From assembly GCA_021613535.1 (NCBI GenBank), contig CP075494.1:8184001-8248000 (forward strand): a DNA stretch of 64,000 nucleotides. Reading direction: 5' to 3'. This DNA comes from Adineta vaga. Taxonomy: Eukaryota > Animalia > Rotifera. This document shows, one piece after another, positions 1-64,000 of this stretch (the first letter of the stretch is position 1; every line of letters begins with the position of its first letter). The notes under the pieces were generated by a model. It worked only from the letters and a program-made list of their open reading frames with translations. It was not told the DNA's origin and did no database searches. The translations under genes were made by a program, and so were the position numbers.

Positions 1-2520
1 TGAGATTGTTGTAAAGGTTTTTGTTCAGTTAAACAACGATTAACAGATATGATTGTTGATGGTAAATTGTATTTTTTGATTAATTTTGATGAATAACTCA
101 TATCAAATGTTGAATTATATTGATTAGAAAAATATGTGAGACGATTCTTTTCTAAAATTACTTTTTCCTGATTATCAACTATCAATTGTTTAACATCCAT
201 CGGTTGATAATATTGAAAACTTCGATGATAACTGCAACGATTAACATACAAATCATTGTTATAATTCAGATTTTTAAATTTTAATTTAACTTACAAATAA
301 ATACATGGAACATCATCAATATCTTTTTCCACTAAATACTTATGCATATCATTTCGTATACGAATCCAAAGATTCGATGGTAAACGAAATAAACTCATTG
401 GTGGTAAATAATGAACAAAAACGGCTTGTAAAACTTCATCATCTAGCAAAAGAATATCTTCTATTTCAAGTTCACTTAATCCACCAGATAATTGAATATA
501 ACGCATCGAACGTCGAAATAAAATTTGACCATGTTTTATACCTAGTTGATTGTATAAATATCAAATGGCATCACGTGTAGTTTTAATTGAGAGAAATGCT
601 TTATCAGGTATTTCATTATATGAATGCCATGTTAATGTTTGATCATAAAGTAAAGAAATCAATAGTGGAGAGATATGATGACGTATGGAAAATTTCGGTT
701 TTAACCAGTCATATTGAATTGTTGTTAGAAAACGTCGATCTTTCTCTAACCATGATTGAAAAACTTGTTGAGCAATATGTTCATCAAATGGTTTTATTTC
801 AATTTCAGTGAATTGATTTTTATAGATTGTTTTCAATTGATCATAAATTTGATAAGCTGTTCTTTCGATTTCAATTTCATCAATCGTTTCCAAATGATAA
901 AGTGAACAGATTTGTTCGATTATGGATATTAATGGACGACGAATATCACTTGAAGATGGAATAGCACCCAAAAAACGAATTATTATAGAGACAGAATTTG
1001 ATTGGGAATACCATTTAGGAATCTACAAAAACATACTAATGATTAGTTCTGGTAAAACACGATTATGTCTTACTTCATTCACAAGTTTTGCCATAATTGA
1101 TGATTTTCCTGTTCCAGATTGTCCAACTAAAATACAAGACCCATGCTCTGTAGTTGTAATATATTCTTTAACCTATAGATGAGTATGAATGGATTTCGTC
1201 TTATATAAAATCATTCAATACTACTTGATCAAAGATTTCTGATCGAGGAAAGAATCGTTGAACTAATAAATTTGATTGAATCGCGTGTTCTAACACTTGA
1301 TTGTATAATTTATCCTCTCGTTTATGTTCATGAATTTTCATATGAAAATCAATTTGTATTTTAAGTGCTTGATAAAATCCTCGAAGAACTGATTCAGATA
1401 TTTCGCTCTACTAATATCATCTTTCCACTGTACCTAAGAAAAATCACTGAAGAATGTTATGGTGGATATGAAACCATGTGACAGACTTGATACGAATAAA
1501 TATCTGATGGATCCAATGACTGATGAAGTAAATTTTTAATATCATTTAATAATTGTTGTGTTTCAGTGATATTTTCTGTCTCTGGAAATTTAGAATCAAG
1601 TTTTTCAAGATCATTTATTTCACGAAAAAAACAAATCATTCGTCGAACTTTATCTTTATTATTTTTCAAAGCTCGATATATTTCTTGTGCCGTCACTAGA
1701 ATTGAAAATATGATCATGTTTGTTTCCTCTCTCTCTGCGAAAATCTTTACCTGAGATATGAAATTCATCTCGTTCATTTTTGGAAATCAATTTTTGTTCG
1801 TAACAAAGATCTGCTGCTTTTCGTAAGATATTTTGTAATTTCTTTTCTGATTCATTCCATTCTTGTTGATCTTCAATTGATCGAAGAAAATATCGTTTAT
1901 CAACATAATTCTCATCTAATTGATACATTTGCGATAGAAGATTTTTCTCTTCGACATTCGATAAAAGACATTGTTCAAACGATTGAAATATATAAGAAGG
2001 AATACATGCTGGTGCAAAACGACTGCCATATCGATGACTTAATAAAACCTTCAGCTAGCAGATAGACAACAAACGTAAAGTTCAAAAAATCAGTCTTACA
2101 ACACAATTTGTAGCCATGGACAATTGACAACAAGTATCCAATTCTTGAAGACACATATCTACTGTTCCATGAGTATTCGCGGCAGTTGATTGGATCCCCC
2201 AACGCATGTCTGAATACTTGAGGAAAAAACTTTGAATTCTACTTGAAGATACAGATAAACACAGATATTTTTCACCTGAAATTGAATGTTATATTTAGTG
2301 AGACAATAGTCACGTAATCGAGGGTAGACAAGATCGATAAGACCATTTCGTTCTTCAGTAGTATCTAATAATAAGAAATAACATTCCTTGATTTTCATAG
2401 AAAGCTTTTGTTTCCTGGCAGCCTACCAGTAAATGTTGAACTAACAAAAACACGCACAGAATTTAATTTACGATCTCCAACATGATCAAATCGACCACGA
2501 TACAATTGTTCATCGTCTAT
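1..2520 (-). CDS. DUF4062 + NACHT (NWD1/NWD2-like STAND NTPase), multi-exon, truncated at the left window edge; start codon unresolved, possibly degenerating
   Basis: Spliced translation gives VRVFVSSTFTD-TTEERNGL..YPRLRDYC..YSDMRWG (DUF4062), Walker A GQSGTGKS (~1095-1125), IIIRFLG, W....R.LT..Q and GLSELEIEDILLLDDEVL..RLPSNLW, all typical of NWD-like proteins; GT-AG introns. Confidence 0.8.
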
Positions 2521-4099
2521 CGAGTGTCAATATAGATCAACCTACAAAAAAAAAAACTTTATTGAAAATTTCAGCCATCAAGTTTGTGTTTTCTTTCTCT
2601 TCTTCCACACTATACCAAATTACCTCATGTGGTTATGTTTCGACTTTTTTCTCATTCTTCTTATTCGTTTTTTTTCTGGATATGTTATTATAGGTAAGGA
2701 ATCATATCGTTTATGAAACAAACGTATTGTTATGGAAACCTAATTCAAATCAATATTTATTTATCTATCAAATACATTAAGGACAAAAATTTCTTTCTGA
2801 AGTGTACAAAAAGGTATTTGTCTCCATTGTAAATCTCATAGGAGCATTGTTTTCATGCATATTCATATTCATTGATGAACCGCCCATCCTTTACAAGCTT
2901 GAATAAATTCTACGTTAGTATAAGCTTTGTAATGAAATGATACTAGTCATGTTGTTTTGAAATTACAATGAAAATAAAAGAAATGTGAAAATATTCTCTA
3001 GTAAAACAAAAGCATGATCATACAGATTTCTAAAATAACCGCTCAGTTCCACGGATCACGGCAGAAGAGCAAAATCTCTTCTAAAACCCATAAACTTTTA
3101 TCCGTATATATTGATTTGCATTTTGTTTCATATGTGTTTTACATTTCATTGATAAAACCCGTATTATCGCAACCATCTAAATAATGGTATCACAAAGACT
3201 GAAACATTGGCAAACGAATCATTTATTGCATTTTTTTGGAAATAGATAATTATAAATCGAATAGTAATTCTTATAAATGAAATCAGCATGGATCATACCG
3301 ATTTTTTTTCAATTTTTCAATTAAACATTATCAATCAATAAAAAATACCTGCATTGTTTTTTTTAAGAATACAACTTCAATATACGATGTTTGAAAAAAT
3401 CGCTGATATTCAGTACTTTTGTGATATTTTTTTATTCTTTCCCACAATAATATTTTTACACACCTTTATTCACTACCAAAGCTGAAAAGGACTAAATATA
3501 CAACAAAATGCTTACAAAATGTTCCCACCACTCATCTGACGACTCCTTAGGAACAAAAATCGCACATATCTAATCAAAAGAAAAATATGATTGTAATTAT
3601 GTCTGTTTATTGACAAAGTTTTATTGCACGAAAAGTTTATCACCTAAATCAAAATAAAATTTATTATTCTTTTTTTATTCTTACATAATCTTAATCTATT
3701 TTTTCCGTTAAGTACAATGCGTAGGCTACGATATTCATCCAATGGTCATGTATCATGCATATGGTTTTTTGCTTCAATATAGATGATTATGTATGAAACG
3801 TAATTTTTTTTAGATGAAAAAGAAGATAACTGATTTGTGAATAATTATCTGCGTCATATGATGCGAACTTCGACATCTTGTAAAAGCTGTCCTTGATTAC
3901 GCGAACAATAAAAACAATAATCTATTTCTAAAATGCCACGTCATTGTAGGGATAATTTTATAAAAAAATAGCCATGAAAGAGGACAATCATCTGTTTGAA
4001 TTCTCACGCTCACGCATTGTTTGTGAAGAGAAAGTTTTAGAGAATAAATAGTCAGCCTTTCACTTCAGTTATTTCATTAAGTTCGGTGAATAAGTGAAA

Positions 4100-5291
4100 A
4101 TGAAACTTGTCACGATTATTTTGTGCGTTTTTGTTGGTAAGTTTGAATTGTTCGATGCTGAAAATATTCTCTACATATTTGAATGCAAAAAATAGGTGTG
4201 CTCAGTGCTCAACACACCAAAGATTCATGTGGTAAACGTCCACTCAAACCTGCCAGCGATGATAAAGTCGTAGGTGGTGTAGCCGCTTTACGTGGTGACT
4301 GGCCATGGTCGGTAAGTATTCATGATTCTTTCTATAGTTTTTGTTAATGAAAGTAATCATATCATACGATTGATAGTGCTCCATGCGTTACAATGGTCGT
4401 CATATCTGTGGTGGATCATTGATCAATAGCAGATGGATCATCACTGCTGCTCACTGTGTGTAAGTAAAAAATAGAATATAATCATTTAGAATCTTATCGA
4501 TTCCTTTTTATTTGTATTTATACAGAAGCTCAACCGTCGCATCATACTATCAATGGAACTGTGGTAGCCACGAATTAAACAAAAATGTAGGAAAAATAAT
4601 CTAAGAATACATATAGAATGAAAAAATTATATCTAGGAAACATACTCACAACAACTTAAAACAGCTACTGTTGTTAAACATCCATCATACAACAGTCGAT
4701 TGATTCAAAATGATATCGCTCTTTTCGAACTTGAAGTGAGCATTTTTCTTTCGAACATTGTGAAATATTGTTAACAAATGATGTTTTGTCTTTTCTAGAA
4801 AGACATCAGTATTGATGACTATAATATGCCAGCTTGTTTTCCAGCTGCAACCGATGTTTATGAAGGTAAAGAATCATGGGCTACCGGTTGGGGTTCAACA
4901 TTCTCCGGTGGTAGTGTTTCCAATATCCATATGGAAGTTGCTATGCCAGTCTTAACCGATGCTGCATGCAAAAGCAAATTCGGTGGTACCAATAACATGT
5001 TAGACCCCAAAACACAAATCTGTGCTGGTGAAACAGACAAAGGTAAAGATACCTGTCAAGGAGATTCAGGTGGTCCATTGGTTGTTAAACATGCTGATAA
5101 CAAATGGCGTATCGTTGGTTTAACATCATGGGTAAATATTTTAGCTTTTTGTCACCATGAAATAATAGAATTATCATTGAAATATATCTATTTAGGGTTA
5201 TGGCTGTGGTGATGGTGGTGTCTATACTCGTACATCAGCTTATCGTGATTGGGTTTTAGGTTTTGTTAAAACACTTCCATCAGGTGTTTAA
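4100..5291 (+). CDS. Secreted trypsin-like S1A serine protease (multi-exon)
   Basis: Signal peptide MKLVTIILCVFVG; activation site DDK|VVGG; WPW; catalytic TAAHC, DIAL, GDSGGP; S1-pocket Asp in DTCQGDS; SWGYGC; TAA at 5289-5291. Confidence 0.95.
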
Positions 5292-6443
5292 CTAACTATT
5301 TTCATTAAATAAATAATAAAAAATTGAAAGATATCTTCATGATTATCTGACAAATAATTTTTCTTGTAAAATAATGTTCAAATTTCTTTGAAAAGACTTT
5401 AACTTTACTAGGAATACGAACGTATATGAGTATAGTGCTAGTTAATATCAAAGTATAGACAAATAGGAACATTTGACAAGAAGCAAAATTTTCTAATTTC
5501 TCGTCGTAGTTATCAAATGAATTAGATCGTGCAATCAATTATGAGCATCTCGTCATAATTTCTCAGAATGTCTTCATAGTTATTTGATGCATTCAGGAAG
5601 TTGTTTTGGGGCATGTAAATGATTGTTAAATATCTTATGACTTTTCAAAGCATCATTTCGGTATGTTCTTTTTCTTTATAAATGGTAAAAGGTGCAACGA
5701 AATCGATTTCATCATCATCAACTCATAGATCAAGGTTTGCTTGTGTTGCCTTGTTTTGATAATAAATATGATGATAGATAATATCAAATCAGCAACAAAA
5801 TGCATTGATGTGTAACAACAAAAACAGTTATTTGGCCTTTAATTAATTACGAAATAAGTTTTTTTTTTCATCTTTGTTTAAAAAGCAAATCTTTTGTACA
5901 TGACTTCATTGATTTGAAGATGTGGACATATTTCTTTCGTCTTGAATGACATTATGGCATCTCGTCCGTCTAGCTGCATTCTTCGAAAAATTTCACTGCT
6001 GCCGATCATGTTCATCATAATAATCATGAGAAAAAAAAAAGAAAAAAAAGTAAAGTAGAGGAAGCCGATGGCATTTACACTTTCGATCAGGATAGACAAG
6101 AAAGAGAAAGAAAAGAAGAGCAAGAACGCGTACAGATAATGAGTGATAGAAAAAAAGAAGAAGAAGAAGAAGAAAGAAAGATAAACGACACGACGTGCAG
6201 TTGCATGTGTTTGTGTGATTTATTCTACATTTCTATTCATTGTTATTCGATTTTGGCATGTCTAAAACAAGAAAAGAAAACAGAATAATGAAAAAGATCA
6301 ATATATATATCGTAATTTATCGACCAGCACCGTTAAAAACAGCGCGCGAAACAAACAAAAAACGAAGCGTAAAATGCATTTTATTTTGTGTAGTAGTTAG
6401 TTAACAATGAAATGGCATGGCTGTATCTCTCTACTTTTTCCTA

Positions 6444-7911
6444 TCAATCAGGTCCACTTGATGAATGTGTCGCTGCGGCAAAATGCTCGTCGTGATCAGT
6501 ACCATCTTCTGTTTTTCCTACTCCTTTACCTGATGTCGGTCCATTATTGCCCGTATTTGTCATCGCCATTTGTGTAGTTGAAGATGGTTGTGCTCCGGTC
6601 GTTGTACCGGCAGTTGCTGACGCGGTAATACCAGCTGTAGCAGTCGCTGCAGTAGTTGTGGATGATGCTGCATTTGCTGCTTTTTGTTTGAGCATCGTCC
6701 AATCAAAAGTATAATCATATTGATGATTTAGTGTTCGAAACAAAATGCGAAACAATTGACGTAAATACATATAATCAGGTGCTTCTTCAAAACGAAGACC
6801 TCGACAATAATTTAGATACATAGCAAATTCGGCTGGAAACCCCTAGAAATAAAATAAAATAATGTAATTTCTTTCGATAAATTTGAAGTATTTCTTCTAC
6901 TTTGCAAAGAATTTCTACAGGTGTTGACATTTTTTTCTCCGATATTTTTTCATATTTTTGTTTTTTGGTTGCGGCTTTAAGACCTTGCCAGGGTAATGAA
7001 CCACGATTAAAATACATCAAAACATAACCCAATGATTCCATATCATCACGACGACTATAATTTAAAACGAAAATATTAATTTTAAATCTATTTTTCTCAA
7101 ATGACGTGCCTTTGTTCGATACCAAGATGAGCATTAATAGATGCATAACGAGCTGTACCAGTTAAGTTCTTATCTTCTCGATAGGGAATGTGTTGTCGTG
7201 TTCGATTGTCGCGATATTTTTTTGCTAGACCAAAATCAATCAAAAACACCTAGAAGAAATCATTCATAGTTTCTTTCTAGAAAAAGAAATCTGAATTTAT
7301 TGAAAACTAACCTTATTACAATGTCGTCCAATGCCCATTAGAAAATTATCAGGTTTAATACTAAATAATGAAATGAATTGATAGAAAATGTTTTCAATTG
7401 AAGGAAAACTAACTCTCGATGGATGAAATTTTTGTTATGCACAAATTCAATTCGACCAATCATCTAAACAAACGAATGTTTGTTACAAAAATAACAAAAC
7501 TATAAATTATTGATTTCGTAGACATACTTGATCAGCAAGCATCAGTACAGTCTTCATAGTAAATCGTCGGGAACAAAAGTTAAAGAGATCCTCAAGTGAT
7601 GGTCCAAGTAAATCCATGACAAGAACATTATAATCTTTTTCTTGGGCATAATATCGAATATGAGGAATACCAATTCCACCTTGTAAAATTTTGTATAATT
7701 TTGATTCATATAATAATTGAGGATGACGTGCTTTGACTGATTCTAATTTAATTGCTACTTCTTCACCATTTGTAATATTTATACCAAGATAAATGTCACC
7801 AAATGAACCCGAACCAATCTTTCGAACTAAACGATATTTACCACCAATTAAAAATTCGTTTTTAGCCGAAAGATGTAACGATGAGCCGGCGCCTGATGCA
7901 TTGACTTCCAT
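6444..7911 (-). CDS. CSNK1A1: Casein kinase I alpha (multi-exon) with Ala/Thr-rich C-terminal tail
   Basis: [96 protein letters not shown]; GIGRHCNK and YREDK are alpha-type. Confidence 0.95.
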
Positions 7912-9046
7912 CGTTGAAGTTTGATAGATTTCCTTGACTTCCGACGATGGGAATGGAAAAGAAAAGGAAAGAAAAAGGATCTGAAAAGGTGAAAAATATT
8001 TGTTAAATCAAATGACCATGAAAGAGTTCGATATACAAAACACATACACATACACACACACACAAGCTTTCATCTGATGATGTTAGCCATGTCTCCGGTC
8101 GATGTCCTTCGATCAGAATAGAATGACAAAATGAATTGATTTTTCAAGCATTTATGCAGTAAAAGGCATATTTACATCAATTAGCGACATCTACATATGA
8201 ACTAAAGTATCGTCTCTTTTTTACAAGAAAAAAATCAGTTATAACTTATTTGACAGCTAATATCTTTCTTCGATTTATACTATACAAGAAGAATTACAAT
8301 CAATATACTGTACTATATTTGTATCGGACATAACGTATGATTATCAAGCACAGTTTTAATGTAATGATAATCCAGTGTCAAGAAATTTGTAAAAAAGAAA
8401 TAAAAATTTGTGTCAAAATTCATAATTATATTTACAAAGTAAATTTTATTAGCATTTAAAAGTATTCGTTAGTAACGTAAATAAAGATGTACACATAAAC
8501 ATATTCATAGTTACTTTGACCATAAGTTACGAGAAAAACAAGAAAATATTTTATCATTGCGTCATGTAAGAACGAAATAAGATAAAAACGATAATGTTTG
8601 ATATTAATATTTTCATCATAACAAGATTCATCGATCGAGATGACGCATATCTTGCAACAAAACTTTTGCTTGTAGAAATATAGTACTGTATCAATACGAT
8701 AATAAAGATTATATTGATTGATACATCGCGACATAGTGATTTCTTATCAAAGTATTTTCATCATTTATAACACAAATAAACAAATTAACCTTATCTGTAA
8801 TGAATCTTTCGTCTGTTTATTTACAAAAAAAAGAAACAGTATTCTGTAATACTAAAATATATCTTTCAAGATGAGAATAACGCGATATACGATTCATATG
8901 TGTAGATGCAAGTGATTGTTTAATTTATTTTTATTTTCTTTTGCTCACTTTAGTTAATCTCAAAGGATTTTATTATATTCTATTGGAAATAAATACAAAT
9001 GAACGAGAAAAAAGAGAAAGAATAAAAAAAAACTTTTCTTTTCGAT

Positions 9047-12000
9047 TTATTGTAAATTATATTTATTTAAAAGCCCGAGTACTTCTGTTGGTAATTGTTC
9101 TTGACTGGTCGTAATAATTTTTCGACCCGTTTGACTATCGATAATTTCTGTAAATACTGAATTTTGTTGTTGCTGCTGCTGCTGCTGCTGCTGACATGGT
9201 GGCTGATTTGGAGATGGAGCTGGATACCGATTATTGAATGCTACGGGTCGTCGATGATTTTGTTGTGGATAATTGTGATTACTATGTAAACTATGAAGTG
9301 AAGGCGATGGTGAAGGTGGATGAGACAATGTTGAAGGAGCGTGTAATTCATGAACTGATTGATGTCGCGACAAAGGTGAATGCATCGTAGGTAATTGTAC
9401 ACGAAAATTAGTTGTTTGATTGCATGGTGAAGGTTGAATTCGTGGACGTGGCTGTGATTGAGAACGATCTAAATGATTCTGTGAATGAAATGATTGTTGA
9501 ACAACTCGATTCGTTGATGGTGACCGATGATGAAGATTATCAGTTGATTGTGCACGATCATTAACAGACACAGGTACTAATCGATCAGGCATTTTTTCAT
9601 AACGAACAAGCGTCTCTGTAACATAATATTTCTTTGCTGTTGCTGCTTGTCCTCCACCTTGAACACTAACTCCTGATTGTTTTTGTTGATGATGATGATG
9701 GTGATGTTGTTGTTGTTGTTGTTGTCTACGACATTGTTGTAATGTTTGTAAATATTTATTCGATTCTACTTCAGTACGATTGTCACGTGATAAGAACCAA
9801 CGTAATGTTCGATCAGTATACGATCGTGCTGGATATTGCGGTGAAAGAACTTGCTGAGCAGTTTGACGAATTTCTTGTTGAGTTAATGGTGGTATCACTG
9901 TTCGATATGGATCATTTACAATAACATGCGGAAGTGATGAACCAAGTGGACGACCTTCACGTGCTTCACGATCAAGTATATAAAGAATATTCCAATATCG
10001 TAATGCATATGGTAAATCAGTATACATAACACCTTGATATTCATAGGTAGTTTTTTCTTCAATTTTAATTGTTTCTCCGGGTATACGTATATATCGAATT
10101 CTTGAACGTGGTCCATCTTCTTGTAGATAGTCCGTTGAATATGAACGACGTAAAGAATTTGCTGCTGATTCATTAATATAATCATCAACACGAACAAATA
10201 ATTCTTGTTCTTTAGCAGTTTGTTGTTGTTGAATTTGTTGTTGACTTTGTTGTTGACTTTCATCGTAGTAATCTTTGACATGAATTATACGTGCACGAAC
10301 ATAACGTTGTCCACCTGAATAAGAAACAGATAATGAACGACGTGGTGGTTCATTTTTATAACGTGGTGGAGCATGTTCATGTGGCCGGATTGATTCACGC
10401 ATTGAATGAATCTCACGTTCAATTAATGCACGACGTCCGGAACCTAGTTTAGGAAATAAACGAAAACAATTAGCGATCTTTTATGCTCAAATATTTTAGG
10501 AAAGTAGAGGAGAAGAAAAAACGGACCAAGATAAAATTCAGCTTCTGATTGATGCCGTGATGGTGGAGGAGGATGTGGTTGCGTTTGTCGATAATGTTGT
10601 TCAAGTATACGTTGTTGTTGTTCAGTTTCACGACGATATTTTGCATAATCGAATGGTTTGGGTGTAACTTCTCGTTTAACAACTTCTTGTTGAGTTCTTT
10701 TTATTGTGATTGTTGATGGTTGAGATGCTAAATCTAATAGATAATATTCATCACGTGCTACTAATATTAAATGACGTTGTTTTTCTGCTTGGGATGTTAA
10801 ACGAAGATGAGAACGATGTATCTGACAAAGTCGATGAATAACAGTACGATAACGTTGAACAATACGTAATGATGTTGTTACATCTGTACGTGACACTCGA
10901 CGAACATCAGTCGAATTACTGTGTTGATAATCATCTCGCGATGAATAATCAACAAGGTGTAGTAAAGAAATTAAATCAGCTAATTGTTGAGATATTTCAT
11001 GTTCTAATTCAGGACTATTCGGTTTAAAACGACCACTCGTACGAGAAACAATATCATCGACAATTTCTTTTTTCACGGAAACATTCATTTGACGACGTTC
11101 GGTATTAGTTGCAGCTAATAAGACTAATTGAGCACTACCTGCAAATAAAGAAAACATACAATGACTGATTTGAGAAAGATTATTTTAAAATTTTTGTTTT
11201 ACTCCATTCATCTGTAATAAACATAACAACTATCGAACCTACCATAATGATTCAGTTCATATTCAATTTCACAACGAATAAATAATGGTAAGTGTTCCAA
11301 TCGTCTTTCATGTTCTGTTCTCATTCGATGTCCTTCTTTAGTATAATAATGTATTGTTATTGTTGGAGGAATTGTTTTATCTTGCATTTCATCTTCATCT
11401 TCAACATTGATATGTGAACCATAATCACGTCGAACCAATTGATAATCAGCATCTGATACAGTAACAATAACATGTAATTCAGTTGATTTCAATTCTTCAT
11501 TTGTATACGTTCGTTCAATGCGTTTTAACTGTTTTTCAAAACGTGTTTCTGCACCATATTGAGTTTTTTCTTCATAGGATACAACAAGACATTTACATGC
11601 ACCACGTGTATGTATTTCATAAACTTCTAATGAACGATTTTCATGATCTTCTTGTTCTTGTCGATCGACTTGACGGCGAACAAAATTTCGATTGACTTCA
11701 TGTCCTTGATCAACCGTTACATGTGATGCGACTTGATTATATGATGAACGTTGTTCAGTAATATTTTCAATATGTTGTTCAGGTATTGGTTGTTGATTCA
11801 TTTGAAAACTATCTTTATCATCGATATAAATAACTGTACTACCAGTACCATCTTCATCATCTTCACTTGAATGATGACTGGAATGGCGTCGTTTAACTTC
11901 ATATCTTGTAGTTGTTGTTGTGGTTCGAATTACTTTACTTACTTCACCATCTTCAATAGCAGTTGCCGATACTAACTGTTGTCGTTCTCGAACTGGTCGA

Positions 12001-14234
12001 TGTAAAGAATCTGTTGTTTGAGCAGCTACAGTACTCCGTTCAACAGTTGAATCAACTTGTGTACCCATAGGTCGATTTGATACTTTTATTGTTGTTATTG
12101 GTATTGGTGTTTGCATAGCAAAATCATGTCGTTCAGATCCACCGATACGATTTTGTTCATAATCATGTCCATGAAGTTTTTCTGTTGATGTTAAAGATTT
12201 CTTATCCGATTTTTGTTCTAATATATACAATGTTTCGACATCAACTTGAACAGGAATATTTTCTACACCTGGTTGGGATATACCAGAATCAACTTCATAA
12301 AGACATGCACGAACATCACGAACCATCGATATTGATGTTTCTGCACCTGGTACAAGTGATGTAATATAATCTTCAGTCTAATATGAAAGATATATAAATA
12401 TGAAAATTGAATGATAAAGAAAATAACTTACAGTTGTTCCAACAGCAGATCGTTGTCCGCCATTCATAATTTCATCTCGATTAAGTTCAAATCTTGTTAT
12501 TTTAGAATTATCATCACGAAAGTAGACATCTTCACGTGGACTTCTATGTCGAAAAACATAACCTCCATCATTATTACTTGTAATTCCACTTTCATAATTT
12601 TCTCTTCTTGTCACACGTTTATTTGGTGGTGATGATGTGATACTAATTGATCCATCAGATTGATCATCATGACAACTTTTTTTCGTTACAACTCGTCGTG
12701 TTGCTTTCGTATTCGATGTTGATGATGATGATGATTCTAAACGATCGATTAATTGTCGTACACGATGTTCAGATGACGAGCCTGGTGATGTATTTCGTTT
12801 TGCTCGTGCTCGATCATCAACAAGTGTTTCTCTATAAATATCTATGAAAAGAAAGCAAAAAAATCAAATCATTTCATTGAAAAAAGTATGGAAAACTAAC
12901 TGTCAACGCTTCGATTGAGACTGATTGGTGATGGTGATGAACTTCGTCCACCATGGTCACCTGTTCGAGATGATTCTGATCTTGTATCAATATGTCGAGC
13001 CATTTGTCGAACTTTCGAACCATTAAGAGAACTATTGGATAAATGAATTGATGCAGATGGTTGATTACTCTCGGAAAGATCACGAACATGTTGTCCATTC
13101 GTATTTTGTGTATCATCTTCAAGACTATCTTTTGAATCTAATCTTGCACGTCTTTCTCGTTCACGCCAAATATCAAATACATTCGAATTTTGATCATTTG
13201 ATGATCTTGAATGACGTCGTGGTAAACGTTCTTGTATAAATCCTAATGCTTGAGATTTACTTCGTAAAATACGATGAAGTTTAAGATGATGAATGATTCT
13301 TTCTAATTGTTCTTGGGAACTATTTTCTAAATGTTGTAAATGTATTAATTCATCAATTAAATGTTGTGCACTTTCAAAATCTCGTCGATCAAATGATTGT
13401 TTACTTGTTAAACGACGTAAACGACCAATAACACGAACGGTTTCACTATCTATAGGTCGAAAACCTATACGACGAGCAATAGTTTCATCCGAATCATTAT
13501 CATCATCATCATTATCATCACCACCATTACCATTCGGTCTAAAAAAGAAAAGACGCAATCTTCTTTGTAAATCGAAAATTTAATTTACCCTCTTGAATTA
13601 TTATTATTTCTATTTGGATTTGATCCATTTCCATCGCCACTACTACTACCTCCATGGCCACCTGATGATCCATTATTTTGTCGATTTCGTCGACCATCAT
13701 TATTATTATTATTATTATTTCCGCCATATTGTTGAGAATAACCTTTTTGATTTCCATTTCGTCTTCCATGTCCACTGTCCATATCCATTTCAGGTTCAAT
13801 TGTTTGACAATATTGATGTAACTTTAATGTTTCATGCTCTTTTCGTGACGGTAGAGAAAAAACTTCATAACGAATAGCTTTTTGTAATTGTCCATTATTA
13901 ACTTGTAATTGTATATCAAAATGATTACAAGAAATATCTATTCGACTGGAATTTGAATCATCTTCAAGATCCGATTTGGTTTTATTTACTATATAAGATG
14001 TATCTTGACCAAGAGAATCTTCAGTATTGCTTAAAGCATAACAATTTTCAACACGAATATCATCACGTGTATTCGTCCAATGATGATAACCACCAATTGG
14101 ACGTAGATTAGAAATATTTGATTCATTTTGAACTGACTAAAGATATTTAAAATCGAGTCTATTTTCGAATCGTTAAATGAACTTACTGTTAAATCAATCT
14201 CATCATCTTCATCATGTTCATTATCCATCGTCAT
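9047..14234 (-). CDS. Large uncharacterised protein (~1,600 aa, about 7 coding exons), Q/H/S/R-rich and partly low-complexity
   Basis: Long same-strand ORFs (451, 237, 372, 220 aa) separated by short GT-AG introns; ATG at 14234, TAA at 9047-9049; no family motif recognised. Confidence 0.75.
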
Positions 14235-16380
14235 TGAATAATAATAATTCTAAAATAAGATATTTTATTACAAATCAACTTTCCAATTCAAAGATCACCA
14301 TTCCAATTCTTATCCAAACTAACATACCTGATCACTAGATATAAAGAAATCTTTCAATGCCATAGAAAAACGAAATACTGTATATGTATCTTATTAGCTC
14401 ACGGTAATGTTAAAGAGCAAAGACTATAATTTATATGTATATGTATATATATATATAAGTATATGCATACAATAAGCAGAGACATGTCACGGACGACTGA
14501 ATCGGAGGGTGAAAGATGGAAAGAATATGGTAAAAAAATATAATATACATATTTGTATTGTATAGGTTCTATGCAAGGACAATTATAGAGTACAAATGGT
14601 AAAAATATATTTCGAAATATTTTAGTAATCACTAAGATAAAATTATGCTGATCGTTAATATGAATAGTTCGATTGAAACTGTATTGGTGATAAACGGAAA
14701 TAAAAGTTTTCCTTCATTTTGAACAAAAAAATTGGATGTGATATTTAGAGTTTCTCGATTAGAATTGTCTCGTACAATGTGTGATAATGATACTTACTAT
14801 TCGTTTGTCGATTGTATTTAACGGTCTGTCTTATGAACGAAGCCTTCTCTCTTCGCCTCATTTTTTGGTTCTGCCTGATTGAGCACCTACGTTCTCTCTT
14901 TTTCTTAACAATAATCATACGAATAATGTTCAATGTGAAAATGATCTATCATCAACGCGAAAGAAGAAGAGAGGGGGAAGGGCGTACTATAATCACCGTG
15001 TCCGTCCGTAACTAAATTGAAACATCCATTCAATGTTTCGTAGGCGTGCAAACACATCATATACTTCGATGTAACATGGCGAGACATCTTTTCACGCGTC
15101 TTCTGCCCATAGAATACTTCGTTCTAATGTCCTAGTAGACTAATTTAAATGATTGCTTGGTGATAATTCACCATAAAAGACCACCAGCTGAAATCGATTA
15201 TTAAGTATAGACATCAAAACTATCATCTCTATAATTTCTCTGAAGATGACAATATCATTGTTGAAATTGTTATTCTTTTCGATATTTCAAAATTTGAAGA
15301 TTTTCATATTTCATGAACGTTTTAATAGTACGATGGATTTTTCTCCTTGACATTTTTTATGCAATTATTAAATATATTTATACAAATAATTACGAGTAAA
15401 ACGTGAGATTTTATCAGCAAAGAAGAAAACTTGGCAGTTTTCATATTACAAAAGAAAAATCATTATCTTTATCCGAAGTTATCAATATGAACAAGTTAAG
15501 AATTACAGCAATGTGAACTGTTAACTTTGTAATATTTAAGAGTTCGATGAATATAAATGATTCTTTGAAGAATCAGCGTCAATAAGCAAATTGTTTCTAA
15601 CTGAAATCAATTGAAATCAGGCATCGAATAGTCGAATAAACTACGTTATATTTCAAAAAATTTTGTACAGACAATATCAAATAGAAAAAGTTCTTTGTTC
15701 GAGATCTTTTAGAAATATATTGCATATATTTTACATAAAAGTTCATTAGAAATGTGTTTTTCTCTTTGTCTCTATCATCATTATATTTGAAGACATAGAA
15801 AAGTTACTCATTCGAAATCATTTTCTTTTAGCTGTCATCCTTCAAATAAAGTGTTCACAATGTTTCCTTGCTAAGAAGCAAGCAACAACGGTGACAACGT
15901 CGTTTTCATTTCCATCTATTCGCTTCTTTCCCTCTCTTTCTCTTTCTTTCCTTGTCTTTGTATTGAGCTCGTCGTGCAATAGGAGAGAATAAGAAGGAAT
16001 ATATATCGAATCGTGACTGCTGCTTTTGTTGCTTGCCCTCTGCTTTTCTCTACACAATGAACGTTGCCCGTTGTATGTGTATGTGTGTGTCTGTGTGGCA
16101 AGCAAGCCTGCGAAGAATTTTTTCTTCTCTCTCTCTCTTTGTTCCTTTAACGTCAGAAAGAGAAGAAAATGTCTGTATGCCTGCCCTGCTTGCTCTCTCA
16201 CACAACGTCCGACCGCCAACGATAGAGAAGTAAGCCACTCGCTCGCTTATTCTCTTCATATTCAACTCAAACTAACTGACATACACACGTCAAACACACA
16301 AACGACATCTACTTTCAAAGTATATATTGAACGAAATTCAGAAGAAACAATTCACTTTTTAATCTATTACTTGTTTAGAA

Positions 16381-16638
16381 ATGCCACGAGCTCCAAAATC
16401 ACAAAAAGATCCCAATGCACCAAAACGTCCATTGTCAACATTTTTCTTATTTTCACAAGATGAACGTCCAAAAATAAAGAAAGACAATCCATCATTATCC
16501 GTTTCGGATATTGCTAAAGTTATTGGTGAACGATGGCGAGCAATTGGTGATGAGAAAAAACGTCATTATGAAGAACGTGCTCGACAAGAAAAAGAAAGAT
16601 ATGATCGAGAAATTGCTCAATATAAACAAGGAAAATAA
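16381..16638 (+). CDS. Single HMG-box chromatin protein (HMGB/NHP6-like), 85 aa, intronless CDS, no acidic tail
   Basis: KDPNAPKRPLSTFFLFSQDERPKIK..NP....IAK.IGERW....YEERARQEKERY: canonical non-sequence-specific HMG box. Confidence 0.92.
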   Translation: MPRAPKSQKDPNAPKRPLSTFFLFSQDERPKIKKDNPSLSVSDIAKVIGERWRAIGDEKKRHYEERARQEKERYDREIAQYKQGK

Positions 16639-18291
16639 AGATGATAATATTCATTTGGCGAATTATCTTTTGTCTTTGTATTTACGTGTACATAGATACA
16701 TATCTATATCCTAAATCACTTGTAGTTAGAAATGTTGTTTTGTTTCGTTAATTTTCTTTTCTGTATTTCTTTGTTTGTATATGTTGTGTTCAGAAAATTA
16801 AAAGGATAAAATTTCGAAAAAATAGTTATGAATGATTGTTTTCAATAGAATTGATCAGATCAATATTTCTTTGTCTAGTGATATTCGGAAGCGAAACAAA
16901 GCTGTGCAAATGATGTGTCAAGAGTTGCTTTTCTTTTACTAAATTGTTGAAAAATGCTGATCTATGTATTCGAAAATTTAAGTAGAATAAATGAGCTTAC
17001 AGTTGATACGCATACTAATTGATTCTCGCCATTGCTGATCCTGAAAAATTGCAAGTCAACAAAGCTTTGTTCTTCACAGTTCATCAATTTTCATATCCAT
17101 AGTTGAATTTGTTTAAATACACCATTCATTGAGAATCAATTGTCTTTGTATGTTCAATGATTTTTCAAACGAAATTTTTGGAAATGACTTTGTTCATTCT
17201 TCAATTCAATAATAATTGCTGGTATCGTGAACTTATGAAATGAAAGAATGTTAGATCAAATTCAATCTATTCAGTGAATTGAAAAGCAGCAGTATTAATT
17301 TGAACGATTACGGTTCAATCGAGTTTATTTCTTTGTTAATTTTTATACGAAGATTAACCCAATGACGAATCTTTTTTATTATCGATCAAATTTATCTTAG
17401 TTATGCGAACAATGAGGATGGATTGATACAAATGTAATGAGTCGAATTATAGCTCCACGTAAAAAAAGGATCAGTTTTTATTGCCTCGCTAAATAACATG
17501 CACGTATATTATTTTAGTACCCCACAGAGTCATAACAATTAGCTAATCTATGTTAGTTTTGGTTATTCAACGAAAGAAGTACAGAACGGATATACAGAAT
17601 GATTACGTTATTTTCAATATTTTTGTGTAGAAATTTTACTAACCAATTTCGTGGTTCCATCTAGTATTCAACATCTTGTTTTTAATAATTTTTATTTACA
17701 AAGATTTTAATCGAGGACGATACGTGTTGAATCTAATTCTAACAACAGCAACTATTTCGCGTAGATCATCTTTGAAACATTCCAAAAGTGGTAGAGATTT
17801 TGAATTTTTTATTCAATTGAAGATCATTATTCTCATCTAACATCTGCACAAACAAAATGTTACTGATTCTTATTTAAATTTATTATTATACATAAATTTC
17901 ACGGATAAATGAAAAGTTTCACTCTACTTTCTATCAGTGTCTATGCTATCTAAGGTGTTGATGGATCTTTTCGGTAGAAATGAAATGTAAAATATTCTAG
18001 ATGGCAGACATGTCTGGTTTGTTTTGAAAATATCCACGTTGTGTACATATAGAAATAAATGAGTGAGTCAAGTCTCTATCACAGGAGTCGATAAAACGTT
18101 GACTAAAGAGATAATTTTAATTGAAAGGAAACTGTTTGGTGTCATTTGAGAGGTTTTAACATCGTAACGATACGCCCAATGGTTTATCGAATATAAGTTT
18201 TCGCGAGAAAAACAGCTAAATGAATGTAATTTAATAAGAAAAAAGAGATCAATGATCGTACTGTAACATTTTAATTCTAGATTAAAATCTC

Positions 18292-20286
18292 ATGGCTAAT
18301 GAAGAAGATGAATGTGACTCATCAAGTCTATTTACCGTTGCTAGTCAATCGGATATAAATTCATTTCTACATACACAATCAATAAAAATAATTGGTTTAA
18401 ATTCAAATGTAACAGATACTGATGACGATGATGATGATGATGATGGAGTTGACAGGAATTCGATCAATAGTCATCTATTTGCAAGTTTGACTCAAAATCG
18501 CTCAACAGCTACAAAGTCTTGTTTGAGTCGTTCTTGTTTTGCTTCAATTTCGACATTATCATCATCGCAAAAGTTCAATACATTAGATGATCTAACAGAA
18601 TTAAAATGGTTAAATACATTTAAATTCAAAGAGAATAAACAACAAAGTTCTCAACCAGTTAATTCTTCAAATGATTCAATAAGTAAATTGAGTAATGAAT
18701 TGAAAACATTTGTAAATGGAAACTCAATATCTTATGGTGTATTGATTTTTCTTGCCCTATATTCCCAACGAGATAGCCAACAAGTAGCATGGTCATTAAC
18801 AATGAAACAAATTTATGAATATATTCAACAACATCATCAACCGATTTCGAACCAACGTGGTTGGAAAAGCTTATTAAAACAAACATTAAATATCATTCCG
18901 TGTTTCATCAAAACTAAACATGAAACAAATAACTCATGTTCATTTTGGACCATTGATTCTTATTATCGACCATTATTAACAAAAGCTTATTTGAATAATT
19001 TATCATTACAAATGAACAAGTATGTAAGAAAACGTCTTTTATCGGAAAAATGAAACGTTTTTTTTTCTCATAGAAATATCGATCCTATTTCCGAATCAGT
19101 TATAAATCATTTTCCACCAAAAGCGACATTGAAAACGAAAGGTAATAGAAGAGCAATTCGTATTTTATATTTATTGATATATAACTAGCATTTCCACGTC
19201 TGTATGAACGACTTTGTCAAAAGAAACTGGAAAAAGAATCAATCACTTCAATTGAAAATCAAAGTCGCCTAATATCAGGTAAAGAAAATCGACAATCATA
19301 ATTCAAGTGAATCACTAGAGAGAATCAAATCATAGATTATTCGATAGTGATAAGATAAAAGTAGATGATAACTAATAACTACAACCAAATCGATCAGGTT
19401 TTTTGAGAAAATATTAAGTTCCTATACGTTCGAAATGATGAAAGATTTACTCAGAAACCTAAGAATGATATTGAATAAAACACATGAAAAATCAATTTTA
19501 TACTTTTGTTTCAGTCGATTAGTCCAATGAAGAAGTAATTTATAGTGGCAAAGAAATAAACTCAATGATCTATTCATTCGAGTCTTCTCTCCTCTCTGAA
19601 TATATCATACTTTACTTGATGTTTTCATCGAAAAACCCTACTTTTTCTGTCTCAGGTAATAAACGGGTGCGATCGATGTCATCATCTAGCTTACGTCGAA
19701 CGACGAAAGGTAGGAAGTAGATACAATATGTACTTTTTCTAATTGCTAAAAATATAATTTAGATAACGATAACAATCATATTTCGTTATCTTTATCATGT
19801 TCTTTGAAAAGAAATAAACGTCGCCAATTATCCCATTGTCAATCAAACAAAGAGTGAGATGAATAAAGTTGGGGGAAAAACTCATTGTAATTAATTTATT
19901 TGATTTCTACTAAGGTCAACTATTATCACACCATGCCCTAGTATGGATCATGTGTATTTCGATAGAGCAAAAACGCTAACATTAAAATCACGTAAAATGT
20001 TGCTATGAATGTTGATATTTTTATTTTTGTTTCTCAAATTTAAGATGAAGTATCGGATGATGAAGATGATGAATGTGATAGTGGTTCAAAAATGATTTCA
20101 ACGACCAGTCAAGTTTCTAGTCATCGTCGAAAATCATCTCCACCGAAAAAACGTTCAAATTTTGATTTACCATCACGTCGAGCGAATACACGTGTTAGTC
20201 GAAGAATCATCGAACAAGATTTACAATTATTACGACAAGCAAATAATCATGATTTAAGTGATTCAATACCGAAAAATTCCATTTGA
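18292..20286 (+). CDS. Divergent forkhead protein, FoxN2/3-like (multi-exon)
   Basis: N-terminal LDDLTELKWL (cf. FoxN2/3 DDELTNLNWL); forkhead core SYGVLIFLAL..LTMKQIYEYI..GWK..CFIK..SFWTIDSYYRPLL (cf. LWCVDPEYRPNL); downstream DHVY motif (cf. DHNY). Confidence 0.75.
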
Positions 20287-20954
20287 ACTTGATCTTTCTT
20301 TTTTTTTTCTACATGTGCAATAGAAATCTACTTGACAGATTGAAGTGAAAAACCACACTACATCTTTCACAATTAGTTATTGCATTTGACATCTGTTTTT
20401 TTTTTTATAAAAGCGTGCATTCATTCTTTGTTTTTCATACTCTTTTTACACTTCCAATACAAAATCAGGTGATGTACAACTTCGGTTATTCTTCGTATGT
20501 TAATTCTGTACGATCATTCGATCGATATAAAAAAGAAAAGAATATATCACAAAAATAAAACATTCTTATGTGAAAAGATAACATCATTTTTTGATTTATC
20601 AGCACACACTTCCTTTTTCTTTCATGTACTTTGGTAAATATTTTGCTTTGTCGTAAAATCACGTTTTTCATGCTTCTTGTCGCCGAACAACGATAAGCAA
20701 GGACAGGACGTGTTTTAAGAAACAAACCAAACGAAAAATATGAAAACAAACTCATGTACATCAATACCTTCGTGAGAAATTTGTTGTTTAAACGGGTCAC
20801 GAATACATCGTAAAATATTATGGTATAATGGGGTAAAACGTCAATCTAAGGAAGAAAATCACTTCCTTTTTCGCTATATAAAAATAAAAGTACGTGTCTG
20901 ATGAAGCTCACCTGAAAATTTTTCACCTTGATAATGACCAAGCGATTCAAGAAC

Positions 20955-22561
20955 ATGAATCCCGAACAAACCAACAAAGGTATGGAAGATAGTTATTGTT
21001 ACATAGAGAAGACTTTTTCTATACAACTAGTTTCATTAATGCATATCTTAAACAGATACGTAGTAAATAAATTGGCATACGATGTTTATTGAAAGTAATA
21101 AAATAATGTCGAAGAATTCGTATTTACTCATCGAGCTTTTGACTTGGAGTAATAGTGTCAATTTCGAAAGTTTTCTTCTCGAAAATATTAGAGATAAACG
21201 ATATTGTAAATTTTTGGTTATTGTGTTTTAGAAAGTGTCATCACTAAAAACGATGAATCTCAAGTACCTGACCTTAACGATGCGATACAAAAAACATCCA
21301 TAGCATCTACGGAATTTTACAACAAGAGTGTTTGTGGTTCGATTCTATGTCCTTCGCCATCAAATTCTACTTCCGATATCTTTTCTTATTTACGTCATGC
21401 AAAATTTGATGCATTTCGTCGATCGATCGATATCTTTCATAAGGAAATAATTCAAATGAAAAATGAACATGACCAAGTAAATATTGTATTAATTTAATTT
21501 TCTTTTCATTCATTGATTCTTTTAGACTATCTTACATGTTTTAACAATTCATGCATTTCCATATCAATGGGTACGTTTATCATTAATGCGAGAATGTGAT
21601 CCATGTCAACAGGATAATGATGGATACACGGCTGCTCATTATGCTGTTGAACGTGATGATGTAGAAATGTTGAAAGCATTAACAACACGTTTTTCTGCAC
21701 AGATACAACCATTTCCAGTCGAACAGACGATCGCAATACATGAAAGTTGTTTAAAAGCTTTATCAATACGAGAAAAACATGGATTGACTGTTTTTATGCT
21801 TGCATGTCAACATGAATCTCTTCGATGTATAAATTATTTACTTGAATTAAATATCAATGATGCACATTTAAAAGTATGTTATTGAATTTTTCATCAAAGA
21901 AATAATAGTATTCTTTCTTCTTCTATAGGATCATTTTGGTGATACATGTTTACATTATGCTGTTGCGCGTCGAAACGAAATTCTTGTCGAAAAATTAGTT
22001 AATCAATGTAATGCCGATGTCAATGCTGGTGAACGCAATCGTCCAAATGCTCTTGATCTTGTACAATTTAATCGTGAACAACAAAAAGCTTTTGATCGAC
22101 TCAAAGATGATGCTATCGAACAAATTCTTCTTGCTAATCATGCTGTCAATCATTGTCAAATTCGACGAACTACTACTAAACGAAAACGATCATGTGATCA
22201 ATCTGAAAGTGTTGTAGCAAATTTAGCTTGTCTGACTGTAAATTCTTCGATTATGTCACGAATTGATACCGCAAAAAATTATGCACGCATTGCATTTACA
22301 TATGAAACAAATGGAGATTTACCGAATGCTCAACATTTCTATGAACGTGCAATGAATTGTGTACCAAATGATATACTTGATTGGGCTGATTATTCTTATC
22401 ATATAGCAAAAATTCATTTAGCTCGTGGTGAAAATCAATTAGCATTGAGTTTATTACAACAATCATTGATTCTTCGAAAACGATATGAAGAAGAAAGTGA
22501 AGAAATTGACAATCTTCAACATGCGATTAACAATATTCAAAGCGCATCATCAATAGTTTAA
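20955..22561 (+). CDS. Ankyrin-repeat + C-terminal TPR protein (4 exons)
   Basis: Exon 1 MNPEQTNK with gtatgg donor; ankyrin motifs QTILHVL, GYTAAHYAVE, GLTVFMLAC, GDTCLHYAV; TPR-like helices AKNYARIAFTYETNGDLPNAQHFYERA and YHIAKIHLARGENQLALSLLQQSL. Confidence 0.85.
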
Positions 22562-22630
22562 TTATTTTTATGTTTATTTATTTGACTTGTGATATGTATA
22601 GTAATTCTTGCACACAAAAAAATGCGATTG

Positions 22631-23521
22631 TTATTTTTTACTATATTTTGTTTTTAAATATTTGCCTACAAAAGGATATGTGATTTGATCATCATCATCA
22701 TCATCATTGCTATTCTGATTAATAGCATTTTGATATCGTTTACGAATTTCCGTTGAACTTATATCAATAAGTGTCTCACGTTCGTCATCTAATGTAATAT
22801 AATATATATTCGAAGATTTTTCTTCTAAGCGTTTTATACGATGATCCGGATCACCAAGACGATAAATCACCGCACATGCAATATTTTTCTGACGAGCTAA
22901 TACTTCAACATGAGAACATTTATTGAAATGATCCAATCCACAGACATAAACAACTTTTAGTGGATAAGAAAGAACATGACGAGTTTTGTAAAGTTCTTTG
23001 TTGAGATATTCAGCTAATTTAATCGTTACTTCGTCGAAATCAGCGAATCGATCATATTCTAATTCACCCTTAGCAACAGAAATAAATGATTTTAAACCTT
23101 CGAGATCAATAGCTTGTTCACAAAGTTGACATCGTTCTTCACCAGGAATCCAATCTGTTGAACCCAATTTATTTCGAACATACGAATCACTATTTTCAAA
23201 ATATATGCGAAAGATAATATTCGAAAATCTTATGAAAATAAAACATACTGTGTTGGTGATAGATAAGCTGCAAGAACGTTCAATGGTCGAGTTTCATGTT
23301 TTTCAAGATATGTTTTAACTAATAAAAGATTTTTTATATGTGATCGATGAATTGGATTTAGAGAACCAGTGATAATTAAAACACAACTTAATGAAAAATA
23401 TCATATAAACTTAAAGATGAATTTATCATTGTTTCGTTTACTTATTATCTTTATCTGCAACCTTCTTCTCTTGACAATTTTCAATAATAATCTCTAAATT
23501 TGTATTCGTTTCTGTATACAT
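22631..23521 (-). CDS. NMNAT/NadD-like cytidylyltransferase-family nucleotidyltransferase (3 coding exons)
   Basis: VLIITGSLNPIHRSH (HxxH motif), YLSPTHDSYVRNKL, YVCGLDH, VIYR, DISSTEIR (ISST motif). Confidence 0.85.
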
Positions 23522-23874
23522 TTGATCCCACTACTTGTCTTTCTATAAGAAGAACACAATTTTCAATACTATATACTTACTACCGAGTTATGTTGTTATT
23601 GTTGACAGAGTAAGAAAGAACGAACACGAATAAAAAGAAAAGATTCACTAGAGGTCATACAATGTCGAATAGGATTGTATTTTTAGCTTTTATTATGACT
23701 AGAATTTAACGATATTCAATATATATATATATATGAGTCTATCGTTGACAATAAACACAAAAAAGTCATTCTAAAAAATAATCGATATAGATTATATATA
23801 TACTAAAGACACAACATATGATATAAACTAAAAAAACAGATTCATTTATATATATATATATATTAAAACTAATA

Positions 23875-26102
23875 TTAACTCATAATACCACCATGATCAG
23901 CATCCATTTGCATTATATGATCAACATCACCCGTCCGTTGATAAGTATCATTTGCAGCATGAACTCCACCAGGTAAAAATTTACTCTTTTGTGTGGAAAA
24001 TGAAGACGTAGGTTCTGTACGAAAATTAACTAAACCATAAATACGACCTATTTGAGAAGTTTATAATTCATATATTTTAGTAATTTAATTTTCAATGAGA
24101 AATATTTACGCATTATAACACAGCCAATGATAATTGATATCCAAATGAGTAATAATAGTAAGCAGACAACTAAAAATACTAATTAAAGAAGAAAAAAAAT
24201 GATGTTTCTTATTCATATTTATATTAAATTCATTACTTGTTGATCCATCGATAGTGACAGAACTCGTTACAGTTTCATTTGTACCAGATAACTCTTTCGA
24301 TGGTATCAATCTATAGAAAACAATCGATTATTAAACAAAATATCTATTCGATTGTGTTTAACAAACTTGAATAAACTTGCATAACTATTATTTTGACAAA
24401 TTTGATTGTTTGGCAGTAATGAACTTTTATAGATATAATAAATAAGAAAGTAGCAATTGGTTTGATTTGGATTTTCACATTCAATTAATAGATAATCACC
24501 TTTCATGAAAAAGAGATCGGAAAGAGTTAATTCAATATTACTTCGATTGAAATTTAATATCGTTTTAGCATCAAATACAGGTTGAACTAATTTACGTCCG
24601 AAATAACGAACACGAATGATATGCATACGCCAGAAGAATTTATTTTCATGAAAATTTAAATTTTTCACGGCATAAATCAAAAGAGGACCATTTGCTGAAC
24701 GACATGAAAAATCTAAATTGAGAAACAAATATGTTGAATGAGTAAAAGATATATTCGATGATGAACTAACGTGATCCTGTCTGTTTATTACCGACAACCA
24801 TAGTACCCATATAATATTTTGGTCTAAAAAGAGAAGGAGAGTAAAATTATGAAAATAGTGAACGATTTGTTGATGTTCAGGAGTGTGAAGACATTTTTAT
24901 CCAGGATCAATATTCTCTCGGTCATTTTTGATCTATTTAAGCGTTTCCGAGACAAATAAATCTATGTCAATGAATTCTAATTTAGAATAATATAATCATA
25001 TTCTCAAACTTCTCTTTCAATATTTAAAATTCATGACACGATGCTATTCATGTAATCTAATCATGCATTGTTTAAATAAATAAGAAATATTAACAAGAGG
25101 TACACAAGCAAACTATTTACTTATATTTGTTTGGCAATTCAATGACATTATATTATTCTCATTTTCTCGTTCTTCAAACTTTACCGTTTTTTCTATATGT
25201 TTATAAATGACAAAATACTATTCATTTTTTTTCTCTCTGAAGTACCTGTTATTATATGAAACTAATGGAAGAACTGATCGATTTTACCTTCTTTGAAAAT
25301 AGACATATATGTATACGCACAAAAATGAACTTACGATTGAGTAGATATATGTATTACAACACCAGATTGTTCTTTGTGTAATCGTCTTTCTCGTTGATAA
25401 ATGATTGTCAATATAATCGATTGAGTTTCATGGAATTCAAAACCACAATCTGTTCAAAGAAAATATTTCAATTACTGAATTTTTCATTTCTATAACAATC
25501 ATTTTACCATCAGCAGTACGAAAATTAGCTGATGATGAATAAGGTGTCCATTCATAGATTATCATCGATCGAGCATCATCACAAATATGGTCATCATCAT
25601 ACCTAGATAAATAGAATTCGTATGATATTGAATCTTTTCAAATGAAAGATATTTTGATACCAAATTGAACTCGATATTACTGGTATGTTACAAAGACGTA
25701 TAGTCAACTGTTGAACTGCTTTTTGATGAAGTTGAATCAATGGGTCAAATCCAACTTAACAAACAAAAAACATGAGAAATTCATCAAATTAATTGTTAGT
25801 TTTTCTACGCTAACGAAAATTGATCGTATAGTCATATGTGTTTCTTACCAATAGTTCCTTGTTGTATATCATCACTTGATGGATTATATCTAACATGTAC
25901 TGATTTCTATTGAAAAAAAATTAAAAAAACAGAGAATTCATTAAGATTAGATGTATACATGAGGTATCGACGTTGGTGCTGATGTATTTCCTGGTGCTTT
26001 TAAAGTAATATTGAATTTTTTTGTAAAAATAACTGTTTGAATATTTGGTAAAGTAATAAATAATAAAACAGAACAGAAGATAAATTCGTGAGAAAGTAAC
26101 AT
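23875..26102 (-). CDS. Type-I membrane protein with a PHM-like (copper type II monooxygenase) ectodomain lacking copper ligands (about 10 exons)
   Basis: Hand-splicing gives signal peptide MLLSHEFIFCSVLLFITLPNIQT, then IVGFDP..AVQQLTIRLCNIP..W..ICDD..IIYEW..CGFEF..IILTIIY..EQSGVVIH..PKYYMG..FSC..IYAVK..KGDYLLIEC..TNCYFLIYY, TM helix IFLVVCLLLLLIWISIIIGCVIM-RR and a ~55-aa tail; all junction phases are consistent. Confidence 0.72.
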
Positions 26103-28629
26103 ATTTAGCAATGGATAGTATGTCGCATAAAATTGTTATTTTCACCTGAAAAAGATTTTTCAATAAGTGGTTTATGACAAAAGAAACGGCGAAAGGCATA
26201 GCGATAGAGAAAAAAAAACGCAAAAGAAAAAACGAATGACGGTTGTGTCAACAAATTTAGTTTTTCATCATCAAGTATGTTTATCGATCATTTGTATATC
26301 GACTGTGTATAGGAGATGTCAAGTATTACTGATATTGTCTCGAAAGAAAAAGACGAAATCAATGAAACTGAAGAATGACTCAACTCAAAATTTGTACAAT
26401 TGATTCTGATGACAGTATTATAATTAGTATCTATAGTTTGATTGCTTAATAGATAATATTGATTCACATATGTTCGTCTATCTCTATTTTCTCTCTCAGT
26501 CTCTTGATAACCATTATATCCGCCACTTACCTTTCTCTAATCGATCAATATTGATGTTATTATTATTATTTCTATTCGCTCTACATGTGAAGGTAATGCA
26601 AAATGAAGAAACAGAGAAAAAAAAAGTTTTTTATACGATTATTGACTTTTCTGATTTTTGAAACACCTTTGAGAAATGAAATATCAGTTATCTATTTAAC
26701 ACATTTAATATCAATCTTATTTGACTGAAAACTAAAAAGATAAAATCCATTTGTACGATATTTTTATTATATGAATGAGATTGTTAATCTCTCTCTCTCT
26801 GTCTTTTACTTTTTGAAGTCCGATTCAATTGATTTAGATACTAAAGGATGAGAATAAGATCAACGAAAGTCTATGAAATAAAAGAAAAGTATGTCGATGA
26901 AATAATCTTTTACTAATCTTCAATGTCAGAGACTAATAACAAAACTTTATCAGTACAAAAAAAAAGTTTTTTAATAGTCTATTCACATAAAAAAAAAGGA
27001 CAAATGATCAGTATAAGCTTGTTTATCTTCGATCAATTATGAAAATTGCTTCAAGAGAAATAGTTCGTAGGCATTATTTGAACGTAAATAAACAATGTCG
27101 AAAGTTTTATTATTATTCTCGGTTCTTAAATTTCACATCCTTTTTTTCACGTTCCTGTTATTGAATGATGAAAAGCTTGTCTATGATTATTAATCATTAA
27201 TTTTAAAGTTTAAATCTGATAGATTATGTAAACATGATTGTTTAGGAAATTGGATATCAGTTTATAAATGTCACTTGATACACATTGACAGCCAGTCTTA
27301 TTGAACATCTTTTCTCTTTCTATATTCATGTTTTGATATGAAGTCTGGAATTCAGATAACATCTGTCAAAATATAAAAATGTTATAATTTGAAAAAACCA
27401 ATCTTTTCTAAATTACTTGTATCTTTATTGAAGTATTTTTAGTTTTCTGCATTCTATGCTTTTTTTCGTGTATTGAAATACCTTTTACTCGAAGCACAAG
27501 GTCAACTTTTCATTTGTTAATTACATAAATGTTACTTTCACTGAAACACACATTGCAGGTAGCACATGTTCGAATAATTAATGATTCTTTCATCTATTTC
27601 ATATAAAACAGGTTTTCTCTTACATATCTCATCGTCGCCATTCTCGTCGATGGCGTCATCGACGTCTTTTCTTCTTTTCTCTTTTTTAACTTAATTGTGA
27701 AACTTCTTACTTTATATAATAGATTTTTAAATGCGAGTAACACAACGTAGAGAAGAATAGCATCATCCCTAACAGCCGTAACCAATAGTAAATGATCTAT
27801 TTAGAGATTATAACGAGACATTTCTTCGGAAATGTTTCGAATAATATTTATGTAGGAACATCAATCTCATTAAGTATTTGCGTTAGAAACTACTTTATTT
27901 AAACATGTTGTTCTTTTTTTTATTATTGATTTAAAATAACATTCTACCTATTAACATTTGTCGTATAAATGAATAAAATGAACAAGAACAAACTCTAACC
28001 ATTTGAAAGCTCGCATTTTCTTTAGCAAAAAACCATCTATCATATTAAAATATTTGACTATATTCTATATAAAAAAAGCACTCTTTTTCTTTTCTTCAAT
28101 CCATTTTTGCATGTTAGTTAAAGTTATATATTGTATTTATATGAAGACATTATCGTCAATACCTCGTTTTTTTTCTTCTATCTTTTAGTAGTAAACTCCA
28201 GTCGATTCCTTTCGTTAAGGAAAAAAATCACATTTTTGTAAGTATGAAATCACTTTTTTCTCGAAGAAATATACCAAATTACACCCTTTTGTGAGTGAAT
28301 GCATCATCGAGTACTTCAAAGTACGAATAGTATACACTTTCAAATATCAATTTTTTCTCGTTTAAAAACTTTTTTTTTCTTCATTTCCTTTTCTTTTTTC
28401 TATTCCAATATATTTATCTAGAATCTTCTTCAAAGATATTTTCCTAGATAAAGCGTCCTCTATAAAATTGCGTAGGTTTATTTCTACTGGTTCTTAGATA
28501 AAAGCGAATGAAGGAAAATATTTTTGTTGACCTTGAAGAAAAAAGCTGACGGATGAATAAACAATCTGAGAAACTCTATACAACAAGTTATTTTTTATTT
28601 TTTTTTCAGATCCATCGTCTTCCTCGATC

Positions 28630-30433
28630 ATGTCCGAATCAAGTTGTAAATTTCAAATAGTTTAATTGAAAATAATCAAAATATTTATTTGTTGTTTTCA
28701 TCAGGTTTTAGTTATGGTGACAATGGAGCTTTTTCGCCACCAATGGACGTTACAAATCAGATGCAAAATAGCATACAGCATATAAGTGGCAATTCCAATT
28801 ATTCTAGTGGATCTGGTGGAGATTCACCAACTTCATTAAGTCCGGGTAAGTCCATTGAATGATCAAACGATTTCAAATATGAATTTATACGTTTCTTTCC
28901 TACTAGTACCAATGTCATCCGGTGGTTCATTCAGTGGAATTGGTGGCAATTCCAATTCATCAACAGGCTCAACGCCAACAGCATCAACGAGTGGAGCAGC
29001 TGCTGCATCTCGTTATGCTTGTGTAATTTGTGGAGACAAAGCATCGGGAAAACACTATGGAGTTCATAGGTACATAGATTAGCAAGGTTGATGAATGAAA
29101 AATTTTGGTTTCTCGTTTAGTTGCGAAGGTTGTAAAGGATTTTTCAAACGTACTGTACGCAAAGATTTAACTTATACGTGTCGAGATAATCGAGATTGTA
29201 TTATTGATAAACGACAACGTAACCGATGTCAGTATTGTCGATATCAAAAATGTCTTGCTGTTGGTATGAAACGAGAAGGTAAATTCGAAGCATTTGTTTT
29301 GTTTATTCAATGAAAAACAATTTATATTCGTTTGTATTGTAGCCGTTCAAGATGAACGACAAAAATCAGGCATTGGCGGTGAAGGTGAATCGCCCTCATC
29401 ACCAACTGCTAGTACTGGTAGTGATCATATTAATATTGGCATTGGTTCATCAAGTTCCGGTAGTGATGATGAAATGTTAATTGAAAAATTGATGGCTGCA
29501 GAATTATTTGTTGAACCAAAACTCAACTCATTTCATGAAGAAGATTGTTCTTATGATCGACTTTTATCGACAACTAATGCTCAAATTAGTCAATTAACTG
29601 AATGGGCTAAACGTGTACCTCATTTTGCTACTCTCTCAATTGATGATCAAGTTGCACTTGTTCGAGCGTCATGGAGAGATATTTTATGTTGTTCATTGGC
29701 TTATCGATCAATTATGGCACCAGATTGTGGTTTAATTTTATCTGTTAGTATTACTTTTGATAAACAAAATATCTTAGATTACATTACGATAGAGTAAAAA
29801 CATATCATCATGTTTTAATTCTATGCCGTCAGGCGCATCCATAGAATCTCATTGAGTACTTTCTCTTTAGAAGAAATATTTTCTTTTGTGTCAATCCCAT
29901 TTAGTAGTCTTCAGTATTCTTTATTCTAATTCTAATTATAATCCATCAAAAGGTTCACTATTGTTCTATGGAATCTTTTTTTCTTCATTTAGGATGGTTC
30001 ATATGTTCGTCCACATACAGCTGTTGATCAATCTCTTCAATTTTTCATCACTCGTCTTTATCATGATGTCGTCACAATTTTACGTGAATTAAATGTTGAC
30101 AAAGTTGAAATTACATGTCTTAAGGCTATATTTCTTTTCGATCCTGGTAAATGAACATAATTTGTCACTTTCATTGACAGTTGAATTTTTTATTTAGATG
30201 CGAAAGATGTTGTTGATACATCTCGTATATCTGAATTACGTGAGAAAGTTTGTATGTCATTGGCATCGTACTGCAAAAAGGTTCACAGTGATGATGTTGC
30301 TCGATTTGCTAAATTACTTCTTCGTATGCCGCCAATTCGTGGTTGGTGTATCAAAGGTATCGAAAATTTATTTTTCAATGGTACAGGACGATCACCTGAT
30401 ACGGATATTACAAATATGATTCGAAATCGTTAA
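28630..30433 (+). CDS. RXR: Retinoid X receptor / ultraspiracle (NR2B) nuclear receptor (multi-exon)
   Basis: [73 protein letters not shown]; [42 protein letters not shown]. Confidence 0.93.
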
Positions 30434-30734
30434 CTTTAAAAAAGTTTCAACCAAAATAAAACATATAAAAGATTTTTTATTTTCTATAATCTAGTTGTGA
30501 AAAATCTTTCACTAAGGAGAGTCTAGAAAAAAAACATAAGAGGATTTGGCCATTCACTTTCTTTTCTTTCTCTTTTTTTTATATTTTAATATCGTTTTGT
30601 CAGCTGTGTGTATGTTGCTTTGTAATCCTTTTGTCTTGTTGTGATACTTGTCTTTTCAGAAACAAAAAAAGATCTTCGAAAAGAAATACGTATCTTTATA
30701 CATTTGAAGTTCATTATTAACCGGTTTTTTTTTC

Positions 30735-31244
30735 TTCTTCTTCATTGTTGTATATCGTGTGTTACTTATTCTATTTGTTTTTCTTGGAAAATATATGTTT
30801 ATCCGTGTACGTGTGTGTGTGTATGTAGACGTGAAAGAAAAATATATATTTATCAACTCATGAAAAACAACATAGCACAAGTTTTCGAAACTGCAATTAA
30901 AAAAAACCTTGATATCTGTAATTAAAAATGAACATGTACTGGAAATTAATAAATGAGAAATATTAATTCTATAATTTTCTTCTTCATTGTTGTATATCGT
31001 GTGTTACTTATTCTATTTGTTTTTCTTGGAAAATATATGTTTATCCGTGTACGTGTGTGTGTGTGTATGTAGACGTGAAAGAAAATATATATTTATCAAC
31101 TCATGAAAAACAACATAGCACAAGTTTTCGAAACTGCAATTAATTAGTTAGAAAGGATATATGTGATTAAAAAAAAACCTTGATATCTGTAATTAAAAAT
31201 GAACATGTATTGGAAATTAATAAGTGAGAAATATTAATTCTATA
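30735..31244. repeat. Tandem direct duplication of ~240 bp (copy 1 30735-30973, copy 2 30977-31244)
   Basis: Near-identical copies from ttcttcttcattgttg to aatattaattctata; copy 2 has one extra GT unit, a ~27-bp insertion near 31144-31170 and two substitutions. Confidence 0.95.
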
Positions 31245-31562
31245 CTAGCAGAATATACTTATACCTACTCAAGTGAAAGAAATCATCTCATCTAACTAGA
31301 TCCTTTTTTCTTTCTTATTAATTCACTGGAAAATGCACATAAACCAATGAATTTATAGACTGGTTTTTTATGTATTCAATATCATAAATCGAATAATTAT
31401 CAATAAAAATAATTATGTTTAAAGATTCGAGGAAATAATATTTTTAACACGACATCTATAAGTATTCATATAATTTGATTGTTTACTATCGAATCATTAT
31501 TGGTTTATATATTCTTTACCAACAAATACAAAGAAGAAAATACAGACAGACAGAATCAAACG

Positions 31563-34500
31563 ATGGATAAACAATCATCCGAGTAAGAACAGTTTTCTTT
31601 CGAAATTTCTTTCTCTAGTTCTATCAAATTCTAGAATCGATTGGTCTCAATTATCTCAACCATTACCATCGAATTTATTTGAGAAATATATTCATCAATC
31701 TATTCTTCCTCCGTTAAGTAGTTTAAATATCAATGAATTAACATGGAATGAATGTCGAACATTTGCATTGAAACTTGCTCAGAATGGTTTTAGTGATCCA
31801 TTATCAATCTTATATACTTCATTTAAACGTTTTTATCCTTCTTGTTCATCGATACGTTCATTTTCTCGTTGGCTAAGATTATATGAAAAAGATTCTGATG
31901 ATTTTAAGAATTATTTTAAAGAATATTCCATTCATTCATCAAATATTCAAACTATTGATGAATTAATTGGTTCGATAAAAAATCTTCGAGTCAAAAATGA
32001 TAATTGTCAATCGTATGATCAATTCAATCAAATATGGATTTTATTTTCAATATCAATTCGTATATCAATTCAAGATAATGCTATTGTAGTACATACATTA
32101 ACATTAGATGATACTGCTACTCGTTCATCACATAAACAGAAAAAAATGACACTATCACGTATGCATTGTATATTTGCATTGACACCAAGTGGAAAATTTT
32201 CGAATCAATTAATTGTATGTAAACAAGGACGAGGTTTAAAAATGAATTTTACATCATCTGCATTTACACGAATTATCAAAACAGCAACAGGAGATATTAG
32301 TCATGAATATATGCAACAATGGTTCGAAGATTTTGTTTCATTATCCTATGCAAAGGATAGCAGGTATACATATACACTTGAAAATTTATAAGCAAGAAAT
32401 AGATTACGGTACGGAATGAAGTAGAGAGAAAGAGTGGAAGATTCGAACGTGCTTTGATATCAGTTGGCAGAGATTAAACCATTTAGCCTATGGTATAGAA
32501 AGCGAATCAATAGTTTTTTTTAATTCTCAGTTCTACTTGAATTTCATTTCTGGATATGATGTTTCAGTGTCAACTAGGTCGCATGTTGAATAAATTAATC
32601 GATAAACAACTTGGATTTGTAAGTCTTATAGAATACGTCTTTTCTATTGTTTTAGCGCCATTCTTTTCGATCCGCGAACAACTCTACTTACGCCTGACAT
32701 CGATAATTTTTGTCAAAAATCCAATATTGAATTGATAACGACTGATTTGAATTATTACTTGGTTCATATACTTTCACCAGTTATTTCTTTATTCGATCAA
32801 CGATGTTCCGATACAAATCGTTTAGAAAAAATGTATTCAAAATCAGCTAGTGATTTAACACGAATTATTTACATAATCTGGTGTTCTTTACGAACATTAA
32901 AGCAAAATGAACAAATCCATCAGATCTTCAAAGATACTGCTTTATGGAGAAACGACGATGAATCATATTTGCAAGCATTAAGAGCAGCATCACCATTACC
33001 AGTATTGAAGAAAAAAAAGAAAAAATCACTTGTGAAAACAGGTATGTAACAACGATTTGTCCTCATGAGATATGAATAACCTTGTTATTTGTTCTTATTC
33101 ATCGATAAATGACAACCTTTTGAGTGAAAACATATTTTTTCGAACTTGTCGTACAATTATGAATGACAAAAGCAAAGCACATTTATAAATAGTAATCTAG
33201 CAAGATTTTCTCGCATCTTAGTTGAATCTATACTTAAAATTCGTAGAAAAACATAAAGATAATGAATTTCTATTTTAGAAAATAAAAGAAAATTATCATC
33301 ATCAATGATAATGATTGATCCACCGAATGAATCAACGCCCGAACAAATTTTATCCTATGTTATTCAACGACAATTATCGATTTCACGTGCAAGTAAATTT
33401 TTAGGTGGAATCAAATTAGATTATTTAAAATATTGTCTTTCATATAAATCGAATTCTTCCATAATGACTGGTTCACGTCTTGTTCAATTGAATACATTTA
33501 TGCAATCTCAATCCACGGTCGATTGGTTACGTCATTTACGTTCGTTATATTTTTGGCCATGTGCAAAACAATTATTCTTACGAGAAATTTATCAATTAAC
33601 TGGTGTTATTGCACGAAAACGTTCGATGAATATGTGCGGAAATGGAAGTATGGGTTCGATTCGAAGTTGTGATCTACAATCACCAGGCATTTTTTGGCGA
33701 GCATTTGAGAATATTCATCAAATACAATTTGATAATGAATCAATTATTGATGATGATCAATGGCATGATGATTTTCAACAATATCTTCGTGATAAAAAAC
33801 TCAATGAAGACAATGTAAGTTATCAATTCATTGTAAAGTTTACTTTCTTGTTTCGAACAAAGATATTTGCTAATTTTAGAGTCAATTATGGACAATGGAT
33901 ACATTTGAATTTCCTCTAACAAAAAAATCAACTGTACTTCAATTACCTGAATGGAATGAATTAAGACCAATGAATTTAACTCCAAAAGTAACTGTACTCT
34001 ATGCATTTTCTAATACAGGTCAAACAACTGAACCATTTTTTATATTTCCGACTTCACTGCGCGATACTACAATCAGTGATGAAAATGATTCTTATAATGA
34101 ATTAGGTCATTTGACATCTCAGATATTTCTTACTTGGATTGAAAATCATTTTAATCAAAAACTTCAAGTTCTTTCTTCTCCATCTTCTTCAACTATTCTT
34201 ATTTTCTGTTCACGTTTACCTATTTTATCACCATTAGTCATATCTTCACTTGAAAAACATCGAATTTATCCTTATGGTTATCCATATACTCGAACGTTAC
34301 CATTTCGATATTTATTTGAACGACGTGTTCGAAATAATCGTTCAACTAATTTAATTAGTGAATTATGGAAAAAGAAATTATTAGAACAACAACGTACACA
34401 TGTCTTAAAAGGTTCAAATTGTTCAGTTCAAAATATCAAATATTACTTTGAACAAGTTTGGTTACAAATCATTCATGAAAAACGTGATGATGATGATGAA

Positions 34501-35266
34501 AATGACACATTTGAATCGAAATGTCAACAAGCATTCGAACAAGCCAAGATTCAAATAAAAATTCTTCGAAAACGAAATACAATTAAAATCATATCGAAAA
34601 AAACGTCAAAACGAACAATCAATTCGTCCTCAAATATCAATCAGGATCGAATGGTTAACGAACTCAATAAACTAATCACAGATACCAATCGTACTAAGAA
34701 ACGTTATACATCGAATACTTTAGCACAAATTTTAAAAATGAATAATTATATTCAACAAAACACAGATTGTAAATAGTTCGAAATTATTCGTAGAAAAATT
34801 TCTTCTAAACCTATTTTCTTATTCTTTAGCTCAATTACCATCGACTTCCAATGGAACGAATGATAATATGGAAAATGTTCATCCTCCGTCGACATCGAGT
34901 GAATCTGATTCATCATTTAATTCGATTTCATCTTCATCAAGTGATAAACGTACACTTGATGAAAATGATCAATCGAATCTACCAAAACGTATGCGTACAT
35001 CATCAAGTAATACAACAGCAAGTCACAAATGGATTCCATCGAAACAATCGATTACAAATATTGAATCTCAATCTACATCATTATTTCAATTTATTCTTTC
35101 ACTTATTTGTAAAATTTTACCTTCAGTCAATTATCAATTTACGGATGAACATTCACTTTGGATTCATTCAACATTGAATTTATATGGTTATAATGGTGAT
35201 TACGAAAAAATCAATTTTCTTATCGATATCGCATGTAAAATCGCAAAAATCAATTCTGTCAGATAA
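31563..35266 (+). CDS. Domesticated pogo/Tigger-like transposase-derived gene with two tandem HTH + DDE_1-like modules (6 exons)
   Basis: Module 1: RMHCIFALTPSG..LIVCK..TATGDISHEYMQQWFEDF..AILFDP..NIELI..HILSPV. Module 2: psq-like YVIQRQLSISRASKFLG, QLWTMDT, KVTVLYAFSNTG..EPFFIFP..NELGHLTSQIFLTWIENHF..ILIFCS. GT-AG introns; no TIRs seen. Confidence 0.72.
32425..32493 (-). mobile_element. tRNA-derived SINE-like remnant in an intron
   Basis: Minus strand reads TAGGCTAAATGGTTTAA (A-box-like) ... CGTTCGAATCTTCC (B-box-like); no full cloverleaf. Confidence 0.4.
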
Positions 35267-35441
35267 ATCATTGTGTAATCTACTCTGTAATTTCTTTGCT
35301 TTATTGTTTGTTTTTTTTCTTCTTGGTCAGATATATTTTCGACCAAAATTATATTATAAAATAATAATCGTGTTCGTACATATAAAAAACAAATTGTTTC
35401 TTATTGTAGATAGTAGTTTTCTTCTATTCAATCAATCAATC

Positions 35442-37226
<1,785 letters not shown>

Positions 37227-37673
37227 ACAACGAACATTGATTTCAAAATTTTATTTTTAGTTAGAGTAAAAGGAAACATTCGACCTTTAGTATATTACAT
37301 TTATTTATTGGATTTTATCATTTTAATCTCTCGTAGTAATAGAAAACAGAAACGAAAGAATTCAGTTAATGACGACTATCTTGCATAATTACAAAGATAT
37401 AAAATTGCGTAAAGAAGTACATGCACACACCTAATTTTTCTTCAAGTTATTCAGTATTAGATGTCTTTCATAGTATTTTTTGCCTCTAGATTGTCTTTTC
37501 ACTCTCATCATTACTAGTCTAAGCAGATTTTTCTTCTCTTAAAATTACAAAATAAAAAAACATTAGTACATAGAAAATAGAGTTTTTTATTTTGAAAAGA
37601 AATTTATGACTTATTAATGAATATCATTATATTTTAGATAAAATAACATTCTAACTATTCTCTAATTCTTGCA

Positions 37674-39000
37674 ATGGTAAGCAATGATACATAAAGAATA
37701 ATTGATTTTAAATAACTACTTTTACTTTTCTTTGCATTCTTAGAAACCCATTCTTTTACAAGCACATGAACGTTCATTAACAAAAGTTCGTTATAATCGT
37801 GAAGGTGATCTTTTATTTTCATCTGGTAAAGATAAAGTTCCATCGGTATGGTATTCTATCAATGGTGAACGATTGGGATCGTATATTGGACATAATGGAA
37901 CAGTATGGACCATAGATGTGAACTGGGATACAACGGCATTCGTATCGGCATCAGCTGATAGTACCGTTCGACTTTGGGATGTTCAAACAGGACGGGAACG
38001 AAATACTTACCAAGTCGATGCACCATGTCGTTGTTGTGCATTTAGTTATGATGGAAATAGAGTTTTGTATACGAATGATGATGTTATGGGTAAATCTGGT
38101 GAAATTTATTTGGCAGATATTAGAGCAAGACGTATGTATTTACTCATATAATTAATTATTTTAATGATGTTTTTTCTTTTTTAATTTTGCTTTACAGCAA
38201 ATGAAGGTCCAGCAGTTCGTATCAATGCCTCTCAAAAAGGTATTCGAAAAATAACAAGTGCTTTATGGGGTACATTAGACGAATTTATTGTTACCGGTCA
38301 CGATAATGGTGAACTTGTTCAATGGGATATTAAAGTAAATATCTATTCATAGGGATTCAAGCTAAATCAATTCGTTTTTTAGGCTATGGATGTAGTCCGA
38401 AAAGAAAAACCACATAATGGACAAATTATGGATTTACAAGCAAATAAAGATTTGACATTCTTAATTTCATCATCAAAAGATAATACAGCTAAAGTAAAAT
38501 TTAGTTAATTATATTAGCAAACATTTGACGAAAGAAAATCAACCATTCTATTTTAGTTATTTGATATTGAAACATTAGATCTTTTGAAAACATATACAAC
38601 TGAACGTCCGGTGAACTCTGCTGCTATTTCACCACTTAAGGATCATGTTATCCTTGGCGGTGGTCAAGAAGCTATTGAAGTAATAGATTATTTTCTAATA
38701 ATTTGATCAATGAAATTCTTCTCTAGGTCACACAAACTGCTGCTCAAACTGGTAAATTCGAAGCTCGATTTTTCCATTTAATATTCGAAGAAGAATTTGC
38801 TCGAGTAAAAGGTCATTTTGGACCTATAAATACAATTGCTATTCATCCCGATGGAAAAAGGTTCGTTCAATTAATAAATTCTTTTATTGATAATTATAAT
38901 GAATCATTTAAATTTTAGTTATGCCAGTGGAGGTGAAGATGGTCTTGTACGAATACATTACTTCGACAATGATTATCTTGATTATGATATTGCTTATTAA
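37674..39000 (+). CDS. EIF3I: Eukaryotic translation initiation factor 3 subunit I (WD40); first coding exon is the ATG alone
   Basis: M|[99 protein letters not shown]. Confidence 0.97.
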
Positions 39001-39795
39001 ATCTAACTATTTTGTTTGTTGTTGTTACGAAACAGTATAAGCAGAAAAAGAAAGAATAAAAAAATCAAAAGATGATCATCGTTAAATGTCTTTTTTTAAT
39101 CGAACGCATGAAAACGCTCAACACTAACATCTATAAAGTTCTACCCATTCGATAATTCTATCTGACTGATGTAACAGTTTAATATCTTTGGCTATAATAA
39201 GTGAACGATAGATGGTACGAAAAACTATGAAATATAAAGTTTATGGAGAATCAACATAATGTTCTCATTGATCTTTGAATATATGCTACTATAGGCTGAA
39301 AATATTTACCGATTTTGTGCAAAGCCTTTGGGAACATTCAGAGAGGAATCATGTAAAACAGAAAAAAATCTCAGCTCTGATGAGAATTTAGTTTGAACTT
39401 TGTTATTCTCAGCAATCCGAAGATTGAACATTGAAAATTTATATAATCAAATTCTTTATGAATTGGATTTTTGACTATCTACATACTTTCGAATCGTATA
39501 TTTGCTGAAATATAAATCTTTCGTAATATAATTTTTTTTTGAATAACTGATTTGTTGAGGTCGACACTACAAGCGAATAGAAAAAAAAATCTAATTTCCT
39601 TGTTTTTTTTTTCAGATTTTTTTTTCTTTGTTCACTCATATATGATAATTGCCATTAACTAAATCCTTTTTCTGATGTCTTTGCATACACAAATTTTAAA
39701 ATCTAGTATTGAAACAAAGGTAGGATTATTCTTTTAAATATATTTATATATATGTTCTAATACTTTCTTACTATTAGAATAGAAAATCAATACCA

Positions 39796-42700
39796 ATGAC
39801 CGATACCAGCAATCAGCAAATCGATTCACAATCATCATCAACAAGTAATAGTAGTAATAGTAATGGAACAGATTCACAATCATCAACTACAAATTCCAAT
39901 CGACGTTCACAACGACGACGAACAGTAACCTCGTTGCTCATTAGAATGGATCTATTCTTCCATGATCGATTTTATTTCTTTTTTCAAAGAATGTTCAACA
40001 AAATTTACGAAGTACCTCATTAACAACTACTATCTTTAATGAAAATGGTCATACTAATGACTGTCAATTAGAGACAACAAAAGAAAATGATAATCATCAG
40101 AAAGAGAAACGTTCGTCACCAGCTATTATCGATAAACTAGTTTTTAAAACATCAAAATTAAATCCCAATTCATCCTATTGGACTGTTACTGATCGACAAG
40201 CTGAATGGTATAAATTGACAATTCCTGTTAATCAATCAACAAATAGTTCTAGTAACAACAATATAAATCCATCATCATTAATCACACCGTATCGATTATT
40301 ATCAACGCTATTCGAAAGAAAGAAATCTAATATGAATTTAAATGATCAAATTGATGAATTGACGTATGTGTTTATTTTATCGAGAAAAAATAATATAGAA
40401 TAATTCTTTTTTTTGGGGGGTAATTCTAGTAATACAACTCAATTGATAATGAAAGTAGTCATGCATGAGCTTGATTATGATATGGATGATGATGATCTTC
40501 AATATCTTGATATATTAAATCAATCATTAGAAAATACTGAACGTATGTTGTTTGATTTTGTTTTCACTTGATTATATTTGATTTGTTCAATTGATTAGAA
40601 CAACGACAAATAACCGAAGAAGAATTTGAAAATGCCATTATAATTCTTGAATATTATACAGCTGAAAAAATACGTTTACATCTTAAACAACAATCATGTG
40701 AAGATGATGATATTGTATGTGATATATGTTTATTACCTGATGCTGATGATGAGAATGAAATGGTCTTTTGTGAACGATGTAATGCATGTGTACATCAGAA
40801 TTGTTATGGAATATCATCAGTACCAAATGGTACATGGCTTTGTAAACCATGTTCAGTTGTAAGACGACCAGCATGTTTACTTTGTCCAAAGTAGATCAAT
40901 TTTTGATTTTATAAAAGGAATTATTTGAATTGAATCTTTTAAGATTTGGTGGCCCAATGAAATGTACACCTAGTGGAACAATTTGGTGTCATTTAACATG
41001 TGCATTGTGGTTACCTGAATTAAAATTTGGTGATTATGTCAAAATGGTAAGATGAAATGTCGAGATATGAAAATTTCTTGTTATTGTGGAGTTTTTAGGA
41101 ACCAATATTGAATTTAGATAAGATTCCACATGCTCGTTGGACTCTTCGATGTGTTGTTTGTTCAACAACAGAAGGTGCTTGTGTTCAATGTGCGCATAAA
41201 AATTGTCGAACACCATTTCATGTATGTTTTCCTATCATTTATTTTTAATTTCAATCCTAAGGAATATTTGAATGTTTATTTCTAAGTTCTAATCTCGATA
41301 GAGTACCGAGTTTGAAAAGTTCGATGTTACGAGGAATGTTCCTTTTAAACGCAAAACAAATATTGTTTTTTTTTCATTAATTCATTTTTGTGTACTGTCT
41401 ACAATCCATCAATCAAGCACTTCACTTACTATGTTCGATTAATGTTTTTCCGTGACTTGATATTTCTAAAAGTAATGTTGCTGACAACGTTTTACGCATA
41501 TATATAAATATATAATACCTTGAGTTTAAGCAATTACGTCTTTTCTTTAGAGAAAATTATAGAATGACATTCACATTTCTATGAGAAATTTGTAATTATC
41601 TTCACCCTGCAAAACTGAATTATTCTAATAAGTTACTTCGACACCCTCTTTATTTTGTAGAATACTAATTTGAAGACATCGCTGAAAGAAAGAAAGCACG
41701 GAATTAGATTTCAAAGTATCGAAATACCATGATCTCATCAATTTTCTTAATGAACGACAAGACATATTCTATTACTGTGTCTTTGTTGAAAACAATTTTT
41801 CTAATCAACACTAGTTAGTGCAGTTATATATCATCTAAAAGGAAAGAACTATTCGAACAGAGCTCAATTATTAATGAATTGATGTAAAAAAAAACACAAT
41901 AGTTGAGATGCCCTGGTAAATGTCAAGGTTTCATTTATTTTTTCAAAAATTTCGATATTTATATGAAGTATTTTTTATACAATTTTCTTTTCAAAATATC
42001 TCCAGGTTACTTGTGGTCTCTCTGCTGGTTATTTTCTTGATGTTCAACAAACCACAGCGGACGGAACAGCTTCTTCACGTTCACAATTTACTGCTTATTG
42101 TCTTAAACATTCTAAAGAAGCTCGACAACGTTCGGAACCGGATTTCACATCAATAACTAATGCTGAAGATGATTCTTCATGTTTATCTACTTCAATTCCT
42201 CTGACAGTTTATCAACGGCAGAATCTTAAAGGCGAAGAATGGACATTGGGATGTTATGAAAATTTTCACACATTTATTCATACATCTCATTTAAATGATG
42301 AATGTCCACAAGATTATGACCCATCGATATCCACAAAGATTTATAATTATTGGAAAGATAAACGTATTTTAAATAAGAATTTTCCTTTAATTAAACGTAT
42401 TGATGTTGTTCTTGATCAACGAGAAAATGCAGAATTACTTTTGGCACAAATAAATAATTATTTAAAAATGAGAAACAAAATTCGTCAGGTATGCAAATCT
42501 TTTTATAGAAAATCTCATCAAATTCTTGTCTTGTTTTATTTAGCTTCAAGCTTATTGTAAATCAACATCATTTGTTCCATCATTGTCTTCACATTTCACT
42601 CAACGTCTTGATAATTTAAGATTAAATTTTTCTCAGAAAACATCACAACCTATAAAATCTTCTCATTATAAAATAATTGAAGATTCTAAACGTTGTATTG

Positions 42701-43008
42701 TTGCTTTGGAAACAACTTATCGTGATGCACTTGAATTGAATACAACTTATCTCGTTGGTAAAACATTAGAAGGAGAAACGATGTTATTACCAAAACAACT
42801 AATCGAACAAGCAAATGTGATTACAATCAATGATAATGATAATCCCATCCCTGAAGAACAAGAAGAACAAGAATGTGAGACGAATCATTTGGATATATTT
42901 CATAGAACTGAATATGAAGAAAAGGCAGTTTCAGTAGCAGATATTCTCAAAACACCTTACATGTCTCAAGGAAATGTCGTGCGATGTGTCACGGGATCTT
43001 TTGACTAA
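39796..43008 (+). CDS. Jade/BRPF-family PZP (PHD-Zn knuckle-PHD) protein with EPC-like region; no bromodomain seen (Jade-like)
   Basis: ELDYDMDDDDLQYL; CDICLLPDADDENEMVFCERCNACVHQNCYGISSVPNGTWLCKPC; CLLCP..GGPMK..WCHLTCALWLPE; RWTLRCVVC..GACVQC..C.TPFHVTC..YCLKH; IYNYWKDKR. Confidence 0.88.
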
Positions 43009-43704
43009 AAAAGTTTCTATATTTTTGTTGACAACAAAAAAAATATGTTCTTTCAATTTTCTGTTTTCCTCTTTTTTTTGCTCTTGTTGTTATTGTATTA
43101 TAAATAAAGAGAAAAAGTAGGTGTTATTTGGATTTCCCATTTATTCATACACAGTCTGCCGGAAGAAAGCAAAGACGTCAATGGTAACGCCAGTTTTACT
43201 TCTTACTTTATACTATATATTTCCACTTTTCTTTTTCGCTACCATTCACACTTCCTCTTTCACAGCCTGACAAAAGAAGAAGAAAAAGAAAAATCTATGT
43301 AGACGTCAGTCAAGTCAAAAAAGAGGAATGGATCGGTAGGAAAAAAACGTAGCGCGATGAAATTCTAGTTGTCGAGTAGCTTGACTAGAGTTCGAAGCAT
43401 GATGGAAGCGGAGGAAGCGAGAATGAGAAGAAGAAAAGAGAGCGGCAGAAGAGAAGAAAAAAAAACGATAGACCGGACTAAATGAGCTGTAATACAAAAA
43501 AAGAGAACTTACCCGTTGTGTTTTTTTTTCTTCCTCATTCGCTCTTGTTTCATTGGCAAGTAAGGGAACACAACAACCATCATTTCACGCATTGTCATTA
43601 CATGATATCTTACATTTTTATACTTATTAATAATCCTGATAAATCTTTTTTTTCCTCAGTTGTATGTATAAGTATCTAATCGAATCATTTCTAGATTTAT
43701 TCCA

Positions 43705-46700
43705 ATGACGATGCTATGGTCAAGTCTTTTGATGGTTCTAGTTGGTATGATGATTATTTACATATAACTTATTCCAGATTGATTGATACCTTTTTCTTTT
43801 TTCAATCGATTTAGTTTTGTTGAATCTTTATTCAACATTGGCTGAAACGAAAATGACAAGAACAAAACCGAATTGGTTTGATCCTGTTCTTTCATCGAAT
43901 GGATATGTTGGTCATATCAAAGAAAATGAACGTCTTGTACAACTTGAACCACGTTTATATGCGTCCGATGCTGATCTAATCAATTCTCCGAATGGTATGT
44001 TATAATTGAAATATGTATTTCTTAATAAAACAAAAAAAATATTCTTTCTTCTTCGTCTTCTAGGAAAAATTTGTGGCTATGAATTATCACGGCATAAACA
44101 TGATGATTCAATCGAGACAACACCAAATTTACCTTTTATCGTAGAATTCAACAATGAACAAGCAGTTATTAAACTTAAATCAGATATTGAAAAAATCGAT
44201 TGTGAAATTAAACAAACTTATCGGTTATTCATTCGTGCATATGATTGTGCTGATATTAATCAACGTCGTTATTCGGAAAGGTAAAATTTTCTACAAAAAC
44301 AAACCAAGAAAAATGAATTCAATTAGTATAATCAATATATTCTCATTAAATTTAGATCATCTTTAATAATAACGGTGGATGATGTTAATGAATATCCTCC
44401 AGTATTTACACACAAAAGTTATCTATTTAAATTACATCAAGATCAAGTTTGTTCGTCGTGTCGAGTAAGTTAAACGACGATATATAGAAATCTCTGATAT
44501 TTGTCTCTTTAAGGTTGAAGCAACAGATGATGATTGTCTCAATAGTAATCATCGTGTTTGCGATTATCAAATTAGAACACCAAATGTACCATTTGGTATT
44601 GATTCCAATGGTTCTATATCTATTACGAAACCTTTAAATGGTGATAAATACGAATTTGATGTGGTTGCTATTGATTGTTATCCATCATCGTCGATTGAAA
44701 ACATCAAATTAATCAGTGAACCAGCACGAGTAACAATAAAAATTATCAAATCGTGCAAACCAAAAGTAACCGGTAAGCAAAAAAAAGGAGGAAAGATTTT
44801 TTTTATTTTTTTCAACATTAAAAAATTTATCAAAGTTCATGAAATAAGGGAATAACTGTTTCCGACTGCTATTCTATAAAATACTTTAGAGACTCGAGAA
44901 GTAAAAGCATAGAATTTTTGATTACTTGATAGTTAATAGACTCTTATATGATTCATGCAATTCTCGGTATGCTTTTATAGAAGTCAGGTTTTCCGGAATT
45001 TAATTAACTTGATCATATTTCCTTCTGAATTATTAAAGTATATTCTACTGCAAGTCAATAACAATAAACTCTGGTGTCATTGGATAAAATCATAAAATTC
45101 TACAATCTATATCTTCATTTTCATCGGTATGATGGGTAATTTATAGATAAAATAATTCATATCAATTGTGAATATTTGAGTATGATAATAAGCAGATATC
45201 AATATCGTTATTTTTGACCTTAACAAATATCATTCATAGCATCTCAACTATGAAAAAAGAATATCAAATTTCAAGAATAACTTTGATAAAAAAAGAGAAT
45301 CCTTTTCATTGATTTAGATGAAAATCCAGCAAAATTAACGATTCAATCTGATCATACACATATATTTGATACAGTCCATGTTGATACATGCGATGAAACA
45401 TGTGCTGTCGAAGATATTGTTAGTACAGTCACACTGGATAGTGATGGAATTGATAGTGGCTGTAATCTTGAACAATGTGGTAAGTATTTATCGGTAATGA
45501 TTGTAGATCAATTGGTTTTGTTTCTATTTATAAAGCATTTGACGATCATGAATATGTGATAATACCAAAAGATGTGGATTATAATCAAGCACCTCAGACA
45601 CATTATACATCATTTGATGGTATCAATCAAGCTTTACTTGTTCGCAAAAAAGATTTTTCAGGTCAATTAAAGACACAATTTGCAATTCGTATGTGGATGA
45701 AACATTCGAATGAAGAAAATCATGATAAAGAACATATCTTTTGTAAAAGTGATGAAAAATGTAAGGAAATATTGATATTCATAAAAACAAATCGATGATT
45801 CTTTTTTGTTTTTGAAATTGTTTAACAGATCGAAATCGTCATCATGCTGCTCTGTTTATTCATGATGGTCATTTGAAATTATTAATACGTAAAGGACCCG
45901 TTTCATCAAGTGATAAGAATGTCTATAGTTCAGAATGGATATGGCAATTATCACAATTGAAAGACGGTCAATGGCATTCATACAAACTATTTGTTGATTA
46001 TCCAAATAAAGTAAAATATCGAAGAAAGGTTTTTATATAGTGCCTAATCGATTGTTATGTTTTAGATCGATTTGTATGTTGATAATCAATTATTTGTACC
46101 AAACGATGATAATTATCGAGTTGTGGATGATTTTGCATTGCCAATTATTGAAGAAACTGGTGATACAGTCTTCTCTGTAGGAGCTTGCTGGCATGGTAAG
46201 CATAAAAGCGAGATATTTTCTTCTCCGTGTCTGCAAATTGTAGAGCGATTACTTAGTTATTAATGTATGTGATGTTTTTGTCTTGGAAACAGAAAAATAC
46301 GAAAATTATTTTAAAGTATTTCATATTTTTTCCCACTCATTGACTTGCAATTATCTAGAACAGTCCTTCTATGCTATCAAAGAAAAATTCCAACGAAATC
46401 ATGCATGTTAATGATATTCTAGTAGAAGTATACGTATGTCATGACTCATGAGCATACATATCATTAAAAAAAACAAAAACGTTTTTGACAATTACTATGG
46501 CAATGACATTTTTTTTCAAATAATTTAGGTCGTGCCTCTCGTATGGTTCAACATTTTCATGGGCAATTATCAGGACTTCTAATCGAACAGAAGGAAGAAT
46601 TACCACGTTCTACTGCTTGCACTCAAAACTGTCAGCAATATCTTGACATGCCTGATATTCAAAAAGAATCTGGCTTTGTATGATTTTTCTTTATTAGTTG

Positions 46701-49496
46701 AAAGAAATCATTCTATTGATTTGTTTGTAGGAATTTGTCAGTAATTTTAATCGATCTGTTTGGACATTACGTAGTGATTCAAGTGAATCAATGGAACAAT
46801 TATTAAAACATATTGTTTATCGTAATACATTAGAGCCCATTGGACCATCTGGTCAACGAACAGTATCAATTGAAACAGCAATCAAATGTTTAGGTGAAAA
46901 TTATACTTACAATTTACCAACATTTTCTCGTCGTTTATCCATTGATGAAAAGATTCGTCCAACAAATATTGAACTTAAGGGTGATACAAATTTTCATCTA
47001 AAAGAAGAAACACTCGATCAAGGAATTTATTTATTTCGAAATTTATCAATTTTTACGGATGCATTAAAAAAAGATCAAGTTGATATTAGTGATTGTAGTA
47101 TTAATACATCACCGGATTTCTCTAGTGGCGAAAAATTTATTATACCAGATGAAAATCTTGAAATAAATAATATTCGAAAAGATTTAACTCAAACTGGTTT
47201 AGTACTATCAGGTATGTTTAGTTGAATGGTTAAATACTGAGAAATGAGTGGGTTCGAATCTACTTCTCGACGACATTGCAATTTGATCAGGATTATTTCG
47301 AAAGAAATGTATGACTGATCGATTAAACTCGTCTTCGAAGACTAAATTTCAATAATTCTTGGGCTTACACTTCTTGTTTCCTATTGCATTGAAACTAAGG
47401 AGAGGAATACCGAGAATACAAACTATTTCAATAACTCTTTTTATTTAGGTTTTGGTTCAATCGATACGTATCAATTTATCTTACAGCAAATTTTATTTCT
47501 ATCGAAATCGCCAATTAAATATGTTGATCGAACATTTTCACTTATTTGTATCGGAGCTCAAGAACAGATATCAACAAATGAAATCCGTATTGAAGTAAAT
47601 AATATCTCAATTGAAAAATTCTCTTCTTAACTACAATTTCCTTTTTAGATTCATGTAGAAAAACAAGTGCAACGATCAGCTCCAGTTGCAGCTGCTCTCT
47701 CAAACAAACTCTATGTTGATAATGATCCAATAAAAGAAAATCTTTTCGATATCGATGATAGTGCTGAAACGGTCGGCAAATTAACAGGTAAGACGAAAAG
47801 TCTTCATCTATTGAATTCTATCAAGCAAAATAGTTGTAGTCGGTAGAGATGCGTGATGATAACATCGTCTAATATTCTTTTCAAACAGGAAAAATAACTT
47901 CCTCGTTTACATGTTAGATATGTACAGATGTCGAAGAAGAAAATTGTATTTTCATTCGACTGGATATAAGAAGAAAAAAACAAGAGAAATAATTACACAT
48001 ATATAGATTAAATTGTTCAGACATTAAGTCTAGAATGAATGCAATAAATGAATCATTGAGTTTGCTCTATGTGTAAAATGATGATTATTATTATTATTCT
48101 GACATCGTTCGAAAGAAGAAGAAGAAGAAGCAGTGGAAGAAGAACAAGACGTTTTTCTTTTCCCTCCTCAACATCGTCTTCTTCTTTTTTACTGCTGCAT
48201 ATTTTCTCATTCGTTCTTGCTTATAATTATCTCTCGGGTTTATGTGTAGATGAAGAAGTAGAGGAAAAAACGAGAAAAATGAATGCAAGCCTATTGTAAA
48301 ATAATCGCGTAGCTGACAGGGCGTGTGTATTCGTACTCGCTCGTCTCATCGTTGGACAATATTTTCCCCTTCCTCTTCTTCTTCTTCTCCATCTTCGTCT
48401 ACTACTCGTTGTCGTCAGAGCTCTTCGACATCAAGCATCCACTCAACTGTTGTCATTATCATTATTAAAGGCAAAGCTTTATACTGGTGTTATATTCTGT
48501 CTTTACCGTCGAGTTTTTAAGTTACTCAAATGTTTCTACCACCAGTTACGAGTAAGTTTCGAATCAATAAAAACTATCCTTGATCTTCAATTAGAGATCT
48601 GGTAGTATACGACAAATGTCATACTGCGTTATACGGTAGAGACAGATTCTATTAATTAGCAATCCGATCGTTAGAAGTTATAGAAAGAGTTAATGGACGA
48701 TGAACTTTAACCATTTGCTATATCTATATAAATCTTTTTCTTGTTATTGTCGATTATTTGATTGCTCAATTTGTGTTGATAGAATCAATAGTATGGGGCA
48801 GAAACAACAAGTGATAAGATAGAAAGAAGGAACGAAAGGTTACTTACTGATTATATAAGTCATCAAAAGGAAAGTAATGATCATAAACATTATTATATAG
48901 ATGAATAAGTTCATTAGAAGATGTTTATAGGCAGGTGGATAATGAAATGTATGTAAATACATAAGATTGATTGGGTGTTGTTTTTTCTTTTCTAGCATGG
49001 CCTATTGCCATTGGTATTTGCATCTCGGTTAGTATTGCTAGTGTACTCATTCTTTATCTTGTTGTTCGTATTCGATCGGCTAATAAACAACGTAATACAT
49101 TATCAAATCCAGGCGATGACATGCATTCCCAAATGGAATGGGAAGACGATATCGGTCTGAATATTATTGTCAATCCATTAGATGAAACAAAGGTTTGTTG
49201 GAATATATATATATATATTATTCGTTATCAGTCATTCATTCATTGCTTTCTATCTTTTCTAGAAATCCGTCCCGACAATGAATGTACCCAATATGGAACA
49301 AGTGATGGATATGGATGAATATGAAGGTACGAGTTCAGAAGAAGATGAGAATGATGAATGTGATGATCATAGTCATAATGACTATTCATCGGAAGAAGAT
49401 GATACATATGAAACAAATCAAATCCATGCAAAGAAACGTCATCATCAATTGGAATGGGACGATGAAGCACTCGAATATGGACCTAAAAAAGTTTAA
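43705..49496 (+). CDS. CLSTN: Calsyntenin (two cadherin repeats, LamG-like domain, TM helix, two WD kinesin-light-chain motifs)
   Basis: YVGHIKEN..LYASDAD, IRAYDC, DDVNEYPPVF, VEATDDDC; WMKH..KEHIFCKSD, VGACWHG..FHGQLSG; TM WPIAIGICISVSIASVLILYLVV; QMEWEDDIGLNIIVNP and QLEWDDEAL with an acidic stretch between. Confidence 0.92.
47218..47275 (+). mobile_element. tRNA-derived SINE-like remnant in a calsyntenin intron
   Basis: TAGTTGAATGGTTAA (A-box-like) followed ~20 nt later by GGTTCGAATCT (B-box); too short for a tRNA. Confidence 0.45.
48530..48551 (+). CDS. Candidate alternative first coding exon of calsyntenin (MFLPPVT)
   Basis: ATG TTT CTA CCA CCA GTT ACG A|GTAAGT; phase 1, matching the acceptor of the TM exon at ~48996 (ag|CA TGG CCT). 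Confidence 0.6.
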
Positions 49497-50628
49497 TTCT
49501 ATGAAAAAAAATTAATTTAAAACAAAAAAAAAGAATCATTTTTTTAATGTTGTGTGTATAATCTTTCGTTGTATGTTCGTATATTCTGTTGTTAACTACA
49601 GAATTCAGATGAAGATGATGATGCGAATGTAATTCGGAAGCGAAGACGAGAGATAGTTGTGCGTAATTCTGTTGCTGGTCACCGGTTTCTGTTTGTTTGT
49701 TTGTTTTTTTCTCTTTTTCTTGTTTCATCTTCTTTTTGAGCAGTATTCCCAGATGTACAGAGTTTTGATTAGATGTTGTTTGATGCTGTAACCATTATTT
49801 TTTTTCTCTACTCTTTATTTGTTTTCCTTATTGATGGTAAAGGAATCGTCTGTGGATGAATCGAATTGATTAAGCAATAAAATTCGAAATAAAAATACTA
49901 AGAATCAGTTATCATGTAAAATCTAAACATACAGATATCGAGAATGATGCAAGCTAATCGATTGTTAGATCTAAAAATTCCTTTTTTTTTCTACTTCCAA
50001 GTAAATCCGACATAAGATTTCTTTTCCATATATATCTTCATAATAATTATTATATTAAAAACAATTTGAGAAGATGAAAAGTAGTTGACTTTAGTATACC
50101 TCTGATTAGTTTAATTTGCGTGAAAACATGATTTTCTAAGAAAATATTATCGTATGAAAAGTATGAAAGATTATATATGAATGAGACTGTTTTGTCAATA
50201 ATATGTCGATAATGACAACCGGATGTTCTTGCCGGAATCGATCGAAACCAATAATAATAGTTGTCGATAAGATGTTACAAGAAAAAAAGATATGCTTGTA
50301 TTCGGTGAATTAATTATATACTACATGAATTTTTACTATAAACCCGAAAATTAAAAGATTTCATCGTGAGATTGTTGACTTTCAATGTTATAACAAAGAA
50401 TTTTTTAAAGATATATTATCCTCTTTATAATAACTGATATATAGATGTACCTATTAAAGGCAACGTCGAGGGTAAACTTAGTACTTTCTTTGTGCTATTG
50501 TCTACATAGACGAAAAAGATATTCGTCGAAGATTCATACATATATAGATATATATATATATATCTATATATCTATATATCTTACGAACAAAGAAATGAAC
50601 ATGTACCTTGATAAAGTTCATATTTTAG

Positions 50629-50660
50629 TATAAATAGTCGATAGATACATCGTTATCAGT
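50629..50660 (+). promoter_or_regulatory. TATA box + Inr-like element of the antistasin-like gene
   Basis: TATAAATA at 50629-50636 and TCAGT at 50656-50660 (A about 29 nt after the TATA start); ATG follows at 50684. Confidence 0.55.
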
Positions 50661-50683
50661 ATACAATCGTCAGCAAATTCAAT

Positions 50684-50983
50684 ATGCAACGTCTTACAAT
50701 TATCTTTTTTCTTCTCTGTGCAATTGCAGCAATAGCTTCTGCTACAACTTTAAAACCATTATGCAAGGATTCACAATGTCGTATTGCCTGTCCATTTGGA
50801 TTTAAAGTTGATAAAGATGGATGTGCTCTCTGTGCATGCAATAAAAGTCCATGTAAAGAAGGCCAAATACCACTTGACAAATACTTCTGTGGACGTGGTC
50901 CAACTCGAAAAGATTGTCCATCAACTCATCAATGTATTATTGCACCCGACGATCGTTATGCTGTCTGTTGTCCTCGTAAATAA
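50684..50983 (+). CDS. Small secreted cysteine-rich protein: antistasin domain + lustrin/WR1-type domain, intronless
   Basis: Signal peptide; CKDSQCRIACPFGFKVDKDGCALCAC (antistasin pattern); CKEGQIP..FCGRGPTRKDCPSTHQCIIAPDDRYAVCCP. Confidence 0.88.
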   Translation: MQRLTIIFFLLCAIAAIASATTLKPLCKDSQCRIACPFGFKVDKDGCALCACNKSPCKEGQIPLDKYFCGRGPTRKDCPSTHQCIIAPDDRYAVCCPRK

Positions 50984-53261
50984 AAACTAAATTTTTTTAT
51001 AAATATAATTCTATTCTTTAATAAACGAATTTAATTTCTTGATGAAATATTTTATTCTTTGCTTTAACTCACACCCTCACAATATAAGACGAACAAATAT
51101 AAATGCATTAACTGTCAAAAACAATACATTCATCATACATATCGATAATAGAATCAGAAAAATAACACACAGTTTTTTGTTGGTATTATTTATCAGTATT
51201 ATAAATACATTAGAACGTGACAATACATGTATGTCTCCACAAATAATCAAATTCAATTCGACATAAAAGAAAACAACATATTGATGCGGCTGTTGTCGAA
51301 CAGATCATCATGTGGATGCATAAATATATGAATTTTGAGGATGTGAGCTTTAGTCAACAAGACTGTTCATCAACTGATAAATGCATCATAGTATTCACGT
51401 ATACAGAAAGAATTTATGTAGAAAACAATCAGATTCTGTTGGTATTTATCTAGTTCGCTGCATTTATGATCGTCACTGTTTTCAATCTATTTAAAAATTG
51501 TGTAAAAATATCTGTTCGATAGAACTTAAATGAAATAGGCGGTATTAACATATATTCTTCAAGAGGACGAAGGATAGTTATTGAAGTATCATCGACTTCA
51601 GTGTTCAAAAGTTGTCGTAGGTGGAGTTCATCAATTATTTCATATTATTCTCATTTTTGACAAGAAAAATTAACTCGCGACAAAGAGAGAGAGAGAAAAC
51701 CCATCGAGTGTATTTCAAATGTTATATTTGACAAAAATCTCATTTGGAAATATGATCAAAATTTAACTCCGACAGATTTGTTAGGGTTTCTGTTGGATGA
51801 TGAAATCCTTTAAGATCAACTTCAATTTCTGACTAGAATCATCGAAATGTCATGCAGAAAAAGAAATGTTACAAAAATAATGATTCTAATGTACAATTAT
51901 TTACTAATAGTCGCAATTTTTCAATACAAGGATGATTCATTTCATATGATTCTCAAATGTATCGGAATAACATGAAGAACGGTTGAAATTGGTAAAGATT
52001 GTCTTCCTTTATTTTACTTCTGTTATTTTGTTCTTACAAATAAAAGTAGACAAATGTCATTATAATATGTCTTCAACATCCTGTCTGAAAAAGAAAATGA
52101 ATGCGAAATTTCTTTATTTTTTGTGTTTAAATTAGAGAGAGTGTCACGGTAAAGATGACGTGAAATGAAAAAAAAGTAATATCATTGAAAGATATCTTTT
52201 CTACAAAAAAAAGAACTACAGATAGTAATTAACTAAAAAATGGCAGTTATGATGAAAGAAGAAATCGAAAACATTACTTCTAATTTTTACAGATTATTAT
52301 TTCAACATTTCTCTTTTTGTTCATTTCTATTCAAAAATTATTGACAATCCATTTTTGTCAATCTTTTCATATTTTATCAAACAGACTGCCAATCAATCAG
52401 TTTGATACAGTAAGACAGAATGGAAGTTCATGTTTTGTTTTCTTTATACTTCTTTAATTTAGATCGACATTGAATATAACTTCAATCCAATGGTGGCCAG
52501 ATAAGATATTCGACTTATTATCTCTGACTGACATTAATTGACTACTATCTATCGAATAAGTAACTACGACAGATACATCCCAACTAAAGGACAAACAAGA
52601 TCTCATCGCTCTTTCTGTGCAGACAATTATCTTTCCTATTACTAGTATTATAGATGAAGTAGTTATCAAGATTATAGAAAAGTAAATATAAAATCAAATA
52701 TCATTTCTTTTATATCATCTAATATTACTTGTTCAATCTCGGGAATTTCATTGATAAATCATTTAATCTTCAGTATACGATTGCATATTTATATAGATGA
52801 TGGATAGAAAATGTGTAAAACCCTGGAGATGTATATTTTTGAGTTAATTCGTTGCATGCTACCATATTCTCTTTGAAGAACAGAAAAAAAAGAAAACGAA
52901 GATTATTAAGTGTATGTGCATGTTTTTAGTTTATTATAAGTATAGTGAAACATAACGGAAATCTGTAATTGCCACGAGTCTAACTGAGAGACGTCTAACA
53001 GAACATCGAATTCTATTTCTTCCTACGCTCTCATCATTAGTAGCTGCCATATCTCAACATATTTATTCTTATTCTTCTATAAACATGATTTGAACGAGTT
53101 ATTAGAACGAAAAGAAAACAAAACGGTAAGTTATTCTTAACTGAAAAATAGTAAATACAAATTTCGCTTGAAACATAACATTGATTTCTCTTCTTCTTTC
53201 ATTCGATAGATGGAAGTGCAATATTAAGTTTTAAAAACAAAACAAGAACATCTTTATTAGC

Positions 53262-56200
53262 ATGATTGGCGCTCGTCGTCGGCAAGATTTAACAAATTCA
53301 AGTATTTGTTCTACATGCACTAGTAGTAGTAATCCACGATGGAGTGATATTTCAACTCGTTCATCATTTAACCCGACGATAGTATCACCACCAAGGCATA
53401 TTTTAAAATCTGTTCGTCGTTTTATCATTCCTTTAGTTCCACCAGCATGGACGCCTACTTCTCAAATTTTGCCAAAATCAGCTGCACTTCGTGATTACTG
53501 TTTACCACGTTCAGAACCTCGACCACCAAATGATGTACTTAATCGATCACCATTAAGTTCATGTTCACCGTCACTTGCCAAATTTAGTCGAACTAGTATT
53601 GGACAACATGTTTCAATTTCAACAAGTACAACAACACTTCCATCAACAATCAATACAAATAATTCATTGCATCCAGCAATGGCTTATCTTACAGTTAATG
53701 GTCTTAAAATACATCATCATCATCATCGACGTCGTACACGGTAAATCCATTCGATTATATGTAATTAGTTTCTTTGAGAAAAAAGTACTTGAAGCTTGTC
53801 TTTCTGTTTCCTGTAATTAGCATAATAAGTCTAATTTTTTGTATCTGTATTTCTGACAATTTGTAGCGTCTTCACTTAATTATATATTAACAGGCGATTA
53901 ACTTTGAGAATTTCTCAAAGAAATAATATCTAGATAGGTAGCATGTGTTGAACAATGAAAAGATTTTATTCGTAATATGATGTACTACTAATTAAGTTGA
54001 TAGATTGAATACGAGAAGATTAAGTTCACAGTAGTTTTACTAGTAATTGTTGATCTTTTCTTCTTCTATAAGATTATTTGAATTTAATTCAATACTAACT
54101 AAATTCACAATTATTGTTGTTCATTTCCTATGCTAATCATCTCATTGTTATAAGTTAATATACAGTTTTGATATTTATCATGTTGATTGTATGACTATTT
54201 TTTTTAACTACGAACATGTTTGAATGTTTATCTATACGATAAATTTAGCTTTGAAATAATCCAAGGTATTTTGTAAGACAATAGATATCAAATCTTGAGA
54301 ATTCTCCTTGAGAAAAAGCGATGTGTTTATGGCATTCCATTAGTTTTATTTTCTTTGTGTATGATAAGCATATGAGTTTTGTTTTCAACCTGATGTAAAA
54401 CATTTGTTTTGTCTTGATGTTGATTGCATGTCCATACTTGAAGGTTTTACTAGAGACATTAGATTTGATGTTATATACGATTTCTTACAGATAAATAATC
54501 ATTGAAAGACGATAGTTGACGATGAAACGTGAACAATACGTATGGAAAATATAAGAGAAGACGTCTGTTTCTTATCCTATCCTTTTTCGAAGTAATTATT
54601 TATTTATCTGAATATTTATTGATACAATAGATCATTTTTCATTGGAGAATTGTTTAGTTGTTTTCTCTAAATGGAAGAATATCGTCAATAGATTTCGTAG
54701 TAGCTATATTACAGCAAGAAATTTTCACAACGACAATCGTTCTGTTATTTGGGTACAAATTTTGAATCTTTCATATGAAATAAATGATTACATGTTCTTC
54801 TATTCATTTTATGAATATTTATTCACGATAAACATTAATTTTGTGCTACATTTATTTACGTCATCAGTTAGCGCAAGTTTTGATTTTAGTCTGAAATATT
54901 TCAAGCATCAAATGCACTTTTTCTTTTCTCAAAATACTTGAAAAATAATTGAGTGAAACATTATCAAATAGATCTTCTTACATTTCAAAAACATTTTATT
55001 TTCTTCTCGTAAATCAAGCATATCTCTGACGTCAATGTTATCTTATTAAATAGATATAAAGAAAAAATAAAAACTAATATTTTTCCTTTAAATATTATGA
55101 AAAAATTTCCAATTGTTCTTTTTTTTTGCGTACCTATGGAAGATTTATTCTATAAGGACATTTTCATTGATATTTTATTGAAATGGATCATAAAAATCTT
55201 TCGTATAAAAACGAATTACCATCATTGATGGTATTTTGTTGTTGGAATGAATATATAATTTCAGCCCGAGAGGTTAAATCTATCTTAAGTTTTTAATAAA
55301 CGTCAAATAAAGAAAATAATAATATCCTTCTTGTTAGAAGAATTTGTTCGAGAACAAAAAGACGATGATGAGTTGTTTGCCATCTCTCAAACAACAAATA
55401 TATATATTTTTTTGAATAGATACTTAGTAAGAGAGAAAAGTAGCTATGTCAACATTACGACAAGAAGAAATATAAATGAATCCATCATCGATCTCGAATG
55501 TTGATGAACATTTCTCGATGTTATTTGGAAAACTTACACTTAGAAAATAGCGACATACGAGAGAAAACAAGAAAAAAGAGTAAGAAACAACATTTACTAT
55601 GTTCTACCTCTAACTATTAGTAGTAATAACCTTTGAACAAACATCTTCATCTATATATCTATCCAATGATTTGAAAATCAATCATGGCTGCTGCTGCAAG
55701 TCGACGCCGATGGGCTCATATGAGAGTTCAAACTCGAAGGTATTTGTTTTCTTGCGTTTTTATTTTCGTTGATAGGAAAAAAAATCTTATTTATCAATAT
55801 GACAAAAATGATTGCTTGCAATCAAGATGATATACATGTTTTTCTAACTGAAATAACAAACTAAATGACATATTCTTGCTTTTAGTCAATAAAAGAAAAA
55901 CTCTTCGCATTCCTGTCTATACATCAATTAACTTTTTTTTTCTTCTCAGAGATACACTAGACACGCACTTCTATTACGAATCAAAAGCATTAGCTAGTAT
56001 ATCCTTCGAGAATAAAGTTTTCTATTTTTAATTAGAAAAGAAAAGAATCTTCAACAAGATAAGCAGAATTTGATTATCCTTTTACCTAGACTTGATTAAA
56101 AAAGTGGAATCTATTCGTTTAATTTTTTTCCTCACAGTTTTTGACGTCAATGATGTCGGAAATAATCATCATCTTAATGTTTCTTTCCTTTTATATTAGA

Positions 56201-59200
56201 TCACATTGATGCGTTATATTCATTTAGTTATTTTATTTTCAATACAATAATGATGCTTGAAGAAGAAAACATAGATTACTGCCTATGCTTTTATCTAAAA
56301 CCATTAACAAATTCGAAACGAATAGAAAGATAGTTCTTTTTTGTCTCAAAGGGGAAAACCTAATTTGCCTTTTCTTCACCATTTATTTTCGGTTATACAG
56401 AAAAAGAAAGTTGTTCTAATACAACTAATCGAGAAAATGTAAAGATAATGCTAGATATTAATCAAACTTATTCAAGTAGAAAAAAAATCACACATGATCA
56501 ACAGAGAACGACAGTAGATCAGTGATAAAACAAATTGAGAAGACGAAGATGAAGAAAAAAGAAATAGACACACATTCATATAAATCTGTAGGCGCAGGAA
56601 GTGTCGGCAGGCAGGCTGACAATCTTCATAGAACAATGAATAATGATGATGATTTATGTTGATTAGAATTCTATTATTATATTTCATTTTATTTATTATA
56701 ATCGAAACGGTTCGTATTTTCTCTTTCAACAAATTGGAATAGCAGGTGCGAAAAGATTTTAATCACAACATCTTTCAACAAGATATGCTCTCGTCTTTTG
56801 ACATAATATTGTCATTGAAAGTACGATAACAATATTATGAAAAAAAGAAAACGAGAAGGAACATAAAGTACCGACTCTCGCCCATATAAATTAGTAACAT
56901 CCGTTCTCTTAAATAACGTTTCTTACAAGTCGTTCTTCTTTTTTTGTCTTTCTTATTGTGCCTGTTTTCGCGTCTTTCGATGAAACATACTCGGCTTTGT
57001 TCTTTTCTCATTCTACCAAAAGAGTCTTTACGATCGATCTAAACACGACGTTCCTATTTTGTATTCACAAGATAGATCAAAGAATGCAATAGTGTGCAAA
57101 AAAAAGTTGTACGTGTTCTATTATTATTCCAAAACGTTTAGTGATTATAATTGTTTATAAGAAGAGAAAAGAAATACACAAACGGCAATATAGTCAATCT
57201 TTCTTCTCATGCCGTTAGGTGAAGATATCAAGCACGATTCTTCATCTGCATATCGTCATTTTCTTATTGTTCCAACATTTAATCCTGAACGTCGTCATTC
57301 ATGGGGAAATGTTGTCAATGATGATTCTATCAGGTGAGATTTTTTTCCTCTAATTTGTTAGTATTAAACTGATATTTAACATACTAATGAGAAAAGAAAA
57401 AGTCGAAGAACAGAAAAAGAAATCTAGACTAAAAGACAAAGACGAGAAAACGGCTCATGCTAGCATTGAATATATTTGCTAAAATGCTTTTATTTGTGTG
57501 TCTCATTAACACTTTCCTTCCGTCATTTGAATGTGAATATTTATATTTGTGATGGTTAAAAAGGAGAATTAACTTTTATTTCACTGTGATTACGATTCTT
57601 CTAATTATTATTATGAACTTCTATCGACATTGTCTTCCATTACCGTTATCTGAGCGACGTCATTCAATTGGTCCTACGCTTACTAACAAACGCACTAAGT
57701 GAGCAATATTTTCTTTTCCTATTTCTATCTTTTAAAAACAGGACACTCATTTTCATTTTTGCGCATACGGATATTTAACGTTATTTTCAACATTGTATGG
57801 TTATTTTCTATTCATTATTGTTGATTAAAAAACAACAAGAAGGAGTCGAGACAAAATGAAAGATACCTAGAAAATTCTACATGAATATTTTGCTAAATTA
57901 TAACTAAAAGATTGAAATTGTTTGCATATTTGACATCATAAATATCAATATTTTATTGATGATATTTTCATTAAAGTTAAGCAAGAAATTTGTATTGACA
58001 TCTATGAATACACATGAGATACTTTTCGTGATCAAGTGATAAGTTCTTCAGATCATATTGCATGCAACAGGAAACTTTATAATATTAACTTTGATGTATT
58101 TTGTAACATGATAATAAATGTCATTTTTTTTTCTTTTAAAAGTAAATCTTTGATTCTACAGAAAAGTTTCAAACAAAGAAAAATAATAAAATATTCATTC
58201 AATAAAATGATGTAGTTGAATAAAATATCAAGGATATCTTTTAAGCTTATTGCTTTTTGAATATAATAATAATAAAGAATGTCAGTAATTGTAATTTTTA
58301 TTCGAATTTCTTCAGTTAGAAATCCTTTTTTTTGTTTCTTTTTTTACCTGTTCTCATAAATCCATCATCATATGTGCATTGATCGGTGATTATCAAAAGA
58401 CTTGGAACTTCAAATGATGATTTATTATAGGTGAGTATAAGAAGAAGAAGAAGAAGAAAAAAGGAAAGAAATGTAAAAACGATTAGATTGCCCTTTTCTT
58501 GTGCCGATCTATACAAAAAGAAGAAAAAAAAGTTTTTTTATTATTTAGTACATTTTCGATTAGATGACTGGAAGATTCTTATCACCCGTTGCTATATTGT
58601 AAGTCATTTTTATACTGAAAAGAATATTGTTTCTTATTTCCAAATGAGATTTCATGTTAAGAGAAACAAAAAAGAAATGATGTCGTGCGGATCAAATAAC
58701 ATGATCATAAACGTTTACTCTCATATCCTATATATTATCTATTCCGGAAAGTTGTTTAATTGAGTAGAATTAAAGAATATGATTATCTATTTTTTATTTG
58801 AAAATTAGAAATATTAAGCTTTAGAATTAAGAATATAAAAATATTTGTACATGATATTTCTTTATAAATGTATTTAGATGAATAATTGTTTGTAATACGT
58901 TAATCAAGTAGTTGTCAGAAAACATCTGACAGAAAAATAAGAGAAAAATTATTTTTATCTTGAAAGACCAGGTGACAACGTTATTTCCTCTCTTCCTATT
59001 GTCCATTTTCATCATCTCTTAATACTATTGGTGTTGATCATTGGAGAGCAAACGAGCGAGACTCGTTTTCGTTCGACACACTGATTGACACACACATACA
59101 CAAGCTTATGTGTATAGAGAAATGTATGTCGCAATATAAAGAAGAAAAATGAGAGACGACCTTGAGTAAAGAACAGAGCAAGTAGATTCTTCTTTTTGCT

Positions 59201-61897
59201 GACATCCTCTCGTAGTTGAGTACGTTTAAAGCAATGACGACGTTTTCTGATATGTTGCTGTCTTTGCCTCATCATTATCGGTTCGATAGTTATAGTTACT
59301 AGAATAGCATTGATGAAAAAACTGTTGCACTAATAAATGAGCAAGAACGCAAAAATCGTTGTTGATGTTCGTTCGTTTGTCCTCATCGCTAAATACACAT
59401 GCATGCACACGTCTTTCCTTTTGCTACCGACACCGATACTTTATTTTATACGTTACATAGAGAGAAAAAAAAAGACAAGTAGGGAAAAGAAAAAGAAAAA
59501 AGAAAAGAAGAAGAAAACGGACGGCTAAATAAAAAAGGAAAAGAAGGCGGTCGTTGTACGTTCGTGTTGTTGTATTCGTCCGTTCTGTTTCTTGTCGCGC
59601 GCTTTCTTGTGGCGTTGCGCTGGGTGCCACGGCCACCAGGAGCATCGTCGTTGCTCTTCGTTTCTCGCATCATCATCATCATCAGCAACAGGCAGCAGCC
59701 ACAGCAGTAGTAGCAACAACAGTAGTAGCGGTTGAGAGTAAGAGAGAGAGAGAGAAAGAAACGCCTTCATCCGCGTGTATGCGTGTAGTTCGTCAACAAT
59801 AAACAACAACGTTCTCGTGTGTGTGCCGATTGTCGGTTCTTTATCGTTGTCGTTGTCGTCATTTACATATAGAAGTCAATCACGAGTGTCACCAATAGTC
59901 CCCCACCGCCGGTCATTTCGATCACAAGATCGTCATCATCGTCGGAAATCTTAGCAAATTCGATTCGACCATTTCTTGCTGACCGAAAACAAAAAGCTAT
60001 TAAAAAAGCACCACAATTGACTACCTCATCTTCTTCTAAAACTACCCGTTCCTTTCCATTTCGATGTTGCGGTCAGACGAAAGATTCTTCTCACGTCAAA
60101 TCGATCGAACAAACATCAACGATTGGTTATACACGTCGAAAAAGTTCCACGCCAAGTATTTCATCACGTCGTCCTTCAACCACAATTATTCGAAATCATC
60201 GAAAAACAACTACAAAAAGTTTAATAACATCATCATCATCAACAATAGCAACACTAACAAAATCAACGAAAAAACATCGACGACGTGGAGGAATGGCGTC
60301 AGCCTGCACCTCTTGCGTTTCATCAAATCATAACCGTCGACGAAGTTCAATAGCTCTTGATGAAATTACACAAACTCTTCCTACTACATCTTCTCAGTCT
60401 ACACCCTCTGTTTATCCTACTATCCCCTCACTTCCAACACCGCCGTTACTAACTCGTCTTGGACAGATTATATTAAGACGACGAATAACTGGAGGTACCA
60501 ATACTAATAATAATAGTACTATAGTCAATAGCAAAATCAGGTAAATAAAGTCTCTTTGTTTTAAGAAATATTTCATGATAAAAATGACTTCTATAAATTA
60601 TTAATTACAAGAGAATAATATTCACGTCAAAGTAATATTGAATATTATATAAAAATTCTTTCCTGTAAGTTATTTCCTTTTCATTCTTTTAAAATATTCT
60701 ACTTTTATAATAAGGAAGAAAATTCTAATATGTTTACAGATATTTCTCATCAAATTTTCTTTTCAATTAAATTTCTATTTCTATATCCAAAAGATGACAG
60801 CAGGTATATTTCGAGGCGTTTTCTTTCTCGTAATTGTATGTTTACGGATAACAGAAAAAGACATGTTCACTATTGAATAGATAGAGACGAAGAGAATAAA
60901 ATCATTTACTTTGTCCCAAAACAAGAATAATACGTCTCCAGAGAAGGGATAGTCCATGTAACACACACATACATGCACATTTTATGATAGTAATAATAGT
61001 ATTTCTCTTTTCCTTCCATGTCTTGGATTCTGTTTGACACAATTGTTTCGAATCCGATAATAACCAGCAGAAAAGCAAATTACATTAGTATTTCTTTCCA
61101 TAGATAGTTATATAACTTGTCATTCAAGTCTTTCAACTATTCAGATTTGCTTGTTAATACGAAGATAAAAATTTGAGACATTGTCTTACATTTTGTCAAC
61201 CATCACAATTAATAAATATATAAATAAACATTGCCATCAAGATTTCTATCAGTTGAAGTCGAGTTGCTTTTCTTCTTCTTCTTGTTCATCTTCATCTTCT
61301 TATTGTTGTTATTGTTGTTGTTTTTGTTCGCTCGATCGGTGAATGAACTTGTTAACTTGAAACTGGAAATGGTTGTCTATATGTAGTTGTAGTGAGACGA
61401 AGCGAGAGAATCCATTAGAATGATTGCCTTCGACAATAGTAAAGTTGAATGTTTCTCTCTGTTATTCTCTCGCATTCTGCATCTTCCTAACTTAGTTCTA
61501 GTGGTTATCAATAACTCCAGTTTGGGGAATTTTATGAATGCAAGCCAAAAAAAGAAGAAAAAAAACGAACGGAAAAACTATTGCTGTCTTCAGACAACAC
61601 ATCATCACTATTGTATCTAGTATAGTCTTTCTCTATCTCTCTTTATCTCTCTCTCTCCGTCTCTTCTATGTCGTTCCAACTACATAGGTCTTTTCTATCT
61701 TTTCTATAAGAACACTCTTTACTCCTCGTTCGGATGACTAAAAAAAGAAGAGAGAAACGTAGAGAGTCTCGATTTATTGTTGTTGTTGTCGTTCGTTCGT
61801 TGTTGACGGTCGACGTCGATTTCCGGACTCTTTCTTTTCACTCCTCCGTTTTCACTTTGGCATTATCATCACTATCATCATCATCGTTGGTAGCATC

Positions 61898-61931
<34 letters not shown>

Positions 61932-62896
61932 ATTCTTTCATGACGACTCTCACCGTCTATTTTGCATTCTCATCCCCGTCAACTTTACCATCATCATCAA
62001 GTTCACTTCAACAGTTTCGAACAATTTCAAATCGAACAAAAATAAAACCAAAACCAATACCATTAACAAATATGACATTACCATGTACATCATTAGCAAT
62101 GTCAACACCTCAAGCAAGACGAACATCATTGAAAAAAACGAAAACCTTTTTCGAAAGATTTAATCATATATCGCCTACAGCTATATTAGAACAACAACAA
62201 AACGAAACATCTCAACCATTGAGCGAACCACATACGCGTTTACGACGAAGATTTACATTTCGTCGTAGCTTACGACAAACTCATCAGAACAAAAAAGTAG
62301 ATATTGATGATAATATAAGGTTGGTTTGTCAGATTTCTTTTCTTTTTGCAAATATCTTTTACTTGTATACACATATATATCATCGATGTGATCAATGACT
62401 CCTTGTCATAGAATCATAGAAACAACTAGTTAAGTGTCAATCTCGAGATGTTTTCTTACACTTTTATACATATTAACGTCGCCTTGGAACTATACCGATC
62501 GAATAAACAATTTCCCAATGTCGATGTAAAGATTGTCTCAATGCGTCGTTTCTTTGTGCTTCTACTTAATGTATATATAAGTAGTTGTTTTTGTTGAAAG
62601 AAAAGAAAAGAAAACGAAAACGAAAAATAGAGTTTCACCTGCAGAAAAAGAACTCAGATCAGTTTGTATTTCTTTTACGTTTAGTTATTAATATTTTATT
62701 TCACGATGAATACTAATAATCGTCAGTATTTCTTTGATTTCAAATCTTCTCTACAACAAAGTCGACAAGTTCAGCTAATTGAAGACAAGTAAGAATGTTT
62801 TTCGAAGATTTCCTAATGCCTAAATGTCTTCCATATTGAATCAATTAGCACTAAAAGAAATATTCTTTCATACCGAGTATTCGACTAGATATGGAT

Positions 62897-62935
<39 letters not shown>

Positions 62936-64000
62936 TTTCCCTAAAGGAAAGAAAATTCATTAATACAAATATTTTCTTATATTAGAGAGACTGTCTTCAT
63001 ATCAAGAAGGTCATTTTATTCTGAAACAAATATGTCTTGCAAAGATAATGAATATTTTGTTTTTTCGATCGTTTTTCTTTTTCATAAAACGAAGAGGTGG
63101 TTATCGTCATATCCGGAAAATAGAATCTATTTTTAAGACAAGAAATACACATCATCAGTTGTAATTTATGTTCTTCATTGTTAATCATCTAATGATATAG
63201 GACGTGTGAAGATGATTTTTCATATCAGCGAATAATCATGTTATCAAAGATGCCGAAGAAAAAGAACTAGAAAATTCTTTTCGATGATAAGTCAACGAGA
63301 TATTTCATGTAATTTGATATCGAATCATTTTATCTGTTGACACGAGAAGAATAAATGAAGCGTGACTATCAATATATGCACATGCATATTTCATTTTTTG
63401 ATCATATTTGTCTCGTTTCGTTTCTTTTTTTTTTCTTTTTCTAATTCTTATTCGTCGTTATCATTAATTTAATCTAACGTCGCCATCCTTAGTACGTTTC
63501 ATTTTGTTGATTAAGTCAAAATGACACGTGTGTTTCCATATTCAAACATATATCTTTACCTGGAAGAAAACGCACGTGGAGCATCTTATTGACGTTTGAA
63601 CGAAAAAAAACAAAATGCCCAAAGTACAGTTGAGTGATGTTATATGATATTAATAGTAACGATAGTCGTGTGAATGTAAAACAAAAAATGATTATTACTC
63701 TCTTAACATGAATTTTTGTTTCTTTCTGAATAAAAATAATTATAGACATTTTTCTTTGATTTTCTCATTATAGTTTCGATGTGGATGGTCCAACATCACC
63801 ACGTGGTGTTCTCAGTTCTCATCATAATGTTTCAACAGCATCAGGACATTACCAACAGCATGGTTCAACAACTAAAACAACAACGACAGGCGGTGGTAGT
63901 GGAATGCATCGACGCGAATCATTTTTATACAAGTGTGATAGTGATAATGATCTTTCACCGAAATGTATTTCGCGTAATCCGTCCATCGGATCAGAATTGT
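53262..64000 (+). CDS. PDE4: cAMP-specific phosphodiesterase 4 (dunce-like), 5' part: alternative first exons plus the UCR1 exon (63774 to window edge)
   Basis: Exon at 63774 encodes [35 protein letters not shown], matching PDE4 UCR1 ([28 protein letters not shown]). Candidate first exons: 53262-53740, 55684-55739, 57209-57333, 57613-57698, 60293-60540, 61940-62319. The catalytic domain lies outside the window. Confidence 0.9.
62901..62933. repeat. (TAA)n microsatellite, about 11 units, intronic
   Basis: taataataat... run read directly. Confidence 0.9.

Follow-up and report, generated by a model that had tools for sequence, protein, structure and literature searches.

A gene of the bdelloid rotifer Adineta vaga was found to encode a predicted membrane protein which retains the fold of peptidylglycine alpha-hydroxylating monooxygenase (PHM) and in which, judging from sequence alignment, every copper ligand of that enzyme has been replaced. 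The gene lies within a 64,000 nt stretch of contig CP075494.1 (8,184,001 to 8,248,000), referred to here as the window, and positions are given in the numbering of the window. Taken as a whole, the data are in our opinion best, and quite probably correctly, explained by an expressed, copper-less PHM-fold membrane pseudoenzyme which would act as a tethered binding or scaffolding subunit.

The gene is on the minus strand and runs from the ATG at 26102 to the end of the TAA at 23875 in ten exons, with all introns being GT-AG and all junctions in phase. The spliced coding sequence of 1221 nt is free of stops and yields a product of 406 amino acids, identical residue for residue to the NCBI hypothetical protein I4U23_024515 of Adineta vaga (database entry P0028). 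Whole-protein searches were run with this identical entry, while the exons of the locus were searched one by one. In a list of open reading frames only one of the ten exons is conspicuous by its length, and the proposal of an earlier note on this DNA, that about ten small exons mostly missed by such a list splice in phase, proved correct. The exons are as follows.

Exon 1, 25959..26102, minus strand: amino acids 1-48, with the start codon at 26102 and a hydrophobic stretch at the N-terminus that is a putative signal peptide
Exon 2, 25849..25906, minus strand: amino acids 49-67, first strand of the N-terminal PHM-like domain
Exon 3, 25661..25754, minus strand: amino acids 68-99, VGFDP and AVQQLTIRLC
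Exon 4, 25508..25602, minus strand: amino acids 99-130, C106 (PHM C131) and IIYEW (ILYAW in PHM)
Exon 5, 25335..25449, minus strand: amino acids 131-169, GFEF, LTIIY and HKEQSGV
Exon 6, 24771..24823, minus strand: amino acids 169-187, linker into the C-terminal PHM-like domain
Exon 7, 24367..24712, minus strand: amino acids 187-302, nearly complete C-terminal PHM-like domain
Exon 8, 24237..24310, minus strand: amino acids 302-327, short, poorly conserved stalk from ectodomain to membrane
Exon 9, 24110..24178, minus strand: amino acids 327-350, highly conserved transmembrane (TM) helix
Exon 10, 23875..24047, minus strand: amino acids 350-406 and the stop codon at 23877-23875

Transcript data agree with this model, as each of the nine introns was seen as an exact joint in spliced contigs assembled from four runs (X1, X2, X10 and X11) belonging to three studies. 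The joint 24823/25335 of the longest intron (511 nt, preceding exon 6) was present in all four runs, exon 2 is flanked by the joints 25906/25959 and 25754/25849, and the 5' UTR extends to at least 26154 (transcript contigs end at 26147-26154). A search of Rfam with 23500-26500 gave no match. The locus is a real, expressed gene.

Evidence for the fold comes from sequence profiles and from structure prediction. When a profile of 15 family members was compared to the sequences of the PDB, the best 13 matches were all PHM/PAM chains (E 3.4e-5 to 6.7e-4); rat PHM alone was matched among solved structures, with an alignment collinear through both domains, and the motifs quoted in the earlier note (VGFDP, VQQLTIRLC, IIYEW, GF, LTIIY, SGV, SC, VKNLN, GD.L..C, TNC, C.F.IYY) are indeed present in that order. 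An AlphaFold2 model of the whole protein (pLDDT 61) had PHM as its top 29 Foldseek matches (E 2e-11) and gave Z scores of 15.8 for PHM, 12.3 for DBH and 9.8 for the next protein in a VIA search of 48,161 chains; a fold search of the Atlas ranked arthropod and chordate PHM/PAM clusters first. The model of the ectodomain (pLDDT 75, pTM 0.80) matched PHM with a VIA Z of 21.7 over 259 amino acids (3.1 Å, 18% identity), as against 17.2 for DBH and 8.4 for the next protein, and with a Foldseek E of 1.4e-12 and TM scores of 0.62-0.67. These models, which are moderate in confidence and whose input alignments were shallow (15 and 27 sequences), show the two-domain fold of the PHM catalytic core as retained in the ectodomain, so that the PHM fold claimed in the earlier note was borne out by modelling.

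The profile searches proposed along with that claim gave a divided answer. While the family profile does match PHM, the Pfam models Cu2_monooxygen (PF01082) and Cu2_monoox_C (PF03712) had no match at E up to 10 in full-length P0028 or in P0002 and P0005, which are orthologue or paralogue-clade proteins of the window protein; these three gave just sub-threshold noise in the TM region (Cortexin, MLANA, Afaf). Eight of the exons likewise had no Pfam match at E up to 10, and when the whole genome was scanned in six frames with these two models, about 18 other loci matched and the window locus did not. Comparison of the family HMM to the copper monooxygenase open reading frames of the same genome was not significant (best E 0.08), and hhalign of the family with the bdelloid DBH-like clade reached a probability of 6.5% and an E of 0.0056; both alignments were congruent. 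Protein-language-model look-alikes, which are to be taken as a lead only, placed plant SURNod19/MtN19 at the top with 0.84-0.85, below the trust level, and PHM at 0.75.

PHM binds CuH through H107, H108 and H172 and CuM through H242, H244 and M314. In the HMMER alignment of the family profile with rat PHM, H107, H108, H172 and M314 correspond to Q82 (codon 25713-25711), Q83 (25710-25708), I147 (25402-25400, within LTIIY) and N272 (24458-24456), which agrees with the placement of VQQLTIRLC, LTIIY and TNC at ligand positions in the earlier note. H242 and H244 fall on L205 (24659-24657) and F207 (24653-24651), an assignment that rests on ungapped extension of the HMMER alignment from the SC...P...A.K stretch (C190 = C227, P196 = P233) and on the strand pattern of the model rather than on residue-level structural superposition; the placement of VKNLN (202-206) at the HxH motif thus holds for the first His, and not for the second, whose counterpart F207 lies beyond VKNLN. 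Across the 15 family members the six columns contain His twice in all, one of these in the CuH columns, and never Met: the residues are Q/E/R at H107, Q/Y/H/R/K at H108, I/T/N/V at H172, invariant L at H242, F/S/P/A/E at H244 and N/S/H/T/Y/D at M314. No ectodomain His or Met that might rebuild the copper sites is conserved at 90% in the family alignment, and the claim that the window protein has lost all six ligands stands, as read from the sequence.

The substrate anchors tell a similar story. N316 and Y318 of PHM contact the substrate in the PHM-substrate structure 1OPM. Its remaining anchor, R240, makes a salt bridge to the substrate carboxylate (PMC12164859). The counterparts of R240, N316 and Y318 are K203 (K in 13/15 members and Q in two), Y274 (variable) and L276 (invariant), so that two of the three peptidyl-glycine anchors appear lost and R240 alone is conservatively kept, as K203. 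Because six ligands and two substrate anchors are replaced, copper- and ascorbate-dependent hydroxylation should be impossible and the protein would have to act without catalysis.

Of the five disulfides of PHM, the cysteines for three are present, namely C114-C131 (C89 in exon 3 and C106), C227-C334 and C293-C315 (C190, C265, C273 and C292 in exon 7 equal C227, C293, C315 and C334), where cysteine positions were compared and the pairing is that of PHM. The four cysteines of both C-domain pairs are invariant in the family. The disulfides C47-C186 and C81-C126 are lost, with W99 in place of C126 and Q158 in place of C186 (HKEQSGV in exon 5 versus HKDCSGV in PHM).

One TM helix was found at about 324-349, followed by a tail of 57 residues; together with the hydrophobic N-terminal segment this matches the order of signal peptide, ectodomain, TM segment and short tail given in the earlier note. 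A PAL domain is lacking, as had also been noted, since 22 residues alone separate the C-domain from the TM helix and NHL repeats gave no match. The protein is probably a type I membrane glycoprotein with a signal peptide, a two-domain ectodomain, a 22-residue stalk, a TM helix and a 57-residue cytosolic tail, and N-glycosylation sequons are conserved at N31 and N39 (exon 1) and at N242 (exon 7; 9/9 full-length family members). W339, I343, G345 and C346 of the TM helix are invariant, and exon 10 encodes RRI(R/Y)GLVNFRTEP, a juxtamembrane motif that is nearly invariant, and Q.D.EH.G, a conserved acidic motif at the C-terminus. The mean majority fraction was 0.93 for the juxtamembrane region, 0.81 for the TM helix, 0.67 for the C-domain and 0.64 for the N-domain; this concentration of the strongest conservation in the TM helix and juxtamembrane motif points to a non-catalytic, partner-binding role. 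The tail had the C2 paralogue as its sole match in the same genome, and no similarity of the tail was detectable outside the family.

So far, members of the family have been found in bdelloid rotifers alone. A profile search of 5.8 billion proteins gave 17 matches, all the named ones being from Adineta or Rotaria, and an exon-7 profile, run exhaustively with HMMER against 1.84 billion representatives, gave 27, which were family members or fragments and one Ig-repeat false positive, with no bridge sequence to active PHMs among them. There are two ancient paralogues, a C5 type and a C2 type, the 10-exon structure is identical in Adineta and Rotaria, and at least seven species or lineages across both paralogue clades have kept reading frame and exon structure intact. 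The loss of the ligands must be old, being common to both clades in Adineta and Rotaria. The gene is under purifying selection, as omega was 0.237 (GY+F3X4, 9 CDS, 354 codons) and omega = 1 was rejected (lnL -7218.1 versus -7428.4 with omega fixed at 1; 2ΔlnL 421). Constraint is not strong everywhere, since in close pairs NG86 dN/dS was 0.40-0.65 for the sequence as a whole and about 1.1-1.25 for the TM helix and tail, where changes are few. The description of the gene as retained is upheld by its spliced transcripts and by an omega that speaks against neutrality; lost ligands, spliced transcripts in three studies and rejection of omega = 1 are together what marks a pseudoenzyme.

Under the explanation that we prefer, the ectodomain is a diverged copy of the PHM catalytic core with its two beta-sandwich domains kept, the dead PHM cleft or the surface may bind a luminal or extracellular partner, and the TM and juxtamembrane segment may link the protein, for trafficking or signalling, to a partner in the membrane or cytosol. 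The protein would thus be a membrane-tethered binding or scaffolding subunit, and purifying selection has kept its gene since the ligands were lost. In a special case of this, the protein would serve glycine-extended or amidated peptides as their receptor, decoy or sorting chaperone, re-using the PHM pocket without turnover. In favor of this case are the conservative replacement of the carboxylate-binding R240 by K203, the interdomain cleft preserved along with the fold, and a membrane anchor and conserved tail that suit a receptor or sorting role, but the changes of N316 to Y274 and of Y318 to the invariant L276, and the Q found at K203 in two members, weaken it; the guess of a peptide-binding receptor or decoy in the earlier note is thus unsupported, and we regard this special case as unlikely. 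That bdelloids have turned PHM into a dead membrane-anchored sensor or sorting receptor for such peptides, signalling or trafficking through its invariant TM/juxtamembrane motif, strikes us as quite unlikely.

The protein might still be a metalloenzyme, with one or two metal sites re-formed by other residues and serving a different redox reaction. Partly conserved His residues exist (H77 in 9/12, the column of R87 in 9/12, H155 in 8/13), and Gln or Asn at the old ligand positions could coordinate metal weakly; none of the candidate His is invariant, however, the window protein itself has Arg at one of them (R87), aliphatic or aromatic residues occupy three ligand positions (I147, the invariant L205 and F207), and a conserved Met for a CuM-like site is absent from the ectodomain. 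This very improbable reading was rejected. Still less credence is due to convergence or artefact, with an unrelated double beta-sandwich forced into PHM shape by AlphaFold: the failure of the Pfam models, the weak hhalign result and the presence of double jelly rolls (PNGase F, viral capsid proteins) in the fold lists would allow it, whereas a profile built from sequence only, with no model involved, retrieves PHM alone (E 3.4e-5) with collinear motifs in both domains, the cysteines match three PHM disulfides and the Z score of PHM lies 13 units above those of generic jelly rolls, on which grounds it too was rejected. Least believable of all is a decaying or functionless copy. The loss of all catalytic residues, an NG86 dN/dS of 0.65 between two close Rotaria species and the five non-synonymous changes among the seven coding differences that separate the run contigs from the window are what one might expect of such a copy, yet this is largely refuted by the intact frame and ten exons across species and paralogues, by the maximum likelihood omega of 0.24, by transcripts spliced in three studies and by the invariance of the four C-domain cysteines and of TM motif residues.

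No enzyme other than PHM/PAM is known to amidate peptides, and the copper sites of PHM/PAM belong to the most thoroughly studied ones. The literature searched yielded no account of a PHM pseudoenzyme or of a PHM homologue that is retained without its copper ligands. The family shows the PHM scaffold to be re-usable without copper and, as a natural "all-ligand knock-out", lends itself to probing roles of the fold besides catalysis, which is informative because PAM has been proposed to act non-catalytically in trafficking, cilia and signalling (PMC6529398). About 40 database proteins, now "unnamed protein product" or "hypothetical protein" with no Pfam domain, gain a fold-level annotation. Were the sensor or sorting receptor reading true, the family would be a new class of PHM-derived neuropeptide-pathway component. 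The reach of these findings is limited by a function that is only predicted and by the known occurrence of the family in bdelloids alone.

Among known systems, PNGase F and double jelly-roll capsid proteins have two tandem jelly-roll sandwiches in common with the window protein, a likeness at the level of fold only (Z about 8 versus 21.7) with no sequence signal. DBH and DBH-like proteins (PDB 4ZEL; A. vaga P0044; the gene at C6:4.74 Mb, with a DOMON-like stretch upstream of its core) have the same catalytic-core fold (Z 17.2), and P0044 also has a C-terminal membrane anchor, but they keep all ligands, the six being invariant in the bdelloid DBH-like alignment, where the window protein has none. 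The window protein is closer to PHM than to DBH, by structure and, because DBH is missing from the profile matches, by sequence. A separate canonical PHM, which the earlier note had suggested looking for, is present in the genome (locus L010; C6, about 11,965,600-11,966,700); it retains AHHILLFGC, LQVHY, THAH and DEMC, from which activity is predicted, and scores 91.8 bits on Pfam Cu2_monoox_C. This PHM has the fold family, the organism and several motifs in common with the window protein (..LLFGC, IVYAW, an LQVHY-type strand, SG, GD....C and.C.FY..Y), and differs in possessing HH, H, HxH and M, whereas the window gene has none of these and no Pfam score. From rat PHM/PAM the window protein differs in lacking the six copper ligands, N316/Y318, the disulfides C47-C186 and C81-C126 and the PAL domain, in lying below Pfam detection and in having a tail unlike anything outside its own family. 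It resembles the PHM core of rat PAM (PDB 1PHM, 1OPM, 1SDW, 6ALA) in the two-domain beta-sandwich over about 260 residues, the collinear motifs, the cysteines of C114-C131, C227-C334 and C293-C315 and the predicted secretory-pathway topology, and it resembles the membrane isoforms of PAM in a single TM helix and cytosolic tail C-terminal to the luminal domains.

The window gene is real and spliced. On the minus strand it runs in ten in-phase exons from an ATG at 26102 to a TAA ending at 23875, and its 1221 nt coding sequence reads without stops into 406 aa. The model was obtained by three-frame translation of 26250-23800, open stretches being joined at GT..AG borders; its introns measure 52-94 nt, with the exception of intron 5 (24824-25334; 511 nt). 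The translation has the same sequence as database protein P0028 ("hypothetical protein I4U23_024515 [Adineta vaga]"), an entry from a 16.9-Mb contig; the window itself is C5:8184001-8248000 of an assembly comprising 100.8 Mb in six contigs. Contigs from four public runs belonging to three studies were compared with 23700-26300 and, cut offsets allowed for, skip exactly the nine predicted introns, which confirms the earlier note's picture of about ten small exons splicing in phase; they also carry the 5' UTR as far as 26154 or beyond. The RNA label of the runs is only a guess of the tool, and we read them as transcripts because contigs of one gene lacking introns in three studies fit transcripts.

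Intron joints in the spliced run contigs (minus strand)
24047/24110, 24178/24237, 24310/24367, 24712/24771, 24823/25335
25449/25508, 25602/25661, 25754/25849, 25906/25959

The run contigs, which are of low depth, differ from the window at seven coding positions (23935, 23945, 24146, 24453, 24509, 24644, and 26069). Two of the changes are silent (R387, C273) and five alter the protein (T384N, I338V, F255L, N210D, V12F); they may be alleles or strain differences. Intron 5 contained no Rfam family and was covered by none of the run contigs; its counterpart in Rotaria measures ~1.0-1.3 kb, as does intron 2 of those orthologues. A (TA)n microsatellite (23834-23878) immediately follows the stop codon.

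Standard family models do not recognize the protein as a copper monooxygenase. None of the exons matched a Pfam model at E values as high as 10, and the full proteins P0028, P0002, and P0005 (the last two from the orthologue and paralogue clades) gave nothing relevant. When all six frames of the genome were scanned for PF01082 and PF03712, about 18 other loci matched, the window gene not being among them. When a profile of the 15-sequence family alignment was compared with all PDB chain sequences, the best 13 matches were rat PHM/PAM chains (E 3.4e-5 to 6.7e-4), followed only by noise (E above 0.7); DBH was absent. The alignment with PHM is collinear over profile positions 68-195 and 267-306.

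Paired segments, family profile / PHM
..a-i-e-q-l-t-v-h-l-C / T-V-H-H-M-L-L-F-G-C
l-i-Y-e-W / I-L-Y-A-W
G-f / G-F
i-l-t-v-i-Y / V-L-Q-V-H-Y
h-k-e-q-s-g-v / H-K-D-C-S-G-V
f-s-C / I-S-C
n-C-y-F-L-i-y-Y / M-C-N-L-Y-I-M-Y
n-i-C..n...d-L-F / M-T-C..N...D-M-F

The PHM fold proposed in the earlier note was borne out by structure prediction. The AlphaFold2 model of the whole protein, built with the same alignment, reached pLDDT 61 (ectodomain mostly 65-85), and its first 29 Foldseek matches were PHM (E 2e-11, probability 1.0), with human DBH coming next. A second aligner, run against 48,161 representative chains, placed PHM first (Z 15.8 over 253 aa), ahead of DBH (12.3) and generic double jelly rolls (9.8 or below), and an ESM Atlas fold search had arthropod PHM and chordate PAM clusters at the top. 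An ectodomain model (residues 24-310, 27 sequences; pLDDT 75, pTM 0.80) matched PHM with Z 21.7, an rmsd of 3.1 Å over 259 residues and 18% identity, with DBH at 17.2 and the best unrelated fold at 8.4; Foldseek gave E 1.4e-12 and TM 0.62-0.67. The best-matching chains, 6ALA and 5WJA, are citrate complexes of the PHM mutants H108A and H107A, which are closed conformers, a point to which we gave no weight.

Profile alignment places Q82/Q83 at H107/H108 (rat PHM numbering), I147 at H172, and N272 at M314, the same assignments as had been made by eye. The HxH stretch of PHM lies just outside the printed alignment; by ungapped continuation from C190=C227, P196=P233, and A201=A238, K203 would fall at R240, L205 at H242, and F207 at H244, a placement supported by a predicted strand (197-204) in the AlphaFold2 model.

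Family residues at the PHM copper-ligand positions (H242 and H244 placed by ungapped continuation)
H107: Q, E, R
H108: Q, Y, H (one member), R, K
H172: I, T, N, V
H242: L, invariant
H244: F, S, P, A, E
M314: N, S, H (one member), T, Y, D

Nowhere in the ectodomain is a His or Met conserved to 90% across the family; the commonest His columns are 77, 87, and 155 (8-9 of 12-13 sequences), and position 87 is Arg in the window protein. The cysteines corresponding to C114-C131, C227-C334, and C293-C315 are retained, the four of the C-domain being invariant, while C126 is replaced by W/S/G and C186 by Q. The conserved sequons N31, N39, and N242 would fit a luminal or extracellular ectodomain. As previously noted there is no PAL domain, for which there is neither room nor a match.

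An exon 7 search of the genome found one paralogue (C2:11193925-11194281, 47% identity), which has its exon succession, TM helix and tail in common with the window gene; no further copy of the tail exists in this genome. Protein searches returned no A. vaga protein for this copy, which may be unannotated.

C2:11192478-11194770 (about 54-2346 of locus L018), plus strand: paralogue, exon order, TM helix and tail as in the window gene

It too is without copper ligands (RQLSVHIC, LTVTY, IKPLF, SNC); all of them are lost in both paralogue clades. Exhaustive HMMER with a two-sequence exon 7 profile against 1.84 billion representatives gave only 27 matches; one was a false positive with Ig repeats, and the others comprised two full-length proteins along with fragments. 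Word-indexed searches, with P0002 or the 15-sequence alignment as query, returned 16-17 proteins, none with a Pfam domain or name; all named sources were Adineta (vaga, ricciae, steineri) or Rotaria (sordida, socialis, magnacalcarata, sp. Silwood1/2). Clade A (C5 type) adjoins a cytidylyltransferase-like gene both in Rotaria and in the window. In A. ricciae and R. sordida, clade B (C2 type) has a trypsin gene as its neighbor; next to the A. vaga C2 copy, ORFs of trypsin type were recognized by eye only. The duplication is accordingly older than the split between Adineta and Rotaria. In the window the clade A neighbor is a 178-aa ORF (22634-23167, minus strand) that weakly resembles cytidylyltransferases (E 0.025); as a similar gene lies downstream of the Rotaria orthologues, synteny is conserved. 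Upstream lies a nuclear receptor (28855-29800, plus strand; zf-C4 E 7.7e-24).

Coding sequences of nine members were taken from genomic loci by exact exon mapping, and eight of the nine share the ten-exon structure, the A. steineri entry P0032 being a shorter annotation. The gene is conserved under purifying selection: over 354 complete codon columns (GY+F3X4) omega was 0.237, and fixing it at 1 on the same tree lowered lnL from -7218.1 to -7428.4 (2ΔlnL 421, 1 df), so that omega = 1 is rejected. Pairwise NG86 values ranged from 0.20 to 0.65; for the TM and tail part of the two closest pairs they were near or above 1, on very few changes. The most conserved segments by mean majority fraction are the TM helix (0.81) and the juxtamembrane RRI(R/Y)GLVNFRTEP (0.93), the PHM-like domains standing at 0.64-0.67.

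A separate, presumably active PHM, which the earlier note suggested looking for, was found in the same genome, together with DBH-like genes and further loci scoring on Cu2_monooxygen and Cu2_monoox_C.

C6, about 11,965,600-11,966,700, minus strand: canonical multi-exon PHM (L010), 91.8 bits on Cu2_monoox_C
C6, 4.74 Mb: DBH-like gene (L001), upstream DOMON-like stretch recognized by eye
C2:12935858-12937168 (1357-2667 of locus L002): DBH-like copper monooxygenase P0044, intronless 437-aa ORF
C3:89686-90508, C3:2911323-2912532, C3:2959546-2960789, C3:9389083-9390354, C5:4056261-4057519: examples of further Cu-monooxygenase loci
C6:6666011-6667354, C6:7075004-7076248, C1:4165623-4166746, C1:14204838-14205309: more such loci

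The canonical PHM retains all six copper ligands (AHHILLFGC, LQVHY, THAH, DEMC). P0044 has a C-terminal membrane anchor and belongs to a bdelloid-rich clade, also including Didymodactylos, in which all six ligands are invariant. The genome thus has other genes for amidation and related chemistry, and the gene studied here represents an additional, presumably non-catalytic branch. The further loci number about 15, many of them multi-exon, and suggest a large expansion of the Cu-monooxygenase family in A. vaga.

PHM homology and fold, ligand loss, the missing PAL domain and purifying selection together support the earlier note's overall interpretation of a retained PHM-derived protein. The protein probably carries a signal peptide, adopts type I topology, is glycosylated and acts non-catalytically. 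The earlier suggestion of a peptide receptor may hold, but it is made less likely by the replacement of N316 (mostly Y in the family) and Y318 (invariant L), two substrate anchors of PHM. A third anchor, R240 (PMC12164859), is K, or Q in two members. Only tentatively, and with more doubt than conviction, do we propose a membrane-tethered binding or scaffolding subunit, in which the dead PHM domain would bind a luminal or extracellular partner and the invariant TM and juxtamembrane segment would engage a membrane or cytosolic one. In the searchable literature, whose coverage is incomplete, we found no earlier account of a pseudoenzyme derived from PHM, which is absence of evidence only. The family represents a form of the familiar PHM fold that lacks the copper ligands and is restricted to one lineage.

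Follow-up and report, generated by a model that had tools for sequence, protein, structure and literature searches.

A conserved host gene of Adineta vaga with two modules derived from pogo/Tigger-type transposases

Structure and conservation of the gene

The window analysed here, a stretch of 64,000 nucleotides from the bdelloid rotifer Adineta vaga, contains on its plus strand, at positions 31563-35266, a six-exon gene with GT-AG introns that encodes a protein of about 1000 residues (Table 1). The single spliced frame proposed in the initial annotation is borne out: every exon join is in frame, the join of exons 1 and 2 reads MDKQSSEIDWSQ in agreement with the N-termini of orthologs P0100 and P0103, and the predicted start, MDKQSSE followed by IDWSQ, matches the annotated N-termini of the A. 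steineri and A. ricciae orthologs. One of the five introns, 237 nt in length, parts the half of the gene encoding module 1 from the half encoding module 2. The window exons were searched singly, and questions concerning the whole chain were put to ortholog proteins from databases (P0103, P0097 and others).

Table 1. Features of the two-module gene, in positions of the window
Feature	Position	Strand	Description
Exon 1	31563..31582	+	Start codon; MDKQSS plus 2 nt; donor GTAAGA at 31583
Exon 2	31635..32363	+	N-terminal helical region to ~31960, followed by the RNase H-like domain of module 1 (first half)
Module 1 beta1, QIWILFSISIR	32029-32061	+	In exon 2; first catalytic Asp missing here
Exon 3	32656..33041	+	Second half of module 1 (beta4 AILFD, beta5, C-terminal helices); basic linker
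Module 1 second-site Asp (AILFDP)	32669..32671	+	Only one retained; aligned by hhalign with the Asp of pogo LLFDGH
Basic linker LKKKKKKS	33005..33028	+	Between the modules; looks like a nuclear-import signal
Exon 4	33279..33814	+	Module 2 helical region; two predicted three-helix bundles, HTH-like
Exon 5	33880..34768	+	Module 2 RNase H-like domain to ~34560; acidic stretch; Lys-rich tail
Module 2 first-site Asp, beta1 (WTMDT)	33898..33900	+	Asp or Glu family-wide
Module 2 second-site Cys, replacing Asp (LIFCSRL)	34207..34209	+	Aligned to the Asp of pogo LLFDGH
Basic motif LPFRYLFERRVRNNRSTNLISELWKKKLL	34296..34382	+	Where module 2 formerly had its active site; almost unchanged across bdelloids
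Acidic stretch	34477-34506	+	In exon 5
Exon 6	34830..35266	+	Ser-rich region, PKRMR motif, conserved C-terminal helical domain, stop codon

The basic stretch between the modules, which had been noticed near 33005, lies where it was claimed; PKKKKKK is kept at the linker position in bdelloid orthologs, and it may serve in nuclear import. The PKRMR motif of exon 6 also looks like a nuclear-import signal. A Pfam search with exon 6 gave no match, and its helical domain might serve in protein-protein contact or dimerisation. Exon 4 is the best-conserved exon, with 75% identity between paralogs and 82-89% identity to the same-clade bdelloid orthologs P0098-P0105.

A search of the A. vaga genome (100.8 Mb, six contigs) revealed only two copies of the gene, namely the window gene (C5, 8215563-8219266) and a collinear paralog (C2), and no closer paralog of the distant non-bdelloid branch of the family. 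In the flanks of the gene no terminal inverted repeats were detected, only short AT-rich chance pairs, in line with what had been noted by eye. The upstream neighbour encodes a nuclear receptor (zf-C4 7.7e-24, Hormone_recep 1.3e-8), whose DNA-binding region we take to be RXR-like, and the downstream neighbour is PGI (8e-50). The order nuclear receptor-gene-PGI-EIF3I-PHD recurs in Rotaria, in bdelloids from metagenomes and as far as Didymodactylos, and the synteny also holds across Adineta. The reading frames have stayed intact although the proteins diverge by 25-60%. The NG86 dN/dS ratio is about 0.2-0.4 overall, with the lowest dN in exon 4, these values being rough owing to partial saturation of dS and an AT bias in the codons. 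The proposal that this is a domesticated host gene is thus upheld by the two collinear copies, the introns, the missing terminal inverted repeats, the synteny and the dN/dS values, and a real, conserved host gene rather than a transposon is confirmed.

Annotated orthologs of 952-1030 aa that cover all exons are present in several Adineta and Rotaria species and in Didymodactylos, and all database orthologs are labelled 'uncharacterized'. Single ORFs extend across exons 3 and 4 in L019 and L021 and across exons 4 and 5 in L029, and both modules lie within uninterrupted ORFs of 835-1105 aa in P0061, P0065, P0072 and P0080; intronless two-module relatives of 835-1105 aa were found in lake metagenomes. 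At E <= 1e-3, a search of 1.84 billion proteins gave no more than 45 representatives of the whole family, and those with named hosts are all bdelloid. A metazoan myosin is encoded on L027; its nearest named match, a fragment from Rotaria, covers 56% of the query at 82% identity, which is suggestive, not proof, of a rotifer host for the distant relatives.

Transposase ancestry of the two modules

Pfam searches with each window exon separately gave, even at E <= 10, only chance-level matches with no DDE_1 or HTH family among them, and profile scans of the A. vaga genome with PF03184 and PF03221 gave no signal at this locus. The DDE_1 resemblance of both halves, established via profiles, distant homologs and predicted structure, is real, yet too remote for Pfam on the window's own exons. 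Within the family, the gathering score of PF03184 is reached only by module 1 of the distant member P0065 (39.9 bits) and by P0072 (22.0 bits, the cut-off being 22), and DDE_1 is the sole recurrent Pfam family, found in five of 15 members. The A. vaga genome does carry pogo elements, and the module 2 HMM matches their true pogo ORFs at 1e-7, 1.5e-6 and 3e-4; in hhalign comparisons with pogo ORFs, module 2 reaches E 1.1e-7 and module 1 E 3.6e-5. The profiles of the two modules are also homologous to one another (hhalign E 3.5e-10, as against at least 0.03 for shuffled and reversed controls), with only about 14% sequence identity. ESM features of exon 5 also point to DDE_1. Profile searches of the PDB sequences, started from the alignments of exon 4 and of module 2, returned no relevant match. 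The kinship of each module with pogo, to which Pfam is blind on the window exons, is therefore upheld by the hhalign and HMM profile comparisons, and the two modules share homology with one another as well as with pogo.

Structures were predicted with AF2 for P0103 of A. ricciae, the closest annotated ortholog (72-86% identity to the window gene, exon by exon), and the two modules were modelled with pLDDT of 81 and 77. Foldseek gave only a weak best match for module 1 (Mos1, E 1.4e-2), so that VIA-align and an ESM-Atlas search were needed: residues 116-344 of the module 1 model align with Mos1 and Metnase at Z 10.7, and all ten structural neighbours among the Atlas matches listed belong to DDE_1 (pogo) clusters. 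For module 2, Foldseek found Mos1 (E 3.5e-4) as well as Metnase and Sleeping Beauty, and VIA-align found Metnase at Z 12.2. The alignments with solved structures extend over 164-177 residues at 7-14% identity. The predicted models thus show in each module an RNase H-like catalytic fold of the Tc1/mariner/pogo type, and the two such folds expected from the initial annotation are recovered in the ortholog models. The possibility that the gene has no transposase ancestry was rejected on the profile matches to pogo and the transposase-like predicted folds.

Both modules share with pogo/Tigger transposases (PF03184; IS630-Tc1-mariner group) the fold and the order of secondary structure elements. 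Their motif positions also correspond: beta1 WTxD to NxDE, beta4 LxFD or LxFC to LLFDGH, and LPFR or QPFN to QPLD. The rotifer gene differs from these transposases in having no DDD triad, no terminal inverted repeats and no mobility, and in possessing introns and a fixed syntenic position. The best solved-structure matches of both modules, Mos1 and SETMAR (Metnase), belong to the mariner branch, not to pogo.

The original description of two successive HTH + DDE_1 units holds for the DDE_1 part, on both profiles and folds. The HTH part is borne out only partly, with helical bundles predicted in the expected place but no statistically significant match. In the P0103 models, three-helix bundles are predicted ahead of both catalytic folds, the exon 4 model having helices at 12-20, 26-32 and 41-46 and at 56-67, 69-80 and 84-99, and in the Atlas search, proteins of the HTH_psq+DDE_1 type align over residues 1-348 of module 1. 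CENP-B_N, HTH_psq and HTH_Tnp_Tc5 were not recognised by Pfam on the exons, hhalign comparisons of the helical regions with each other and with two pogo N-terminal ORFs were not significant (E 0.4-0.55), and an ESM feature search with exon 4 was uninformative. We regard these predicted helical regions as putative HTH domains.

Catalytic positions

The residues first read from the sequence proved exact: among the triad positions, only the second Asp is retained in module 1 (AILFDP) and only the first in module 2 (WTMDT). Module 1 has Phe or Ser at the first site, Asp at the second and none at the third, and module 2 has Asp, Cys and Arg. The second-site Asp of module 1 is present in all aligned bdelloid sequences, whereas relatives outside the bdelloids have Cys, Thr, Asn or Leu instead. 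The second-site Cys of module 2 is nearly invariant (34 sequences). The Arg that stands in place of the third catalytic Asp (pogo QPLD) is encoded at 34305-34307 within the basic motif, which is nearly constant in about 25 bdelloid sequences; at the same place the non-bdelloid relatives have PFN..LFQK..RKRQ.DLF..SWRK. A conserved third acidic residue was found in neither module. With an incomplete Asp triad in both modules, the protein is most likely unable to cut DNA, although some other chemistry could in principle persist without the canonical triad.

Proposed origin and role

We consider it highly probable that the gene encodes a two-module host protein of about 1000 residues, derived from pogo/Tigger (DDE_1) transposases and most likely non-cutting, which would act as a nuclear DNA-binding or architectural factor. 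It descends from a transposase of the pogo/Tigger type, and its use as a host gene would reach back at least to the bdelloid last common ancestor; the domestication is probably older than the split of bdelloids from the other, non-bdelloid relatives. The protein consists of two homologous modules joined by the basic linker, in each of which an RNase H-like domain comes after N-terminal helices, and behind them lie the acidic stretch and the conserved C-terminal helical domain. As with CENP-B and Tigger-derived proteins, a nuclear DNA-binding or architectural role is suggested, in which DNA would be recognised by the helical regions, exon 4 foremost, scaffolding would fall to the two dead catalytic folds, and the invariant Arg/Lys-rich motif of module 2 would form a surface binding nucleic acids or a partner. 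Candidate roles put forward in the initial annotation lie in chromatin, centromere function or transposon repression.

We infer that the doubling occurred by tandem duplication. Fusion of two adjacent pogo-derived genes or elements, rather than internal duplication of one domesticated module, is a possible but less probable origin: it agrees with the low identity of the modules (only about 14%), with the loss of different catalytic residues in each, and with the helical N-terminal regions having no detectable mutual similarity. However, the profile score between modules 1 and 2 (70.8) exceeds that of either module against the A. vaga pogo ORFs (40.8 and 57.8), a comparison that is weak because the pogo alignment is very thin (Neff 1.3).

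It seems very unlikely that nuclease or recombinase activity persists in the protein through a non-canonical or composite site, for example one made up of the beta1 Asp of module 2 and the beta4 Asp of module 1, or involving Cys or Arg. Each module does keep one Asp at a catalytic position, the first and second sites being complementary, and the second-site Cys of module 2 is nearly invariant. However, the triad of RNase H-fold enzymes is located within a single domain, in the non-bdelloid branch the module 1 Asp gives way to Cys, Thr, Asn or Leu, and neither module has a third conserved acidic residue. Even less credence is due to an artefact of the gene model, with the halves being separate genes or transcripts as the 237-nt intron between them in the window might suggest: we rejected two separate genes on the continuous ORFs that cross the module junction (L019, L021; P0061, P0065, P0072, P0080), on the annotated full-length orthologs in Adineta, Rotaria and Didymodactylos, and on splice phases that all fit. 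Finally, a live, recently active or decaying pogo element, of a kind present in this genome, was rejected as next to impossible in view of two collinear copies only, no terminal inverted repeats, five introns, fixed bdelloid synteny, intact frames at 25-60% protein divergence and incomplete triads.

Domesticated pogo/Tigger host genes include CENP-B, JRK, JRKL, TIGD1-7, POGK and POGZ, and Abp1, Cbh1 and Cbh2 in S. pombe; we know of no other domesticated pogo/Tigger transposase with two units per chain. A single transposase module is present in every described pogo-derived host gene found (PMC4231638; literature searches). Pogo-derived host proteins have an N-terminal helical DNA-binding part followed by a DDE_1-derived RNase H-like domain, and in CENP-B these are accompanied by acidic stretches and a dimerisation domain at the C terminus (PMC4231638). 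The two-module rotifer protein shares with the CENP-B class its pogo ancestry and the loss of transposition features; its chain also contains an acidic stretch and ends in a conserved helical domain. It differs from this class in having two transposase-derived modules per chain, not one, also in the distant intronless relatives, and in the invariant basic motif, specific to the family, that lies where module 2 once had its active site. The rotifer gene is a domestication independent of the CENP-B class, because the family has only the 45 representatives, with all named ones bdelloid. SETMAR is also a domesticated transposase, but with one transposase module fused to a SET domain. The dimer of Mos1 is formed by two chains, whereas the rotifer protein has two catalytic-type folds covalently linked.

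DNA transposases of the pogo group act as dimers, and the two diverged, complementary dead modules suggest a dimer that was hard-wired into one polypeptide and then specialised. That the modules fold back on each other and so imitate, within one covalent chain, a transposase dimer with two DNA-binding heads that hold two DNA sites with no cutting, is a rather unlikely extension of this idea; a complex prediction on the two catalytic-type domains gave no answer (score 0.01) and is neutral on module packing. If true, such a mimic could be used in chromatin looping, chromosome pairing, repair, or capture of pogo ends for repression, and if the intronless relatives from lake metagenomes are non-bdelloid rotifers, it would be an ancient, rotifer-wide invention.

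The control of transposable elements and genome maintenance are central questions in bdelloid rotifers, to which the gene described here adds a conserved, unannotated family. Moreover, the conserved Cys and the invariant Arg/Lys motif show a possible fate of a transposase active site after domestication.

Gene model and chain continuity

The gene lies in a window (C5:8184001-8248000) of about 30% G+C. A single + strand frame links its six exons; the introns are canonical (GT-AG) and the phases are consistent. This agrees with the single spliced frame with introns proposed in the initial annotation, and the motifs quoted there (AILFDP, LKKKKKKS and WTMDT) were found at the positions claimed. 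Window exons were searched singly, and questions on the whole chain were addressed via ortholog proteins from databases.

Coordinates of the gene, its parts and other loci discussed in the text (window positions unless a contig is named)
Feature	Position	Strand	Remark
Gene under study	31563-35266	+	six exons
Exon 1	31563-31582	+	
Exon 2	31635-32363	+	
Exon 3	32656-33041	+	begins with AILFDP
LKKKKKKS linker motif	33005-33028	+	
Exon 4	33279-33814	+	
Exon 5	33880-34768	+	begins with WTMDT
Exon 6	34830-35266	+	carries PKRMR motif
Upstream nuclear receptor	29095-29794		
L032	C1:161500-166000		
L033	C3:1619000-1623500		
L034	C5:1631000-1635500		
L035	C5:112500-117000		
HTH_Tnp_Tc5 cluster	C3:20115246-20249157		

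Exons 3 and 4, which meet at the junction of module 1 (exons 2-3) and module 2 (exons 4-5), lie within one open frame in two other bdelloid lineages (L019:8839-10011 and L021:6961-7962), exons 4 and 5 do so in Didymodactylos (L029:10741-12102), and both modules are contained in a single uninterrupted ORF in the distant metagenomic relatives. Judged from these sequences, the two modules are one chain. The alternative that the halves are separate genes is made very unlikely by the frames crossing the junction in L019 and L021 and by the ORFs of the distant relatives.

The introns vary among lineages. Intron 3, between the modules, is missing or open in frame in the two bdelloid lineages, intron 4 is missing in Didymodactylos, and the non-bdelloid relatives are entirely intronless.

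Transposase ancestry and catalytic sites

Pfam gave no match on the window exons, and scans of the A. vaga genome with DDE_1 and HTH_Tnp_Tc5 detected many pogo remnants, the gene locus not being among them; the transposase link is thus remote and was built stepwise. DDE_1 is the sole recurring Pfam family, found in five of the 15 family members: it matches module 1 of P0065 with 39.9 bits (E 4.3e-10), module 1 of P0072 at the cut-off, and module 2 of P0061 weakly. An HMM of module 2, run against 2135 ORFs from all fetched loci, matched three genuine A. vaga pogo ORFs (1e-7, 1.5e-6 and 3e-4), with no unrelated ORF under 0.1. By hhalign, pogo was matched by module 2 at E 1.1e-7 and by module 1 at E 3.6e-5, and the modules matched each other at E 3.5e-10 over 156 columns; the controls (the module 2 alignment reversed and 20 column-shuffled copies) gave E 0.03-0.77. 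An ESM-Atlas feature search placed exon 5 beside DDE_1 clusters. Since the module-to-module profile score exceeds that of either module against pogo, the sequence profiles mildly favour duplication over fusion as the origin of the two modules.

AlphaFold2 models of the closest ortholog, A. ricciae P0103 (72-86% identity per exon), were built from family alignments and had a mean pLDDT of 81 for module 2 and 77 for module 1. In Foldseek, module 2 retrieved Mos1 at the top (3.5e-4), followed by RNase H-like domains of PRP8, Metnase/SETMAR, Sleeping Beauty and retroviral integrases; VIA-align gave Z 12.2 with Metnase and 11.5 with Mos1. Foldseek matches of module 1 were weak, the best being Mos1, and VIA-align against 48,161 chains gave Z 10.7 with both Mos1 and Metnase and 9.7 with Sleeping Beauty. 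All ten rows listed by an ESM-Atlas shape search with module 1 are DDE_1 clusters, two of which (HTH_psq/DDE_1) span almost all of the module (residues 1-348 and 9-348). Each catalytic fold is preceded by predicted three-helix bundles, with no significant link to psq or CENP-B-type helix-turn-helix domains in any search. Thus, of the HTH + DDE_1 units initially described, the DDE_1 part is upheld by profiles and folds, and the HTH part stands as predicted helical bundles.

Catalytic sites were assigned by mapping motifs onto predicted strands and pogo alignments. At the first site (beta1, pogo NxDE), module 1 has lost the Asp (QIWILFSIS) and module 2 retains it (WTMDT), with Asp or Glu family-wide. 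At the second (after beta4, pogo LLFDGH), module 1 keeps the Asp of AILFD, a residue shared by all bdelloids and lacking in the distant branch, and module 2 has a nearly invariant Cys (LIFCSRL). At the third (pogo QPLD), module 1 reads HILSP followed by a gap opposite pogo LD, and module 2 has Arg (LPFRY), for which the distant branch has Asn (QPFN). The original residue calls, the middle Asp alone in module 1 and the first alone in module 2, are therefore correct. Surrounding what was the third site of module 2 is a basic motif, LPFRYLFERRVRNNRSTNLxSELWKKKLL, which hardly varies among bdelloids.

Copy number, relatives and gene neighbourhood

A search of the A. vaga assembly (100.8 Mb, 6 contigs) with exons 2 and 5 found only this gene, on contig C5, and one paralog on C2, which is collinear in every exon (51-75% identity per exon) and whose protein, P0097, carries the annotation 'hypothetical protein I4U23_009242 [Adineta vaga]'. 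A search for inverted repeats bounding the gene gave just short AT-rich chance pairs. These results bear out the initial remark that no terminal inverted repeats are visible, and neither points to the many dispersed copies that would mark a live element. A PHD-finger gene and one more gene downstream of the C5 copy have collinear paralogs adjoining the C2 copy, which fits the old bdelloid genome duplication.

In the window the gene is flanked by a zf-C4/Hormone_recep gene and PGI. The former encodes a nuclear-receptor DNA-binding domain (zf-C4 7.7e-24), presumably RXR/USP-like, and a ligand-binding domain, and a nuclear receptor occupies the same position in both paralogous regions. Around the C2 paralog, the fetched 10 kb (L007, C2:11168000-11177999) gave no PGI match in the stretch from the gene to the PHD-finger gene, and metagenomic relatives of the C2 copy (L021) carry trypsin and BAF genes between nuclear receptor and gene; the duplicated regions have thus lost and gained different genes. 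The order nuclear receptor - gene - PGI - EIF3I - PHD is conserved on metagenomic bdelloid contigs, and its downstream part is retained in Rotaria and Didymodactylos, so that the proposed RXR - gene - GPI synteny holds to this extent.

A word search with exon 5 retrieved 46 relatives, most from metagenome contigs, the few with a named source being all bdelloid. A second search added annotated full-length proteins of 952-1030 aa in A. steineri, A. ricciae and several Rotaria species, and a cluster look-up a 1385-aa protein of Didymodactylos carnosus. All annotated orthologs are labelled uncharacterised, and none has a Pfam domain except the Rotaria models P0002 and P0095, which extend into the neighbouring PGI. 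The orthologs split into two groups corresponding to the C5 and C2 copies. Comparison with six relatives (Nei-Gojobori) gave the dN/dS called for initially, about 0.2-0.4, a rough value given partly saturated dS and AT-biased codons; exon 4 has the lowest dN.

P0002 (513 aa; L018, Rotaria sp. Silwood1) and P0095 (1171 aa; Rotaria sp. Silwood2) are fused to the downstream PGI (PF00342), probably by annotation read-through.

At E <= 1e-3, an exon 5 profile matched only 45 of 1.84 billion representative proteins. Among them are intronless metagenome ORFs of 835-1105 aa (P0061, P0065, P0072 and P0080), alignable to the bdelloid proteins across both modules. The fetched contigs of P0061 and P0065 come from what we take to be lake metagenomes. 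Genes neighbouring P0061 are split by introns, and a myosin on its contig is metazoan, the nearest named match being a Rotaria fragment. The best A. vaga matches of P0065 are exactly the C5 and C2 copies.

Other pogo-related loci were seen in A. vaga. Four (L032-L035) hold intact frames of 219-343 aa with weak DDE_1 and HTH_Tnp_Tc5 matches and a common Cys/His-rich C-terminal tail ending in ...LCF.HFF..YHFH; they may represent either a further family of pogo origin or a clade of pogo whose tail resembles a zinc finger. On C3, five near-identical HTH_Tnp_Tc5 matches within about 135 kb, each interrupted by one TGA, suggest that decayed pogo copies are clustered locally.

Possible role of a two-module pogo-derived protein

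Most likely the protein does not cut DNA now. By comparison with CENP-B and further proteins of pogo origin (PMC4231638), it may have a nuclear DNA-binding or architectural role. Both the basic linker and PKRMR resemble nuclear-import signals. As the most conserved exon, exon 4 would be chiefly responsible for reading DNA, with the two dead RNase H-like folds serving as scaffolds; the basic motif of module 2 may form a binding surface, and the C-terminal helical domain may mediate partner contact or self-association. Literature searches found no description of the gene itself or of any tandem pogo-derived host protein. Taken together, this is a pogo transposase turned host gene whose single chain holds two modules.
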